From Symbiobacterium sp. (lineage in GTDB: Bacteria > Bacillota > Sulfobacillia > DUSP01 > DYEP01): a DNA stretch of 44,326 nucleotides. The notes under the pieces were generated by a model, which was not told where the DNA came from, did no database searches, and saw only the letters and a program-made list of their open reading frames with translations. How positions within the stretch are numbered: the first letter of the stretch is position 1; each line of letters begins with the position of its first letter. The DNA is taken from the NCBI GenBank assembly GCA_020725675.1, contig DYEP01000186.1, positions 1-44,326 of the forward strand. Reading direction: 5' to 3'. The translations under genes and the position numbers were made by a program. Positions 1 to 44,326 of the stretch are shown one piece after another.

Positions 1-56
1 ACAATAATCTCAAGTTCCCGGAAGGAGGTTTCGAGCAAATCTCGTACTCTTATCAT
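1..56 (-). CDS. N-terminus of a putative ISLre2/UPF0236 transposase (partial)
   Basis: ATG at 56 gives MIRVRDLLETSFRELEIIV..., open to the edge. The FxELE-type start resembles UPF0236 transposases. Only about 18 codons are visible. Confidence 0.45.
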   Translation of the reverse strand, partial: MIRVRDLLETSFRELEII

Positions 57-177
57 AACGAGGGTTCGTCTCCTTTCTAGTTGGGGGTTGCTACCAAACT
101 AAATTGGAGACTGAAGCCCTCGTTCCCTTCTTCTTACCTGCTTCTCTCCAAAGTACCCACATTAATTTTACTCATAC
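1..177 (-). mobile_element. Probable left end of an ISLre2-family insertion sequence, truncated by the window edge
   Basis: Minus-strand GTATGAGTAAAATTAATGTGGG (156-177) resembles ISLre2-type termini as I recall them. It is followed by AAAGGAG and an ORF starting at 56 that runs off the edge. The family assignment is from memory. Confidence 0.55.
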
Positions 178-274
178 GTTTCAGTCTTGGAGGAAAGAAT
201 TGGTTAGGATATGATGAAATGTCAACAGTACCTCACAGGTGTTGTTGATAAAATAAATACCACATGAGACTTGA

Positions 275-300
275 AGGAGTTTGTTCGTGCGTTCTCGAAA
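275..300 (+). promoter_or_regulatory. Sigma-H-like promoter upstream of tatA
   Basis: AGGA(275-278)-N18-GAAA(297-300), compared with the sigma-H consensus AGGA-N17/18-GAAT. Confidence 0.45.
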
Positions 301-344
301 TCACAGACGAAGATGCAGGTCGTTTAGCCAAGGGAGGTATAACT

Positions 345-530
345 GTGTTATTTGGTAGGATCGGCTGGGTGGAACTTGTACTGGTGCTTGTGCTCGCGCT
401 TATCATCTTTGGTCCGGGTAAGTTGCCCGAGGTGGCCAGGGCTCTTGGCAAGTCCCTCGGAGAGTTCAAGAAGGCCACGAAAGAGGGAACGGAGGACCGG
501 GAAGACCCTGACAAAGGTGCCAGGTGCTGA
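345..530 (+). CDS. tatA: Twin-arginine translocase subunit TatA
   Basis: One N-terminal TM helix then [22 protein letters not shown], the TatA signature. Start moved to GTG 345 behind GGAGG (333-337). Confidence 0.95.
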
Positions 531-592
531 GGAAGTAACCGCGCATCAGGAAAGGACAGGTAGCGGCGCGACGTGGTAAGCCGCGGATCGGT

Positions 593-1294
593 ATGGCAGA
601 CCAAAAGGAGATGTCAGTAGTAGAACATTTGAGCGAACTCCGGCGCAGACTCATCATTTCTGTGCTTGCGGTGTTTTTGGGCAGTGCAGGCTGTTTTGCA
701 TTTGTCGCCACCATCAGAACGTTGTTTACTCTACCCGCCGGTAGTGTGCAGCTTGTGTATCTTACTCCGCCTGAGGTGTTAATGACAGATATAAAGGTGG
801 CATTTACTGCAGGTCTGGTCGTTGCATCCCCGGTGGTGCTGTACCAGATATGGGCTTTCGTTGTACCGGGGCTCAAGCCGGGCGAGAAGAGGCTCATCCT
901 CCCAGTAGTTGTCGCTTCGCTTGTCTTCTTTCTGCTGGGCGTGGTCTTTTCGTATTTTATCGTATTGCCGTTCACCTTACGGTTCTTCTTAGGGTTTGAA
1001 ACGCCGGGTCTTGCTGCTATGTTTTCTTATTCCCGATACGTATCCTTTGCCATGGTCATCATCTTCTCATTCGGGCTCGTGTTTCAGATGCCGCTGGTCA
1101 TTTTGCTGCTTGGAAAGCTCGGGATTGTCACCTCAGCGGGACTCCGGCGTGCTCGCAAGTTCGCTATACTGGCAGTGTTCATCGTGGCTGCGGTGCTAAC
1201 TCCGCCTGATGTCATCTCGCAAGTGTTGATGGCGGGGCCAATGATCGTGCTGTATGAGCTCAGCATAGCGCTGCTACGTCTTTCTCGAAGGTGA
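593..1294 (+). CDS. tatC: Twin-arginine translocase subunit TatC
   Basis: N-terminal EHLSELRRRL, YQIWAFVVPGL, C-terminal AAVLTPPDVISQ, about six TM segments; directly follows tatA. Confidence 0.96.
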   Translation: MADQKEMSVVEHLSELRRRLIISVLAVFLGSAGCFAFVATIRTLFTLPAGSVQLVYLTPPEVLMTDIKVAFTAGLVVASPVVLYQIWAFVVPGLKPGEKRLILPVVVASLVFFLLGVVFSYFIVLPFTLRFFLGFETPGLAAMFSYSRYVSFAMVIIFSFGLVFQMPLVILLLGKLGIVTSAGLRRARKFAILAVFIVAAVLTPPDVISQVLMAGPMIVLYELSIALLRLSRR

Positions 1295-2119
1295 CTACAA
1301 GTACTTGCACACAATGTAACTTACGCTTCCGGTTCTTCCAAAGCCGAACCGCTTATACAGCTGCTGTGACCGCAGGTTATCGACCTGGGTACCCAAGTTG
1401 AAGCGCGTCGCACCTTGGCTGCAGAGGAATTGTATTGCGTGAGAGAGGAGCTTTGCGCCAAAACCCCTGCCCTGGTGTTGGCGGGCTACCGCGAGCCGGC
1501 CTATGTGGGCTTCACCGTTATCCATTAAAGTGTTAATGTTATACCCTATGACCTTCTCGTCTAGTTCCAGCACGAAGAAACTATTACGTTCCGCCTGCGC
1601 ATACCGCAGGAATGCCTCTGCACTTTCTTCCCATAGCCAGTTGAACGCCGACACCTCCACTTCCCTGATCTGTTCGAGGTCGCTGGCCCGAAAAGGCCTG
1701 ATCATGCCAGGGACGTTAGATGTGTTGGGTACTGTAACATCGTCTTTTTGCATGATGATAATTCCCTCTGCGACGAAATATCCCCTGCTCTTGAACAGGT
1801 CTAACAGGTGCTCAGTCAGGTTCGTCACGAGGAGACGGCGGGTTTCTCCTCCTGTGCAGTACCCTTCTGCGCTCTGAACGAGCTTTTGTACCACCTCGTG
1901 CCTGGGGTCATCGCGGGTTCTTACCGCGAAGGATTTGTCCCATGGGCGCCCCTTCCACGAGTACAACAATCCATAACCCTCAAGACCGCCTTCGGATTCA
2001 ACGATGAACAGGCAGCCTCCCTGCTCCACCACTCTTTCGAATTCCGGCGTACGGGGTAAGCCGAGTGAATCCCTGAACTCCAGCACTCTATGTTTCACTG
2101 ATTCCCAGGATACTAACAC
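1295..2119 (-). CDS. GNAT family N-acetyltransferase (RimI-like C-terminal domain, probable tandem GNAT)
   Basis: Motif A LAVARQHQGRGFGAKLL and motif B NLRSQQLYKRFGF. Confidence 0.85.
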   Translation of the reverse strand: MLVSWESVKHRVLEFRDSLGLPRTPEFERVVEQGGCLFIVESEGGLEGYGLLYSWKGRPWDKSFAVRTRDDPRHEVVQKLVQSAEGYCTGGETRRLLVTNLTEHLLDLFKSRGYFVAEGIIIMQKDDVTVPNTSNVPGMIRPFRASDLEQIREVEVSAFNWLWEESAEAFLRYAQAERNSFFVLELDEKVIGYNINTLMDNGEAHIGRLAVARQHQGRGFGAKLLSHAIQFLCSQGATRFNLGTQVDNLRSQQLYKRFGFGRTGSVSYIVCKYL

Positions 2120-2143
2120 GCGATCACCCCTCTTAAGCGTAGT

Positions 2144-3040
2144 TTAAGTCTGGCGCTGCCTCATATTCCGCGGTATGTGCTCAAGCTCGGCTAGCACCCC
2201 TCCAGCGAGCATGAGCGTTGCACCAAGAGCTTCAGCGGACGAAAACGACTCGCCCAACGCCATTCCGGCGAATATCAAAGTGAAGACTGGTTCCATTGCA
2301 AGAAGGATAGCGGCTCTCCAGGGTACAGTCAGGCGCTGTGCCCACGCCTGAGCGTAAGTGGCACCTATGGTGTTGGGCAGGGCTAAGAACACCACGGCAA
2401 GCCAAACTCCTGCAGGCACAGCCGCAGGCATTTGTTCCACAAGCAGCGCGGGTATAAGGCAACCCATGCCGACAACCGAGATCTGTCCCAACGTGAACGA
2501 ACCCAGATCATATCGTGGCGAGTACTTATCAACAGCCAGAATCTGAAGGCCGAAGAACAGGGCACAGCCCAGCACCAGGACCTCGCCCCCCAGGAATTGG
2601 CGATAGCTGTCTTGGCTGATTCCGCTCATCACTCCAAGGCCCACTGTGGCCAAAACTGCTCCCGCCCACGCGAGTGCGGACGGTGAGCGCTTCGATACGA
2701 CTGTTGAGATGACAGGTACGAATACCATGTACAGTCCGGTAATGAACGCCGCCCTAGAGGCGGAGGTGTAGTTCATGCCCACTGTCTGGAGTATGTATGC
2801 CATGCATAAGAAAGCGCCGGTGATCAGCACGGGAAGAGGCCTAGTACGAAGTGGCAAGACATACGTCGGCCTTGCGGCCAGCATGATCAGCGCTGATAGA
2901 GAAAACCTGACCCCAAGGAACAAAAGTGGAGGAACGTAAGCCAGGATGTATTTGGTCAGCACGAAGCCAAGCCCCCAGAAAGCGGCAATTGTCAACAGTA
3001 TCAGGTCGGCAGCTAGAGTACGGTAGTGTCTGAAGTTCAT
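2144..3040 (-). CDS. EamA/DMT family transporter
   Basis: About ten TM helices in two repeats; WGLGF, TSASRAAFITGL and AAILLAMEPVF motifs. Confidence 0.9.
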   Translation of the reverse strand: MNFRHYRTLAADLILLTIAAFWGLGFVLTKYILAYVPPLLFLGVRFSLSALIMLAARPTYVLPLRTRPLPVLITGAFLCMAYILQTVGMNYTSASRAAFITGLYMVFVPVISTVVSKRSPSALAWAGAVLATVGLGVMSGISQDSYRQFLGGEVLVLGCALFFGLQILAVDKYSPRYDLGSFTLGQISVVGMGCLIPALLVEQMPAAVPAGVWLAVVFLALPNTIGATYAQAWAQRLTVPWRAAILLAMEPVFTLIFAGMALGESFSSAEALGATLMLAGGVLAELEHIPRNMRQRQT

Positions 3041-3192
3041 GCATCCACGCTCCTTACCAGATTCAGCACTTAAGGATTATCCGGCGCGGCGTAAGGTTCC
3101 TTCTTGGGGACATACCGTTTTCTCCGCTTCTTCACCAGAGGGTGCCGCTTCATCGTAAGATAATACAGCCGAATCTCTAGGGAGGTATCCGC

Positions 3193-3510
3193 GTGACATG
3201 CCTTTATGATGAAGCGAGGAACCTGGGTTTCCGCCTGATTTACGTCAAAAACCCCAAACTGGTGGCGAGGCGCGTCTTCGGGCGGATCCTGTTGGCTAAT
3301 CATATTCTATACAACTGCCCTCAAGAAGTGGCCTCGGCGCTTGTGGGGATATATGAAGACCCGGCTGCTGCACACAAGTACCTTCCCATCGTTCAGGAAT
3401 ACTGGAACGCCCAGGGGCTGCCGCCCGATGCGCGCCTGCTGGGCATCACGTGGGGGAAACCTGGGTACTACAGCATGTGTGACAGGGTAGCAAACCCCGA
3501 AAAACAGTGA
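3193..3510 (+). CDS. Hypothetical protein (105 aa)
   Basis: GGAGG at 3181-3185 ahead of GTG 3193; fills an otherwise empty interval; no family recognised. Confidence 0.6.
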   Translation: MTCLYDEARNLGFRLIYVKNPKLVARRVFGRILLANHILYNCPQEVASALVGIYEDPAAAHKYLPIVQEYWNAQGLPPDARLLGITWGKPGYYSMCDRVANPEKQ

Positions 3511-3561
3511 GCTATGTTTAGAAAATTGATGTAGACAAAGTGAAGCATTCCTGCAAGTTGC

Positions 3562-3587
3562 AGGAAATTGCCGTTTACTCAAAGAAT
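3562..3587 (+). promoter_or_regulatory. Sigma-H-like promoter of the heme-c sensor kinase operon
   Basis: GCAGGAAAT...AAAGAAT: AGGA-N18-GAAT. Confidence 0.55.
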
Positions 3588-3612
3588 ATGAGTTAATGTT
3601 CGGGGTGGTGTG

Positions 3613-4893
3613 ATGTTCAGGTTGCCCAGGCCACAATGGTTGTTGGTGATCATGGTTGTGATGGCATTCACAACCATGATCTATGCCCTGCTTCAATATG
3701 CTACGCGCCAGTTTCTTGAGAGGGAACTTGTGTCACGCGCTCGGGTCGCAGAGGCACAGTTCCTCCTGGAGAGGGATTACAAGGCTGCAGACAGGGCTGT
3801 TGTTGCGTTGGCCTGTCCCTTGCAGTTTCACCGCCGCTTTGACTTTTCTTCAGCCTACGCGTTGATCTTTGGTCCTGATACTCAGTGCTGGGCATACAGT
3901 GAGGGTCCCCTCTACAACGAAAAGACCTGGTACTTCTTCACGGAATCGGGCCGGAGGCGCTTTCGGTATGCCTCCCCGGTCAGGGCCCAACCCGAATGCT
4001 TCGAATGCCACACGGGAGAGTACGCACCTGCGTTCAACCTGGGTCAGGTCGTGGGCCAATTTAATGTCATAGTTGATGTAGCTTCCTTTGCCAGGGCCAC
4101 GGTGCCAAGGCCACTTCAGCCTTCGTGGTCATTTGTCATATCGCTGAGTCTTAGCACACTCAGCGTGCTCACTTACGTCTTAAGCAGGCAGCGCGAGATG
4201 GATCATTCCCATTGCGGTTACAGGAGGCTGGCGGAGACGGTAGCATATGCCACTCACGAACTGAAGACGCCCATCGCATCTGTGGAGGCCCTGGCAGAAA
4301 TGCTTCTTTCCGATGTTACCGACGACAGGGAGAGAGAGTACTTAAGCGGCATCGCACGCAACTGCAAAGAGCTCCTGTTATCTATAAATAACATATTGGA
4401 CATGGCAAGGCTCGAGGCTGGCAAACTCACCATCCGCCGAGAGAAGACTAACGTCTCAAGGCTTCTTCGGGAGATCGTAGCTGAGGCCATACCCATTGCT
4501 GATCGGAGAGGGGTACGGATCGAGCTGGCTGTCACACCCCTTCCTGAGGTCAACATCGACCCGCGCGCGCTGCGCTCCATAATACTGAACTTGCTCAGCA
4601 ACGCGGTCAAACACTCGCCCAAGGGAGGCATGGTAGACCTTGGCGTGTCGCATCAAAAGGAACAAGGGAATATCAAGTTTGTTGTCCGGGACCGGGGCCC
4701 CGGCATTCCCAAGGAGATGCTGGCTCACATATTCGAGCCTTTTTGTCCTACGTCTGGGAACGGGGGATCGGGTCTTGGCCTTTCCCTCACGCGCAGGCTT
4801 GTCACTATGCACGGAGGTGATATCTGGGTTTTGAGCAACGAGGGGAAGGGTGCGTCGTTCTTCTTTACGTTACCGCTTGAAGGGAAGGAGTGA
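3613..4893 (+). CDS. Sensor histidine kinase with an extracytoplasmic c-type heme domain (DUF3365-like)
   Basis: Two TM segments flank FRYASPVRAQPECFECH (CxxCH at 3997-4011). H-box THELKTP, N-box NLLSNAVKH, G1 DRGPGI, G2 GSGLGL. Confidence 0.88.
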   Translation: MFRLPRPQWLLVIMVVMAFTTMIYALLQYATRQFLERELVSRARVAEAQFLLERDYKAADRAVVALACPLQFHRRFDFSSAYALIFGPDTQCWAYSEGPLYNEKTWYFFTESGRRRFRYASPVRAQPECFECHTGEYAPAFNLGQVVGQFNVIVDVASFARATVPRPLQPSWSFVISLSLSTLSVLTYVLSRQREMDHSHCGYRRLAETVAYATHELKTPIASVEALAEMLLSDVTDDREREYLSGIARNCKELLLSINNILDMARLEAGKLTIRREKTNVSRLLREIVAEAIPIADRRGVRIELAVTPLPEVNIDPRALRSIILNLLSNAVKHSPKGGMVDLGVSHQKEQGNIKFVVRDRGPGIPKEMLAHIFEPFCPTSGNGGSGLGLSLTRRLVTMHGGDIWVLSNEGKGASFFFTLPLEGKE

Positions 4894-4897
4894 GCTG

Positions 4898-5590
4898 ATG
4901 CCCAACAGAATTCTGGTCATTGAAGACGACCCCGACATAGCACAGGTGATACTGGACAAGCTGTCTTCAGAAGGTCATGCCGTATCCGTCGGCTCTGACG
5001 GGCAGGCCGGGCTTTCTGAGTTTTTAAGTCACGGGGCGGACCTGGTTGTGCTCGACCTGGTGCTACCAAAGATGGATGGCTATGAGGTGCTGACGAAGAT
5101 CCGCAGTGCAAGCGACGTGCCGGTGATCATCCTTTCCGCACGAGGAGAGGAACTGGACAAGGTGCTTGGTTTTAGGATGGGAGCAGACGACTATGTGGTA
5201 AAGCCGTTCAGCCCCCAGGAACTCTGTATGAGAGTCCAGGCGGTGCTGAAGCGCTTCCAGCTCCAGGGTGGTGAACTACCCGGACACTCCATTACGCTCA
5301 AGACGGGCATTACGATTGACAGGGACCGACGGAAGGTGCTGGTTTCAGGAACGGATGCCGGGCTCACCAGGCGGGAATTTGACCTCCTGTACCTTTTGGC
5401 TACCAGACCGGGCCACGTGTTCACATACGATCGGATCGTTCAGGAGCTGTGGGAGACAGACTACACCGGGGATATGGGGAACCTCACCGTGCTTGTAAGC
5501 AGACTTCGAACCAAGTTGAAAAATGCCGGTGTCAGTGATGATCCGGTTGAATCGGTAAGAGGAGTGGGCTACAGGTTAAAAGAGAAGTAG
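4898..5590 (+). CDS. OmpR/PhoB family response regulator
   Basis: Receiver motifs EDD, LDLVLP, GADDYVVKPF; winged-helix tail SVRGVGYRL. ATG 4898 lies 4 bp after the kinase stop. Confidence 0.95.
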   Translation: MPNRILVIEDDPDIAQVILDKLSSEGHAVSVGSDGQAGLSEFLSHGADLVVLDLVLPKMDGYEVLTKIRSASDVPVIILSARGEELDKVLGFRMGADDYVVKPFSPQELCMRVQAVLKRFQLQGGELPGHSITLKTGITIDRDRRKVLVSGTDAGLTRREFDLLYLLATRPGHVFTYDRIVQELWETDYTGDMGNLTVLVSRLRTKLKNAGVSDDPVESVRGVGYRLKEK

Positions 5591-5642
5591 TGGGGAGGCA
5601 GAGCCTTCGCACCGTTTGATGAGGAGGTCGCATCGTGACCGG

Positions 5643-5667
5643 AGGATTTTCCGGCTGAGAGGCGAAA
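5643..5667 (+). promoter_or_regulatory. Sigma-H-like promoter
   Basis: GGAGGATTT...GGCGAAA: AGGA-N17-GAAA upstream of the TPP enzyme. Confidence 0.45.
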
Positions 5668-5725
5668 AAGAACTGCATCTTGAGTTTATGGGATAGAGCT
5701 CCCTGGACCACGGGGTGATGGGTAT

Positions 5726-7321
5726 ATGGAGAAGGCAAGCGAGGCGGCGGCGAAGGCACTGAAAGAGGCGGGAGTGAAATTCGTGTTCGGCGTCCCGGGC
5801 GGTGAGATCACTGACCTGGTGGAAGGCTTCCGCAACCAGGGGGTGCAGTTCATACTCACCCACCACGAAGCCACAGCGGCGTTTATGGCGGGGGCGGTAG
5901 GTGAGCTCACAGGGGTGCCCGGTGTGTGCGCTGCGACGCTCGGCCCAGGTGCCACCAATTTGGTGAGCGGTGTGGCCCAGGCGTATCTTGACCGGTCTCC
6001 AATTATTGCCTTTACGGGCCAGATGCCGGGATGGAGGCGGCTGACCGAGACCCACCAGGTGCTCGACCTTCAGGCACTTTTTGCCCCGATCACCAAATGG
6101 CATTGTGCGCTTGAGCCAAAGAGATGCAGGGAGACCATCCTAAAGGCCGTGGACGTGGCGTGCTCGGAACGCCCGGGCCCCGTGTATATCGAAGTCCCTG
6201 CAGACGCGGCGAATCAAGAAGCTGAGCTGCCAGATCCTTACACTTTCACTGTCAGGTACATGGCAGAGGCGTGCACTTCTGACGCGTTCTTGGAATCAGC
6301 CAGATTGCTGCAGTCATCTCTTAGACCCGTACTCGTCGTAGGCGCGGCAGCGCTGCGTTCCAAGTGCGATGACGCGTTGCGGGAGTTTGTCGATCTCGTG
6401 CAGATCCCGGTTCTGGCAACTCCGAAGGGCAAGGGCCTCTTCCCGGAGGACCATGAATGCTTTGTAGGTACCCTTGAAATGCTGGGTAGTGCAGTCCTTT
6501 TTGAACTGCTCCATTCCTCCGATCTCGTGGTGAGCGTAGGTGTGGATGCCGTGGAACTAATGAGACGCTGGCAGCCCAAACCCGGGATTTGCCTGGACTT
6601 GGTCCCGAACCTCGATCACTACTACACCTGTTCTATCGAATTGGTAGGTCCTATCGGGAAACACTTGAGCCTTCTTTCGTCTGCGGTGTTGTCTTGTGCT
6701 ATTGGGCCCAAATGGAGCAAGAGCGAAATCAGGGACTGGAAAAGGCGCCTTTACGATAGCATTCCTGTCTCCGGCGCTAATTTTTATCCGTCGCAGCTTT
6801 TTTCAGTGATGAACCGTATGCTTCCTGAAGACACCATGATGAGCTGTGACGTGGGGGCGCATAAGTTCGCCACAGGACAGCTATGGCAGCCCAAGCGCCC
6901 TCGAAGTTTTTTAGTATCCAATGGACTTTCGTCCATGGGATATGGGCTTGCATCCGCTATTGCGGCCAAACTCATATACCCCAAACGGCCGTCAGTAGCA
7001 GTCGTGGGCGACGGCGGGCTGCTGATGTACGCGGGTGAACTTGAGACAGCAGCGCGCCTTGGAACGGCCGTCATCATCGTGGTGTGTGCAGACCGGACTC
7101 TTAGCCTAATAAAGATGAACCAGGAACGCAAGGGTTACCCACCCTGCGGCGTCGAGTTTACGAGTCCTGATTGGACCGCGGTAGCCAGGGGCATGGGTCT
7201 TGGTGCAGTGCGCGTCGAGACAGAAAGGGACCTGGAAGGCGCGTTGGAATTGGCGCTGTCGTGGCAGGGGCCGTTCCTCATTGAGGCGAATATCGATCCT
7301 GCAGGCTACAGAACCCGGTGA
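5726..7321 (+). CDS. Thiamine-pyrophosphate-dependent enzyme, acetolactate synthase-like family
   Basis: FGVPGG, HHEATAAFMA (catalytic Glu), TLGPGATN, SSMGYGL and the GDGG TPP/Mg motif. Confidence 0.9.
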   Translation: MEKASEAAAKALKEAGVKFVFGVPGGEITDLVEGFRNQGVQFILTHHEATAAFMAGAVGELTGVPGVCAATLGPGATNLVSGVAQAYLDRSPIIAFTGQMPGWRRLTETHQVLDLQALFAPITKWHCALEPKRCRETILKAVDVACSERPGPVYIEVPADAANQEAELPDPYTFTVRYMAEACTSDAFLESARLLQSSLRPVLVVGAAALRSKCDDALREFVDLVQIPVLATPKGKGLFPEDHECFVGTLEMLGSAVLFELLHSSDLVVSVGVDAVELMRRWQPKPGICLDLVPNLDHYYTCSIELVGPIGKHLSLLSSAVLSCAIGPKWSKSEIRDWKRRLYDSIPVSGANFYPSQLFSVMNRMLPEDTMMSCDVGAHKFATGQLWQPKRPRSFLVSNGLSSMGYGLASAIAAKLIYPKRPSVAVVGDGGLLMYAGELETAARLGTAVIIVVCADRTLSLIKMNQERKGYPPCGVEFTSPDWTAVARGMGLGAVRVETERDLEGALELALSWQGPFLIEANIDPAGYRTR

Positions 7322-7358
7322 CATACGTGATATACCCACCTCCAATCTCTGAACCAAG

Positions 7359-7378
7359 CGAATGCCCCTGGGCATTCG
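7359..7378. terminator. Stem-loop after the TPP enzyme (possible terminator)
   Basis: CGAATGCCC-CT-GGGCATTCG inverted repeat; no clear U-tract. Confidence 0.4.
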
Positions 7379-7470
7379 GGCAGGCTCAGTTGTCTTGTTC
7401 CCGGTATTTCGGGCACAGTTCGTGTATTCCTGACTTATTGAATACATGTATTCTTTTTTTGTATGACGGC

Positions 7471-7495
7471 AGGAGTTTGAGATTTTGGGCAGAAA
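7471..7495 (+). promoter_or_regulatory. Sigma-H-like promoter of mdh
   Basis: GCAGGAGTT...GCAGAAAT: AGGA-N17-GAAA. Confidence 0.5.
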
Positions 7496-7555
7496 TCATA
7501 CACTACATTTTGGAATAATGTTTCTGTCAATGGAATACTGGAGGTGTGAAATGGG

Positions 7556-8515
7556 ATGTTTAAGCGTCCCAAGGTGACAATTGTGGGTGCGGGTGCAACA
7601 GGATCGGCAACGGCGCACCGGATAGCCGCTATGGGGCTTGGAGATGTCGTGCTCTTGGATGTTGTTCCCGGAATTCCTCAGGGAAGAGCACTTGATTTGC
7701 AGCAGGCGGCTCCGCTTGAGGGGTTTGATGCACGGATCACAGGGACCAACGATTACGCGGACACTGCTGGTTCGGACGTGGTGGTAATAACGGCCGGCTC
7801 TCCCAGAAAGCCCGGAATGACCCGGGAGGACTTGCTCCGCGTGAACTATGCCATCGTAAAGAGCGTGACTGAGAACATCGTAAGGTACTCGCCGGATTGC
7901 TACCTTATCGTACTCACTAACCCGCTTGATGTTATGACCTATGTCGCTTACAAAGAATCCGGGTTTGATGCCTCCAAGGTCATGGGGCAGTCGGGAATAC
8001 TAGATTCTGCCAGGTTCAGAACGTTTCTTGCCCTGGAACTAGGGGTGGCGCTCGAAGATACCAGCGCGATCGTGCTGGGTGGACATGGAGATGCCATGCT
8101 TCCGCTACCCCGGTATGCCTCGGTGGGGGGCGTACCCGTAGAACAACTGTTGAGCAGCGATGCCATCCTGAAGATCGTGGAACGTACGAGAAACGGCGGT
8201 GGGGAGATCGTAAACCTGCTCAAGACAGGCAGCGCGTCTTATGCCCCCGGGGCTGCGGTCGCCGAAATGGTGGAGGCGATCGTTAGGAACAAAAAGCGGG
8301 TGCTTCCAGTCGCAGCTTATCTGAACGGCGAGTATGGGCACACTGACGTATATGCAGGTGTTCCTGTTGTTCTCGGAGGCAACGGCGTGGAAAAAGTAAT
8401 TGAACTGGAACTTACAACCGTAGAGAAAGAAGAGTTCGGTAAGTCCATTCAGGTAATTAAGACGAACATTTATATGCTGTACGGGGGAGAGGACGCAGGG
8501 GAGAGGGTCTGTTAG
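7556..8515 (+). CDS. mdh: Malate dehydrogenase (LDH-like tetrameric type)
   Basis: GAGATG Rossmann motif, [12 protein letters not shown] loop (Arg confers MDH specificity), NPLD, LDSARF, GGHGD. Confidence 0.95.
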
Positions 8516-8531
8516 AGACCTCATAATACAG

Positions 8532-8571
8532 AAAAAGCCCCTGTACTGCACCGTGCGGCACAGGGGCTTTT
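8532..8571. terminator. Bidirectional rho-independent terminator
   Basis: AAAAAGCCCCTGT...ACAGGGGCTTTT between the convergent mdh and DUF1540 genes. Confidence 0.85.
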
Positions 8572-8578
8572 GGCATGG

Positions 8579-8776
8579 CTAGCTTTCGTTCCTTGGTCTG
8601 AATGTCTCGCAAATTGTTTCGGCACTGGTCCGTGCTTTGCCGGGTTGGCCTATCTGACCTGCATCAGCGTAAGGGGACGTTTTCAGGTTGTTCTTTACCA
8701 GAATTTCTGATGCTTCACACTTGTTTCCGCGTCCCCAATAGTAACAGCTCGACACTGTGCATGATACGTCCGTCAT
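8579..8776 (-). CDS. Small Cys-containing DUF1540-type protein (65 aa)
   Basis: MTDVSCTVSSCYYW..NKCEASEILV...ETICETF pattern. GGAGGTG RBS at 8784-8790; the longer ORF-track start would overlap degV. Confidence 0.8.
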   Translation of the reverse strand: MTDVSCTVSSCYYWGRGNKCEASEILVKNNLKTSPYADAGQIGQPGKARTSAETICETFRPRNES

Positions 8777-8843
8777 AGCTGAACACCTCCAACTATATTG
8801 TTGGGTAACGATCTTTTTGTTATTCTTATGGCTCTTGGTTAAG

Positions 8844-8868
8844 AGGAAAAACACCCCGGACCACGAAT
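8844..8868 (+). promoter_or_regulatory. Sigma-H-like promoter of degV-fur
   Basis: AGAGGAAAA...CACGAAT: AGGA-N17-GAAT. Confidence 0.55.
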
Positions 8869-8902
8869 GTTGGTTGCATGACCAGATTGGGGGAATGGGT
8901 GA

Positions 8903-9760
8903 ATGGAAAAGATCGGCATAGTCACGGACTCCTCTTGCAGCCTGCCTCCGGAACTTGTAAAGCAATACGAGATTGTCGTTGTGCCTGTAAGCATTCAGAT
9001 TGGTGATCGGAGCTTTTCTGATGGAGTAGATCTCTCGCCGAATGAATTTTATGCCCACATTGAAAGTGGAAGCATGGCCACCACTTCGCAACCTTCCCCC
9101 GGCGATTTTCTCAAGGTGTACAGGGCGCTGTCAGAACGGGTAAACACCATAATCTCCATTCATGTCACAGGACGGGCAAGCGGTACGGTACAGGCGGCCC
9201 ACCTCGCCAGACAAGCCGTACCGTCCGTGGATATTGAGGTCGTGGACTCCGGGTTTACTACCATGGCTTTGGGCTTTATGGCCATGGAATCTGCCCGGGC
9301 GGCGCTGCTGGGCTGGACCAAGGAGGAGATCCTCCGCCTCATTGAAGACCTAAAATCCCGAATACATGTGTTTGCGGCTCTACCAACCCTGACATATTTG
9401 CGCCGGAGCGGCAGGGTAGGGGCGGGTCAAGCGCTCATTGCATCCGTACTCTCAGTCAAACCCATCCTCAGCATGGCCAACGGAGTCTTGGAAGTTGTGG
9501 ACCGGGTGCGCACATATCCAAGGGCGCTGACGAGAATGATTGAGCTTACGGAGAGGGCGGTGGGAGACCACCCGGTGAGGCTCTCTGTTCTCTATACCAA
9601 GACCCGCGAGCAAGCTTTTGGCTTTGCAGGCGAACTGGAAAGACGGTTGCGGTGCGTGGGTGAAACCATAATCACCGAGATGGGCACGGCTCTCGCAGTG
9701 CACGGCGGACCGGGCATGCTGGGTCTTGCGATGATGAAGGTACAGCGCGACACACCTTGA
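8903..9760 (+). CDS. DegV family fatty-acid-binding protein (FakB-like)
   Basis: IVTDSSCSLP, TTSQPSPG, SGT, LRRSGR, VKPIL and VHGGPG motifs. Confidence 0.93.
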   Translation: MEKIGIVTDSSCSLPPELVKQYEIVVVPVSIQIGDRSFSDGVDLSPNEFYAHIESGSMATTSQPSPGDFLKVYRALSERVNTIISIHVTGRASGTVQAAHLARQAVPSVDIEVVDSGFTTMALGFMAMESARAALLGWTKEEILRLIEDLKSRIHVFAALPTLTYLRRSGRVGAGQALIASVLSVKPILSMANGVLEVVDRVRTYPRALTRMIELTERAVGDHPVRLSVLYTKTREQAFGFAGELERRLRCVGETIITEMGTALAVHGGPGMLGLAMMKVQRDTP

Positions 9761-9807
9761 CCACAGATATCTGGGGCTGTATGATAGGTAGCGGGAGGAG
9801 GCATATT

Positions 9808-10251
9808 GTGGACTCCGATTACGGGAAGCTCCTTGATAAACTGGATACGGGCAAGTACAAAGTGACAAGACAGCGCGAGGCGATCTTGCAGGTATTGTGT
9901 GATCACAAAGACGAACACATGAGCGCTGAGGAAATTTACGACCGTGTCCGCGAGCTCTATCCTGATATCGGACTTGCGACGATTTATAGAACTCTTGACA
10001 TTCTGACCGACCTGCATATATTGCACAGGATGGACTTCGGGGACGGGAGAGCCCGTTATGAACTGGTACAGGATAAGCCTCATCACCATCACCACCTCAT
10101 TTGCCTACGCTGCGGTTCCATCAGTGAGGTAAAAGACGATCTCTTGTACCAACTGGAAGAAACGGTGGACAGAGAACATGGGTTTCTGGTAGTTGACCAC
10201 AGGCTTCAATTCCTCGGGTATTGCGCGAATTGCAGGGATTTTGACAGTTAA
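9808..10251 (+). CDS. fur: Fur family transcriptional regulator
   Basis: TRQR, IGLATIYRTL, HHHHHLICLRCG, C-terminal GYCANC; GTG 9808 behind GGAGGAGG. Confidence 0.93.
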   Translation: MDSDYGKLLDKLDTGKYKVTRQREAILQVLCDHKDEHMSAEEIYDRVRELYPDIGLATIYRTLDILTDLHILHRMDFGDGRARYELVQDKPHHHHHLICLRCGSISEVKDDLLYQLEETVDREHGFLVVDHRLQFLGYCANCRDFDS

Positions 10252-10293
10252 CCGGGCGCCCCGGCTCCGCCGGGGTTAATCCTGAATATCTAT

Positions 10294-10308
10294 TGAGAAA
10301 GATTATCA
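10294..10308. promoter_or_regulatory. Fur box upstream of feoB
   Basis: TGAGAAA-G-ATTATCA matches 12 of 14 specified positions of the 7-1-7 consensus TGATAAT-N-ATTATCA, just upstream of the feoB RBS. Confidence 0.8.
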
Positions 10309-10327
10309 TTGCTGAGGAGAATGAGTC

Positions 10328-12271
10328 ATGCAGGTCCCTACCAAGATAGCCCTAGTGGGGCAGCCCAATGTGGGAAAGTCGGTTATTATGAATAACTTGA
10401 CAGGGGTCGGCGCCGTGGTATCGAACTATGCGGGTACCACCGTGGAGATCACACGGGGGTACGCCAGCATCGCGGGAAAGATCGTGGAGGTGATCGATAC
10501 CCCGGGTACCTACACCTTGCACTCAGATACCGAAGAGCAACGGGTGACCCAGCGGATACTGCTGGAAGAGGATATCGACCTTATCATCAACGTGATAGAT
10601 TGTGTGAACTTGGCCAGGAGCCTTTACCTTACGTTCCAACTGCTGGACTTCGGGATCCCCATGATAGTGGCGGCGAATCAGGCAGACAGAGCTGCAAAAC
10701 TAGGCATCATCGTGGACGCCTCTCGACTGCAGGAGGAGCTTGGTGTGCCGGTCGTTCTGATGGTGGCCACTGCCAACGAAGGCACTGAAGAGCTGCGAAA
10801 GTTGATCCGTTACGGAGGCGCAGTGGGGCGACCCATAAGGTTCTCGGAGATGCTGGAGTCTACTATCAGTCGACTCGAAGGTTATATCCGTCAGACGACC
10901 TATTCAGGCGGACATTCGTCGCGCACCCTCGCCATCCACCTTCTCGAGCATGATACGGTTGATGAGGGTATTCTGAGTAGCCACCCCGAGCTGGAAAAGC
11001 TCATCGAGCGGCTACAAACCGAGATGGGAGCAGATGACCCGCTTTGCCCAAATTGTTTTCGTGGGTGTGCCTTTTGTCCCGCCAGGGGCAGCGATCACCC
11101 GGTGTTTCTTACCTGTATTGAAAGGACCAACCAAGCCAGGGAGGTCGCATCCAGGGTCACGAGGAATACTCACAGGGATCGCGTGGATTTCATGGAAAGA
11201 CTGGAAGAGGTGCTTGATCACCCTGTTGCGGGAATCTTGGCGATGGCATTTTTGGCATGGATCTCATTTCGGTTGATCACCTTGTTTTTGGGATACGCGG
11301 AAGACGTGGTTGAATGGGCGATGGCGCCGATTGGATCCGGTATTGTACGGATCGTCCAGGCGCTCCTGCCGGAAGGCGCTCTGCGGTCTATGCTCATGGA
11401 TTCGCTACCGGAGGGACTGGTTATTCCATTCAGTGTGGTATTTCCCGCCATGCTGGCAGTGTACGTATTTATTGCGCTGCTTGAAGACACAGGACTTCTT
11501 GCGCGTTTTGCAGTAGCGCTTGACAGGCTTGCAGCGCTGTTTGGACTGCCAGGCCAGTCGGTTATCCCTGTTCTTTTAGGATTTGGGTGCCGTGCTCCCG
11601 CGGTAATGGCCACCCGCATCCTCCCGGATCGCCGCAGTAGGTTCATTGCGACCGCGCTCATCGGGGTTACAGTACCCTGTGCGGCCACTCTGGGGATACT
11701 CGCCGGGGTCGTGGTTCAGTTTCAGGCCAATGCGTTTGCCATTGGAGCTACTATCATTGTTGCTTTTGTACTCATCGGGCTTGGGCTCAGCCTGCTTACT
11801 GCAGGTGAAGACACTCCGCTGGTGCTCGAGGTCCCGCCGCTTCGCTTACCTGTTTTGAGGAATGTGATAGCGAAAACGGCATTCCGCATGAAAAGCTTTT
11901 TCTTACACGTGTTGCCGCTCTTGGTCGTAGTGAACGTGGCGCTAAGAGCACTGCTTTACACAAACGTGCTGGCGCGGCTGGGTGCTCTGGATCCGGTTAC
12001 GGTCAGGTTCTTTGGTGTGTCAGGACCTGCCTTTGCGGGAGTGCTGATCACTGTTGTCCAGCGGTACCTCGCTCCTATGGTCTTGCTTAACCTGCCACTT
12101 ACCGCAAGGGAGGCGACTATCGCTTCCAGCATGGTGGCCTTATCCTTCCCGTGTTTGCCTGTTACTATCCTAAGCATCAAAGAGCTTGGCCTTTCTGATA
12201 CAGCAAAAGTATTCGGAATCGCACTGCTCGCACCGGTGATCGCTGCTTTGGTGTTAAACCTGATTCTTTGA
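10328..12271 (+). CDS. feoB: Ferrous iron transporter FeoB
   Basis: G1 GQPNVGKS, NYAGTTV, DTPG, NQAD; membrane domain with LEDTG, GFGC, VPC and LEVPP. Confidence 0.93.
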   Translation: MQVPTKIALVGQPNVGKSVIMNNLTGVGAVVSNYAGTTVEITRGYASIAGKIVEVIDTPGTYTLHSDTEEQRVTQRILLEEDIDLIINVIDCVNLARSLYLTFQLLDFGIPMIVAANQADRAAKLGIIVDASRLQEELGVPVVLMVATANEGTEELRKLIRYGGAVGRPIRFSEMLESTISRLEGYIRQTTYSGGHSSRTLAIHLLEHDTVDEGILSSHPELEKLIERLQTEMGADDPLCPNCFRGCAFCPARGSDHPVFLTCIERTNQAREVASRVTRNTHRDRVDFMERLEEVLDHPVAGILAMAFLAWISFRLITLFLGYAEDVVEWAMAPIGSGIVRIVQALLPEGALRSMLMDSLPEGLVIPFSVVFPAMLAVYVFIALLEDTGLLARFAVALDRLAALFGLPGQSVIPVLLGFGCRAPAVMATRILPDRRSRFIATALIGVTVPCAATLGILAGVVVQFQANAFAIGATIIVAFVLIGLGLSLLTAGEDTPLVLEVPPLRLPVLRNVIAKTAFRMKSFFLHVLPLLVVVNVALRALLYTNVLARLGALDPVTVRFFGVSGPAFAGVLITVVQRYLAPMVLLNLPLTAREATIASSMVALSFPCLPVTILSIKELGLSDTAKVFGIALLAPVIAALVLNLIL

Positions 12272-12287
12272 GCCGGAGGGAAGCCAA

Positions 12288-12524
12288 TTGAAACTGAGCG
12301 AGGCACGGCCAGGGCAGAGACTTTGCGTCATCGGCTTTGGACGGTTGGGGCGCGCGCAACTCAAACTCATGGACCTTGGCATCGTACCAGGGGTGGAGAT
12401 AAAACTGCTTTCCAGATTCCTGCTGGGTGGCCCGCTGCTCCTGCAGGTGGGCCGGACCCATGTGGCAATTGGGAGGCGCATCGCTGACGGCATACTTGTT
12501 GAGGAAGTGTCCGGTAAAGACTGA
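12288..12524 (+). CDS. feoA: Ferrous iron transport protein FeoA
   Basis: LMDLGIVPG...GGP..VAIGR SH3-like pattern; TTG start behind GGAGG. Confidence 0.92.
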   Translation: MKLSEARPGQRLCVIGFGRLGRAQLKLMDLGIVPGVEIKLLSRFLLGGPLLLQVGRTHVAIGRRIADGILVEEVSGKD

Positions 12525-12556
12525 GTCCGGACTCTTCCGTCGGAGGAGTGAGCTGT

Positions 12557-13453
12557 TTGAGGAGAATGACACTGGTGAAATTGACACTGGTTGCAGCGGC
12601 CTGGGGCGCATCTTTTGTGGCAGGCAAACACGCCGTAGAGCAGCTACCCCCGATGACTGTGGCCTTTTTCCGGTTTTTGCTTTCAAGCAGTTACTTTCTT
12701 CCCTTCTTGCTCAGGACCCCTTGCCCGTCGCGCAGGGACTGGCTGCCCATCGCCTTCTTGGGCCTCACCGGCATCTTCCTTTACAACGTGTTCTTTCTGT
12801 TCGGAGTCGCACTAAACCCTGCAGGCGAGACCGCTTTAGTCATTGCGTCAAACCCGCTTGCCATCACCACATTATCCGTCATATTCCTCAAAGAACGTGT
12901 TTCAGCAGCACAGGTAGCTGGGGTGTTGATAGGTTTTCTCGGTGTCATTGTGGTGCTGACAAACGGCACGTTCAATCTTCACATTGCTCCATCACAGCTA
13001 ATCCTGCTGGGCGGGGTCATATCGTTCGCAGCCTACTCGGTCGCCGGCAAACCCGTGGTAAGACGGATCGGTGCGACCCGTTCCGCAGCTTACTCGTGTG
13101 TAGCAGGCACGCTGATGCTCGCACCCTTTGGGATTTACGCCGCAGCGGGAGTGAACCTTTTGAAAGTAACGTGGCTTGGATGGTTTTCCATAGCGTACCT
13201 CGGAATACTGTGTTCAGCAGTTGCCTATGTATGGTGGTATGACGGCATCGCGGAGGTCGGCGCAGCCAGAACAGGCGTATTCGTTAACCTGGTACCGGTA
13301 TTTGCGTCACTGTTTTCGTGGGTGTTGCTCGGCGAGAGAATGAAACAATCACATGTGCTCGGAGCGGCCATGGTTATTCTCGGCGTAACACTGGCACTGA
13401 GCAGGCGCAGCGAGCGAGCGGAGGCGAAAGCATCGTGCAGCCTGAGATCGTGA
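12557..13453 (+). CDS. EamA/DMT family transporter
   Basis: WGASF, FFRF, FLKER, FVNLVPVF and LLGE motifs; about ten TM. Start is approximate (TTG behind GGAGG). Confidence 0.9.
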   Translation: MRRMTLVKLTLVAAAWGASFVAGKHAVEQLPPMTVAFFRFLLSSSYFLPFLLRTPCPSRRDWLPIAFLGLTGIFLYNVFFLFGVALNPAGETALVIASNPLAITTLSVIFLKERVSAAQVAGVLIGFLGVIVVLTNGTFNLHIAPSQLILLGGVISFAAYSVAGKPVVRRIGATRSAAYSCVAGTLMLAPFGIYAAAGVNLLKVTWLGWFSIAYLGILCSAVAYVWWYDGIAEVGAARTGVFVNLVPVFASLFSWVLLGERMKQSHVLGAAMVILGVTLALSRRSERAEAKASCSLRS

Positions 13454-14295
13454 GGTTCAGCGGGCCACTGGATCTTGACAGGACCTTCGGCTCCGGCCAG
13501 TGCTTCCGCTGGATGAAGAAGGGTGACGCCTATGAAGGGGTGGTGGAGCATCGCGCGTTTCGGCTCACGCTCAAAGAGGGCGACTTGTCAGTACTATCTG
13601 ACGCTCCAGGAGCAGGGGAGTTCATAAGGTCATATCTTGACCTTGATACGGACTATGCTCGCATTGAGCAGCAACTGTCGGCTGCGGGCGGGGTATTGAA
13701 GGAAGCATGCGAGTACGGGTCGGGTCTTAGGCTTCTGCGCCAGTACCCGTGGGAAACCCTAATCTCTTTCATCATTTCTGCGAATAACAATATAAAGCGG
13801 ATCACCGGGATCATCGAACGAATGTGCCAAAGATTGGGAAGCCCAACCAGGTGGCCAGGCATGTACGGTTTCCCGTCGCCGGAACACATTAGTGCATGCA
13901 GCGAAGCGGAGTTGCGCGCTCTAGGTCTCGGTTACCGCGCGGCTTATGTGAGGGAGGCTGCACTGTTAGTGGCATCTGGTGAGCTAGACCTCGAGCGCCT
14001 TCGTACGCTGCCGGAGGAGGATATGAGGAAACATCTCTTGAGGGTGCCTGGAGTAGGCCAAAAGGTAGCAGACTGCGTCATGCTGTTTGCGTACAGGCAG
14101 ACCTCAGTCTGTCCTGTTGACGTGTGGATGAAGAGAGCGCTCATTACGTATTACGGGGAAGCATCTTGCACAAGAGTAGAAGACATGCAAAAACAGTTCG
14201 TGAGACGCCACGGGTGCCTGTCGGGCTTTGCCCAGAATTACCTCTTTTACTACCTCAGGACCCACCCGGTCCAGTACCACACATCTGGCGAGTAG
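13435..14295 (+). CDS. 8-oxoguanine DNA glycosylase (OGG1-like, HhH-GPD)
   Basis: N-terminal SGQCFRW, FIISANNNIKRI, LGYRA, HhH PGVGQKVADC with catalytic Lys, PVDVW, AQNYLFYY. Confidence 0.93.
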   Translation: MQPEIVRFSGPLDLDRTFGSGQCFRWMKKGDAYEGVVEHRAFRLTLKEGDLSVLSDAPGAGEFIRSYLDLDTDYARIEQQLSAAGGVLKEACEYGSGLRLLRQYPWETLISFIISANNNIKRITGIIERMCQRLGSPTRWPGMYGFPSPEHISACSEAELRALGLGYRAAYVREAALLVASGELDLERLRTLPEEDMRKHLLRVPGVGQKVADCVMLFAYRQTSVCPVDVWMKRALITYYGEASCTRVEDMQKQFVRRHGCLSGFAQNYLFYYLRTHPVQYHTSGE

Positions 14296-14298
14296 GCT

Positions 14299-14634
14299 CT
14301 ACCTCTGTTCGGGAGCGGAACAGGTGCAGCCCTGACAGTGTGATTCATCCCCCAGGTTGCAGTATCCCAGCACCAGGTTTCTTAAGAACGTGCTGGAGAT
14401 CCGGTAGTAAGAACGGGAGCCGGCCTTACGGCGAGTGATAAGGCCCGCGTCTGACAGGATCTTCAGATGGTAGCTCAGCGCGGGTTGAGCCATGCCCATG
14501 TTGTCAACCAGGTGGTTCACGCACATCTCACCTGGACCTGCCAGAAGCGCTGCGATCCGTACCCTGTTTTGGTCTGAGAGCGCGCGAAATATCTGCACAA
14601 TGTGCTCAAGTTTGGCGGTTGTCTCCATGTTCAT
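14299..14634 (-). CDS. ArsR/SmtB family transcriptional regulator
   Basis: FRALSDQNRVRI, MCVNHL, QPALSYHLKILSDAGLI. Confidence 0.9.
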   Translation of the reverse strand: MNMETTAKLEHIVQIFRALSDQNRVRIAALLAGPGEMCVNHLVDNMGMAQPALSYHLKILSDAGLITRRKAGSRSYYRISSTFLRNLVLGYCNLGDESHCQGCTCSAPEQR

Positions 14635-14792
14635 CCCCCAAACGTTAGTATCAAGTTAAATATTTCGCAAACGATATGGCTATATCCTGCCGGGTTATGT
14701 ATGATTATCGAGAAAGTATGAATTTCATAATGCAAAGAAGCGAGTGCCTGAAGACTGAGAAGCAAAGGAGGCGTGCGGTTTTCCGCTCTCTC

Positions 14793-15488
14793 ATGAGTTC
14801 AAGAAAAGTGCTGGTTGTGGACGATGATGCACATATCCGCGAGCTCATAAGGCTTTGTCTTGGCCGGGAAGGATTTGAGGTACTGTCCGTGCCCGACGGG
14901 GACACCGGCCTTCAGGAGTTTTACAGGCAGAACGTGGACCTGGTGATCCTGGATGTGATGCTGCCCAGGACAGACGGCTGGGAGGTGCTCCGGAAAATCA
15001 GGGCCAAGAAGCAAACCCCAGTGATCATGCTGACCGCAAAAGACGAAGAGATGGACAAGGTCTTAGGGCTGGAACTGGGTGCTGATGATTACGTGACCAA
15101 ACCCTTTGGACCCAGGGAACTGGTGGCGAGGGTGAAAGCCGTACTCAGGCGGTCTGCCGGTTGTGCAGAAGAGCAGGTCATGGAATTTTCAGGCCTCACC
15201 ATTGACGTGCCGCGTCACCAGGTCAGATTCTGCGAGCGTGAGGTGGCACTCGCTCCCAAGGAGTTCGATCTTCTGGTTTATTTGGCTCAGAGGGAGGGGC
15301 GTGTAGTTACAAGGGAGCAGATCCTGGAACAGGTATGGGGTTATGAGTACGTAGGAGATGCGCGAACAGTGGATGAACACGTAAAACGCATCAGGCAGAA
15401 GATAGAGAAAGTGACCTACCCCATGCGGTTTATCCGAACTGTATGGGGTGTAGGCTATAAATTCGAAGTATGGGATGATACCCAATGA
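14793..15488 (+). CDS. OmpR/PhoB family response regulator (ResD/WalR-like)
   Basis: VVDDD, LDVMLP, GADDYVTKPF, RTVDEHVKRIR, TVWGVGYKF. Start codon uncertain. Confidence 0.94.
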   Translation: MSSRKVLVVDDDAHIRELIRLCLGREGFEVLSVPDGDTGLQEFYRQNVDLVILDVMLPRTDGWEVLRKIRAKKQTPVIMLTAKDEEMDKVLGLELGADDYVTKPFGPRELVARVKAVLRRSAGCAEEQVMEFSGLTIDVPRHQVRFCEREVALAPKEFDLLVYLAQREGRVVTREQILEQVWGYEYVGDARTVDEHVKRIRQKIEKVTYPMRFIRTVWGVGYKFEVWDDTQ

Positions 15489-16921
15489 AGTTCTCCGGTC
15501 TGTTTTCAAGACTTATGGCCAGCTACATCCTGATAGTGCTGATGAGCCTTACTTTTGCAGGGGTCGGGCTCACTTATCTTGTAAGGCAGTGGGTATTCTC
15601 CGCGAGAGAGAAGGAACTGCTGTCCAGGGGTACAGGTATCGCCCAGCTGCTCGAAGGCTACATCCAGGGGACGCTTGATGCCGGTTCGGCGGTAAAGTTG
15701 CTTGACATTATGGACACATTCCTAGACGCAAGACTCTGGTTATTTGATGCCGAAGGCCGGGTGATCGCGACCTCTGAGCGCCACATGGGTGCGCAGCGCA
15801 GGTTCGGGCCCACGCAGGCGCAGGTCCAGGCGGTGCTCGCCGGGGAATTAAGCGTGACCAGATGGCCTGCTCTTGCGCTAACCGCTGCTCGCATCAACGT
15901 AGGTCTCCCGGTTGTAGTGAACGGCCGCGTGCAGGGTGCTGTGTTCTTAAGCGCTACTGTGGCGGGCTACGTGGATATTCTCGCTGCGGTGAGAAGGCAG
16001 ACCATCTACGCTGTGCTAGCAGCGCTGGTAGTTGCGGTATTCGTCGCTTGGAATATCTCAAGGGCCATATCAAGACCGCTTTCCGAGATAGCGAGGATCG
16101 CCGAGCAGGTAGCAAATGGCAACTTCAGCGAAAGGGTGGAGGAGACCGGAACCGATGAGATCGCTTCATTGGCACGCACGTTCAACCTGGCTGTTGATCA
16201 GGTGGAACGGACTGTCAGCGAGCAGCAGAGGCTTGACAGCATCCGGAGGGAATTCGTGGCCAACCTGTCACACGAGTTCAGAGCCCCTCTTGCGTCCATA
16301 AGGGGATTTCTCGAGGCGATGCTTATGGACATGGTGAACGAGGAGGAGCGAGCCAGATATTTGAGCATGATGCTAGACGACGCAAAGCGCCTCGGGCGGC
16401 TGGTCGATGACATGCTGGAACTCTCCCGGATCCAGGCGCCTCAGGCAAGGGTGGACCTGCTCGAGGTGGACGCGGTGGAGGCGCTCGAAAGGGCAAAGAC
16501 ACGTATGGCCCAGCGTGCTGCCCGTGCTGGAGTCAGTATCGAAGTGGCGTTGGAATCTGACCCGGTACAGGTGCTTGCTGATCCAGACAGGCTCGACCAG
16601 ATCCTAACAAACCTTGTGGAAAACGCCATCAAGTTTACAACACCCGGGGGTCGCGTGAGGTTGTCTGTGCGGGATGCAAAAGACAGAGTATGGTTCTGGG
16701 TATCCGACACGGGGCGCGGCATACCTGAGCAAGACCTTCCGTACATCTGGGACAGGTTTTACAAAGTCGACAAGTCCAGGGACCGGGCGGACCTGGGTAC
16801 TGGCCTTGGCCTTGCTATAGTAAAAGAGTTGGTGCTCCTTCACGGTGGTGACGTGGCAGTGCAAAGCGAGCCGGGTCAGGGATCAAAGTTTGGCTTCTGG
16901 TTAAAGCGCGTTTCGCAGTGA
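15485..16921 (+). CDS. HAMP-domain sensor histidine kinase
   Basis: Two TM segments, HAMP (PLSEI...DEIASLA), H-box SHEFRAP, NLVENAIKF, DTGRGI, GTGLGLAI; ATGA overlap with the regulator. Confidence 0.94.
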   Translation: MKFSGLFSRLMASYILIVLMSLTFAGVGLTYLVRQWVFSAREKELLSRGTGIAQLLEGYIQGTLDAGSAVKLLDIMDTFLDARLWLFDAEGRVIATSERHMGAQRRFGPTQAQVQAVLAGELSVTRWPALALTAARINVGLPVVVNGRVQGAVFLSATVAGYVDILAAVRRQTIYAVLAALVVAVFVAWNISRAISRPLSEIARIAEQVANGNFSERVEETGTDEIASLARTFNLAVDQVERTVSEQQRLDSIRREFVANLSHEFRAPLASIRGFLEAMLMDMVNEEERARYLSMMLDDAKRLGRLVDDMLELSRIQAPQARVDLLEVDAVEALERAKTRMAQRAARAGVSIEVALESDPVQVLADPDRLDQILTNLVENAIKFTTPGGRVRLSVRDAKDRVWFWVSDTGRGIPEQDLPYIWDRFYKVDKSRDRADLGTGLGLAIVKELVLLHGGDVAVQSEPGQGSKFGFWLKRVSQ

Positions 16922-16941
16922 AGTTTATGAGTTGTTCGTGC

Positions 16942-16977
16942 TTCGTTTAGATTTCGTTTAAACCAGTGAGATATGAT
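16942..16977 (+). promoter_or_regulatory. Putative OmpR-type direct-repeat operator plus -10 box
   Basis: TTCGTTTA at 16942 and 16953 (11-bp period), followed by TATGAT at 16972-16977. Confidence 0.5.
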
Positions 16978-17010
16978 CAGAGTAGACACTGTGAAAGGAG
17001 GTGTAAGGAT

Positions 17011-17517
17011 ATGAGGAAGTATGGGTGGGTCGTAGCCTTTGCGGTATTGCTTGCTCTCTTTGCAGGTACCGCGCTGGCTGCTCCCGCAGGGGACTTTCTG
17101 ATAGCGCCTCGCCGAACGACGCTTTCGGACGACAACATAGTAGGCTGTCAGCAGGGGTTCGGTTATAGAAAGGTTGGGCTTGCCGGTTTGGGACTCACTG
17201 CGGAACAGGCCGACCAGATTTACCAGATCCAGGTCAACTTCATCAACGAGTCTGCCAAGATTCAGAAGGAAATGGCGCTCCTTGCTGCGGAGATAAGAAG
17301 AGATAGGATCAAGGGCGCCACGACGGAAAGCCTCCAATCCCGCATAGACCAGCTTGACGCCTTGAGGGAGAAGATGGTGGCGCTCAGAGAAGAAAAGCTT
17401 GAGGCCATCCGCTCCATACTCACGCCAGAACAGCTGCAGATACTCGAAGATGCGGCACAGAATCGTGGCTTAAAGGGTAGGGGGCCAGGCAGGTTTGGAC
17501 ACAAGGGCTGCTTTTGA
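17011..17517 (+). CDS. Secreted Spy/CpxP-like (LTxxQ) protein
   Basis: Signal peptide ending ALA; LGLTAEQ and ILTPEQ motifs flank a coiled coil; AAAGGAGGTG RBS. Confidence 0.8.
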   Translation: MRKYGWVVAFAVLLALFAGTALAAPAGDFLIAPRRTTLSDDNIVGCQQGFGYRKVGLAGLGLTAEQADQIYQIQVNFINESAKIQKEMALLAAEIRRDRIKGATTESLQSRIDQLDALREKMVALREEKLEAIRSILTPEQLQILEDAAQNRGLKGRGPGRFGHKGCF

Positions 17518-17544
17518 GGACTGACAAAGAGGGACGGCTGAAAT

Positions 17545-17575
17545 GCCCCGGCTGTGACCGGGGCTCACTGTTTTT
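17545..17575. terminator. Probable terminator between convergent genes
   Basis: GCCCCGG-CTGTGA-CCGGGGC followed by a T-rich run. Confidence 0.55.
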
Positions 17576-17990
17576 CTCTGACTTGCGTTTCCGCCCGGGC
17601 TACACCGAGCCACGTGGCAGCCCACCGTTCGGCAATTCGAGCCTCCTTTTCCGTGTACAGTTCATCCGGTGGGATCCCCAGGAACTCATCGCCGAGCCTG
17701 GCTTTTTCTTCCTCGCTTTGGAGCTTACGGGCTACGAAATAAAGGTCCTGGAGGTCGCCGGCATTCAGCGTGGAAAACCTATCCGGGTACATCCGCAGGA
17801 TTTCGGGCAGGTCCTCAGGATCTGCGTCTATGCCTGAGATGTGAGCCAGCACCTTGAGGCACAGAACGACACATTCATATGCTGAGTGGATGGCATACGC
17901 CGGATTGTTCAGAGCGATCTGCCTCCTGACTGTATCAAGGCGGGCTTCAGCCTGCCGGATGAGTGAACTGGTCATGTTTTTTCCTTTCAT
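17565..17990 (-). CDS. HEPN domain protein (divergent)
   Basis: AYECVVLCLKVL and GDEFLGIPPDELYTEKEA resemble MNT-associated HEPN proteins; ATGA overlap with the upstream gene. Confidence 0.65.
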   Translation of the reverse strand: MKGKNMTSSLIRQAEARLDTVRRQIALNNPAYAIHSAYECVVLCLKVLAHISGIDADPEDLPEILRMYPDRFSTLNAGDLQDLYFVARKLQSEEEKARLGDEFLGIPPDELYTEKEARIAERWAATWLGVARAETQVREKQ

Positions 17991-18412
17991 ACCGCCAGAT
18001 CCCCTAAAGATGTATTCCGGTCCCAGTAGAGTTTCCTGTTATGGCGCAGCTGTCGGGTCCTTGTAATCACTGCATCTACAAGCACGCGGCGGGAGAGACC
18101 TTCTGCAAATGCCCGATTGTCTATGAGTACAATGCCTTCTTCAATTATTCTCATGCCTGCTCCGCTGCAAGCCGGCACTTCGTGCTCATCATAAATATCA
18201 ATGGGGATCCAGCAAGATCCAAGCTGCATAGCTTCTTTTGCCACTTCGGAGGACAGTTCGCGCCTTTCAAGGCGGAGTGCAGGGGCATGCCTGACAAAAG
18301 CAACCAGGCGGCACCTCTTTGAGAGCGGTTGGTACGCCAGCACCGCAAGAAGGTCTTTCCCGAGCCAGCGGCGGATCGCTCTCATGTAAGGTTTGAGGTC
18401 AGGCAGATCCAT
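17987..18412 (-). CDS. Degenerate minimal nucleotidyltransferase (MNT)-like protein
   Basis: Size, position before HEPN, LGKDLLAVL start and IIEEGIVLID C-terminal motif fit MNT, but GS and DxD are absent. Start could extend to 18439. Confidence 0.5.
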   Translation of the reverse strand: MDLPDLKPYMRAIRRWLGKDLLAVLAYQPLSKRCRLVAFVRHAPALRLERRELSSEVAKEAMQLGSCWIPIDIYDEHEVPACSGAGMRIIEEGIVLIDNRAFAEGLSRRVLVDAVITRTRQLRHNRKLYWDRNTSLGDLAV

Positions 18413-18460
18413 CTCATTCACGCCACCACCCCCGAGCATATTATACCATAATTTCCCATA

Positions 18461-19276
18461 CTAAATGAAGAGCCCGGGTTCTCCCGGATATCCCGGGAAA
18501 AGTTTCTTCAGCCTGGCCATGTAAACATCTGACTTTTCGCGTTCCCCAATCAAGCGGTACGCGACAGCCAACAGGTAATATGGGGTACCTCCACCGGGGC
18601 GTGTGAGGCCCCGGGTATCCGTCTTTATCACATTGATGGCTTGACCTGGCTGTCCGGATTTGAGAAGGCACCAGGCAGCAAGGCATCGTATTTCTCCGCC
18701 AGAGCGATCCAGCATGTTCATGAGCGCTGTCGCGGCCATCTGATACTCTCCCCGGCAGGCATGGACGAAGGCGAGTATCAGCTGAAGGTCCGCATTCTCC
18801 GGTTCTTCGTCGGTCAAATGGTGGGCAAGTTCATGTGAATCTCTAAGATCTCCGGAGACCAGTCGCGCAAGTACCCGAATCCTGCCAAGACGGGCACGAG
18901 GACACATTCTGTCAGCCAGATCTAGGTGGTGTACGGCAGCCTGCCCGTTCCCTACCCTGAGTGCCGATATCCCGGCCTGAAAGTGGTACCGCGCCCGAGC
19001 TCTACGTCTCCGAGCTGACACTGCAATAAGGCACAGTATAAACAGCAAGAACTTCAACGCAAGCGGCGTTGCAAACGAAAGGCCGAGCACCCCGGCTGTG
19101 ACTAAAACACCAAGCCAGCCGTCCGTGGCCGCAGGCTTCAGTACGGGCGGGGTCTTCTCATTCTTAAGCAGAAGCCTCCATGAATAAATGTATTCAGGCA
19201 CCGGCAGCTCCACGTTCCAGCTCCGGCGGCGACGAAAGCCTTGTGCAGATTTCCTAATAGTTTCTATAGGTTTCAT
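18461..19276 (-). CDS. Membrane-anchored TPR-repeat protein
   Basis: Two hydrophobic segments, then helical repeats (GNGQAAVHHL, GEYQMAATAL, YYLLAVAYRLIGE...FPGY). Confidence 0.7.
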   Translation of the reverse strand: MKPIETIRKSAQGFRRRRSWNVELPVPEYIYSWRLLLKNEKTPPVLKPAATDGWLGVLVTAGVLGLSFATPLALKFLLFILCLIAVSARRRRARARYHFQAGISALRVGNGQAAVHHLDLADRMCPRARLGRIRVLARLVSGDLRDSHELAHHLTDEEPENADLQLILAFVHACRGEYQMAATALMNMLDRSGGEIRCLAAWCLLKSGQPGQAINVIKTDTRGLTRPGGGTPYYLLAVAYRLIGEREKSDVYMARLKKLFPGYPGEPGLFI

Positions 19277-19287
19277 TTCGCTTCCTG

Positions 19288-20265
19288 CTACTCCTCATCG
19301 ATTTCCAGTCGCTGAAACGTACTCCACCCTACAAGACCGTCAACAGTCAACCCGTTATCCCGCTGAAACGCAATGACCGCTGCTTTCAGCATGGGACCGA
19401 AAAAGCCATCCAGTTCACCTCTATAATATCCAAGCTCCTCCAGTCTTTTCTGAATGAGCAGCACATCTGAGCCACGATCTCCATCCTGCAGTACTCTCTT
19501 GGGAGCCAGGTCTCCTATGATTTTTACTGGTGTGCCCACATCGACCATCTCATATAGCCTTGCCACATGGGCATTGTGCATCCGAATGCACCCACCGCTC
19601 AGATCCCTTCCGATGCTGTAAGGTTTGTTAGTGCCGTGAATACCGTAAATACCCCAGGGGATGTCAAGTTGCATCCAGTGCGTGCCGAAGCCTCCGCCCC
19701 AGCCGGACAACTTACGCTTTATCTTCCAGTCACCCATAGGCGTTGGAGTGGAAGGCTTGCCCAGCGCTACGGGAAACCGTGCTATTTCCTCGCGACCGGA
19801 GAACACATACAAGGTATAGGTGTATGTATCGATGAGCACACGGACATCCTTTGGCGTTACACTAGCCATAACGGAAGATTCCGAAGTTGCATCTATCATC
19901 CAGGGCAACAGTGCGAAAAGAGTATCCAGATCCACAACGCCAGTGGGCGCAAGCCCTTCAATCTCCTGGAACTTGGATACTGCCGCCGCCGTCTGATGAG
20001 TAAATGCAGAAGATACAGTGCATTCCAGTCCGTAATAGCTGAGCGCGCTGGTGATTAACCGCGCCCATTCAGGGTCCGAATGTTTAACTGAGATGGGAAT
20101 GAAATCCTCGCAATCTGGAAAGTGGGGAGTGTATGAAGTGTACGTGTCGGAAACTATGACTTTCGGCTCGGGGTTCGGGACGGAAAAACTGTCTTTGGAC
20201 CTAATATCGCCGCACGACGACAGTACCAGGGTGATTAGGCACAGCAGCAGCATACGAGTTGGCAT
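19288..20265 (-). CDS. L,D-transpeptidase (YkuD) lipoprotein with peptidoglycan-binding domains
   Basis: Lipobox LSSC; YGIHGTN...SGGCIRM catalytic motif; PG_binding_1 repeats (AVSKFQ..EGL.PTG, AVIAFQRDNGL.VDG.VG). Confidence 0.92.
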   Translation of the reverse strand: MPTRMLLLCLITLVLSSCGDIRSKDSFSVPNPEPKVIVSDTYTSYTPHFPDCEDFIPISVKHSDPEWARLITSALSYYGLECTVSSAFTHQTAAAVSKFQEIEGLAPTGVVDLDTLFALLPWMIDATSESSVMASVTPKDVRVLIDTYTYTLYVFSGREEIARFPVALGKPSTPTPMGDWKIKRKLSGWGGGFGTHWMQLDIPWGIYGIHGTNKPYSIGRDLSGGCIRMHNAHVARLYEMVDVGTPVKIIGDLAPKRVLQDGDRGSDVLLIQKRLEELGYYRGELDGFFGPMLKAAVIAFQRDNGLTVDGLVGWSTFQRLEIDEE

Positions 20266-20399
20266 TTAATCGCTTCACCTCTGAACTCGTTACCCTGGAA
20301 ATACAATACTCAGTCAGAGAGAGGATAATGACGGCATCAAGGCGAACAAAACACCCGAACGAAGCCAGAACCCGCTGACGTCGGGAGGGGGTGCGGAGC

Positions 20400-21935
20400 A
20401 TGTGGCGCTGGATAGCACTACCCCTGTGCGTATTAATACTTGCTGCAGCCGTTTTTCAGGGCTGTGTAGCACCTATGGAACTGCTGGACGTGAGCCCAAG
20501 GCCAGGCCAGAGCGGCGTATCGCTGGATGCAAAGATATCGATTGCTCTGTCCCGTCCAGTTCGCTCGGGGCATTCGCTCTCGTTGTTACCTCCTGTTTCG
20601 GGTACGCTCCTTGTGGATGATACAAAAGTGGTGTTCTTACCGGAAGTCTTACTACCTGGGGTTCGGTATACAGCCACTTATTCAAACCCAAGACTCAAGG
20701 GCGGTTCTTTTTCGTGGAGCTTTGTTACGGAGGGCGTGGAAGAACCCTTTCCCTCAGCACCTGCCGTGGTGCTCACTGCAGGACCCTTTGAAAGAGTCAC
20801 GGGGCTCAGCTGGTATGACGACGAGAGGCTCGTTGCCGCATTGCGCTCGGGCTCCAAAGAGAGCATCTCACTGATATCCATAGAAGGAGACAGGACGGAC
20901 CTTCTGTCGCTCTTCCCCAATTCGTTCTTCCGGTTTTATGTGTTCCAAGACAGGATCTATTACTCCAACCAGCACACGCAGAGGACATGGTGGTTGCCTG
21001 CTGGTGAAACAGAGCCAAGGGAGATTCTCCCAGGGCTTGTATTCCATCCATCTCCCGATGGGAGCAAAGTGGTGGCATACGGCACCAGCAGAGCAGGGCA
21101 ATCCGCCGCGCGGATGTGGGATAGCCATACTGGCTCGGTGAGGGAGCTTGCCGGTGTGGCAGTGAAGGACTTTCCTTTCACAGGTCTTGGAAACTCATGG
21201 AGTCCGGATAGCGCGTTCTACCTGTGCGTATCAGCTGATGGGACCCGGGGGTTTTCCATCATTCATTCGGCAACTGGCGAGGCGATTTATACCAGTGACT
21301 CAGGCAGCAATCCGGTATGGTCAAAGCAGGGAGCGTCGCTGGCTTTCTTCAACTGGGTGGGCGAGCAGCCGACGCTCTTTGTGGTAGAACTCTACTCCGG
21401 AGACATCCTTGAAGTTCCGCTACCACAGGATCCCGTAACCCCACCGGTGTGGTCGGCTGAGGGGGAGCTAATCGCTGTAGCGGCGGGAAACAACGTATAT
21501 GTTTACAACCTTGTAGAAGGAGACTGGCGGCACCTTGCTGAGTTCCCAAAGGACGTGTTCTCAGTGCCGCAGGAATTCTCTCCTGGCGGAGACTACTTGC
21601 TCGTTACTACCTTCAGCGTGGACTTGTCAAGGCTCGGCGAGGTGCTCATAGACAAAGCCGGAGGACTGACCGATCTCGGACAGGTGGATCGGGTATTGTG
21701 GCTTGACCACTCCACGCTCGTAATCAAGCACTTCTTCGAGGAGATGGGTTCTGAAATCTGGCTTGTGGACGCGCAGTCAGGGCTGCCGCTTCACCCTTTG
21801 AGCCCTTCAGGATGGTTGACGCAGCCGGGCAGCGTGGCTATCTCCCCGACAGGTGAGTACGTCGCGTTCACTTCTGCGACCGCTAGCAGGGACAGAGAAT
21901 ACATCTTCATCGTGTCTACGGGCATTTCCAAGTAG
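20400..21935 (+). CDS. Exported protein with Ig-like (Big_5) and TolB/WD40-like beta-propeller domains
   Basis: Signal or lipobox FQGC; VSP..GVSLDAKI...YTAT...WSFVTE Ig-like domain; repeated SPDG/WSPD/FSPG/ISPTG blades. Confidence 0.75.
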   Translation: MWRWIALPLCVLILAAAVFQGCVAPMELLDVSPRPGQSGVSLDAKISIALSRPVRSGHSLSLLPPVSGTLLVDDTKVVFLPEVLLPGVRYTATYSNPRLKGGSFSWSFVTEGVEEPFPSAPAVVLTAGPFERVTGLSWYDDERLVAALRSGSKESISLISIEGDRTDLLSLFPNSFFRFYVFQDRIYYSNQHTQRTWWLPAGETEPREILPGLVFHPSPDGSKVVAYGTSRAGQSAARMWDSHTGSVRELAGVAVKDFPFTGLGNSWSPDSAFYLCVSADGTRGFSIIHSATGEAIYTSDSGSNPVWSKQGASLAFFNWVGEQPTLFVVELYSGDILEVPLPQDPVTPPVWSAEGELIAVAAGNNVYVYNLVEGDWRHLAEFPKDVFSVPQEFSPGGDYLLVTTFSVDLSRLGEVLIDKAGGLTDLGQVDRVLWLDHSTLVIKHFFEEMGSEIWLVDAQSGLPLHPLSPSGWLTQPGSVAISPTGEYVAFTSATASRDREYIFIVSTGISK

Positions 21936-22029
21936 TACCTGCCGTGATACCGGTTGATAATAATAACGAATGGAGGGATGAGGCGCGGGCTAACTGGTAC
22001 CACCGGTTCTGGATCCGGCGCCGCTGATT

Positions 22030-23550
22030 GTGAACATGCTCGTCTCTTGTGTACAGACAAAAGCGTACTCGATCTACGAAAGTGAAGAAGGACTTGAGCA
22101 TTCGTTAGAAATGTTGGACCAGGCACTTGAACACGGCCCGGAGTTAGTGGTATTGCCTGAGTGTGTGTACCCGGCCTATTACCTCCACGAGTTTCGGCCT
22201 GAGAGGCACCGTCCCTTTGAGGATGTGATCAAACTATTTGCACAAAGGGCGAAGGCACATCATGCATATATCGCAGTAGGTCTTGTGGAGGGCACCTCGG
22301 AACTGTATAACTCCGTGTTCCTGTTGGGGCCTGATGGGAATATCGAAGGTCATGCCAGGAAGGAATTACTCTGGCATTTCGACTCGAAGTGGTTTACGCC
22401 CGGCTGGGAGCACACGCCGGTCAGCATCAAGGGTACGACCGCAGGCATGTTTGTATGCGCGGATGGCAGACAGCCAGAAATTGCCAGAATCCTCCGGATC
22501 AAAGGGGCCCGCATGCTCATTGACGTGACCAACTGGGTTACCACAGGGCGCGATCTGTCAAACCTCCCAAATCCTCAGCCAGACTTCATTATGCGTGTGA
22601 GGGCCATGGAGAATGAGGCGTGGGTGCTTGCTGCCAACAAGGTTGGGCGGGAACTGGACTCAGTCTTGTACTGCGGTAAAAGCATAGTGATCAACCCTGC
22701 GGGGGAGGTCGTAGCCCAGGCGCCATCGGACCAGCCCACTATCCTATTGGCTGAAGTGGACGTTGATGCGAAAGGACTGGACACGCGTCCCCACCCCGTG
22801 CGGGATCGGCGGCCTGATCTGTACGGTGGGCTGCTGAAGAAGGGGAAAGTGGAAAACCCGCTGAGGAACGAGGTCTACGTTGCGCTCGCTCAGGTGGACC
22901 CGGGGGAAGCAGCGGTAGCTGACACTGTGAAGCGCTTCGCCGGTTATGCGCAGGAACAAGGGGCAGACCTGGTGATCTTCCCCGAACTGCCTGCAGGTAC
23001 ATACCACGCCGTAAAAGACGCACTCTCCTCAGTCTCTGTACTTACCTGCTTTACCACCATGAACGACGGAAAGAAAGTAACGTACATCTTGAGGTCCGGA
23101 CGCACGCTGCATGAGTACTGCAGGGTACACACAACGGAGGAAGAGGGTATTACCCCGGGTGATTCCATTGACGTCGCCGACCTCACACACTTTGTGGCCG
23201 GGGTGATGCAGGATGCAGAAGGCCTCATACCCGAACAGGCCCGGACCCTGTCTCTTGCAGGTATGCATTTGCTTATATGGCCGGGAGACTGCCCCGAGAA
23301 AGAAATGGTCGCAAAGGCGCGGGCCGCCGAGAACCGCATCTTCGTCGCCAGCGTGACTTCACCGTCGGGATCGGGGAGCTTTGTGATAAACCCGTACGGG
23401 GCTGTAATGGGAGGATGTCCTCCCGGTTTATCCCACATGGCCATCATTCAGGTACCGGTGGTGCTGGCTGCAAGCAAGCACCTGGCACCATATACCGATG
23501 GATTTTTGGGAAGAATACCTGCAGCCTACGGGGACATTGCCGGACGGTAA
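22030..23550 (+). CDS. Tandem carbon-nitrogen hydrolase (nitrilase superfamily), two domains
   Basis: Domain 1 has LPE, RK and VCAD triad motifs plus RAMEN. Domain 2 has IFPE and RAAEN, but its Lys and Cys positions are altered. Confidence 0.85.
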   Translation: MNMLVSCVQTKAYSIYESEEGLEHSLEMLDQALEHGPELVVLPECVYPAYYLHEFRPERHRPFEDVIKLFAQRAKAHHAYIAVGLVEGTSELYNSVFLLGPDGNIEGHARKELLWHFDSKWFTPGWEHTPVSIKGTTAGMFVCADGRQPEIARILRIKGARMLIDVTNWVTTGRDLSNLPNPQPDFIMRVRAMENEAWVLAANKVGRELDSVLYCGKSIVINPAGEVVAQAPSDQPTILLAEVDVDAKGLDTRPHPVRDRRPDLYGGLLKKGKVENPLRNEVYVALAQVDPGEAAVADTVKRFAGYAQEQGADLVIFPELPAGTYHAVKDALSSVSVLTCFTTMNDGKKVTYILRSGRTLHEYCRVHTTEEEGITPGDSIDVADLTHFVAGVMQDAEGLIPEQARTLSLAGMHLLIWPGDCPEKEMVAKARAAENRIFVASVTSPSGSGSFVINPYGAVMGGCPPGLSHMAIIQVPVVLAASKHLAPYTDGFLGRIPAAYGDIAGR

Positions 23551-23583
23551 CGCATCGTGCGTCGGCGGAGTCTGTGCCGACCA

Positions 23584-23613
23584 TTGACATACCGTTCCAA
23601 TTGGTAGTACAAT
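23584..23613 (+). promoter_or_regulatory. Sigma-A promoter of pyrB
   Basis: TTGACA(23584-23589)-N18-TACAAT(23608-23613). Confidence 0.75.
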
Positions 23614-23677
23614 CGTGTAAAGCTACCAGTGTATATACCAAGACTCAATGTATGTTACAGAGAGGAGGATGTCTGAC

Positions 23678-24610
23678 TTGAAGAATCTCCTGAAGGGGAA
23701 GGACGTATTAACCGCGCAGCAATTCTCGAAGGAAGAGATATTGCAGGTCATGGACGTGGCCGCCGATATGGAGAAGGCTGTACGCAAGGGTAAGAACTTG
23801 GACAACATGGAAGGGAAAATTCTGGCGACGCTATTTTTTGAGCCAAGCACCAGGACCAGGCTTTCATTTGAGGCAGCAATGCTGCGTGTTGGCGGGCAGG
23901 TCATCAGTGTGGCAAGCGGTGCCACATCGTCTGCAGCGAAAGGTGAGACCATCGCCGACTCTGTAAAGACTGTGGAAGGCTACGCTGATGTGATAGTGAT
24001 AAGACATCCCCAGGTGGGCTCGGCGCAAGAAGCGGCAGATGCTGCGGATATTCCCGTCATAAACGGGGGCGATGGCACTGGCCAGCACCCCACTCAGGCG
24101 CTTCTTGACGTGTATACAATTACGAAGGAAAAGGGAGGACTTGAGGGGCTCACCGTATGCTTGCTGGGTGACTTGAAGAACGGCAGGACAGTGCACTCGC
24201 TGTCGCATATGCTTGCACTTTTCGGTGCAAGGATTGTACTATGTGCGCCCGAGGTGCTGAAGATGCCCGACTACATAGTAGCAGATCTAAAACAAAGGGG
24301 CGCGGAAGTCCTGGAGATTCCGGACGCTGCTGAAGCCGCACAGCAGAGCGATGTACTGTATGTGACACGGGTGCAAAAGGAGCGCTTCGCATCCGAGGAG
24401 GATTACCTAAAGGTCAAGGGCATTTACGTCATTGACATGAACATGATACGGCAGGCGAAGAAGGGTATTACCATCATGCACCCGCTGCCCAGGGTGGATG
24501 AGATCGCGTATGAAGTGGACTCGTACGAAGGCGCCGCATACTTCAGGCAGGCCCACAACGGATTGCCCGTGCGGATGGCCCTTCTGTCTATGGTGTGTGG
24601 TAGAGTATAA
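23678..24610 (+). CDS. pyrB: Aspartate carbamoyltransferase catalytic subunit
   Basis: FFEPSTRT, KGE, HPTQ, GDLKNGRTVHSL, TRVQKER, HPLPR. Start is TTG 23678 or ATG 23669. Confidence 0.93.
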   Translation: MKNLLKGKDVLTAQQFSKEEILQVMDVAADMEKAVRKGKNLDNMEGKILATLFFEPSTRTRLSFEAAMLRVGGQVISVASGATSSAAKGETIADSVKTVEGYADVIVIRHPQVGSAQEAADAADIPVINGGDGTGQHPTQALLDVYTITKEKGGLEGLTVCLLGDLKNGRTVHSLSHMLALFGARIVLCAPEVLKMPDYIVADLKQRGAEVLEIPDAAEAAQQSDVLYVTRVQKERFASEEDYLKVKGIYVIDMNMIRQAKKGITIMHPLPRVDEIAYEVDSYEGAAYFRQAHNGLPVRMALLSMVCGRV

Positions 24611-24637
24611 CAGAGGTTTAGCCACACAGCAGAGACT

Positions 24638-24669
24638 AAGGACGGGTGTCTTTGACTCCCGTCCTTTTT
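24638..24669 (+). terminator. Rho-independent terminator after pyrB
   Basis: AAGGACGGG...CCCGTCCTTTTT. Confidence 0.85.
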
Positions 24670-24692
24670 GTATCTACGCAATGATTCATGGG

Positions 24693-24755
24693 AGGAAATC
24701 AGGCACAGGAAGAGAATCTTTTTAATAAGCGAAACGGAGTTTTATTCATCGGAAA
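24693..24755 (+). promoter_or_regulatory. Sigma-H-like promoter followed by two putative IclR boxes
   Basis: AGGA-N17-GAAT (24693-24717); then TTTTTAATAAGCGAAAC-gga-GTTTTATTCATCGGAAA. Confidence 0.5.
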
Positions 24756-24810
24756 GGAAGACAGAAGGGCTCTACGGCAGTGATCCAGCGGAAAGGGTGA
24801 TGGCATAGAT

Positions 24811-25479
24811 ATGTTGGCAAAAGTGGGCTTGATCACGATCGGACAGTCCCCTAGGGAGGACATCGTACCTCACATCACTCGCATTCTCGGACCGGAAATC
24901 GAGGTCAGGGAGGTCGGCGCTTTGGATGACGCATCTCCCGGGGCAGTTGATTACAGGTACAGCGGGGAACAAGGGCCCGTGTACGTCACCCGCTTAAGAG
25001 ATAAAAGCCAGGTGGAAGTGGCAGAATCAACACTCTTACCTTTAATTCGCCGGTGCGTTAGCGAACTCAGAAAAGACGGCATATCGACTTTTGGTCTTTT
25101 GTGTACAGGTGAGTATCCAGACCTGGCGGACATTCCTGGATTGATCAGGCCGTACCCGGTACTACACCGGCTGATAGATGCACTCTTGCCGGCGGGTAGG
25201 CTTGGGGTGGTCGTACCCAGCGTCCGGCAGGTGGAGGAGAAGAAACGCGACTGGGCGTCACCCGGTCGCGAGGTGTGCGTAGCTGTTGCCTCGCCTTACA
25301 GCGCTGAAGACGAGTTGAATGACGCGTGCGCACGTCTAAAAACTTGGGGTTCTCAGCTCGTGGTGCTCGATTGTCTTGGATTTTCGCATGAGCTGAAAAT
25401 GAAAGCACGATTCATGCTCGGTGTGCCCGTTGTGATGGCTGGGTCAGTGCTCGCGTGGACCATGAAAGAGCTTCTTTAG
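24811..25479 (+). CDS. AroM family protein
   Basis: GLITIGQSPREDI, VTRLRD, LLCTG, ASPY and LDCLGF motifs typical of AroM. Confidence 0.85.
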   Translation: MLAKVGLITIGQSPREDIVPHITRILGPEIEVREVGALDDASPGAVDYRYSGEQGPVYVTRLRDKSQVEVAESTLLPLIRRCVSELRKDGISTFGLLCTGEYPDLADIPGLIRPYPVLHRLIDALLPAGRLGVVVPSVRQVEEKKRDWASPGREVCVAVASPYSAEDELNDACARLKTWGSQLVVLDCLGFSHELKMKARFMLGVPVVMAGSVLAWTMKELL

Positions 25480-25507
25480 CAGGAGCAAAATTCTGCAGGT
25501 TCAAAAG

Positions 25508-25578
25508 AGGAATTTCAATGCACGTGCCGAATATAGTAATTATTCCAACCATAAGAACTGTGTGCCATTATCCGGAAC
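25508..25578 (+). promoter_or_regulatory. Sigma-H-like promoter overlapped by three putative IclR boxes
   Basis: AGGA-N17-GAAT (25508-25532); 17-mers at 25524, 25542 and 25562. Confidence 0.5.
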
Positions 25579-25598
25579 TGAGGTGGGCGAAAGGGCCA

Positions 25599-26372
25599 AT
25601 GCAGGGAATACAGCGGGTTGTATCTGTTCTCAAATTGCTGAGCGATTCTAGCGAAGGACTGGGCGTTACGGAAGTGGCCGACAAGCTGGATCTCCCAAAG
25701 AGCACTGCTTTTCGGATACTGCAGGCGCTTGGCGAATCGCACCTTGTGTATCAGGATGAATCGACGAAGAAATACGGGTTGGGAATGGGGATCCTGGCAC
25801 TGGGAACTAGGCTCTTGAACCGGTTGGATATCCGACCCGTGGCAGAGCCGTACCTGCACCAGCTGAAGGACCTCCTCGGCGAGACGGTATTCTTGAGCCT
25901 GTGGGAAAAGGGTCTGGTCATATGTGTCCATAAGGTCGAGACAGAGAAGAACCTGAGATATTTTGTGGAAGTCGGACGCCCCATGCCGCTTCACTGTACT
26001 GCAGCAGCAAAGGCCATTTTAGCTTATCTGTCGGAGAGCGAGCTTGCACGCGTGATAGAAGACATTAAATTCGAGAGATACAACGCCCGTACATGCACTA
26101 CGCGAGAAGCGTTTATCAAGGAGCTGTTGCTTACTAGAGAGCGAGGCTACTCTGTCTGTGACAGAGAGATGGAACATCTGGTGAAAGCCATCGGCGCGCC
26201 GGTATTCGGTTCGGATGGCAATGTGCTCGGAAGTATTACCGTGCTCGGGCCAGTAGACCGGTTTACTGACGATTTTATGGAAAGAGCCGGAGAGGCTGTG
26301 AAGGCGTGTGCCCGGAGGATTTCGGAGCACATGGGCCCGGGCTATGACAGGCTACACGGGGGAAACCCGTGA
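25599..26372 (+). CDS. IclR family transcriptional regulator
   Basis: HTH GVTEVADKLDLPKSTAFRIL, GETV, PLHCTAAAKA, RERGYS, AIGAPV. Confidence 0.93.
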   Translation: MQGIQRVVSVLKLLSDSSEGLGVTEVADKLDLPKSTAFRILQALGESHLVYQDESTKKYGLGMGILALGTRLLNRLDIRPVAEPYLHQLKDLLGETVFLSLWEKGLVICVHKVETEKNLRYFVEVGRPMPLHCTAAAKAILAYLSESELARVIEDIKFERYNARTCTTREAFIKELLLTRERGYSVCDREMEHLVKAIGAPVFGSDGNVLGSITVLGPVDRFTDDFMERAGEAVKACARRISEHMGPGYDRLHGGNP

Positions 26373-26415
26373 CATAGCGACTTGAGGCAACAACACCATG
26401 CGGAGGTGGGAAGAA

Positions 26416-27567
26416 ATGGGTAAGGTAGGCAAATTAGTGGCGGCAGCTCTGGTGCTGGTTTTTATTGCATCGTTTGCTGCAGGGTGTTCTTCGCCCAAGA
26501 AAGACCCGATTAAGATCGGGATTGTAGCTCCGCTTTCCGGAGGCGCGGCTATGGTGGGTGACACCCAGGTCAAAGGAGTAGCCCTGGCGATCAAACAGAT
26601 CAACGCCGCAGGGGGCATTCACGGCAGGGAAGTCATATACATCGCGGAGGACGATGAGCAGATTCCTGCCAAGTCAGTAAGCGCAGTAAACAAGCTGGTC
26701 TACAACGATAAGGTGGATGCGGTCATCGGTACGGTGAACAGCTCGGCTACGCTGGCCAACATGGAAGTCACCCGCAAGGCGGGAGTTCCTCAGATTACAC
26801 CAATATCTTCAAACCCGAAGATCACGAAATTAGGGAACGAATGGATTTTCCGACTTCAGGCCTCTGATGAACATCAGGCCAGGGCCATTGTGGACTATGC
26901 GGTCAACGAGCTCAAGATTAAGAAACCCGCGGTAATCTACCAGTCTGACGACTATGGTACAGGCGGCAAGGACGTTATCGTTGACCGGCTGAAGGAGCTG
27001 AACGTAAATCCGGTGGCAGTCGAAGCGTTTGCGCCTGATGCCCAGGACATGACGGGTCAGCTTCTCAAGATCAAGAACGCAGGAGCAGATGGTCTGTTCA
27101 TGTGGACCATGTATGCTCAGGCCGCGCTCATTGCAAGGCAGGCTCGGCAGATAGGGCTAGATGTGCAACTTATGGGAGGAGGCGGGTTGACCAACCCGAA
27201 ACTGGTTGAGCTGGCAGGCGATGCAGCTTATGGCCTCTTGAACACGCAGACGTTCTTCCCGGACAAGGAAGGCGCATCGCCTGAGGCGGCTGCGTTCATC
27301 GATGCATACGAGAAAGAATATGGTATGCTCCCTGACTCAAACGCCGCAATGAGTTACGACTCTATGATGATATTGGCTAAGGCAATGGAAGCTGCAGGTC
27401 CGAGTTTGGACAAAAAGAAGGTACGTGACGCCATCGCCGCGACCCGGGACTACAGAGGAGTCACTGGCGTAATCACCATCGATGAGTACGGCGACGCCAA
27501 CAGAGACATCCTCATCATCAGGGTCAAGGTGGGCGGTGGGTACGAAGTTGTCTGGCCCAAGAGGTAA
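26416..27567 (+). CDS. ABC transporter substrate-binding lipoprotein (LivJ/K, HAAT family)
   Basis: Lipobox AAGC; IKIGIVAPLSG, INAAGGI.GR, DYG, YD, GVTG. Confidence 0.92.
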   Translation: MGKVGKLVAAALVLVFIASFAAGCSSPKKDPIKIGIVAPLSGGAAMVGDTQVKGVALAIKQINAAGGIHGREVIYIAEDDEQIPAKSVSAVNKLVYNDKVDAVIGTVNSSATLANMEVTRKAGVPQITPISSNPKITKLGNEWIFRLQASDEHQARAIVDYAVNELKIKKPAVIYQSDDYGTGGKDVIVDRLKELNVNPVAVEAFAPDAQDMTGQLLKIKNAGADGLFMWTMYAQAALIARQARQIGLDVQLMGGGGLTNPKLVELAGDAAYGLLNTQTFFPDKEGASPEAAAFIDAYEKEYGMLPDSNAAMSYDSMMILAKAMEAAGPSLDKKKVRDAIAATRDYRGVTGVITIDEYGDANRDILIIRVKVGGGYEVVWPKR

Positions 27568-27593
27568 GAGGCAATAAGTATAAGACCCATCTC

Positions 27594-27628
27594 GAGATAA
27601 GCGCGGCGTCAGCTGCCGCGCTTATCTC
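27594..27628. other. Intra-operon stem-loop after the binding-protein gene
   Basis: Perfect 14-bp stem GAGATAAGCGCGGC/GCCGCGCTTATCTC without a U-tract; a typical position for mRNA-stabilising hairpins. Confidence 0.65.
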
Positions 27629-27647
27629 CAAGACCCGAGGAGGCAAC

Positions 27648-28505
27648 ATGTTTGTCCAACAAGTAATTCAGGGGCTCGCGATAGGGAGTGTGTATGGACT
27701 TATGGCCCTGGGTTACGCGCTGATGTGGCAGGCCTGGGCGGTGCTTGACTTTGCTCGGGGCGAGGCCGCTATGATCGGTGCCTTCTCGATTTTGGTATTT
27801 CATTCGTTTTTCAAGATACCGTTCGTGGCTGCCTTTCCTTTGGCCATAGCAACCAGCGCGATCCTTGGCTATGTGATTCAGTGGCTTGCTTACAGGCCCC
27901 TGATAGGGGGCATACCAATAAACAGGCTCATCGCCACGTTGGGAATGGGAATCTTGCTTCGGAACCTGGCCCGGGTAATTTACGGGGCGGACCCATACCC
28001 GTTTCCCACAGTATTTGGGGACAAACCCGTTTCTATAGGCAATGTGCTTGTGGTACCTCAGAACGTGTGGATTACCGCAATAGGCTTTGCACTAGTAGTA
28101 CTGCTCAGGCTGTTCCTCACCCGCACATACACGGGTAAAGCGATGAGAGCGGCCGCGCAGGACAGGGAAACCGCTGCTCTTATGGGCATCCGGGTGAAGC
28201 AGAGCATGGCATTGACATTTGTGCTTGCGACGTGTCTTGGCGCGATTGCCGGCCTCTTAGTGGCTCCCGTCTATTTCGTCCGGGCAGACATGGGATTGTC
28301 CATCGGCCTTCGAGGCTTTGCATCGGCGGTGCTCGGCGGACTTGACAGCGTAACCGGGGCGATGATAGGAGGACTGCTGCTTGGTGTCACCGAAAACCTG
28401 GCCGCCGGCTATATTTCCTCCGGTTACCAGGCTGCCATTGCATTTTCCATCATGATTCTTATTCTGATTTTCCGTCCCCAGGGCATCATGGGACGGAGAC
28501 TGTAG
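27648..28505 (+). CDS. livH: HAAT ABC transporter permease (LivH-like)
   Basis: GSVYGLMALG, GKAMRAAAQD, VLGGL, FRPQG. Confidence 0.9.
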   Translation: MFVQQVIQGLAIGSVYGLMALGYALMWQAWAVLDFARGEAAMIGAFSILVFHSFFKIPFVAAFPLAIATSAILGYVIQWLAYRPLIGGIPINRLIATLGMGILLRNLARVIYGADPYPFPTVFGDKPVSIGNVLVVPQNVWITAIGFALVVLLRLFLTRTYTGKAMRAAAQDRETAALMGIRVKQSMALTFVLATCLGAIAGLLVAPVYFVRADMGLSIGLRGFASAVLGGLDSVTGAMIGGLLLGVTENLAAGYISSGYQAAIAFSIMILILIFRPQGIMGRRL

Positions 28506-28517
28506 GAGGTGAAGGAC

Positions 28518-29507
28518 ATGAAAAACCTCTATAGGAAGTACAGGACGGTAGCATTGCTTCTGTTGGCATACGCCGTTCCTGTGCTCACACGTGATCCGTA
28601 TGTCCTCCACCTGGCAAACATGGCCTGCATTTTCGCCATACTGACGCTATCTCTTAATATTCTCACGGGCTTCACAGGGCAGTTCTCAGTCGGCCATGCC
28701 GCTTTTTACGGGATAGGCGCATACACCTCCAGCCTGCTGGCTGTCAAGGCAGGGGCGCCGGTGTGGCTTGGATTCCTGGCCGCCCCGGTGGTTGCCGCTG
28801 TATTTGGCATACTGCTTGGACTGCCCACGTTGAGACTCAGGGGATTCTACCTCGGAGTGGTCACGCTCGGGTTTGGAGAAATCATGTACCAGGTATTTGT
28901 GAACTGGATATCGCTTACGAACGGCCCTAAGGGGTTGACCGGGGTGCCCGCACCGCGCATCGGTTCAATCGTGCTGGATACCTACGGCAGCTACTATTTT
29001 CTTTCTATCACGCTACTTGTGCTTACCATTGTCGTTGCGTACAGGCTGCTTTATTCTCGTGTAGGCAGGGCGCTGCTGGCTATTAGGGAGAACGAGACGG
29101 CTGCGGAAGCTATGGGGATTAACTCCACGTACTACAAGGTGATGGCATTTTGCGTCAGCGCCGCGCTGGCAGGTATGGCGGGAGCGCTGTATGCTCATGA
29201 GATCATGTTCGTCAGCCCCGAGTCTTTCGTGAATGCCGAGTCCGTGTCTATACTCAGTATGATGGTAGTGGGGGGCATAGGCAGCATCCCTGGATCCGTA
29301 GTGGGGGCTATCACTCTGACTCTCGTACCCGAGTATCTCAGGTCATTCGGAGACCTGAGGCTGGTGGTTTACGGCCTGGCCATCGTGCTCATGGTAATCT
29401 ACTCTCCCCAGGGTATCGGTGGTTGGATCACCAGAGTAGATCAGTATTTGTCGGGAACTGCAATCAGGAAACCGGTAAGAGGAGGTGTGGAACGTGGCGC
29501 TGCTTGA
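28518..29507 (+). CDS. livM: HAAT ABC transporter permease (LivM-like)
   Basis: GFTGQFSVGHAAF, LRLRG.YL...TLGFGE, GRALLAIRENE, GGIGS. Confidence 0.9.
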   Translation: MKNLYRKYRTVALLLLAYAVPVLTRDPYVLHLANMACIFAILTLSLNILTGFTGQFSVGHAAFYGIGAYTSSLLAVKAGAPVWLGFLAAPVVAAVFGILLGLPTLRLRGFYLGVVTLGFGEIMYQVFVNWISLTNGPKGLTGVPAPRIGSIVLDTYGSYYFLSITLLVLTIVVAYRLLYSRVGRALLAIRENETAAEAMGINSTYYKVMAFCVSAALAGMAGALYAHEIMFVSPESFVNAESVSILSMMVVGGIGSIPGSVVGAITLTLVPEYLRSFGDLRLVVYGLAIVLMVIYSPQGIGGWITRVDQYLSGTAIRKPVRGGVERGAA

Positions 29508-30255
29508 GACTCAAGGCCTGTCCATATCCTTTGGAGGAGTGCACGCTGTCCAAGGGGTAGACCTCCAGGTCGAAAAGGGCGAGATCTTTACTATCATCGG
29601 TCCCAACGGAGCCGGAAAGACCACGTTCTTCAATCTCGTCACCGGATATTACAAGGCAAACAGCGGACGGGTGATTTTCAAGGGCGATGACATTACGCAT
29701 CTTGCCCCATACCACAGAACGAAAAAAGGCATAGGAAGGTCGTTTCAGGTCCTCATGCTGTTTCGCGACATGACTGTGTTAGACAATGCAATGGTTGGCT
29801 TGCACTGCAGGCTCAAGTCCAATCTTGCTGGCGCGCTACTTCGAACTTCCGCGACCGTCAGAGAGGAAGCGGAGGGACGAGAGAAAGTTCGGCAGCTGCT
29901 GCACTTCGTCGGTCTTGACGGAAAAGAACACGAGATGGCAAAGAACCTATCGTACGGGCAGCAGAAACGGCTTGACATAGCGCGCGCCCTGGCCACCGAC
30001 CCGGAGATCCTGCTGCTTGATGAACCCGCGGCTGGTCTTAACACGCAGGACCTGGCAAGCCTTACAGACATGATACAGCGCATTCGGGACAGAGGTATTA
30101 CCGTCCTGCTTATCGAGCACAAGATGGATCTGGTGATGAGCATATCAGATCGTATCATGGTCTTAAACTTCGGCAAGAAGATTGCCGAGGGCACGCCGGA
30201 CGAGGTCAGGCAGAACGAAGCGGTAATAGAGGCCTACCTCGGAAAGGAGGAATAA
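29494..30255 (+). CDS. livG: HAAT ABC transporter ATP-binding protein (LivG-like)
   Basis: GPNGAGKT, LSYGQQ, LLLDEPAAG, IEHKM, VIEAYLG. Confidence 0.93.
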   Translation: MALLETQGLSISFGGVHAVQGVDLQVEKGEIFTIIGPNGAGKTTFFNLVTGYYKANSGRVIFKGDDITHLAPYHRTKKGIGRSFQVLMLFRDMTVLDNAMVGLHCRLKSNLAGALLRTSATVREEAEGREKVRQLLHFVGLDGKEHEMAKNLSYGQQKRLDIARALATDPEILLLDEPAAGLNTQDLASLTDMIQRIRDRGITVLLIEHKMDLVMSISDRIMVLNFGKKIAEGTPDEVRQNEAVIEAYLGKEE

Positions 30256-30258
30256 CGG

Positions 30259-30993
30259 TTGCTCGAGCTTAAGAACGTACACACCTTCTATGGTGTGGTG
30301 GAGGCTTTGCGGGGCATCTCGCTCACCGTGAATGAGGGTGAGATCGTCACCCTGATCGGTGCCAACGGGGCCGGAAAGACCACCACGCTCAAGACCATTA
30401 CCTCCTCGGTCAGGGCAGCCTCCGGCGAGATCCACTTTGACGGCAAGAGAATCGACAGGCTTCCTGAAGACGAGATAGTGAAGATGGGAATATCGCTGGT
30501 ACCGGAAGGCAGGCGGGTGTTTCCCCGCATGACAGTTCTTGAGAACCTGGAGATGGGCGCATACGTCCGAAGGTTTGACCGGGCAGGTATTTTGGCTGAT
30601 TTGAAGAAGATGTATGCATTGTTTCCCAGGTTGGAGGAGAGAAAGAACCAGCGCGCGGAAACGCTTTCAGGAGGCGAACAGCAGATGCTGGCTATTGCGC
30701 GCGCTCTCATGTCACGACCGCGGCTTCTTATGCTTGATGAGCCCTCCATGGGGCTTGCACCGTTAGTCGTAAAAGGGATTTTCGATATCATCAAAGAGAT
30801 TAATGAAGCGGGTACGACGGTGCTGCTTGTCGAGCAGAATGCCCGAATGGCGTTGAAGGCCGCGAACCGTGGCTACGTCATCAGGACGGGGGAGATTGTC
30901 AAGGAAGGCGACGCAAAAAGCCTCACTGAGGATCCAGCAATCCGTGCGGCTTACCTGGGGGAAAAGGTATATGGTAAAGGTGAAGCACAGTAG
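30259..30993 (+). CDS. livF: HAAT ABC transporter ATP-binding protein (LivF-like)
   Basis: GANGAGKT, VPEGRR, LSGGEQQM, LDEPSMGLAP, VEQNA. Confidence 0.93.
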   Translation: MLELKNVHTFYGVVEALRGISLTVNEGEIVTLIGANGAGKTTTLKTITSSVRAASGEIHFDGKRIDRLPEDEIVKMGISLVPEGRRVFPRMTVLENLEMGAYVRRFDRAGILADLKKMYALFPRLEERKNQRAETLSGGEQQMLAIARALMSRPRLLMLDEPSMGLAPLVVKGIFDIIKEINEAGTTVLLVEQNARMALKAANRGYVIRTGEIVKEGDAKSLTEDPAIRAAYLGEKVYGKGEAQ

Positions 30994-31216
30994 TTAAGAG
31001 CGCACTGGGAGGTGGGATGCAGTCATAACTGCTTTGTGACGTGTGAAAAGACCATAGGGCTGACATTGTGTATGCGTCACAGGTGCAGTGTACCCAATGG
31101 GGCCACAGGACGCAAATAACCGGTTAGTTAGAGCTTAGGCAAATATGCTAAGAGAACTATCAAGTATCGCAGTGTGAGATGCCAAAACTGCCAAGTTACA
31201 AGAAGGAGTGTTGGAA

Positions 31217-32161
31217 TTGGGAAGGCAAAAGACCATCGTCGTAGCCCTAGGAGGCAATGCTATTCTTCAGCCGGGCCAGAAGGGGACCGCTGAGGAACAG
31301 CTCCGAAACGTGGACGCAACTGCAAAACAGATCGCCCAACTCATAGCAAGCGGGTACCGCGTGGTTATCACTCACGGGAACGGGCCTCAAGTAGGAAACC
31401 TGCTTATTCAACACGAAGCGGGGTCCTCTCAGGTGCCTGCTTTGCCGCTTGATGTATGCGGAGCCCAATCGCAGGGACAAATAGGGTATATGATGCAGCA
31501 GTGCCTGGGTAAACGACTGAAGGAAATGGGAATCGAAAAGCCGGTTGTCACTGTTGTTACCCAGATGATCGTCAGTAAGGACGACCCGGCATTCGCAAAG
31601 CCATCAAAGCCCGTCGGCCCCTTCTACACAGAAGAACAGGCGAGGTTGCGCATGGAACAAAAAGGCGAGACTTGGGTGGAAGACGCTGGCAGGGGCTGGC
31701 GCAAAGTGGTGCCATCTCCTGACCCCATAAGCATGGTAGAGAAAGAGGCTATCTTGGCCCTGGTTGAAAGCGGAGTAGTAGTCATCGCCAACGGCGGAGG
31801 CGGTATCCCCGTGGTCCAGAAAGATGGCTACTACGAGGGGGTTGAAGCCGTTATCGACAAGGACCTGGGCGGGCAGCGCCTTGCCATGGATGTAGGGGCA
31901 GATATGTTTGTCATCCTCACTGATGTGGATAAAGTAGCTTTGCACTACAAAACTCCGGAGCAAGTGAACCTCGACCAGATGACGCTGGCGGAGGTAGAGA
32001 AATATCAAAAGGAAGGCCATTTCAAGGCCGGCAGCATGGGTCCCAAGGTGGAGGCGTGCCGAAGGTTTGTGGCTGCGGGCGGAGAGGTGGCGATTATTGC
32101 CTCACTCGATACTGCAATTGATGCGATTAACGGAAGAGCTGGAACCAGGATAGTCAGATAA
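31217..32161 (+). CDS. arcC: Carbamate kinase
   Basis: [46 protein letters not shown]. Start is approximate (31208-31217). Confidence 0.96.
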
Positions 32162-32167
32162 TGAAAG

Positions 32168-32200
32168 GGAGGAGGGGCGCTGGGAATGCGTCCCTTCTTC
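32168..32200 (+). terminator. Stem-loop after carbamate kinase
   Basis: GGAGGAGGGGCGC...GCGTCCCTTCTTC, imperfect and with G-U pairs. Confidence 0.4.
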
Positions 32201-32277
32201 AGATTCGTCTTTGGCCCTTAATTTACATAGACAATCAGCGTGTCAGCAAGGCCTGGCGCCGGAAGGAGCGGTCGACG

Positions 32278-33636
32278 ATGTATGACTATTTGATTTACGG
32301 AGGTCTGGTTGTAACGGGATCTACAATTGTGAGGGCGGACGTGGCTGTCCGGGATGGGCGCATCGAACACATCGCTCCTGAAATCGACAGAAGTTCATCC
32401 GCGAAGCACTTCGACGCTACCGGTAAGCTGGTGCTCCCAGGAGTGATTGATGTACACTCTCACCCTGTTTACGAAGACAGGATTGGCAATACCTCCATCG
32501 CTGCGGCGTTTGGTGGAGTCACTCACACGATTCACTACGCCTATGTCAAGCCCGGTCAGCCTGTGATAGACACATTGAAGCGCTTTCAGGACGAAGGATT
32601 GGCCGACTCAGTGGTGGATTTCAGCCTGCACGCAGGTTTCTTTGACGCACCTAACCAGGTTCCCCTGATACCTGAGATGTTTAAGATGGGAATCACGTCG
32701 GGCAAGCTCTTCATGACATACGCCAAGCTGAAGTGGATGAGTGACGATTACTGGTTGATGGCTGCGGCGGACATACTGGCCAAAGAAGGTGGCCTCCTCA
32801 TGGTACACGCGGAGAACGGCTTGGCCACGGACTACCTGGAGGATAAGTACTTAAAAGAAGGCAAATCCATAATGGATGTCTTTCTTGATACGCGGCCTGA
32901 CCTACTGGAGGCTGAAGCCATTAACCGGGCCACGCGAATTGCCCAGGTTGCCGGCTGCCCAATTTACATCGTGCACAACACCGCTGCGCTGAACCTTGAT
33001 GTGATCAGGCGCATTCGCGGGGAGGGCTACCGCATGTACACTGAAACCTGCCCGCAGTACTTATGTTTAAACGATGAGGTCTATGCGAGGTTTGGAGCGA
33101 GGGCAAAGGTCGGTCCGCCCATTAGGAGGGAGACAGACAGGCTGGCGCTCTGGGAAGGGTTAAAAGATGGTAGTATCGACACCATAGCCAGCGATCACGC
33201 AGCCAAGTCCAAACAGCCTGATGACGATTTCTTCCAGGCCCCCTTCGGTGCCCCCCAGGTGGAGACCTCACTGACTGTTTGCTATGATGAGGGGGTCAAC
33301 AAGGGCAGGATCCCGGTGACCCGTCTTGTGAAGGTTATGAGCGAAAATCCGGCCCGAATTTTCGGTCTGTATCCGCATAAAGGCACTGTGCAGGTAGGAA
33401 GTGACGCCGACATCGTGGTGTTCGATCCGCACCTGAGGCATAAGATTACCGACGAAACGCAGAAAACGAAGGCGGGCTACACACTATACCATGATCGTGA
33501 AGTCCTGGGCAAACCCGTGTTTTCTATGCAACGGGGCCGGGAATTGCTGCGGGACGGAGAAATCGTTGCAAGACCCGGCTGCGCCAAGTTTTATCCAACC
33601 CGTGCAGGCCAGGTAGACATTGATGCGTTAGTTTAA
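32278..33636 (+). CDS. Cyclic amidohydrolase, dihydropyrimidinase/D-hydantoinase-like
   Basis: PGVIDVHSH, GGVT, carboxylated-Lys KLFMTY, VHAEN, YIVH, ETCPQYL, ASDH, NPARIFGLYPHKG, GSDAD. Confidence 0.88.
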   Translation: MYDYLIYGGLVVTGSTIVRADVAVRDGRIEHIAPEIDRSSSAKHFDATGKLVLPGVIDVHSHPVYEDRIGNTSIAAAFGGVTHTIHYAYVKPGQPVIDTLKRFQDEGLADSVVDFSLHAGFFDAPNQVPLIPEMFKMGITSGKLFMTYAKLKWMSDDYWLMAAADILAKEGGLLMVHAENGLATDYLEDKYLKEGKSIMDVFLDTRPDLLEAEAINRATRIAQVAGCPIYIVHNTAALNLDVIRRIRGEGYRMYTETCPQYLCLNDEVYARFGARAKVGPPIRRETDRLALWEGLKDGSIDTIASDHAAKSKQPDDDFFQAPFGAPQVETSLTVCYDEGVNKGRIPVTRLVKVMSENPARIFGLYPHKGTVQVGSDADIVVFDPHLRHKITDETQKTKAGYTLYHDREVLGKPVFSMQRGRELLRDGEIVARPGCAKFYPTRAGQVDIDALV

Positions 33637-33660
33637 ATGCACACGCATAACAGGCATATT

Positions 33661-33693
33661 GAGGCAGGCGGTAGTGCCGCCTGTCTTGTTCTT
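33661..33693 (+). terminator. Terminator after the amidohydrolase
   Basis: GAGGCAGGCGG...CCGCCTGTCTT followed by GTTCTT. Confidence 0.6.
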
Positions 33694-33816
33694 ATGCGCT
33701 CGGGATGGAAGTATGAATATCCATGAGGTCGGGGGGTCCGGGGCACAGCCGAGGGGGAAAGATGCAGTGAGTGTAGAAAATAACTAGCAAGAAATACTTG
33801 AGCTGAGGAGGTTTAC

Positions 33817-35340
33817 ATGGGTCCCGTCATTTTAAACGGAACGAGCCTGACTCTAGCGGAGATAAAGGACGTGGCCAGATCCGGCAGAACAGTCTGTGTT
33901 GATCCAGAGGCCCTGACCCGGGTAACCCGATCCCGGAACGTGCTGGAGCGCTACCTCCAGGACAACCGGGCTGTCTATGGAATCACAACGGGGTTTGGTA
34001 TGTTTGCAAACCGCACTATTTCCAGAGAGCAGCTCAGGCAACTGCAGGCGAACCTGATCAGATCCCATTCGGTGGCGACAGGAACACTCTTTCCTGACGA
34101 CATTGTGAGAGGTGCTATGCTACTCAGGGCTAACACTTTTGCCAAAGGGTATTCCGGAGTGAGACCTGAGGTACTGGAACAGCTGGTTCAGGCCTTGAAT
34201 AGGGGCGTATTACCGTGCGTATTTGAGAAAGGTTCGCTTGGCGCAAGCGGAGATCTCGCGCCTTTGGCTCATATGGCGCTTGCGCTGATGGGGGAGGGTA
34301 GGGCGAAGTTTGGCGGCCAAGAAATGGAAGCAGCTGAAGCGCTAAAACTTGCGGGTATGACTCCTTTGACGTATGAAGCCAAGGAAGGGCTCGCGCTGAT
34401 CAACGGTACCCAGTTTATGACGTCTTCCGGTGCGCTTTCGGTACTGGATGCAGAAACCATTATGAAGACTGCGGAAATCACAAGTGCGCTCACGCTTGAG
34501 GTATTGCGGGGTATCCCGGCGCCTTTTGAAGATCGAATACACAGGTTAAGACCGCATCCTGGTCAACTGCGCTCAGCTTTCAATCTTCGCCGACTCCTTG
34601 AGGGTAGCGAATTGGTTACCGAGCCTGGGGAGGTTCGGGTGCAGGACGCCTATACCTTGCGGTGCATCCCTCAGGTCCATGGTGCTTCGTGGGACGCACT
34701 CGAGTACGTAACCAAGGTGATTGAAGTAGAGATCAACTCGGCTACCGACAACCCGCTGGTATTTCCCGAACATGGAGACACGGTATCCGGCGGGAACTTT
34801 CATGGCCAGCCTATCGCCCTGGCACTGGACTTTCTAGCCATCGCCGTTTCGGAAATAGCCAACATCAGCGAGAGGCGGATAGAACGCCTGCTCAACCCCA
34901 GCCTGAGTGCTCTTCCTGCGTTTCTCACCGTCAACGGAGGGCTTGAATCAGGTTACATGATTGCGCAGTATACCGCTGCTGCGCTCGTGTCTGAGAACAA
35001 GGTGCTCGCATCGCCTGCATCGGTTGACTCTATACCAGTGTCGGCGAACCAGGAGGATCACGTGAGCATGGGAAGCATTTCAGCGCGTAAACTCCGTGAG
35101 ATCATTTCAAATACCATGACTGTGTTGGCGATTGAACTCATGTGCGGGTGCCAGGCGCGGGATCTTGGCCAAAAAGGCCGGATGGGCGTCGGAACCAGCA
35201 AGGCGTACGATCTTGTGCGGCAGCACTTGCCACCGCTTGATAGAGACAGGGTACTGCACAACGACGTGGAGACTGTCCGCCGGTTGGTCTCATCGGGCGA
35301 AGTGGTCAGAGTTGTAGAGGAGTGTACTGGTAAGCTGTAG
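33817..35340 (+). CDS. hutH: Histidine ammonia-lyase
   Basis: [13 protein letters not shown] (HAL-type SH), MIO-forming [34 protein letters not shown]. Confidence 0.96.
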
Positions 35341-35356
35341 AAAGGAGGTTTTTCGT

Positions 35357-36994
35357 TTGGACATCAAAGCTCCCAGAGGAACCATGATTACCTGCAAAGG
35401 GTGGCAGCAAGAAGCTGCCATGCGAATGCTCATGAATAACCTGGACCCTGAGGTGGCTGAAAGGCCGGAAGACCTTGTGGTGTACGGAGGGACCGGGAAG
35501 GCGGCGAGGAACTGGGAAGCATATCACCGGATAGTCAACAGTTTGCGCCAGCTGGAGAGCGATGAGACACTGCTTGTGCAGTCAGGCAAGCCTGTCGGAG
35601 TGGTGCGCACACATGAGGATGCACCGAGAGTACTCATCTCCAACGCGATGCTGGTACCGGCGTGGGCGAACTGGGATACGTTCCGGGAGCTTGAGTTGAA
35701 GGGCCTCACTATGTACGGCCAGATGACTGCGGGCAGCTGGATCTATATAGGTACTCAGGGGATTATACAGGGCACTTATGAAACTCTGGCGGAGCTGGCC
35801 AGGCAGCACTTCGGTGGGACCCTGAAAGGGCGGCTTGTAGTTACCGCGGGCCTTGGCGGAATGGGTGGAGCCCAGCCGCTGGCGGTGACGATGAACGAAG
35901 GTGTGGTCATAGCGGTGGAGGTGGACGAAAAACGCATAGAACGGCGGGTAAGGACGGGCTACTGCGATACTCAGACCGCGGACGTGGACGAGGCGGTCAG
36001 AATGGCCGAACAGGCTGTCAAGGAAGGCAAGCCACTTTCCATCGCATTACTGGGCAATGCTGCCAACATGTTACCCGAGCTACTTATGCGGGGGATAAGG
36101 GTCGATGTGGTAACAGACCAGACCTCCGCCCACGATATACTCAATGGGTATATACCCGCAGGGATGTCTCTGGATGAAGCGGAGGCGCTCAGACGCTCTG
36201 ATCCGGCGCAGTATATCGAGCGGGCCAAGGAAAGCGTGGCGCTGCACGTACAATCAATGCTGGACTTCAAGAGGCGCGGCGCTGTAGTATTCGATTACGG
36301 AAACAACATCAGGAAGCAGGCGTACGAGGCAGGGGTAAAAGAAGCATTTGAAATACCCGGATTCGTTCCAGCGTTCATAAGGCCTATGTTCTGCGAGGGG
36401 AAAGGCCCGTTCAGGTGGGTCGCACTCTCGGGGGACCCCGAGGACATATACAAGACAGACAGGGCTGTGCTCGAAGAATTCCCGGAGGACGAGGCGCTTT
36501 CGCGCTGGATCAGCATGGCACAGAAGCGTATCCGGTTCCAGGGGCTCCCTGCACGGATCTGCTGGCTCGGGTACGGTGAAAGGGAACGCTTCGGCTTGCG
36601 GCTGAACAACATGGTTAAAAGAGGGGAACTGTCTGCTCCCATTGTGATAGGCAGGGATCACCTCGACACTGGTTCAGTGGCCTCGCCCTTCCGCGAGACC
36701 GAAGGCATGAAAGATGGTAGTGACGCCATAGCCGACTGGCCTATATTGAACGCCCTCGCCAACACTGCTTGCGGCGCGAGCTGGGTGTCAGTACACCACG
36801 GTGGCGGAGTTGGCATCGGCTATTCTATCCATGCGGGCATGGTAGTTGTGGCGGATGGCACCGACTCCATGGCGAGGCGGCTATCAAGGGTCCTGACTGC
36901 GGACCCAGGGATTGGGGTGATGAGACACGCTGACGCCGGCTATGATAAGGCGCTTTGGGTGGCAAGGGAGCGCGGCGTCAAGATTCCCAAATAG
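35357..36994 (+). CDS. hutU: Urocanate hydratase
   Basis: [53 protein letters not shown]. Confidence 0.97.
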
Positions 36995-37007
36995 CATGGG
37001 CTAAGAA

Positions 37008-37050
37008 ACACCCCCCTCCCGGCCCCGCAGGGCCGGATGGAGGGGGGTGT
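37008..37050. terminator. Hairpin between convergent hutU and rnfD
   Basis: ACACCCCCCTCC...GGAGGGGGGTGT with an inner GGCCC/GGGCC stem. Confidence 0.7.
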
Positions 37051-37064
37051 GATGTGTGCAGATT

Positions 37065-38057
37065 CTATTTCGATACTGTCTTGATCCGGATGACCGGGAT
37101 CCGCGCTTCGACGATCTGACCGAACTTCCTGGGCCGTGTCAGCGCGTCGATAAGCGGGACCAGCGGATTCATCAGCAATATGCTGAAAGCCACACCTTCC
37201 GGCGCTGCTTGGTACAGTCTGATCAGCGCCACGAGGATGCCCATGCCTATTCCGAAGATGATCTTACCTGCATCTGTAATGGGCGTAGTCACCCAGTCGG
37301 TGGCCATGAAGAACGAACCGAATACAAGCCCCCCTGCCAGTACGTGATAGAAGGGGTTCGAGCCCAGCAGCATGGTAAGGGCGAACACCGTTCCAATAGC
37401 GAACACAGGCGTTCTCCAGTTGATGTGTCCTTTAAACAGCAGGTAAAGCCCTCCGATCAGCACAGCGAGGACGGATGACTCGGCCATGCTGCCTCCAGGG
37501 TGGGCGATGAACAGGGCAGAGTAACTGGGCAGGAGCTGACCTTGGCCCAGTTTCAGCAGAGCGAGCGGGGTTGCTCCGCTGGTTACGTCTATGATCCCGA
37601 ACCGCAGGTGAAGAGGGGCCATGTCGGCATTGAGCCAGACGAACGCCGGCGCTAGAATGATCAGCGCGACTCGCCCAAATACGGCCGGGTTGAACAGATT
37701 CCATCCCAGTCCACCGCACATTTCTTTTGCTACACCCACTGCCAGGAAGGTACCGATCACTGCGAGCCACCATGGAAACGTGGGCGGCAGCGCCAGTGCA
37801 AGGAGCGTACCGGTAACGAACGCGCTAAGGTCCTCCAGGGAATGGGGCTTACCCATGAGTTTCCTCATGCCCCAAGCTGTACACGCGGCCGTGACGTTGC
37901 AGACAATCAGGATGAATATGGCGTTCAACCGGTAGAAAATGATGGAGACGATGATTATAGGTACCAGCGCCAACAGTACATCGCGCATAGCCCGTGTTAC
38001 AGTGTCTCCTGAGTTTAGGTGAGGAGGTGGGGAGTAGAGCAGATCAGGCTTTTCCAT
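37065..38057 (-). CDS. rnfD: RnfD/NqrB family membrane flavoprotein
   Basis: PPHL start, KEMCGGLGWNLFNPA, covalent-FMN motif SGATPL (37569-37580), GSMAE, FFMATD, PEGVAFSILLMN. Confidence 0.93.
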   Translation of the reverse strand: MEKPDLLYSPPPHLNSGDTVTRAMRDVLLALVPIIIVSIIFYRLNAIFILIVCNVTAACTAWGMRKLMGKPHSLEDLSAFVTGTLLALALPPTFPWWLAVIGTFLAVGVAKEMCGGLGWNLFNPAVFGRVALIILAPAFVWLNADMAPLHLRFGIIDVTSGATPLALLKLGQGQLLPSYSALFIAHPGGSMAESSVLAVLIGGLYLLFKGHINWRTPVFAIGTVFALTMLLGSNPFYHVLAGGLVFGSFFMATDWVTTPITDAGKIIFGIGMGILVALIRLYQAAPEGVAFSILLMNPLVPLIDALTRPRKFGQIVEARIPVIRIKTVSK

Positions 38058-38073
38058 AACATTAACCCCCCTT

Positions 38074-39393
38074 CTAAGCGCGCCTGCGCCGGGCCATGAT
38101 CTCGGCCTTGGCGTTGCGGAAGAATTGGACTAACGGTCTCCTTGATGGGCACACGTACGCGCACGCGCCACACTCAAAGCAATCCAGAACATCAAACTTC
38201 TCGGCTTTGTCGTAGTTGTGCGCTTCTGCGTACATACCGATGAAGTTTGGCAAAAGGAACATGGGGCATGCCTTCACACACTTGCCGCATCGCACGCAGT
38301 TGTGCCATTTCGCTTCAGATACCATCGACTCAGGAAGAGCGACGATGCCGCTTGTTCCCTTAACAACCGGTACATCCAGGCTTGACTGAGCCCACCCGGT
38401 CATGGGACCTCCCATAATTACCTTCCTCGGCGTCTGGGAGAACCCCCCGCACTGCTCCAGCACATGAGACACGGGCGTTCCTATCCGTATCTTCAGGTTT
38501 TTGGGTTGCGCTATGCACGGGCCCGTCACAGTCAGTACTCTCTCGAACAATGGTTTACCCAGGGTTACCGCTTCAGCAATGGCCACCGCAGTACCCACAT
38601 TCTGAACCAGCGCACCCACCTCGCTGGGCAGCTTGCCGGGAGGAACTCGCCTGTCCAGGACCGCCTTGATTAGCTGTTTCTCTGCGCCTTCCGGGTACTT
38701 TACTTCAAGCGGCACCACTTCCATGTCTTGCTCTTCACCAGCTACTTCCTGCATGACCCGGATGGCGTCGGGTTTATTTGTTTCAATCCCGATGTAAACC
38801 TTGGATGCGCCCACCGCCTTTCGCGCGATATTGGCCCCAAGCACCACATCCTGAGGTCTCTCCAGCATGATCCTATGGTCGCAAGTGAGGTAGGGCTCGC
38901 ACTCGCAGCCATTGATGATCACGCTGTCGATGGGCTTGTTCTTAGGAGGAGTCAGCTTTACGTGAGTCGGGAACGCGGCGCCACCAAGCCCTACCACGCC
39001 CGCTTGCCTCACTGCCTGGCGGATATCTTCCACGTTGATATCCCTGTAATCCAGCGGGTCCTGGTCAGGTACCCAGACCTGATCCCCTTCCACTTCAATC
39101 ACGACGCTCAGCACGCGCGTGTTGTTGAAATATGGGAGCGGTTCGATGGCGACCACGTGACCGGCCACGCTGGAATGAACAGGTGCCGAGATGAACGCGT
39201 CGGAGTCTCCGATCACCTGTCCGACCGTCACGCTTTCCCCCACATTCACCTTGGGTGTGCACGGTGCTCCCGTGTGCTGATGAAGGGGGATTATCACTTG
39301 CTGCGGCAGATCGATCTGCTCTACAGGCAGGGAGTTGGTTTGCTCTTTGTACTCGGGGGGATGAATGCCCCCTGCAAAAGTCCTTGTAGCCAC
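38074..39393 (-). CDS. rnfC: RnfC family NADH/FMN-binding iron-sulfur subunit
   Basis: FAGGIHP, GVVGLGGAAFPTHVK, NGCECEPY, GGPM, two CxxCxxCxxxCP ferredoxin motifs. Confidence 0.94.
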   Translation of the reverse strand: MATRTFAGGIHPPEYKEQTNSLPVEQIDLPQQVIIPLHQHTGAPCTPKVNVGESVTVGQVIGDSDAFISAPVHSSVAGHVVAIEPLPYFNNTRVLSVVIEVEGDQVWVPDQDPLDYRDINVEDIRQAVRQAGVVGLGGAAFPTHVKLTPPKNKPIDSVIINGCECEPYLTCDHRIMLERPQDVVLGANIARKAVGASKVYIGIETNKPDAIRVMQEVAGEEQDMEVVPLEVKYPEGAEKQLIKAVLDRRVPPGKLPSEVGALVQNVGTAVAIAEAVTLGKPLFERVLTVTGPCIAQPKNLKIRIGTPVSHVLEQCGGFSQTPRKVIMGGPMTGWAQSSLDVPVVKGTSGIVALPESMVSEAKWHNCVRCGKCVKACPMFLLPNFIGMYAEAHNYDKAEKFDVLDCFECGACAYVCPSRRPLVQFFRNAKAEIMARRRRA

Positions 39394-39394
39394 G

Positions 39395-40174
39395 TTAATC
39401 CCCCCTCACTGTCTCTTGAGGCTGGTTTTGCCGGGTGCGGAACCTATTGGCGACCAATCCGAGAAATACGCCAAGCACCGCGAGGGCACGTACGGGTTTG
39501 AACGCGGTGCCCCAGACATATGCTGACATAGGTACCTTCGGCGAATCGGGCAACCCGTAAGCGGACGGCCGATCTCTGAGCACGTAAAAGACACCGAGAC
39601 CTCCCATCTCTTCAAGGCCGTAGACCCTTGCATCTCTGTATCCCGCCGCGCGGAGGTTGTTTACTCTCTTTTCTGCCTCGAGCATGAGTACGCGTCTTTC
39701 GCCGTACTGGAGTGCGCCTGTGGGACACGCCTTGACACATGCGGGTGAGAGCCCGTCGACGATGCGGTTGTAGCAGAAGTTACACTTCTTCATGGCGTTC
39801 TCTTTATGGTCGTAGCGGGGCACCGCAAATGGGCAGTTTGCTGCGCAGTAGTTGCACCCAATGCACCTGCGGTTATCGATGAGCACAGTGCCCATTTCGG
39901 TGCGGTGCGTAGCGCCGCTTGGGCAAACCGATATGCATGCAGCCTCTGTACAGTGCATGCACTGTGATTTCGCAAATAACCACTGTACTTCTCCGTTAAC
40001 TCTATGCTCCCGGAAATGCACCCGGGTCCAGGTATCATGCATGAACTTGGAAGGGTTTTCATATGTCCCCCCAAATTCTGTATTCTCAGCAGGCAGCTGG
40101 TTCCACTGTTTGCACGCGACCTGGCAAGCTCGACAGCCTATGCATTTAGTCGTATCTATGCATACCGCTCTCAC
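39395..40174 (-). CDS. Formate dehydrogenase iron-sulfur (beta) subunit with C-terminal membrane anchor (FdnH-like)
   Basis: Four [4Fe-4S] Cys groups (CIGCRACQVAC, CMHC, CIGCNYCAANCP, CNFC...CVKACP); hydrophobic C-terminal helix. Confidence 0.92.
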   Translation of the reverse strand: MRAVCIDTTKCIGCRACQVACKQWNQLPAENTEFGGTYENPSKFMHDTWTRVHFREHRVNGEVQWLFAKSQCMHCTEAACISVCPSGATHRTEMGTVLIDNRRCIGCNYCAANCPFAVPRYDHKENAMKKCNFCYNRIVDGLSPACVKACPTGALQYGERRVLMLEAEKRVNNLRAAGYRDARVYGLEEMGGLGVFYVLRDRPSAYGLPDSPKVPMSAYVWGTAFKPVRALAVLGVFLGLVANRFRTRQNQPQETVRGD

Positions 40175-43100
40175 TTACATCACCTTCCTTATGTCGCACA
40201 GGAACACCTTGTACTCCGGTATCATGGTATTGGCATCACCGATATGGGCGGTAAGGAGGTTCGCTGCGTAGTTCTTGCTGCGGTCCTTCCCACCGGTGAC
40301 AAAACCGTTGAAACCGTAGTGCCAGGGCATTCCTACCAGTTCGTAGAACAAGCCACCCACCTTGAGAGCCTTGATTCGTTCTGTGATGCAGACCTTCGCA
40401 TACACCTCGCCGCGCGGGCTTACCACTTTCACCAGTTCGCCAGGTTTCAACCCTCGCGCTTTCGCCAGCTCGGGGCTGATCTCTACGAACATCTCGGGCA
40501 TGAGTTCGGCAAGCCACGGGAGGTTTCTGGTCATGGCCCCCGCCTGCCAGTGCTCGGTTACCCTGTAGGTGGTACCGATGAGCGGGTAGTCGGCCGAGCC
40601 GATGGCGGCTCTTGGGTTCATATCCCCTGACCAGATCTTGATCACGGGGTTGATCTGCTGAGATGACAGCATGTTCTTCACGGGGCTCTCGAAGGGTTCG
40701 TAGTGTTCAGGGAACGGACCGTCCGCGGTCCCATCGGCGAAAATGCAGCCTAAGCCCTCCACACGCATAATGAAAGGAGACTTGGCGGATACCTCTGGCC
40801 TTACATGACTGCCTGTGGCCGTCCTGAACACGAAATCAGGCACGTCGTAGGTAATCCACTGTTGACGTTCTTCATCCCACTGGACCAGCGCTTTTTGGGC
40901 GTTCCACGGAGTTCCGTTCACATCGCAGGAGGCCCTGTTATAAAGGATTCGCCTGTTGATTGGCCAGCACCAGGACCACCGCGGGTGGAGGCCAAGCCCC
41001 GACGGGTCTGAGTCATCTCTGCGCGCTGCCATGTTCCCTTCCTCGGTATACCAGCCGGAATAGATCCAGCAGCCACAAGAGGTCGAACCGTCGTCCTTTA
41101 GTGAAGCGAAGCTGGGCAATAGCCTGTGGGTAGTCAGGTCATAACCGTTTATTTCCTTCGCCACGAGGTGTACATCGGGGTGGTCCACGGAGCCGTAGTT
41201 CCACGTCAGGTCGAGAATCGGGCGGTCCTTGATGGACGTACTTCCCTGATACTTGTCTCTAATGGCTTTATACAGCAAAGATACTATTTCAAGGTCCGAC
41301 TTGGCATCCCCGGGGGGCTCAACCGCTTTATAACGCCACTGCGCCCACCGACCGCTGTTGGAGACGCTGCCCTCTTTCTCGAACGAAGCCGCTGCAGGAA
41401 GGAGGAATACTTCCGTCTTTATATCAGCAGGGTTTACCCCGGGTCTCTTCCAGAACACGGCCGTATCGGTTTCCCACAGGTCGACTGCTACCATCCAGTC
41501 CAGATTCTCAAGCGCTTTTGCTTCCTTGTTGGCGTTAGGACCGCCTACGCACGGGTTCTGACCCCAGAGAAACAGGCCCTTGATAACCCCTTCATACATG
41601 GCCTCGAATAGAGAGATGAAGGAGTAGTTGCCGCCTGCCTTCGGCAGGTAATCGTAGCAGAAGTCGTTTGCAGCTGTAGCCTTGTCGCCAAAAAAGGCCT
41701 TCATAAGCGATATGAAGAATTTGGGGAAGTTCTTCCAGTAGTTGACGCTGTCCGGATCGGCAGTCGTCGGGGTGCTGTTTTTCAGATACGTGGCCAAATC
41801 CCTGTCGGTGGCTACTGGGTAGCGCAGGTAGCCTGGAAGTATGTGGAACAGAAGCGCAAAGTCCGTCGACCCTTGGACGTTGGATTCCCCTCTCATCGCG
41901 TTCACGCCACCACCAGGGATACCGACGTTGCCCAGCAAGAGCTGGAGTATGGCATATGCCCGCACGTTCTGAGTACCTACGGTGTGCTGGGTGGTACCCA
42001 TGGCATACATGATTGTGCCGGCCTTCCCGGGCTGACTTGTGGCCGAGTAAGTCTCAGCGACCTTCAAGAACAGGTCCTTTGGGGCACCTGTTATGCGGGA
42101 CACGGTATCAGAGTCATACCGCGAGTAGTGGCGTTTTAAGAGTTGGAATACGCAGTTGGGGTCAGACAGCGTTTTATCACGCTTGGGTACTCCGTTTTCG
42201 TCCAGCTGGTAGACCCAGGAGGACTTGTTGTATGACCTTGTGCTCGGGTTGTAGCCCGAAAACAGGCCGTCATGGAACGAGAATTCGGGACTGACGAGAA
42301 AGGAGGCATTGGTGTATTCCACAACATACTCCCGGTTGAACAGGTTGTTATCCAGGATGTACTTGATCATGCCTCCGATGAAAGCAATATCGGTACCGGG
42401 CCGCAGTGGGCAGTACAAGTCAGCCTGCGACGCGGTGCGTGTGAACCGGGGATCGACCACTACCAGTTTGGCTCCGCGCTCCTTGGCTTTCAGCACCCAT
42501 TTCATAGAAATGGGGTGATTCTCCGCAGGATTGCTCCCGATTACGAGGAAGCAGTCGGAGTTGCGCAGATCGATCCAGTGATTTGTCATAGCTCCTCTAC
42601 CGAATGTGGGCGCCAGACCGGCGACCGTAGCGGAGTGTCATATACGTGCCTGGTGTTCGAGATATACCACGCCCAGAGCACGAAAAAGTTTGGAAATGAG
42701 GTAGCACTCCTCGTTGTCGAGGGCGGCACCACCTAACGATGCGATCGCTTCAGTGCGGTTTACGAGGTTACCCTGAGCATCACGGAGTATCCAATGAGCG
42801 TCACGGGTCTTCTTTACGTTTTCCGCGATCTTATTCAGCGCCCATGCCCAGTCCTTTTCCTCCCACCGGTCGCTACCTGGGGCACGATACTGGACCTTGG
42901 TCAAGCGAAGCTCATTGTTCGCTACCTGATACAGTGCGCTGCCTTTGCTGCAGAGAGAACCCTTGTTAATGGGATGGTCGGGGTCGCCTTCAGTGTTGAC
43001 GACTTTTCCCTTTTCGCTGTGAACGATGATCCCGCATCCGACTGAGCAGTACGGGCAAATGGTGGAGGTTTCCTTGGCATACCGGACCCGCGATGGTTCC

Positions 43101-43198
43101 ACCGCATGGGCTACCGCATTTACTCCCAGGGTCGACAGGGAGGCGGCGGCTATTCCCGCCCCGGATGCCTTCAAAAATTGCCTCCGAGAGATCTTCAT
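40175..43198 (-). CDS. fdnG: Selenocysteine-containing formate dehydrogenase alpha subunit, Tat-exported (1007 aa, Sec187)
   Basis: ORFs 42638-43198 and 40175-42589 are in frame across one TGA (HQARI-U-HSATV). Tat motif SRRQFLK, CPYCSVGC...C cluster, RGESNVQG, molybdopterin-dinucleotide-binding C-terminus. Confidence 0.95.
42609..42626 (-). promoter_or_regulatory. Bacterial SECIS element
   Basis: GGUCGCCGGUCUGGCGCC starts exactly 11 nt after the UGA. It has a bulged U and an apical GU, like the E. coli fdhF minimal SECIS. Confidence 0.9.
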
Positions 43199-43227
43199 TG
43201 ATTGTGTTCACCTCTCCAAGACAGCTG

Positions 43228-43995
43228 TTATTCAGTTGTGTTGAACACTGCGAAGTACAGCGTTCTCGCGGCCTGAGAGCACTTTTGAAACCCCTCGCGT
43301 TCCGCTGCCAAATCGAGACCTATTGTCAAGAGGTCTTTCAGCGGTAAAAAGGTTTCACCGGCATCAGAAAACACAAAGGTCTTAATGTACGTATTGCACT
43401 CATGACATACTTGCACGCGGCTTGACCGGTCCCCAGGAGGATAAAAGTAACCGAGACGATCCTGCTTGTTGTTGCCACAATTCGGGCAGGTAAGCCTGGG
43501 GAAGGCCCATGAATGACCGCACAGCCAGCAGTGCAGATGCCGGGCGCCACCTTCATCAATCGTGGCCAAATATGGCTTTTGGCCGCAAACGGGGCATGCG
43601 TCCCCCGAATCCGGTGCATCTATCACCTCCTTCCTGAAGGCGTGGAAATATGGCACTAACGCCAGCATGATACAAGAGTCCGCAAGTGCTTCATCCGGGC
43701 CGTGGCATGATCCTTCCGACAAGAGTTGCCGAATCCTCATGGGTTTTACGTCTATATACTGGCTTACAGAGCACGCATTTGCGATAGAATTCACAAGCTC
43801 TCGAAAAGAGGGTTCGGGGATCTGATTGAGCGGGTCGTCACTGGTATTCATGACGCCATGCGCGCCCAAAAACACCCGCTCTTGCAGCCGGTACACCTCG
43901 GCATATCTGGCAAGATACGGTGCTTTTGCCTTCTCTTTGTTCAGGCGGTCACGAACTAGCCGATTAAAAAAACCATCGAACCCGTCATCAAACAT
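43228..43995 (-). CDS. fdhE: Formate dehydrogenase accessory protein FdhE
   Basis: CPVCG, CWLC, CPNCG and CHEC..Y.K motifs, LD..AEREG tail; ATG 43995 behind GAGGTG. Confidence 0.9.
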   Translation of the reverse strand: MFDDGFDGFFNRLVRDRLNKEKAKAPYLARYAEVYRLQERVFLGAHGVMNTSDDPLNQIPEPSFRELVNSIANACSVSQYIDVKPMRIRQLLSEGSCHGPDEALADSCIMLALVPYFHAFRKEVIDAPDSGDACPVCGQKPYLATIDEGGARHLHCWLCGHSWAFPRLTCPNCGNNKQDRLGYFYPPGDRSSRVQVCHECNTYIKTFVFSDAGETFLPLKDLLTIGLDLAAEREGFQKCSQAARTLYFAVFNTTE

Positions 43996-44187
43996 GAATC
44001 CCACCTCTTAACACTTTCTTCTACACAACTTTGCATTTCCCTTCCCAAATATTGCAGAATTCCAACAGAGTATAGGGGTAAAACAACAAAAACAACACCT
44101 GACCAGGTATATCCTAAACAAACGGCCCGAAAGACGCAAAAATAAGAAAATTGCCAAAACGTACTATTGGTTTGAACCAAAGGTTCC

Positions 44188-44326
44188 TGTCAAGGGACAG
44201 TGAAAATGTCACCCCCAAAACGCCTTAACGGGACAGAGAAAATGTCACCCCCTTAAGTAGCGGGTAAGAGATTATCGTGGGGCAAAGAGATCGCTTTTTT
44301 AGGCGGGTTAATGGGTATACGCCGCC
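44188..44326. mobile_element. Terminal region of a probable IS21-family element, truncated by the window edge
   Basis: Begins TGTCAA and carries two internal 23-bp direct repeats; TG termini with reiterated transposase-binding repeats are IS21 hallmarks. No transposase is visible. Confidence 0.65.
44194..44252 (+). repeat. 23-bp direct repeat, two copies, 36-bp period
   Basis: GGGACAGTGAAAATGTCACCCCC (44194-44216) and GGGACAGAGAAAATGTCACCCCC (44230-44252), one mismatch. Confidence 0.95.

Follow-up and report, generated by a model that had tools for sequence, protein, structure and literature searches.

An fdhEAB-rnfCD operon of Symbiobacterium sp. as a candidate transmembrane formate:NAD(H) oxidoreductase

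The contig DYEP01000186.1 of Symbiobacterium sp. (assembly GCA_020725675.1), analysed at its full length of 44,326 nucleotides (hereafter the window), carries the operon fdhE-fdhA-fdhB-rnfC-rnfD, which probably encodes a four-subunit transmembrane formate:NAD(H) oxidoreductase assembled from FdhA, FdhB, RnfC and RnfD. A transmembrane formate:NAD+ oxidoreductase had been proposed for this locus in an earlier sequence-only reading, and support for it comes from the conserved linkage of fdh genes to rnfCD, the status of these rnfCD genes as an extra pair, the separate clades of both Rnf subunits and a structure prediction for FdhB and RnfD lying in the weak band, while the direction of the reaction, its electrogenicity and ion coupling, as well as the physical complex, the electron path and reversibility, are what we infer. 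The arrangement suggests a quinone-free wire between formate outside and NAD(H) inside the cell.

Organization of the operon and its products

All five genes occupy the minus strand and, as given by their coordinates (Table 1), are separated by successive gaps of 29, 0, 1 and 16 bases. On the minus strand the hairpin at the end of rnfD has a folding energy of -43.3 kcal/mol (z = -4.97), against -44.9 kcal/mol on the plus strand; none of 200 shuffles folded as well, the list produced by a simple terminator scan does not contain it, and it is likely a two-way terminator for rnfD and hutU. The five-gene layout, the gaps and the terminal hairpin described previously are thus confirmed from coordinates and folding, and so is the statement that cytochrome b of FdnI type and NrfD, as well as rnfG, rnfE, rnfA and rnfB, have no place in the operon: none of them is encoded there, including the quinone-reducing cytochrome b gamma subunit (FdnI) that belongs to Fdh-N. 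All five reading frames are intact, with every cofactor motif kept.

Table 1. Features of the window related to the fdhEAB-rnfCD operon (positions counted from the first letter of the window)
Feature	Position	Strand	Observation
tatC, needed for FdhAB export	593..1294	+	PF00902, E 6e-68; 36 kb from operon
hutU	35357-36994	+	Faces hairpin at end of rnfD
GC-rich hairpin between convergent rnfD and hutU	37009-37050 (about)	.	Followed by TTTCTT
rnfD, polytopic membrane subunit	37065..38057	-	PF03116, 330 bits; TIGR01946, 279.8 bits
Thr163 codon of RnfD, motif DVTSGATP	37569..37571	-	Aligns with TATP of 7zc6_D
rnfC, cytoplasmic NADH/FMN subunit	38074..39393	-	TIGR01945; two [4Fe-4S] motifs
fdhB, four-cluster FdnH-type Fe-S subunit	39395..40174	-	Pfam Fer4_11; four Fe-S motifs
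FdhB C-terminal membrane helix, residues 224-242	39449..39505	-	Hydropathy 1.79; then basic tail NRFRTR
fdhA, catalytic Mo/W-bisPGD formate dehydrogenase subunit, selenocysteine type, predicted Tat-exported	40175..43198	-	TIGR01553
In-frame TGA, read as selenocysteine, motif HQARI-U-HSATV	42638..42640	-	Single TGA read through in fdhA
FdhA Tat signal peptide MKISRRQFLKASGAGIAAASLSTLGVNAVAHA, contains RRQFLK	43103..43198	-	Pfam PF10518, 29.3 bits
fdhE-like maturation gene	43228..44004	-	258 aa, zinc-ribbon CxxC pairs; Pfam FdhE_central and FdhE_C

The product of fdhE matches TIGR01562 weakly (55.7 bits, below the cut-off of 187.65), and an FdhE-like gene is also kept in the operons of relatives. 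FdhA scores 1359 bits against TIGR01553 (cut-off 814), contains the Pfam domains TAT_signal, Molybdop_Fe4S4, Molybdopterin and Molydop_binding, and shows the feature characteristic of Fdh-N, that is, a Tat-exported Mo/W-bisPGD subunit with Sec or Cys (TIGR01553, PF10518 and the TGA motif). The Tat signal of FdhA and the C-terminal anchor of FdhB noted from the sequence were both seen (PF10518; helix 224-242), the signal being present on FdhA alone and FdhB having no signal peptide of its own. According to a Pfam check, six related loci (L066, L068, L069, L070, L073 and L075) have a tatC no more than a few kb away from the operon. At the column corresponding to the in-frame TGA, 49 rows of relatives, in which some records are counted twice under two locus ids, hold TGA in 44 cases and TGT/TGC in five; judged by this alternation with cysteine codons, the TGA of fdhA is a Sec codon. 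Just downstream of it a small GGUCU-loop hairpin can be drawn, with ordinary folding energy (z = -0.77). Among the 35 tRNAs detected by aragorn in the assembly of 253 contigs there was no tRNA-Sec, and SelB is matched only in part, at the end of a contig.

FdhB falls below the equivalog cut-off of TIGR01582 (239.5 against 334.7 bits), and among solved structures it comes closest to E. coli FdnH (1kqf_B, E 1.9e-67), of which residues 32-276, membrane helix included, are aligned. In the helix region, 57 sequences show no variation at P227 and R229 and at least 90% conservation at W221, L240 and N243. By NCBIfam scores the other two products are of Rnf type: RnfC reaches 564 bits against the TIGR01945 cut-off of 246, and RnfD likewise exceeds the TIGR01946 cut-off of 207. 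RnfC combines RnfC_N, Complex1_51K, SLBB and Fer4 domains and is full length, its residues 5-438 being collinear with residues 7-441 of A. woodii RnfC (9eri_C, E 5.1e-139); RnfD is also full length and matches 7zc6_D at E 2.2e-68. The column of Thr163, which we take to be the covalent-FMN threonine known from Rnf and Nqr, is occupied within the RnfD clade by threonine in 80 of 82 sequences and by serine in the other two.

Conservation and phylogeny of the fdh-linked rnfCD pair

A separate rnfC-rnfD-rnfE-rnfA-rnfB-apbE operon was found in the genome (contigs C241 and C186), so that the fdh-linked rnfCD genes are an extra pair and not the only one, which settles the check for a second rnf operon suggested in the initial reading. 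RnfA/E/G/B are not encoded with the fdh-linked RnfC/D, and rnfE, rnfA and rnfB lie in this separate operon with its own rnfCD; its ApbE could flavinylate the fdh-linked RnfD.

The two kinds of pairs are also apart phylogenetically, as the proposed own-clade test required, with canonical RnfC/D taken from this class only. In the RnfD tree one branch (SH-aLRT 100) splits 27 rows, 16 with rnfE/A and 11 without known context, from 85 rows, 62 of which are fdh-linked, nine linked to an FdnH-like gene and 14 without known context; a careful subset of 63 rows reproduced this split with support 100/100. In the RnfC tree a branch with support 99 holds 34 rows (20 with rnfE/A and 14 without known context), none of them fdh-linked. 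The operon's own rows stand on the fdh-linked side of both branches.

The neighbourhood survey bore out the expectation that the arrangement would be conserved. A search of 210 class genomes for FdhB gave 11 top matches with 52-100% identity, followed by one at 47%; these 11 come from seven families, and every one of them has an rnfC next to it. From public genomes 566 RnfD relatives were obtained, and the 80 most like the fdh-linked RnfD were examined: fdhA/fdhB occur in the flank of 57 and only a more distant FdnH-like gene in that of nine, while rnfE/A/B are absent from flanks of up to 6 kb in all 80. The remaining 14 loci include 11 merely truncated by a contig end upstream, two (L147 and L150) likewise truncated but with a PhsA-like gene downstream, and one decayed copy in the sister species G001, where fdhEAB is missing, synteny ends at the start of rnfC and rnfC itself is frameshifted. 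The combination found in the window, with adjacent and co-directional fdhA, FdnH-type fdhB, rnfC and rnfD and without rnfGEAB, extends over multiple families and phyla, and the linkage is kept through at least four gene orders, the genes being always co-directional. When 401 genomes were sampled evenly across the phylum, ten contained RnfD at E <= 2.6e-94; in nine of them fdh genes adjoin it, and the tenth RnfD is on a contig of 1,990 bases. At least one isolate in culture, Anoxynatronum buryatiense Su22 (L100), has the full operon, which makes the module directly testable.

Formate dehydrogenase is not the sole neighbour of this RnfCD clade. In five loci it is found beside a Tat-signal HybA-like Fe-S gene and a NiFeSe hydrogenase, in another five beside PhsA-like molybdoenzymes, and a closed genome contains the bare Fe-S-rnfC-rnfD trio, so that comparison of all four kinds of loci leaves a periplasmic Fe-S subunit of FdnH/HybA type as the constant neighbour of RnfCD. 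We tentatively propose, with somewhat less than even confidence, that the clade represents a free-standing, horizontally mobile membrane module connecting NAD(H) inside with the periplasm without quinones and docking FdnH/HybA-type Fe-S subunits and, by way of these, exported enzymes of no fewer than three kinds (formate dehydrogenase, NiFeSe hydrogenase, PhsA-like molybdoenzyme). RnfD of such a module may also contribute to ion translocation.

Proposed electron path and competing interpretations

Two-chain modelling of the FdhB-RnfD contact, part of the FdhB-RnfD-RnfC model recommended in the sequence-only reading, passed its controls in the weak band, with a score of 0.52 versus 0.00 for the best of three controls, at least 92% of contacts shared between runs and partner pLDDT of at least 81. 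Of 80 solved complexes 58 attained the mark, as did two of 110 mismatched pairs; passing scores of 0.60 or under were seen in only seven of the 80 and in both of these mismatches, and because our own alignments were used for FdhB-RnfD, the counts hold only roughly here. The predicted contact is accordingly a weak indication of direct interaction.

In the proposed oxidoreductase FdhA would be exported by Tat with FdhB riding along, and the C-terminal helix of FdhB would hold it in the membrane. The last Fe-S cluster of FdhB would occupy the role of the RnfG flavin in Rnf and exchange electrons with the covalent FMN that RnfD would carry on its outer side, from where they would pass the membrane inside RnfD to the Fe-S clusters and FMN of cytoplasmic RnfC and further to NAD+/NADH. 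The net reaction, formate(out) + NAD+(in) <-> CO2(out) + NADH(in), would involve neither quinone nor ferredoxin and would carry two negative charges across the membrane per turnover, thereby being tied to membrane potential, so that the potential would be built by formate oxidation and would push the NADH-driven reduction of CO2 to formate outside the cell. By textbook potentials, formate and NADH lie about 0.11 V apart, which yields about 21 kJ/mol; transferring two charges against a membrane potential of usual size costs more, so that electrogenic formate oxidation depends on favourable concentrations or pH.

The presence of the second rnf operon allows another assembly, in which fdh-linked RnfC/D join RnfE, RnfA and RnfB (and RnfG where present) of the canonical operon in an alternative Rnf with docked FdhAB, and formate feeds the whole Rnf, for instance for ion-gradient-assisted ferredoxin reduction together with NAD+ reduction. 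The flavin of RnfD forms the junction between two halves of Rnf, genes of the RnfA/E family are found elsewhere in 29 of 30 carrier genomes, and nearly all carriers from the class show a second RnfC or RnfC fragments (any strong RnfC match occurring in 65 of the 210 genomes), so that the module may depend on the remaining Rnf subunits. Nevertheless, co-occurrence with RnfA/E may merely mirror a shared need for ApbE or a shared lifestyle, and one Dehalococcoidia MAG, possibly incomplete, has the module and no PF02508 match. Given also that none of the 80 flanks mentioned above contains rnfE/A/B, and that the fdh-linked RnfD and RnfC form an old separate clade in several phyla, which obliges each transferred pair to fit the resident RnfA/E, we regard this assembly as unlikely.

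It is also rather improbable that linkage reflects co-regulation only, with FdhAB electrons going to another acceptor (the menaquinone pool, reached via a different membrane protein, or some soluble carrier) and the extra RnfCD being a condition-specific stand-in for canonical RnfCD. Because the genome encodes cytochrome b and NiFe hydrogenase, a quinone pool is likely, and the FdhB-RnfD contact comes from the weak prediction described above. Yet the single PF01292 cytochrome b is encoded on another contig inside the NiFe hydrogenase operon, between the large subunit and its protease, NrfD was not found in the whole genome (99% complete by markers, 253 contigs), and we know of no case of quinone reduction by a single FdhB helix. 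Furthermore, the linkage survives the rearranged gene orders and the three kinds of catalytic partners, always beside the Fe-S subunit, and rnfC is broken where fdh was lost. That the operon is a remnant, decaying or silent and now without function in this organism, as could be imagined from the sister species with its frameshifted rnfC and no fdh and from the tRNA-Sec not found among the fragmented contigs, is hardly credible in view of the five intact frames with their cofactor motifs, tight gene spacing, terminator and partial SelB.

Relation to known systems and significance

Formate dehydrogenase-N of E. coli (FdnGHI) serves as an arm of a redox loop across the membrane. Its Tat-exported Sec catalytic subunit (PDB 1KQF) is reproduced in the operon, and its four-cluster FdnH with C-terminal membrane helix has a putative counterpart in FdhB, whereas the FdnI cytochrome b and the quinone site are missing, the encoded membrane partner being RnfD and the cytoplasmic end RnfC/NAD(H). 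With the Rnf complex (RnfABCDGE; PDB 7ZC6, 9ERI and 8AHX) the operon shares full-length RnfC and RnfD scoring above NCBIfam cut-offs and the kept flavin threonine, but differs in that RnfA/E/G/B are not at the locus, RnfC/D belong to their own clades and ferredoxin would not be the partner. E. coli hydrogenase-2 (HybOABC) and the HybA/NrfC-NrfD modules similarly tie a periplasmic enzyme to the membrane via an FdnH/HybA-type Fe-S subunit, and the hydrogenase-linked relatives of RnfCD carry a Tat-signal HybA-like protein; in contrast, the membrane subunit here is RnfD instead of the quinone-reactive NrfD/HybB type and the acceptor is presumably NAD+. RnfD is homologous to NqrB of Na+-NQR (NqrA-F; 7xk3_B, E 2.7e-28) and RnfC weakly matches NqrA family models, although NqrC/D/E/F and quinone reduction have no counterpart here and ion pumping is not implied.

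[quoted passage not shown] The same four gene products are concerned; in that portion the proposal is a one-sentence inference within a metabolic reconstruction, and we liken the two by description, not by sequence. The breadth and modularity of the Fdh-RnfCD module appear to be undescribed in the literature searched.

How NADH is linked to formate and H2 made or used outside the cells of anaerobes is a standing question in syntrophy and in the bioenergetics of alkaliphiles. To our knowledge, known exported formate dehydrogenases and hydrogenases run via quinones or cytochromes, and a two-subunit Rnf fragment carrying electrons across the membrane would, if confirmed, be a third solution, with membrane potential as direct driver or product of NADH/formate exchange and with the RnfCD half of Rnf able to work as an independent wire. 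Should the wider reading of the clade as a free-standing module prove true, it would establish a new family of respiratory or reverse-electron-transport complexes and give syntrophs and alkaliphiles a direct route from NADH to formate or H2 coupled to membrane potential. The module, carried by about 10 of the 401 phylum genomes sampled and by members of several other phyla, is frequent enough to have a bearing on carbon flow in digesters and in the sediments of soda lakes.

Operon organization and its genomic background

Five closely spaced genes, from an fdhE-like frame to rnfD, occupy the minus strand of the window between 37065 and 44004, the consecutive intergenic gaps being 29, 0, 1, and 16 bases. 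Coordinates, family searches, and folding thus bear out in every particular the five-gene anatomy, the spacing, and the hairpin facing hutU that the sequence-only reading had described. This GC-rich hairpin separates rnfD from hutU and reaches −43 kcal/mol (z about −5) upon direct folding, although a consensus terminator scan returned no minus-strand site 3′ of rnfD; Rfam at gathering thresholds gave no matches over the whole window. FdhB is devoid of a signal peptide and contains a single hydrophobic helix (residues 224–242) followed by basic residues, its alignment with E. coli FdnH extending through the C-terminal helix. Catabolic genes of histidine and pyrimidine type (31208–36994) face the operon.

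Coordinates of features in the window (first ten rows), on other contigs of the same genome (G000), and in loci of relatives
Feature	Position	Strand	Remarks
fdhE-like	43228-44004	minus	55.7 bits, under the curated equivalog cut-off (family search)
fdhA	40175-43198	minus	FDH-N alpha model, 1359 bits vs cut-off of 814; Tat signal
fdhB	39395-40174	minus	Family match of 239.5 bits, under the curated equivalog cut-off
rnfC	38074-39393	minus	Passes Rnf subfamily model, 564 bits
rnfD	37065-38057	minus	Passes Rnf subfamily model, 279.8 bits
GC-rich hairpin	~37009-37050		
hutU	35357-36994		Convergent with rnfD
hutH	33817-35340		Faces fdh-rnf operon
Dihydropyrimidinase-like gene	32161-33636		Faces fdh-rnf operon
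Carbamate kinase	31208-32161		Faces fdh-rnf operon
Second rnfC, 5′ part of second rnfD (G000)	C241:3-2170		Loci L176, L177 together with the C186 part
3′ end of second rnfD, rnfE, rnfA, rnfB, ApbE flavin transferase gene (G000)	C186:2284-5699		
rnfD and broken rnfC, sister species G001	L076:8732-11879		Also L022, L077
Hydrogenase-linked rnfCD	L105:4542-10697		
Hydrogenase-linked rnfCD	L121:5983-10670		
PhsA-like gene with rnfCD	L156:2900-8453		
Fe-S protein-rnfC-rnfD, genome G322	L189:4633-7883		Between leuS and trmL

FdhA is a single 1,007-residue protein if TGA at 42638–42640 is read as selenocysteine. Among 49 related rows (some records present twice) this column is occupied by TGA in 44 and by Cys in 5, and Cys codons (TGT/TGC) are found at this position in fdhA of the fdh-rnfCD loci L070, L071, L075, L079, and L097. 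Since the small hairpin folded from the putative SECIS stretch has ordinary energy (z = −0.77), the selenocysteine call is based on the protein alignment and the Sec/Cys column. None of the 35 tRNAs identified with aragorn in the 253-contig assembly is tRNA-Sec, and SelB is represented by an incomplete match where a contig ends.

The same genome, 99% complete by markers, carries a separate rnfC-D-E-A-B-apbE operon distributed over two contigs, C241 and C186, the overlapping ends of which are near-identical, not identical. This second operon rules out that the window's rnfCD is the only pair in the genome, split from rnfGEAB. In it, rnfD abuts rnfE, and both rnfG and any FMN_bind domain are absent; the same rnfG-less order, rnfC-D-E-A-B(-apbE), is encountered in at least 16 other loci of the class (L031–L034, L036, L038, L039, L041, L054–L056, L059, L064, L157, L158, and L161), in agreement with rnfCDEAB listed for two Limnochordia isolates in the available part of PMC11456536. 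Elsewhere in the genome, FMN_bind proteins with four (C168:313-1500) and two domains (C98:11806-12438) are possibly extracytoplasmic flavoproteins, and contig C93 encodes a 152-aa lipoprotein-like one. NrfD was not found in the assembly and the sole cytochrome b sits within a NiFe hydrogenase operon, which makes it an unlikely partner, so that FdhAB is left in this assembly without a conventional membrane partner.

Linkage survey and phylogeny of RnfCD

FdhB has a match at E ≤ 1e-55 in 32 of 210 genomes of the same class. The 11 best of them (52–100% identity, E ≤ 6.9e-89, seven families; 47% identity for the next one) all lie beside a same-strand RnfC match, wider flanks containing the full fdhE-fdhA-fdhB-rnfC-rnfD set in six cases, a partly cut one in four, and fdhB-rnfD-rnfC in one; tatC was found within a few kb in six of these loci when checked by Pfam. 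Public genomes, one per species, were then scanned with an alignment of fdh-linked RnfD, and the best 80 of 566 relatives were kept, that is, loci picked by their likeness to fdh-linked RnfD. Within this set, fdhA or close fdhB is present in the flank of 57, and a more distant FdnH-like gene alone in nine. Of the remaining 14, 11 merely run into a contig end immediately upstream of rnfC/rnfD, two are likewise truncated upstream with a PhsA-like gene downstream, and one is from the sister species G001. Neither rnfE, rnfA, nor rnfB was detected in any of the 80 flanks, the queries used readily revealing such genes in canonical loci. Thus, the arrangement does recur, mostly in Bacillota by record (Clostridia, Dethiobacteria, Tissierellia, and unclassified), with a few loci labelled Desulfovibrionia, Dehalococcoidia, or Actinomycetota; single records of the whole set may reflect MAG binning errors. 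Among the carriers is a cultured isolate, Anoxynatronum buryatiense Su22 (L100), which has fdhE-A-B-rnfC-D. When 401 genomes of the phylum were sampled evenly, 10 proved to have RnfD at E ≤ 2.6e-94, nine of them with adjacent fdh and the tenth on a contig of only 1,990 bases. Since canonical RnfD matches reach 1e-88 across the phylum, an E-value threshold alone fails to separate the two types, and genomic context and trees were used instead.

In the RnfD tree (112 rows), one branch with SH-aLRT of 100 separates 27 rows (16 beside rnfE/A and 11 of unknown context) from 85 (62 fdh-linked, 9 FdnH-like-linked, and 14 of unknown context). The same split, supported at 100/100, was obtained for a careful 63-row subset comprising all 16 rnfE/A rows, 10 canonical-side unknowns, 26 random fdh-linked and all nine FdnH-like-linked rows, the window, and L147, a locus with a PhsA-like neighbor. 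The RnfC tree (102 rows) has a support-99 branch holding 34 rows, 20 with rnfE/A and 14 of unknown context, with no fdh-linked row among them. Fdh-linked RnfD and RnfC therefore stand apart from their rnfE/A-linked counterparts, with the proviso that these trees are unrooted and their canonical rows come from the class of Symbiobacterium only; module carriers have the canonical operon as well, and its RnfC/D fall across the dividing branch. These data bear upon the possibility that the extra RnfCD assembles with RnfEAB supplied by the canonical operon. RnfA/E-family genes are indeed present in 29 of 30 carrier genomes, but one carrier has no such match at all, and this explanation is further weakened by the absence of rnfE/A/B from the flanks surveyed and by the existence of a separate RnfCD clade across phyla.

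Other catalytic partners of the RnfCD clade

Formate dehydrogenase is not the only enzyme linked to this clade. Five loci (L093, L105, L117, L121, and L136) combine, in this order, rnfC-rnfD, a Tat-signal HybA/FdnH-like Fe-S gene, and the small and large subunits of NiFeSe hydrogenase with maturation (hyp) genes, and look like a hydrogenase version of the fdh-rnfCD module. In one Bacillota MAG, the hydrogenase-linked rnfCD of L093 and rnfCD-fdhAB (L141) are in tandem on one contig, a third module (L121) being on another. A PhsA-like Tat molybdoenzyme with its Fe-S subunit adjoins rnfCD in five more loci (L156, L122, L154, L147, and L150), situated beside rnfD-rnfC or, in two Actinomycetota MAGs, after rnfC-rnfD instead. 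Finally, the near-closed genome G322 (3 contigs) contains, in addition to full fdhE-A-B-rnfC-D (L183), a second copy reduced to three genes, those of an Fe-S protein of 284 aa, rnfC, and rnfD, with no catalytic subunit nearby. Across all these contexts, the constant neighbor is a periplasmic four-cluster Fe-S subunit, which has its own Tat signal where the catalytic partner supplies none; such constancy would be expected if the Fe-S subunit docks on RnfD.

Co-regulation of fdh and rnfCD without physical contact of the products would also place these genes together. Their linkage, however, persists in at least four rearranged gene orders, co-directional throughout, and RnfCD is associated with three kinds of catalytic partner; these findings, along with the lack of an alternative membrane partner for FdhAB in the assembly, weaken this explanation. 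That the operon is a silent remnant is disfavored by intact frames and motifs.

The sister species G001 (same genus, about 89% nucleotide identity to the window neighborhood) keeps rnfD and rnfC, the latter split by a frameshift into 318 and 141 aa. Synteny stops at the start of rnfC (window position 39406), beyond which unrelated AT-rich DNA lacks fdhEAB, and FdhB was not found in this genome (90% complete). An apparent tRNA gene lies upstream of rnfC on the opposite strand. This locus would fit decay of RnfCD after loss of Fdh, being a single case in which MAG sequencing errors can mimic frameshifts.

Proposed electron transfer and its energetics

RnfD of the window aligns over its full length with the solved RnfD chains 7zc6_D (E 2.2e-68) and 9eri_D, its Thr163 (SGATP) being aligned to their TATP. 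This position, Thr in 80 and Ser in 2 of 82 clade members, is presumably that of the FMN-carrying threonine on the outer face in Rnf/Nqr structures. RnfC is collinear with that of A. woodii, and its GLGGAxFPTHVK stretch is retained, as are both of its CxxCxxCxxxCP motifs. In Rnf, the flavin of RnfG feeds the outer FMN of RnfD, with riboflavin and then RnfC downstream. The genes present, their export signals, the membrane helix of FdhB, the cofactor motifs, the conserved linkage, and the clade are observed directly. From these features, we infer that FdhAB would reside outside the cell with the FdhB helix packed against RnfD, that the last FdhB cluster would substitute for RnfG in electron exchange with the flavin of RnfD, and that electrons would cross the membrane inside RnfD on to RnfC and NAD(H).

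Two-chain folding of RnfD and FdhB with custom alignments (82 and 57 rows, respectively) passed its controls, scoring 0.52 vs 0.00 for the best of three, which falls in the weak-support band; at least 92% of contacts were shared between runs, with partner pLDDT of at least 81. In the calibration of the method, 58 of 80 solved complexes attained the mark, as did 2 of 110 mismatched pairs; passing scores of ≤0.60 were obtained for just 7 of the 80 and for both passing mismatches. Since custom alignments were used, these counts hold only roughly. We know of no solved FdnH-RnfD complex that the predictor could have memorised, which makes a pass on that ground unlikely, and the prediction may add a small increment to the case. 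Together with the linkage survey, the separate clade, and the extra rnfCD pair, it makes the formate:NAD(H) wire FdhAB-RnfCD, proposed by the sequence-only reading, the best-supported interpretation, ranking above its rivals.

The system is a hybrid of Rnf and Fdh-N: it is not filed as Rnf since four of six subunits are missing, nor as Fdh-N since there is no cytochrome b. The literature searched (full text, subscription journals excluded) contains no characterised FdhAB-RnfCD enzyme, as had been supposed. Of two papers there that use the name RnfCD, one is relevant. In its available part, this preprint (bioRxiv 10.1101/2025.07.15.664484) gives the FdhAH-RnfCD idea one sentence, proposes the direction from NADH to formate, and reports detection of proteins of at least two complex components. 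The accessible portions of two other papers describe a soda-lake acetate oxidiser with RnfC, D, and G only and one Tat-type FDH, the two left unlinked (PMC6295475), and an exported Thermacetogenium FDH of the usual quinone-linked type (PMC6895022). Thus, the idea is known from a single preprint sentence; in the literature searched, there appears to be no precedent for the survey, for a separate clade, or for versions with hydrogenase and PhsA-like enzymes.

The potentials of CO2/formate (about −0.43 V) and NAD+/NADH (about −0.32 V) span about 21 kJ/mol per two electrons. Since the transfer of two charges against a membrane potential of about 150 mV would require more energy than this, the direction from NADH to external formate, pushed by the potential, would be the easier one at neutral pH. 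Many related MAGs apparently come, by their isolate labels, from habitats with external pH near 10, and at such pH the bicarbonate/formate couple would be much more negative, so that formate oxidation could build membrane potential.
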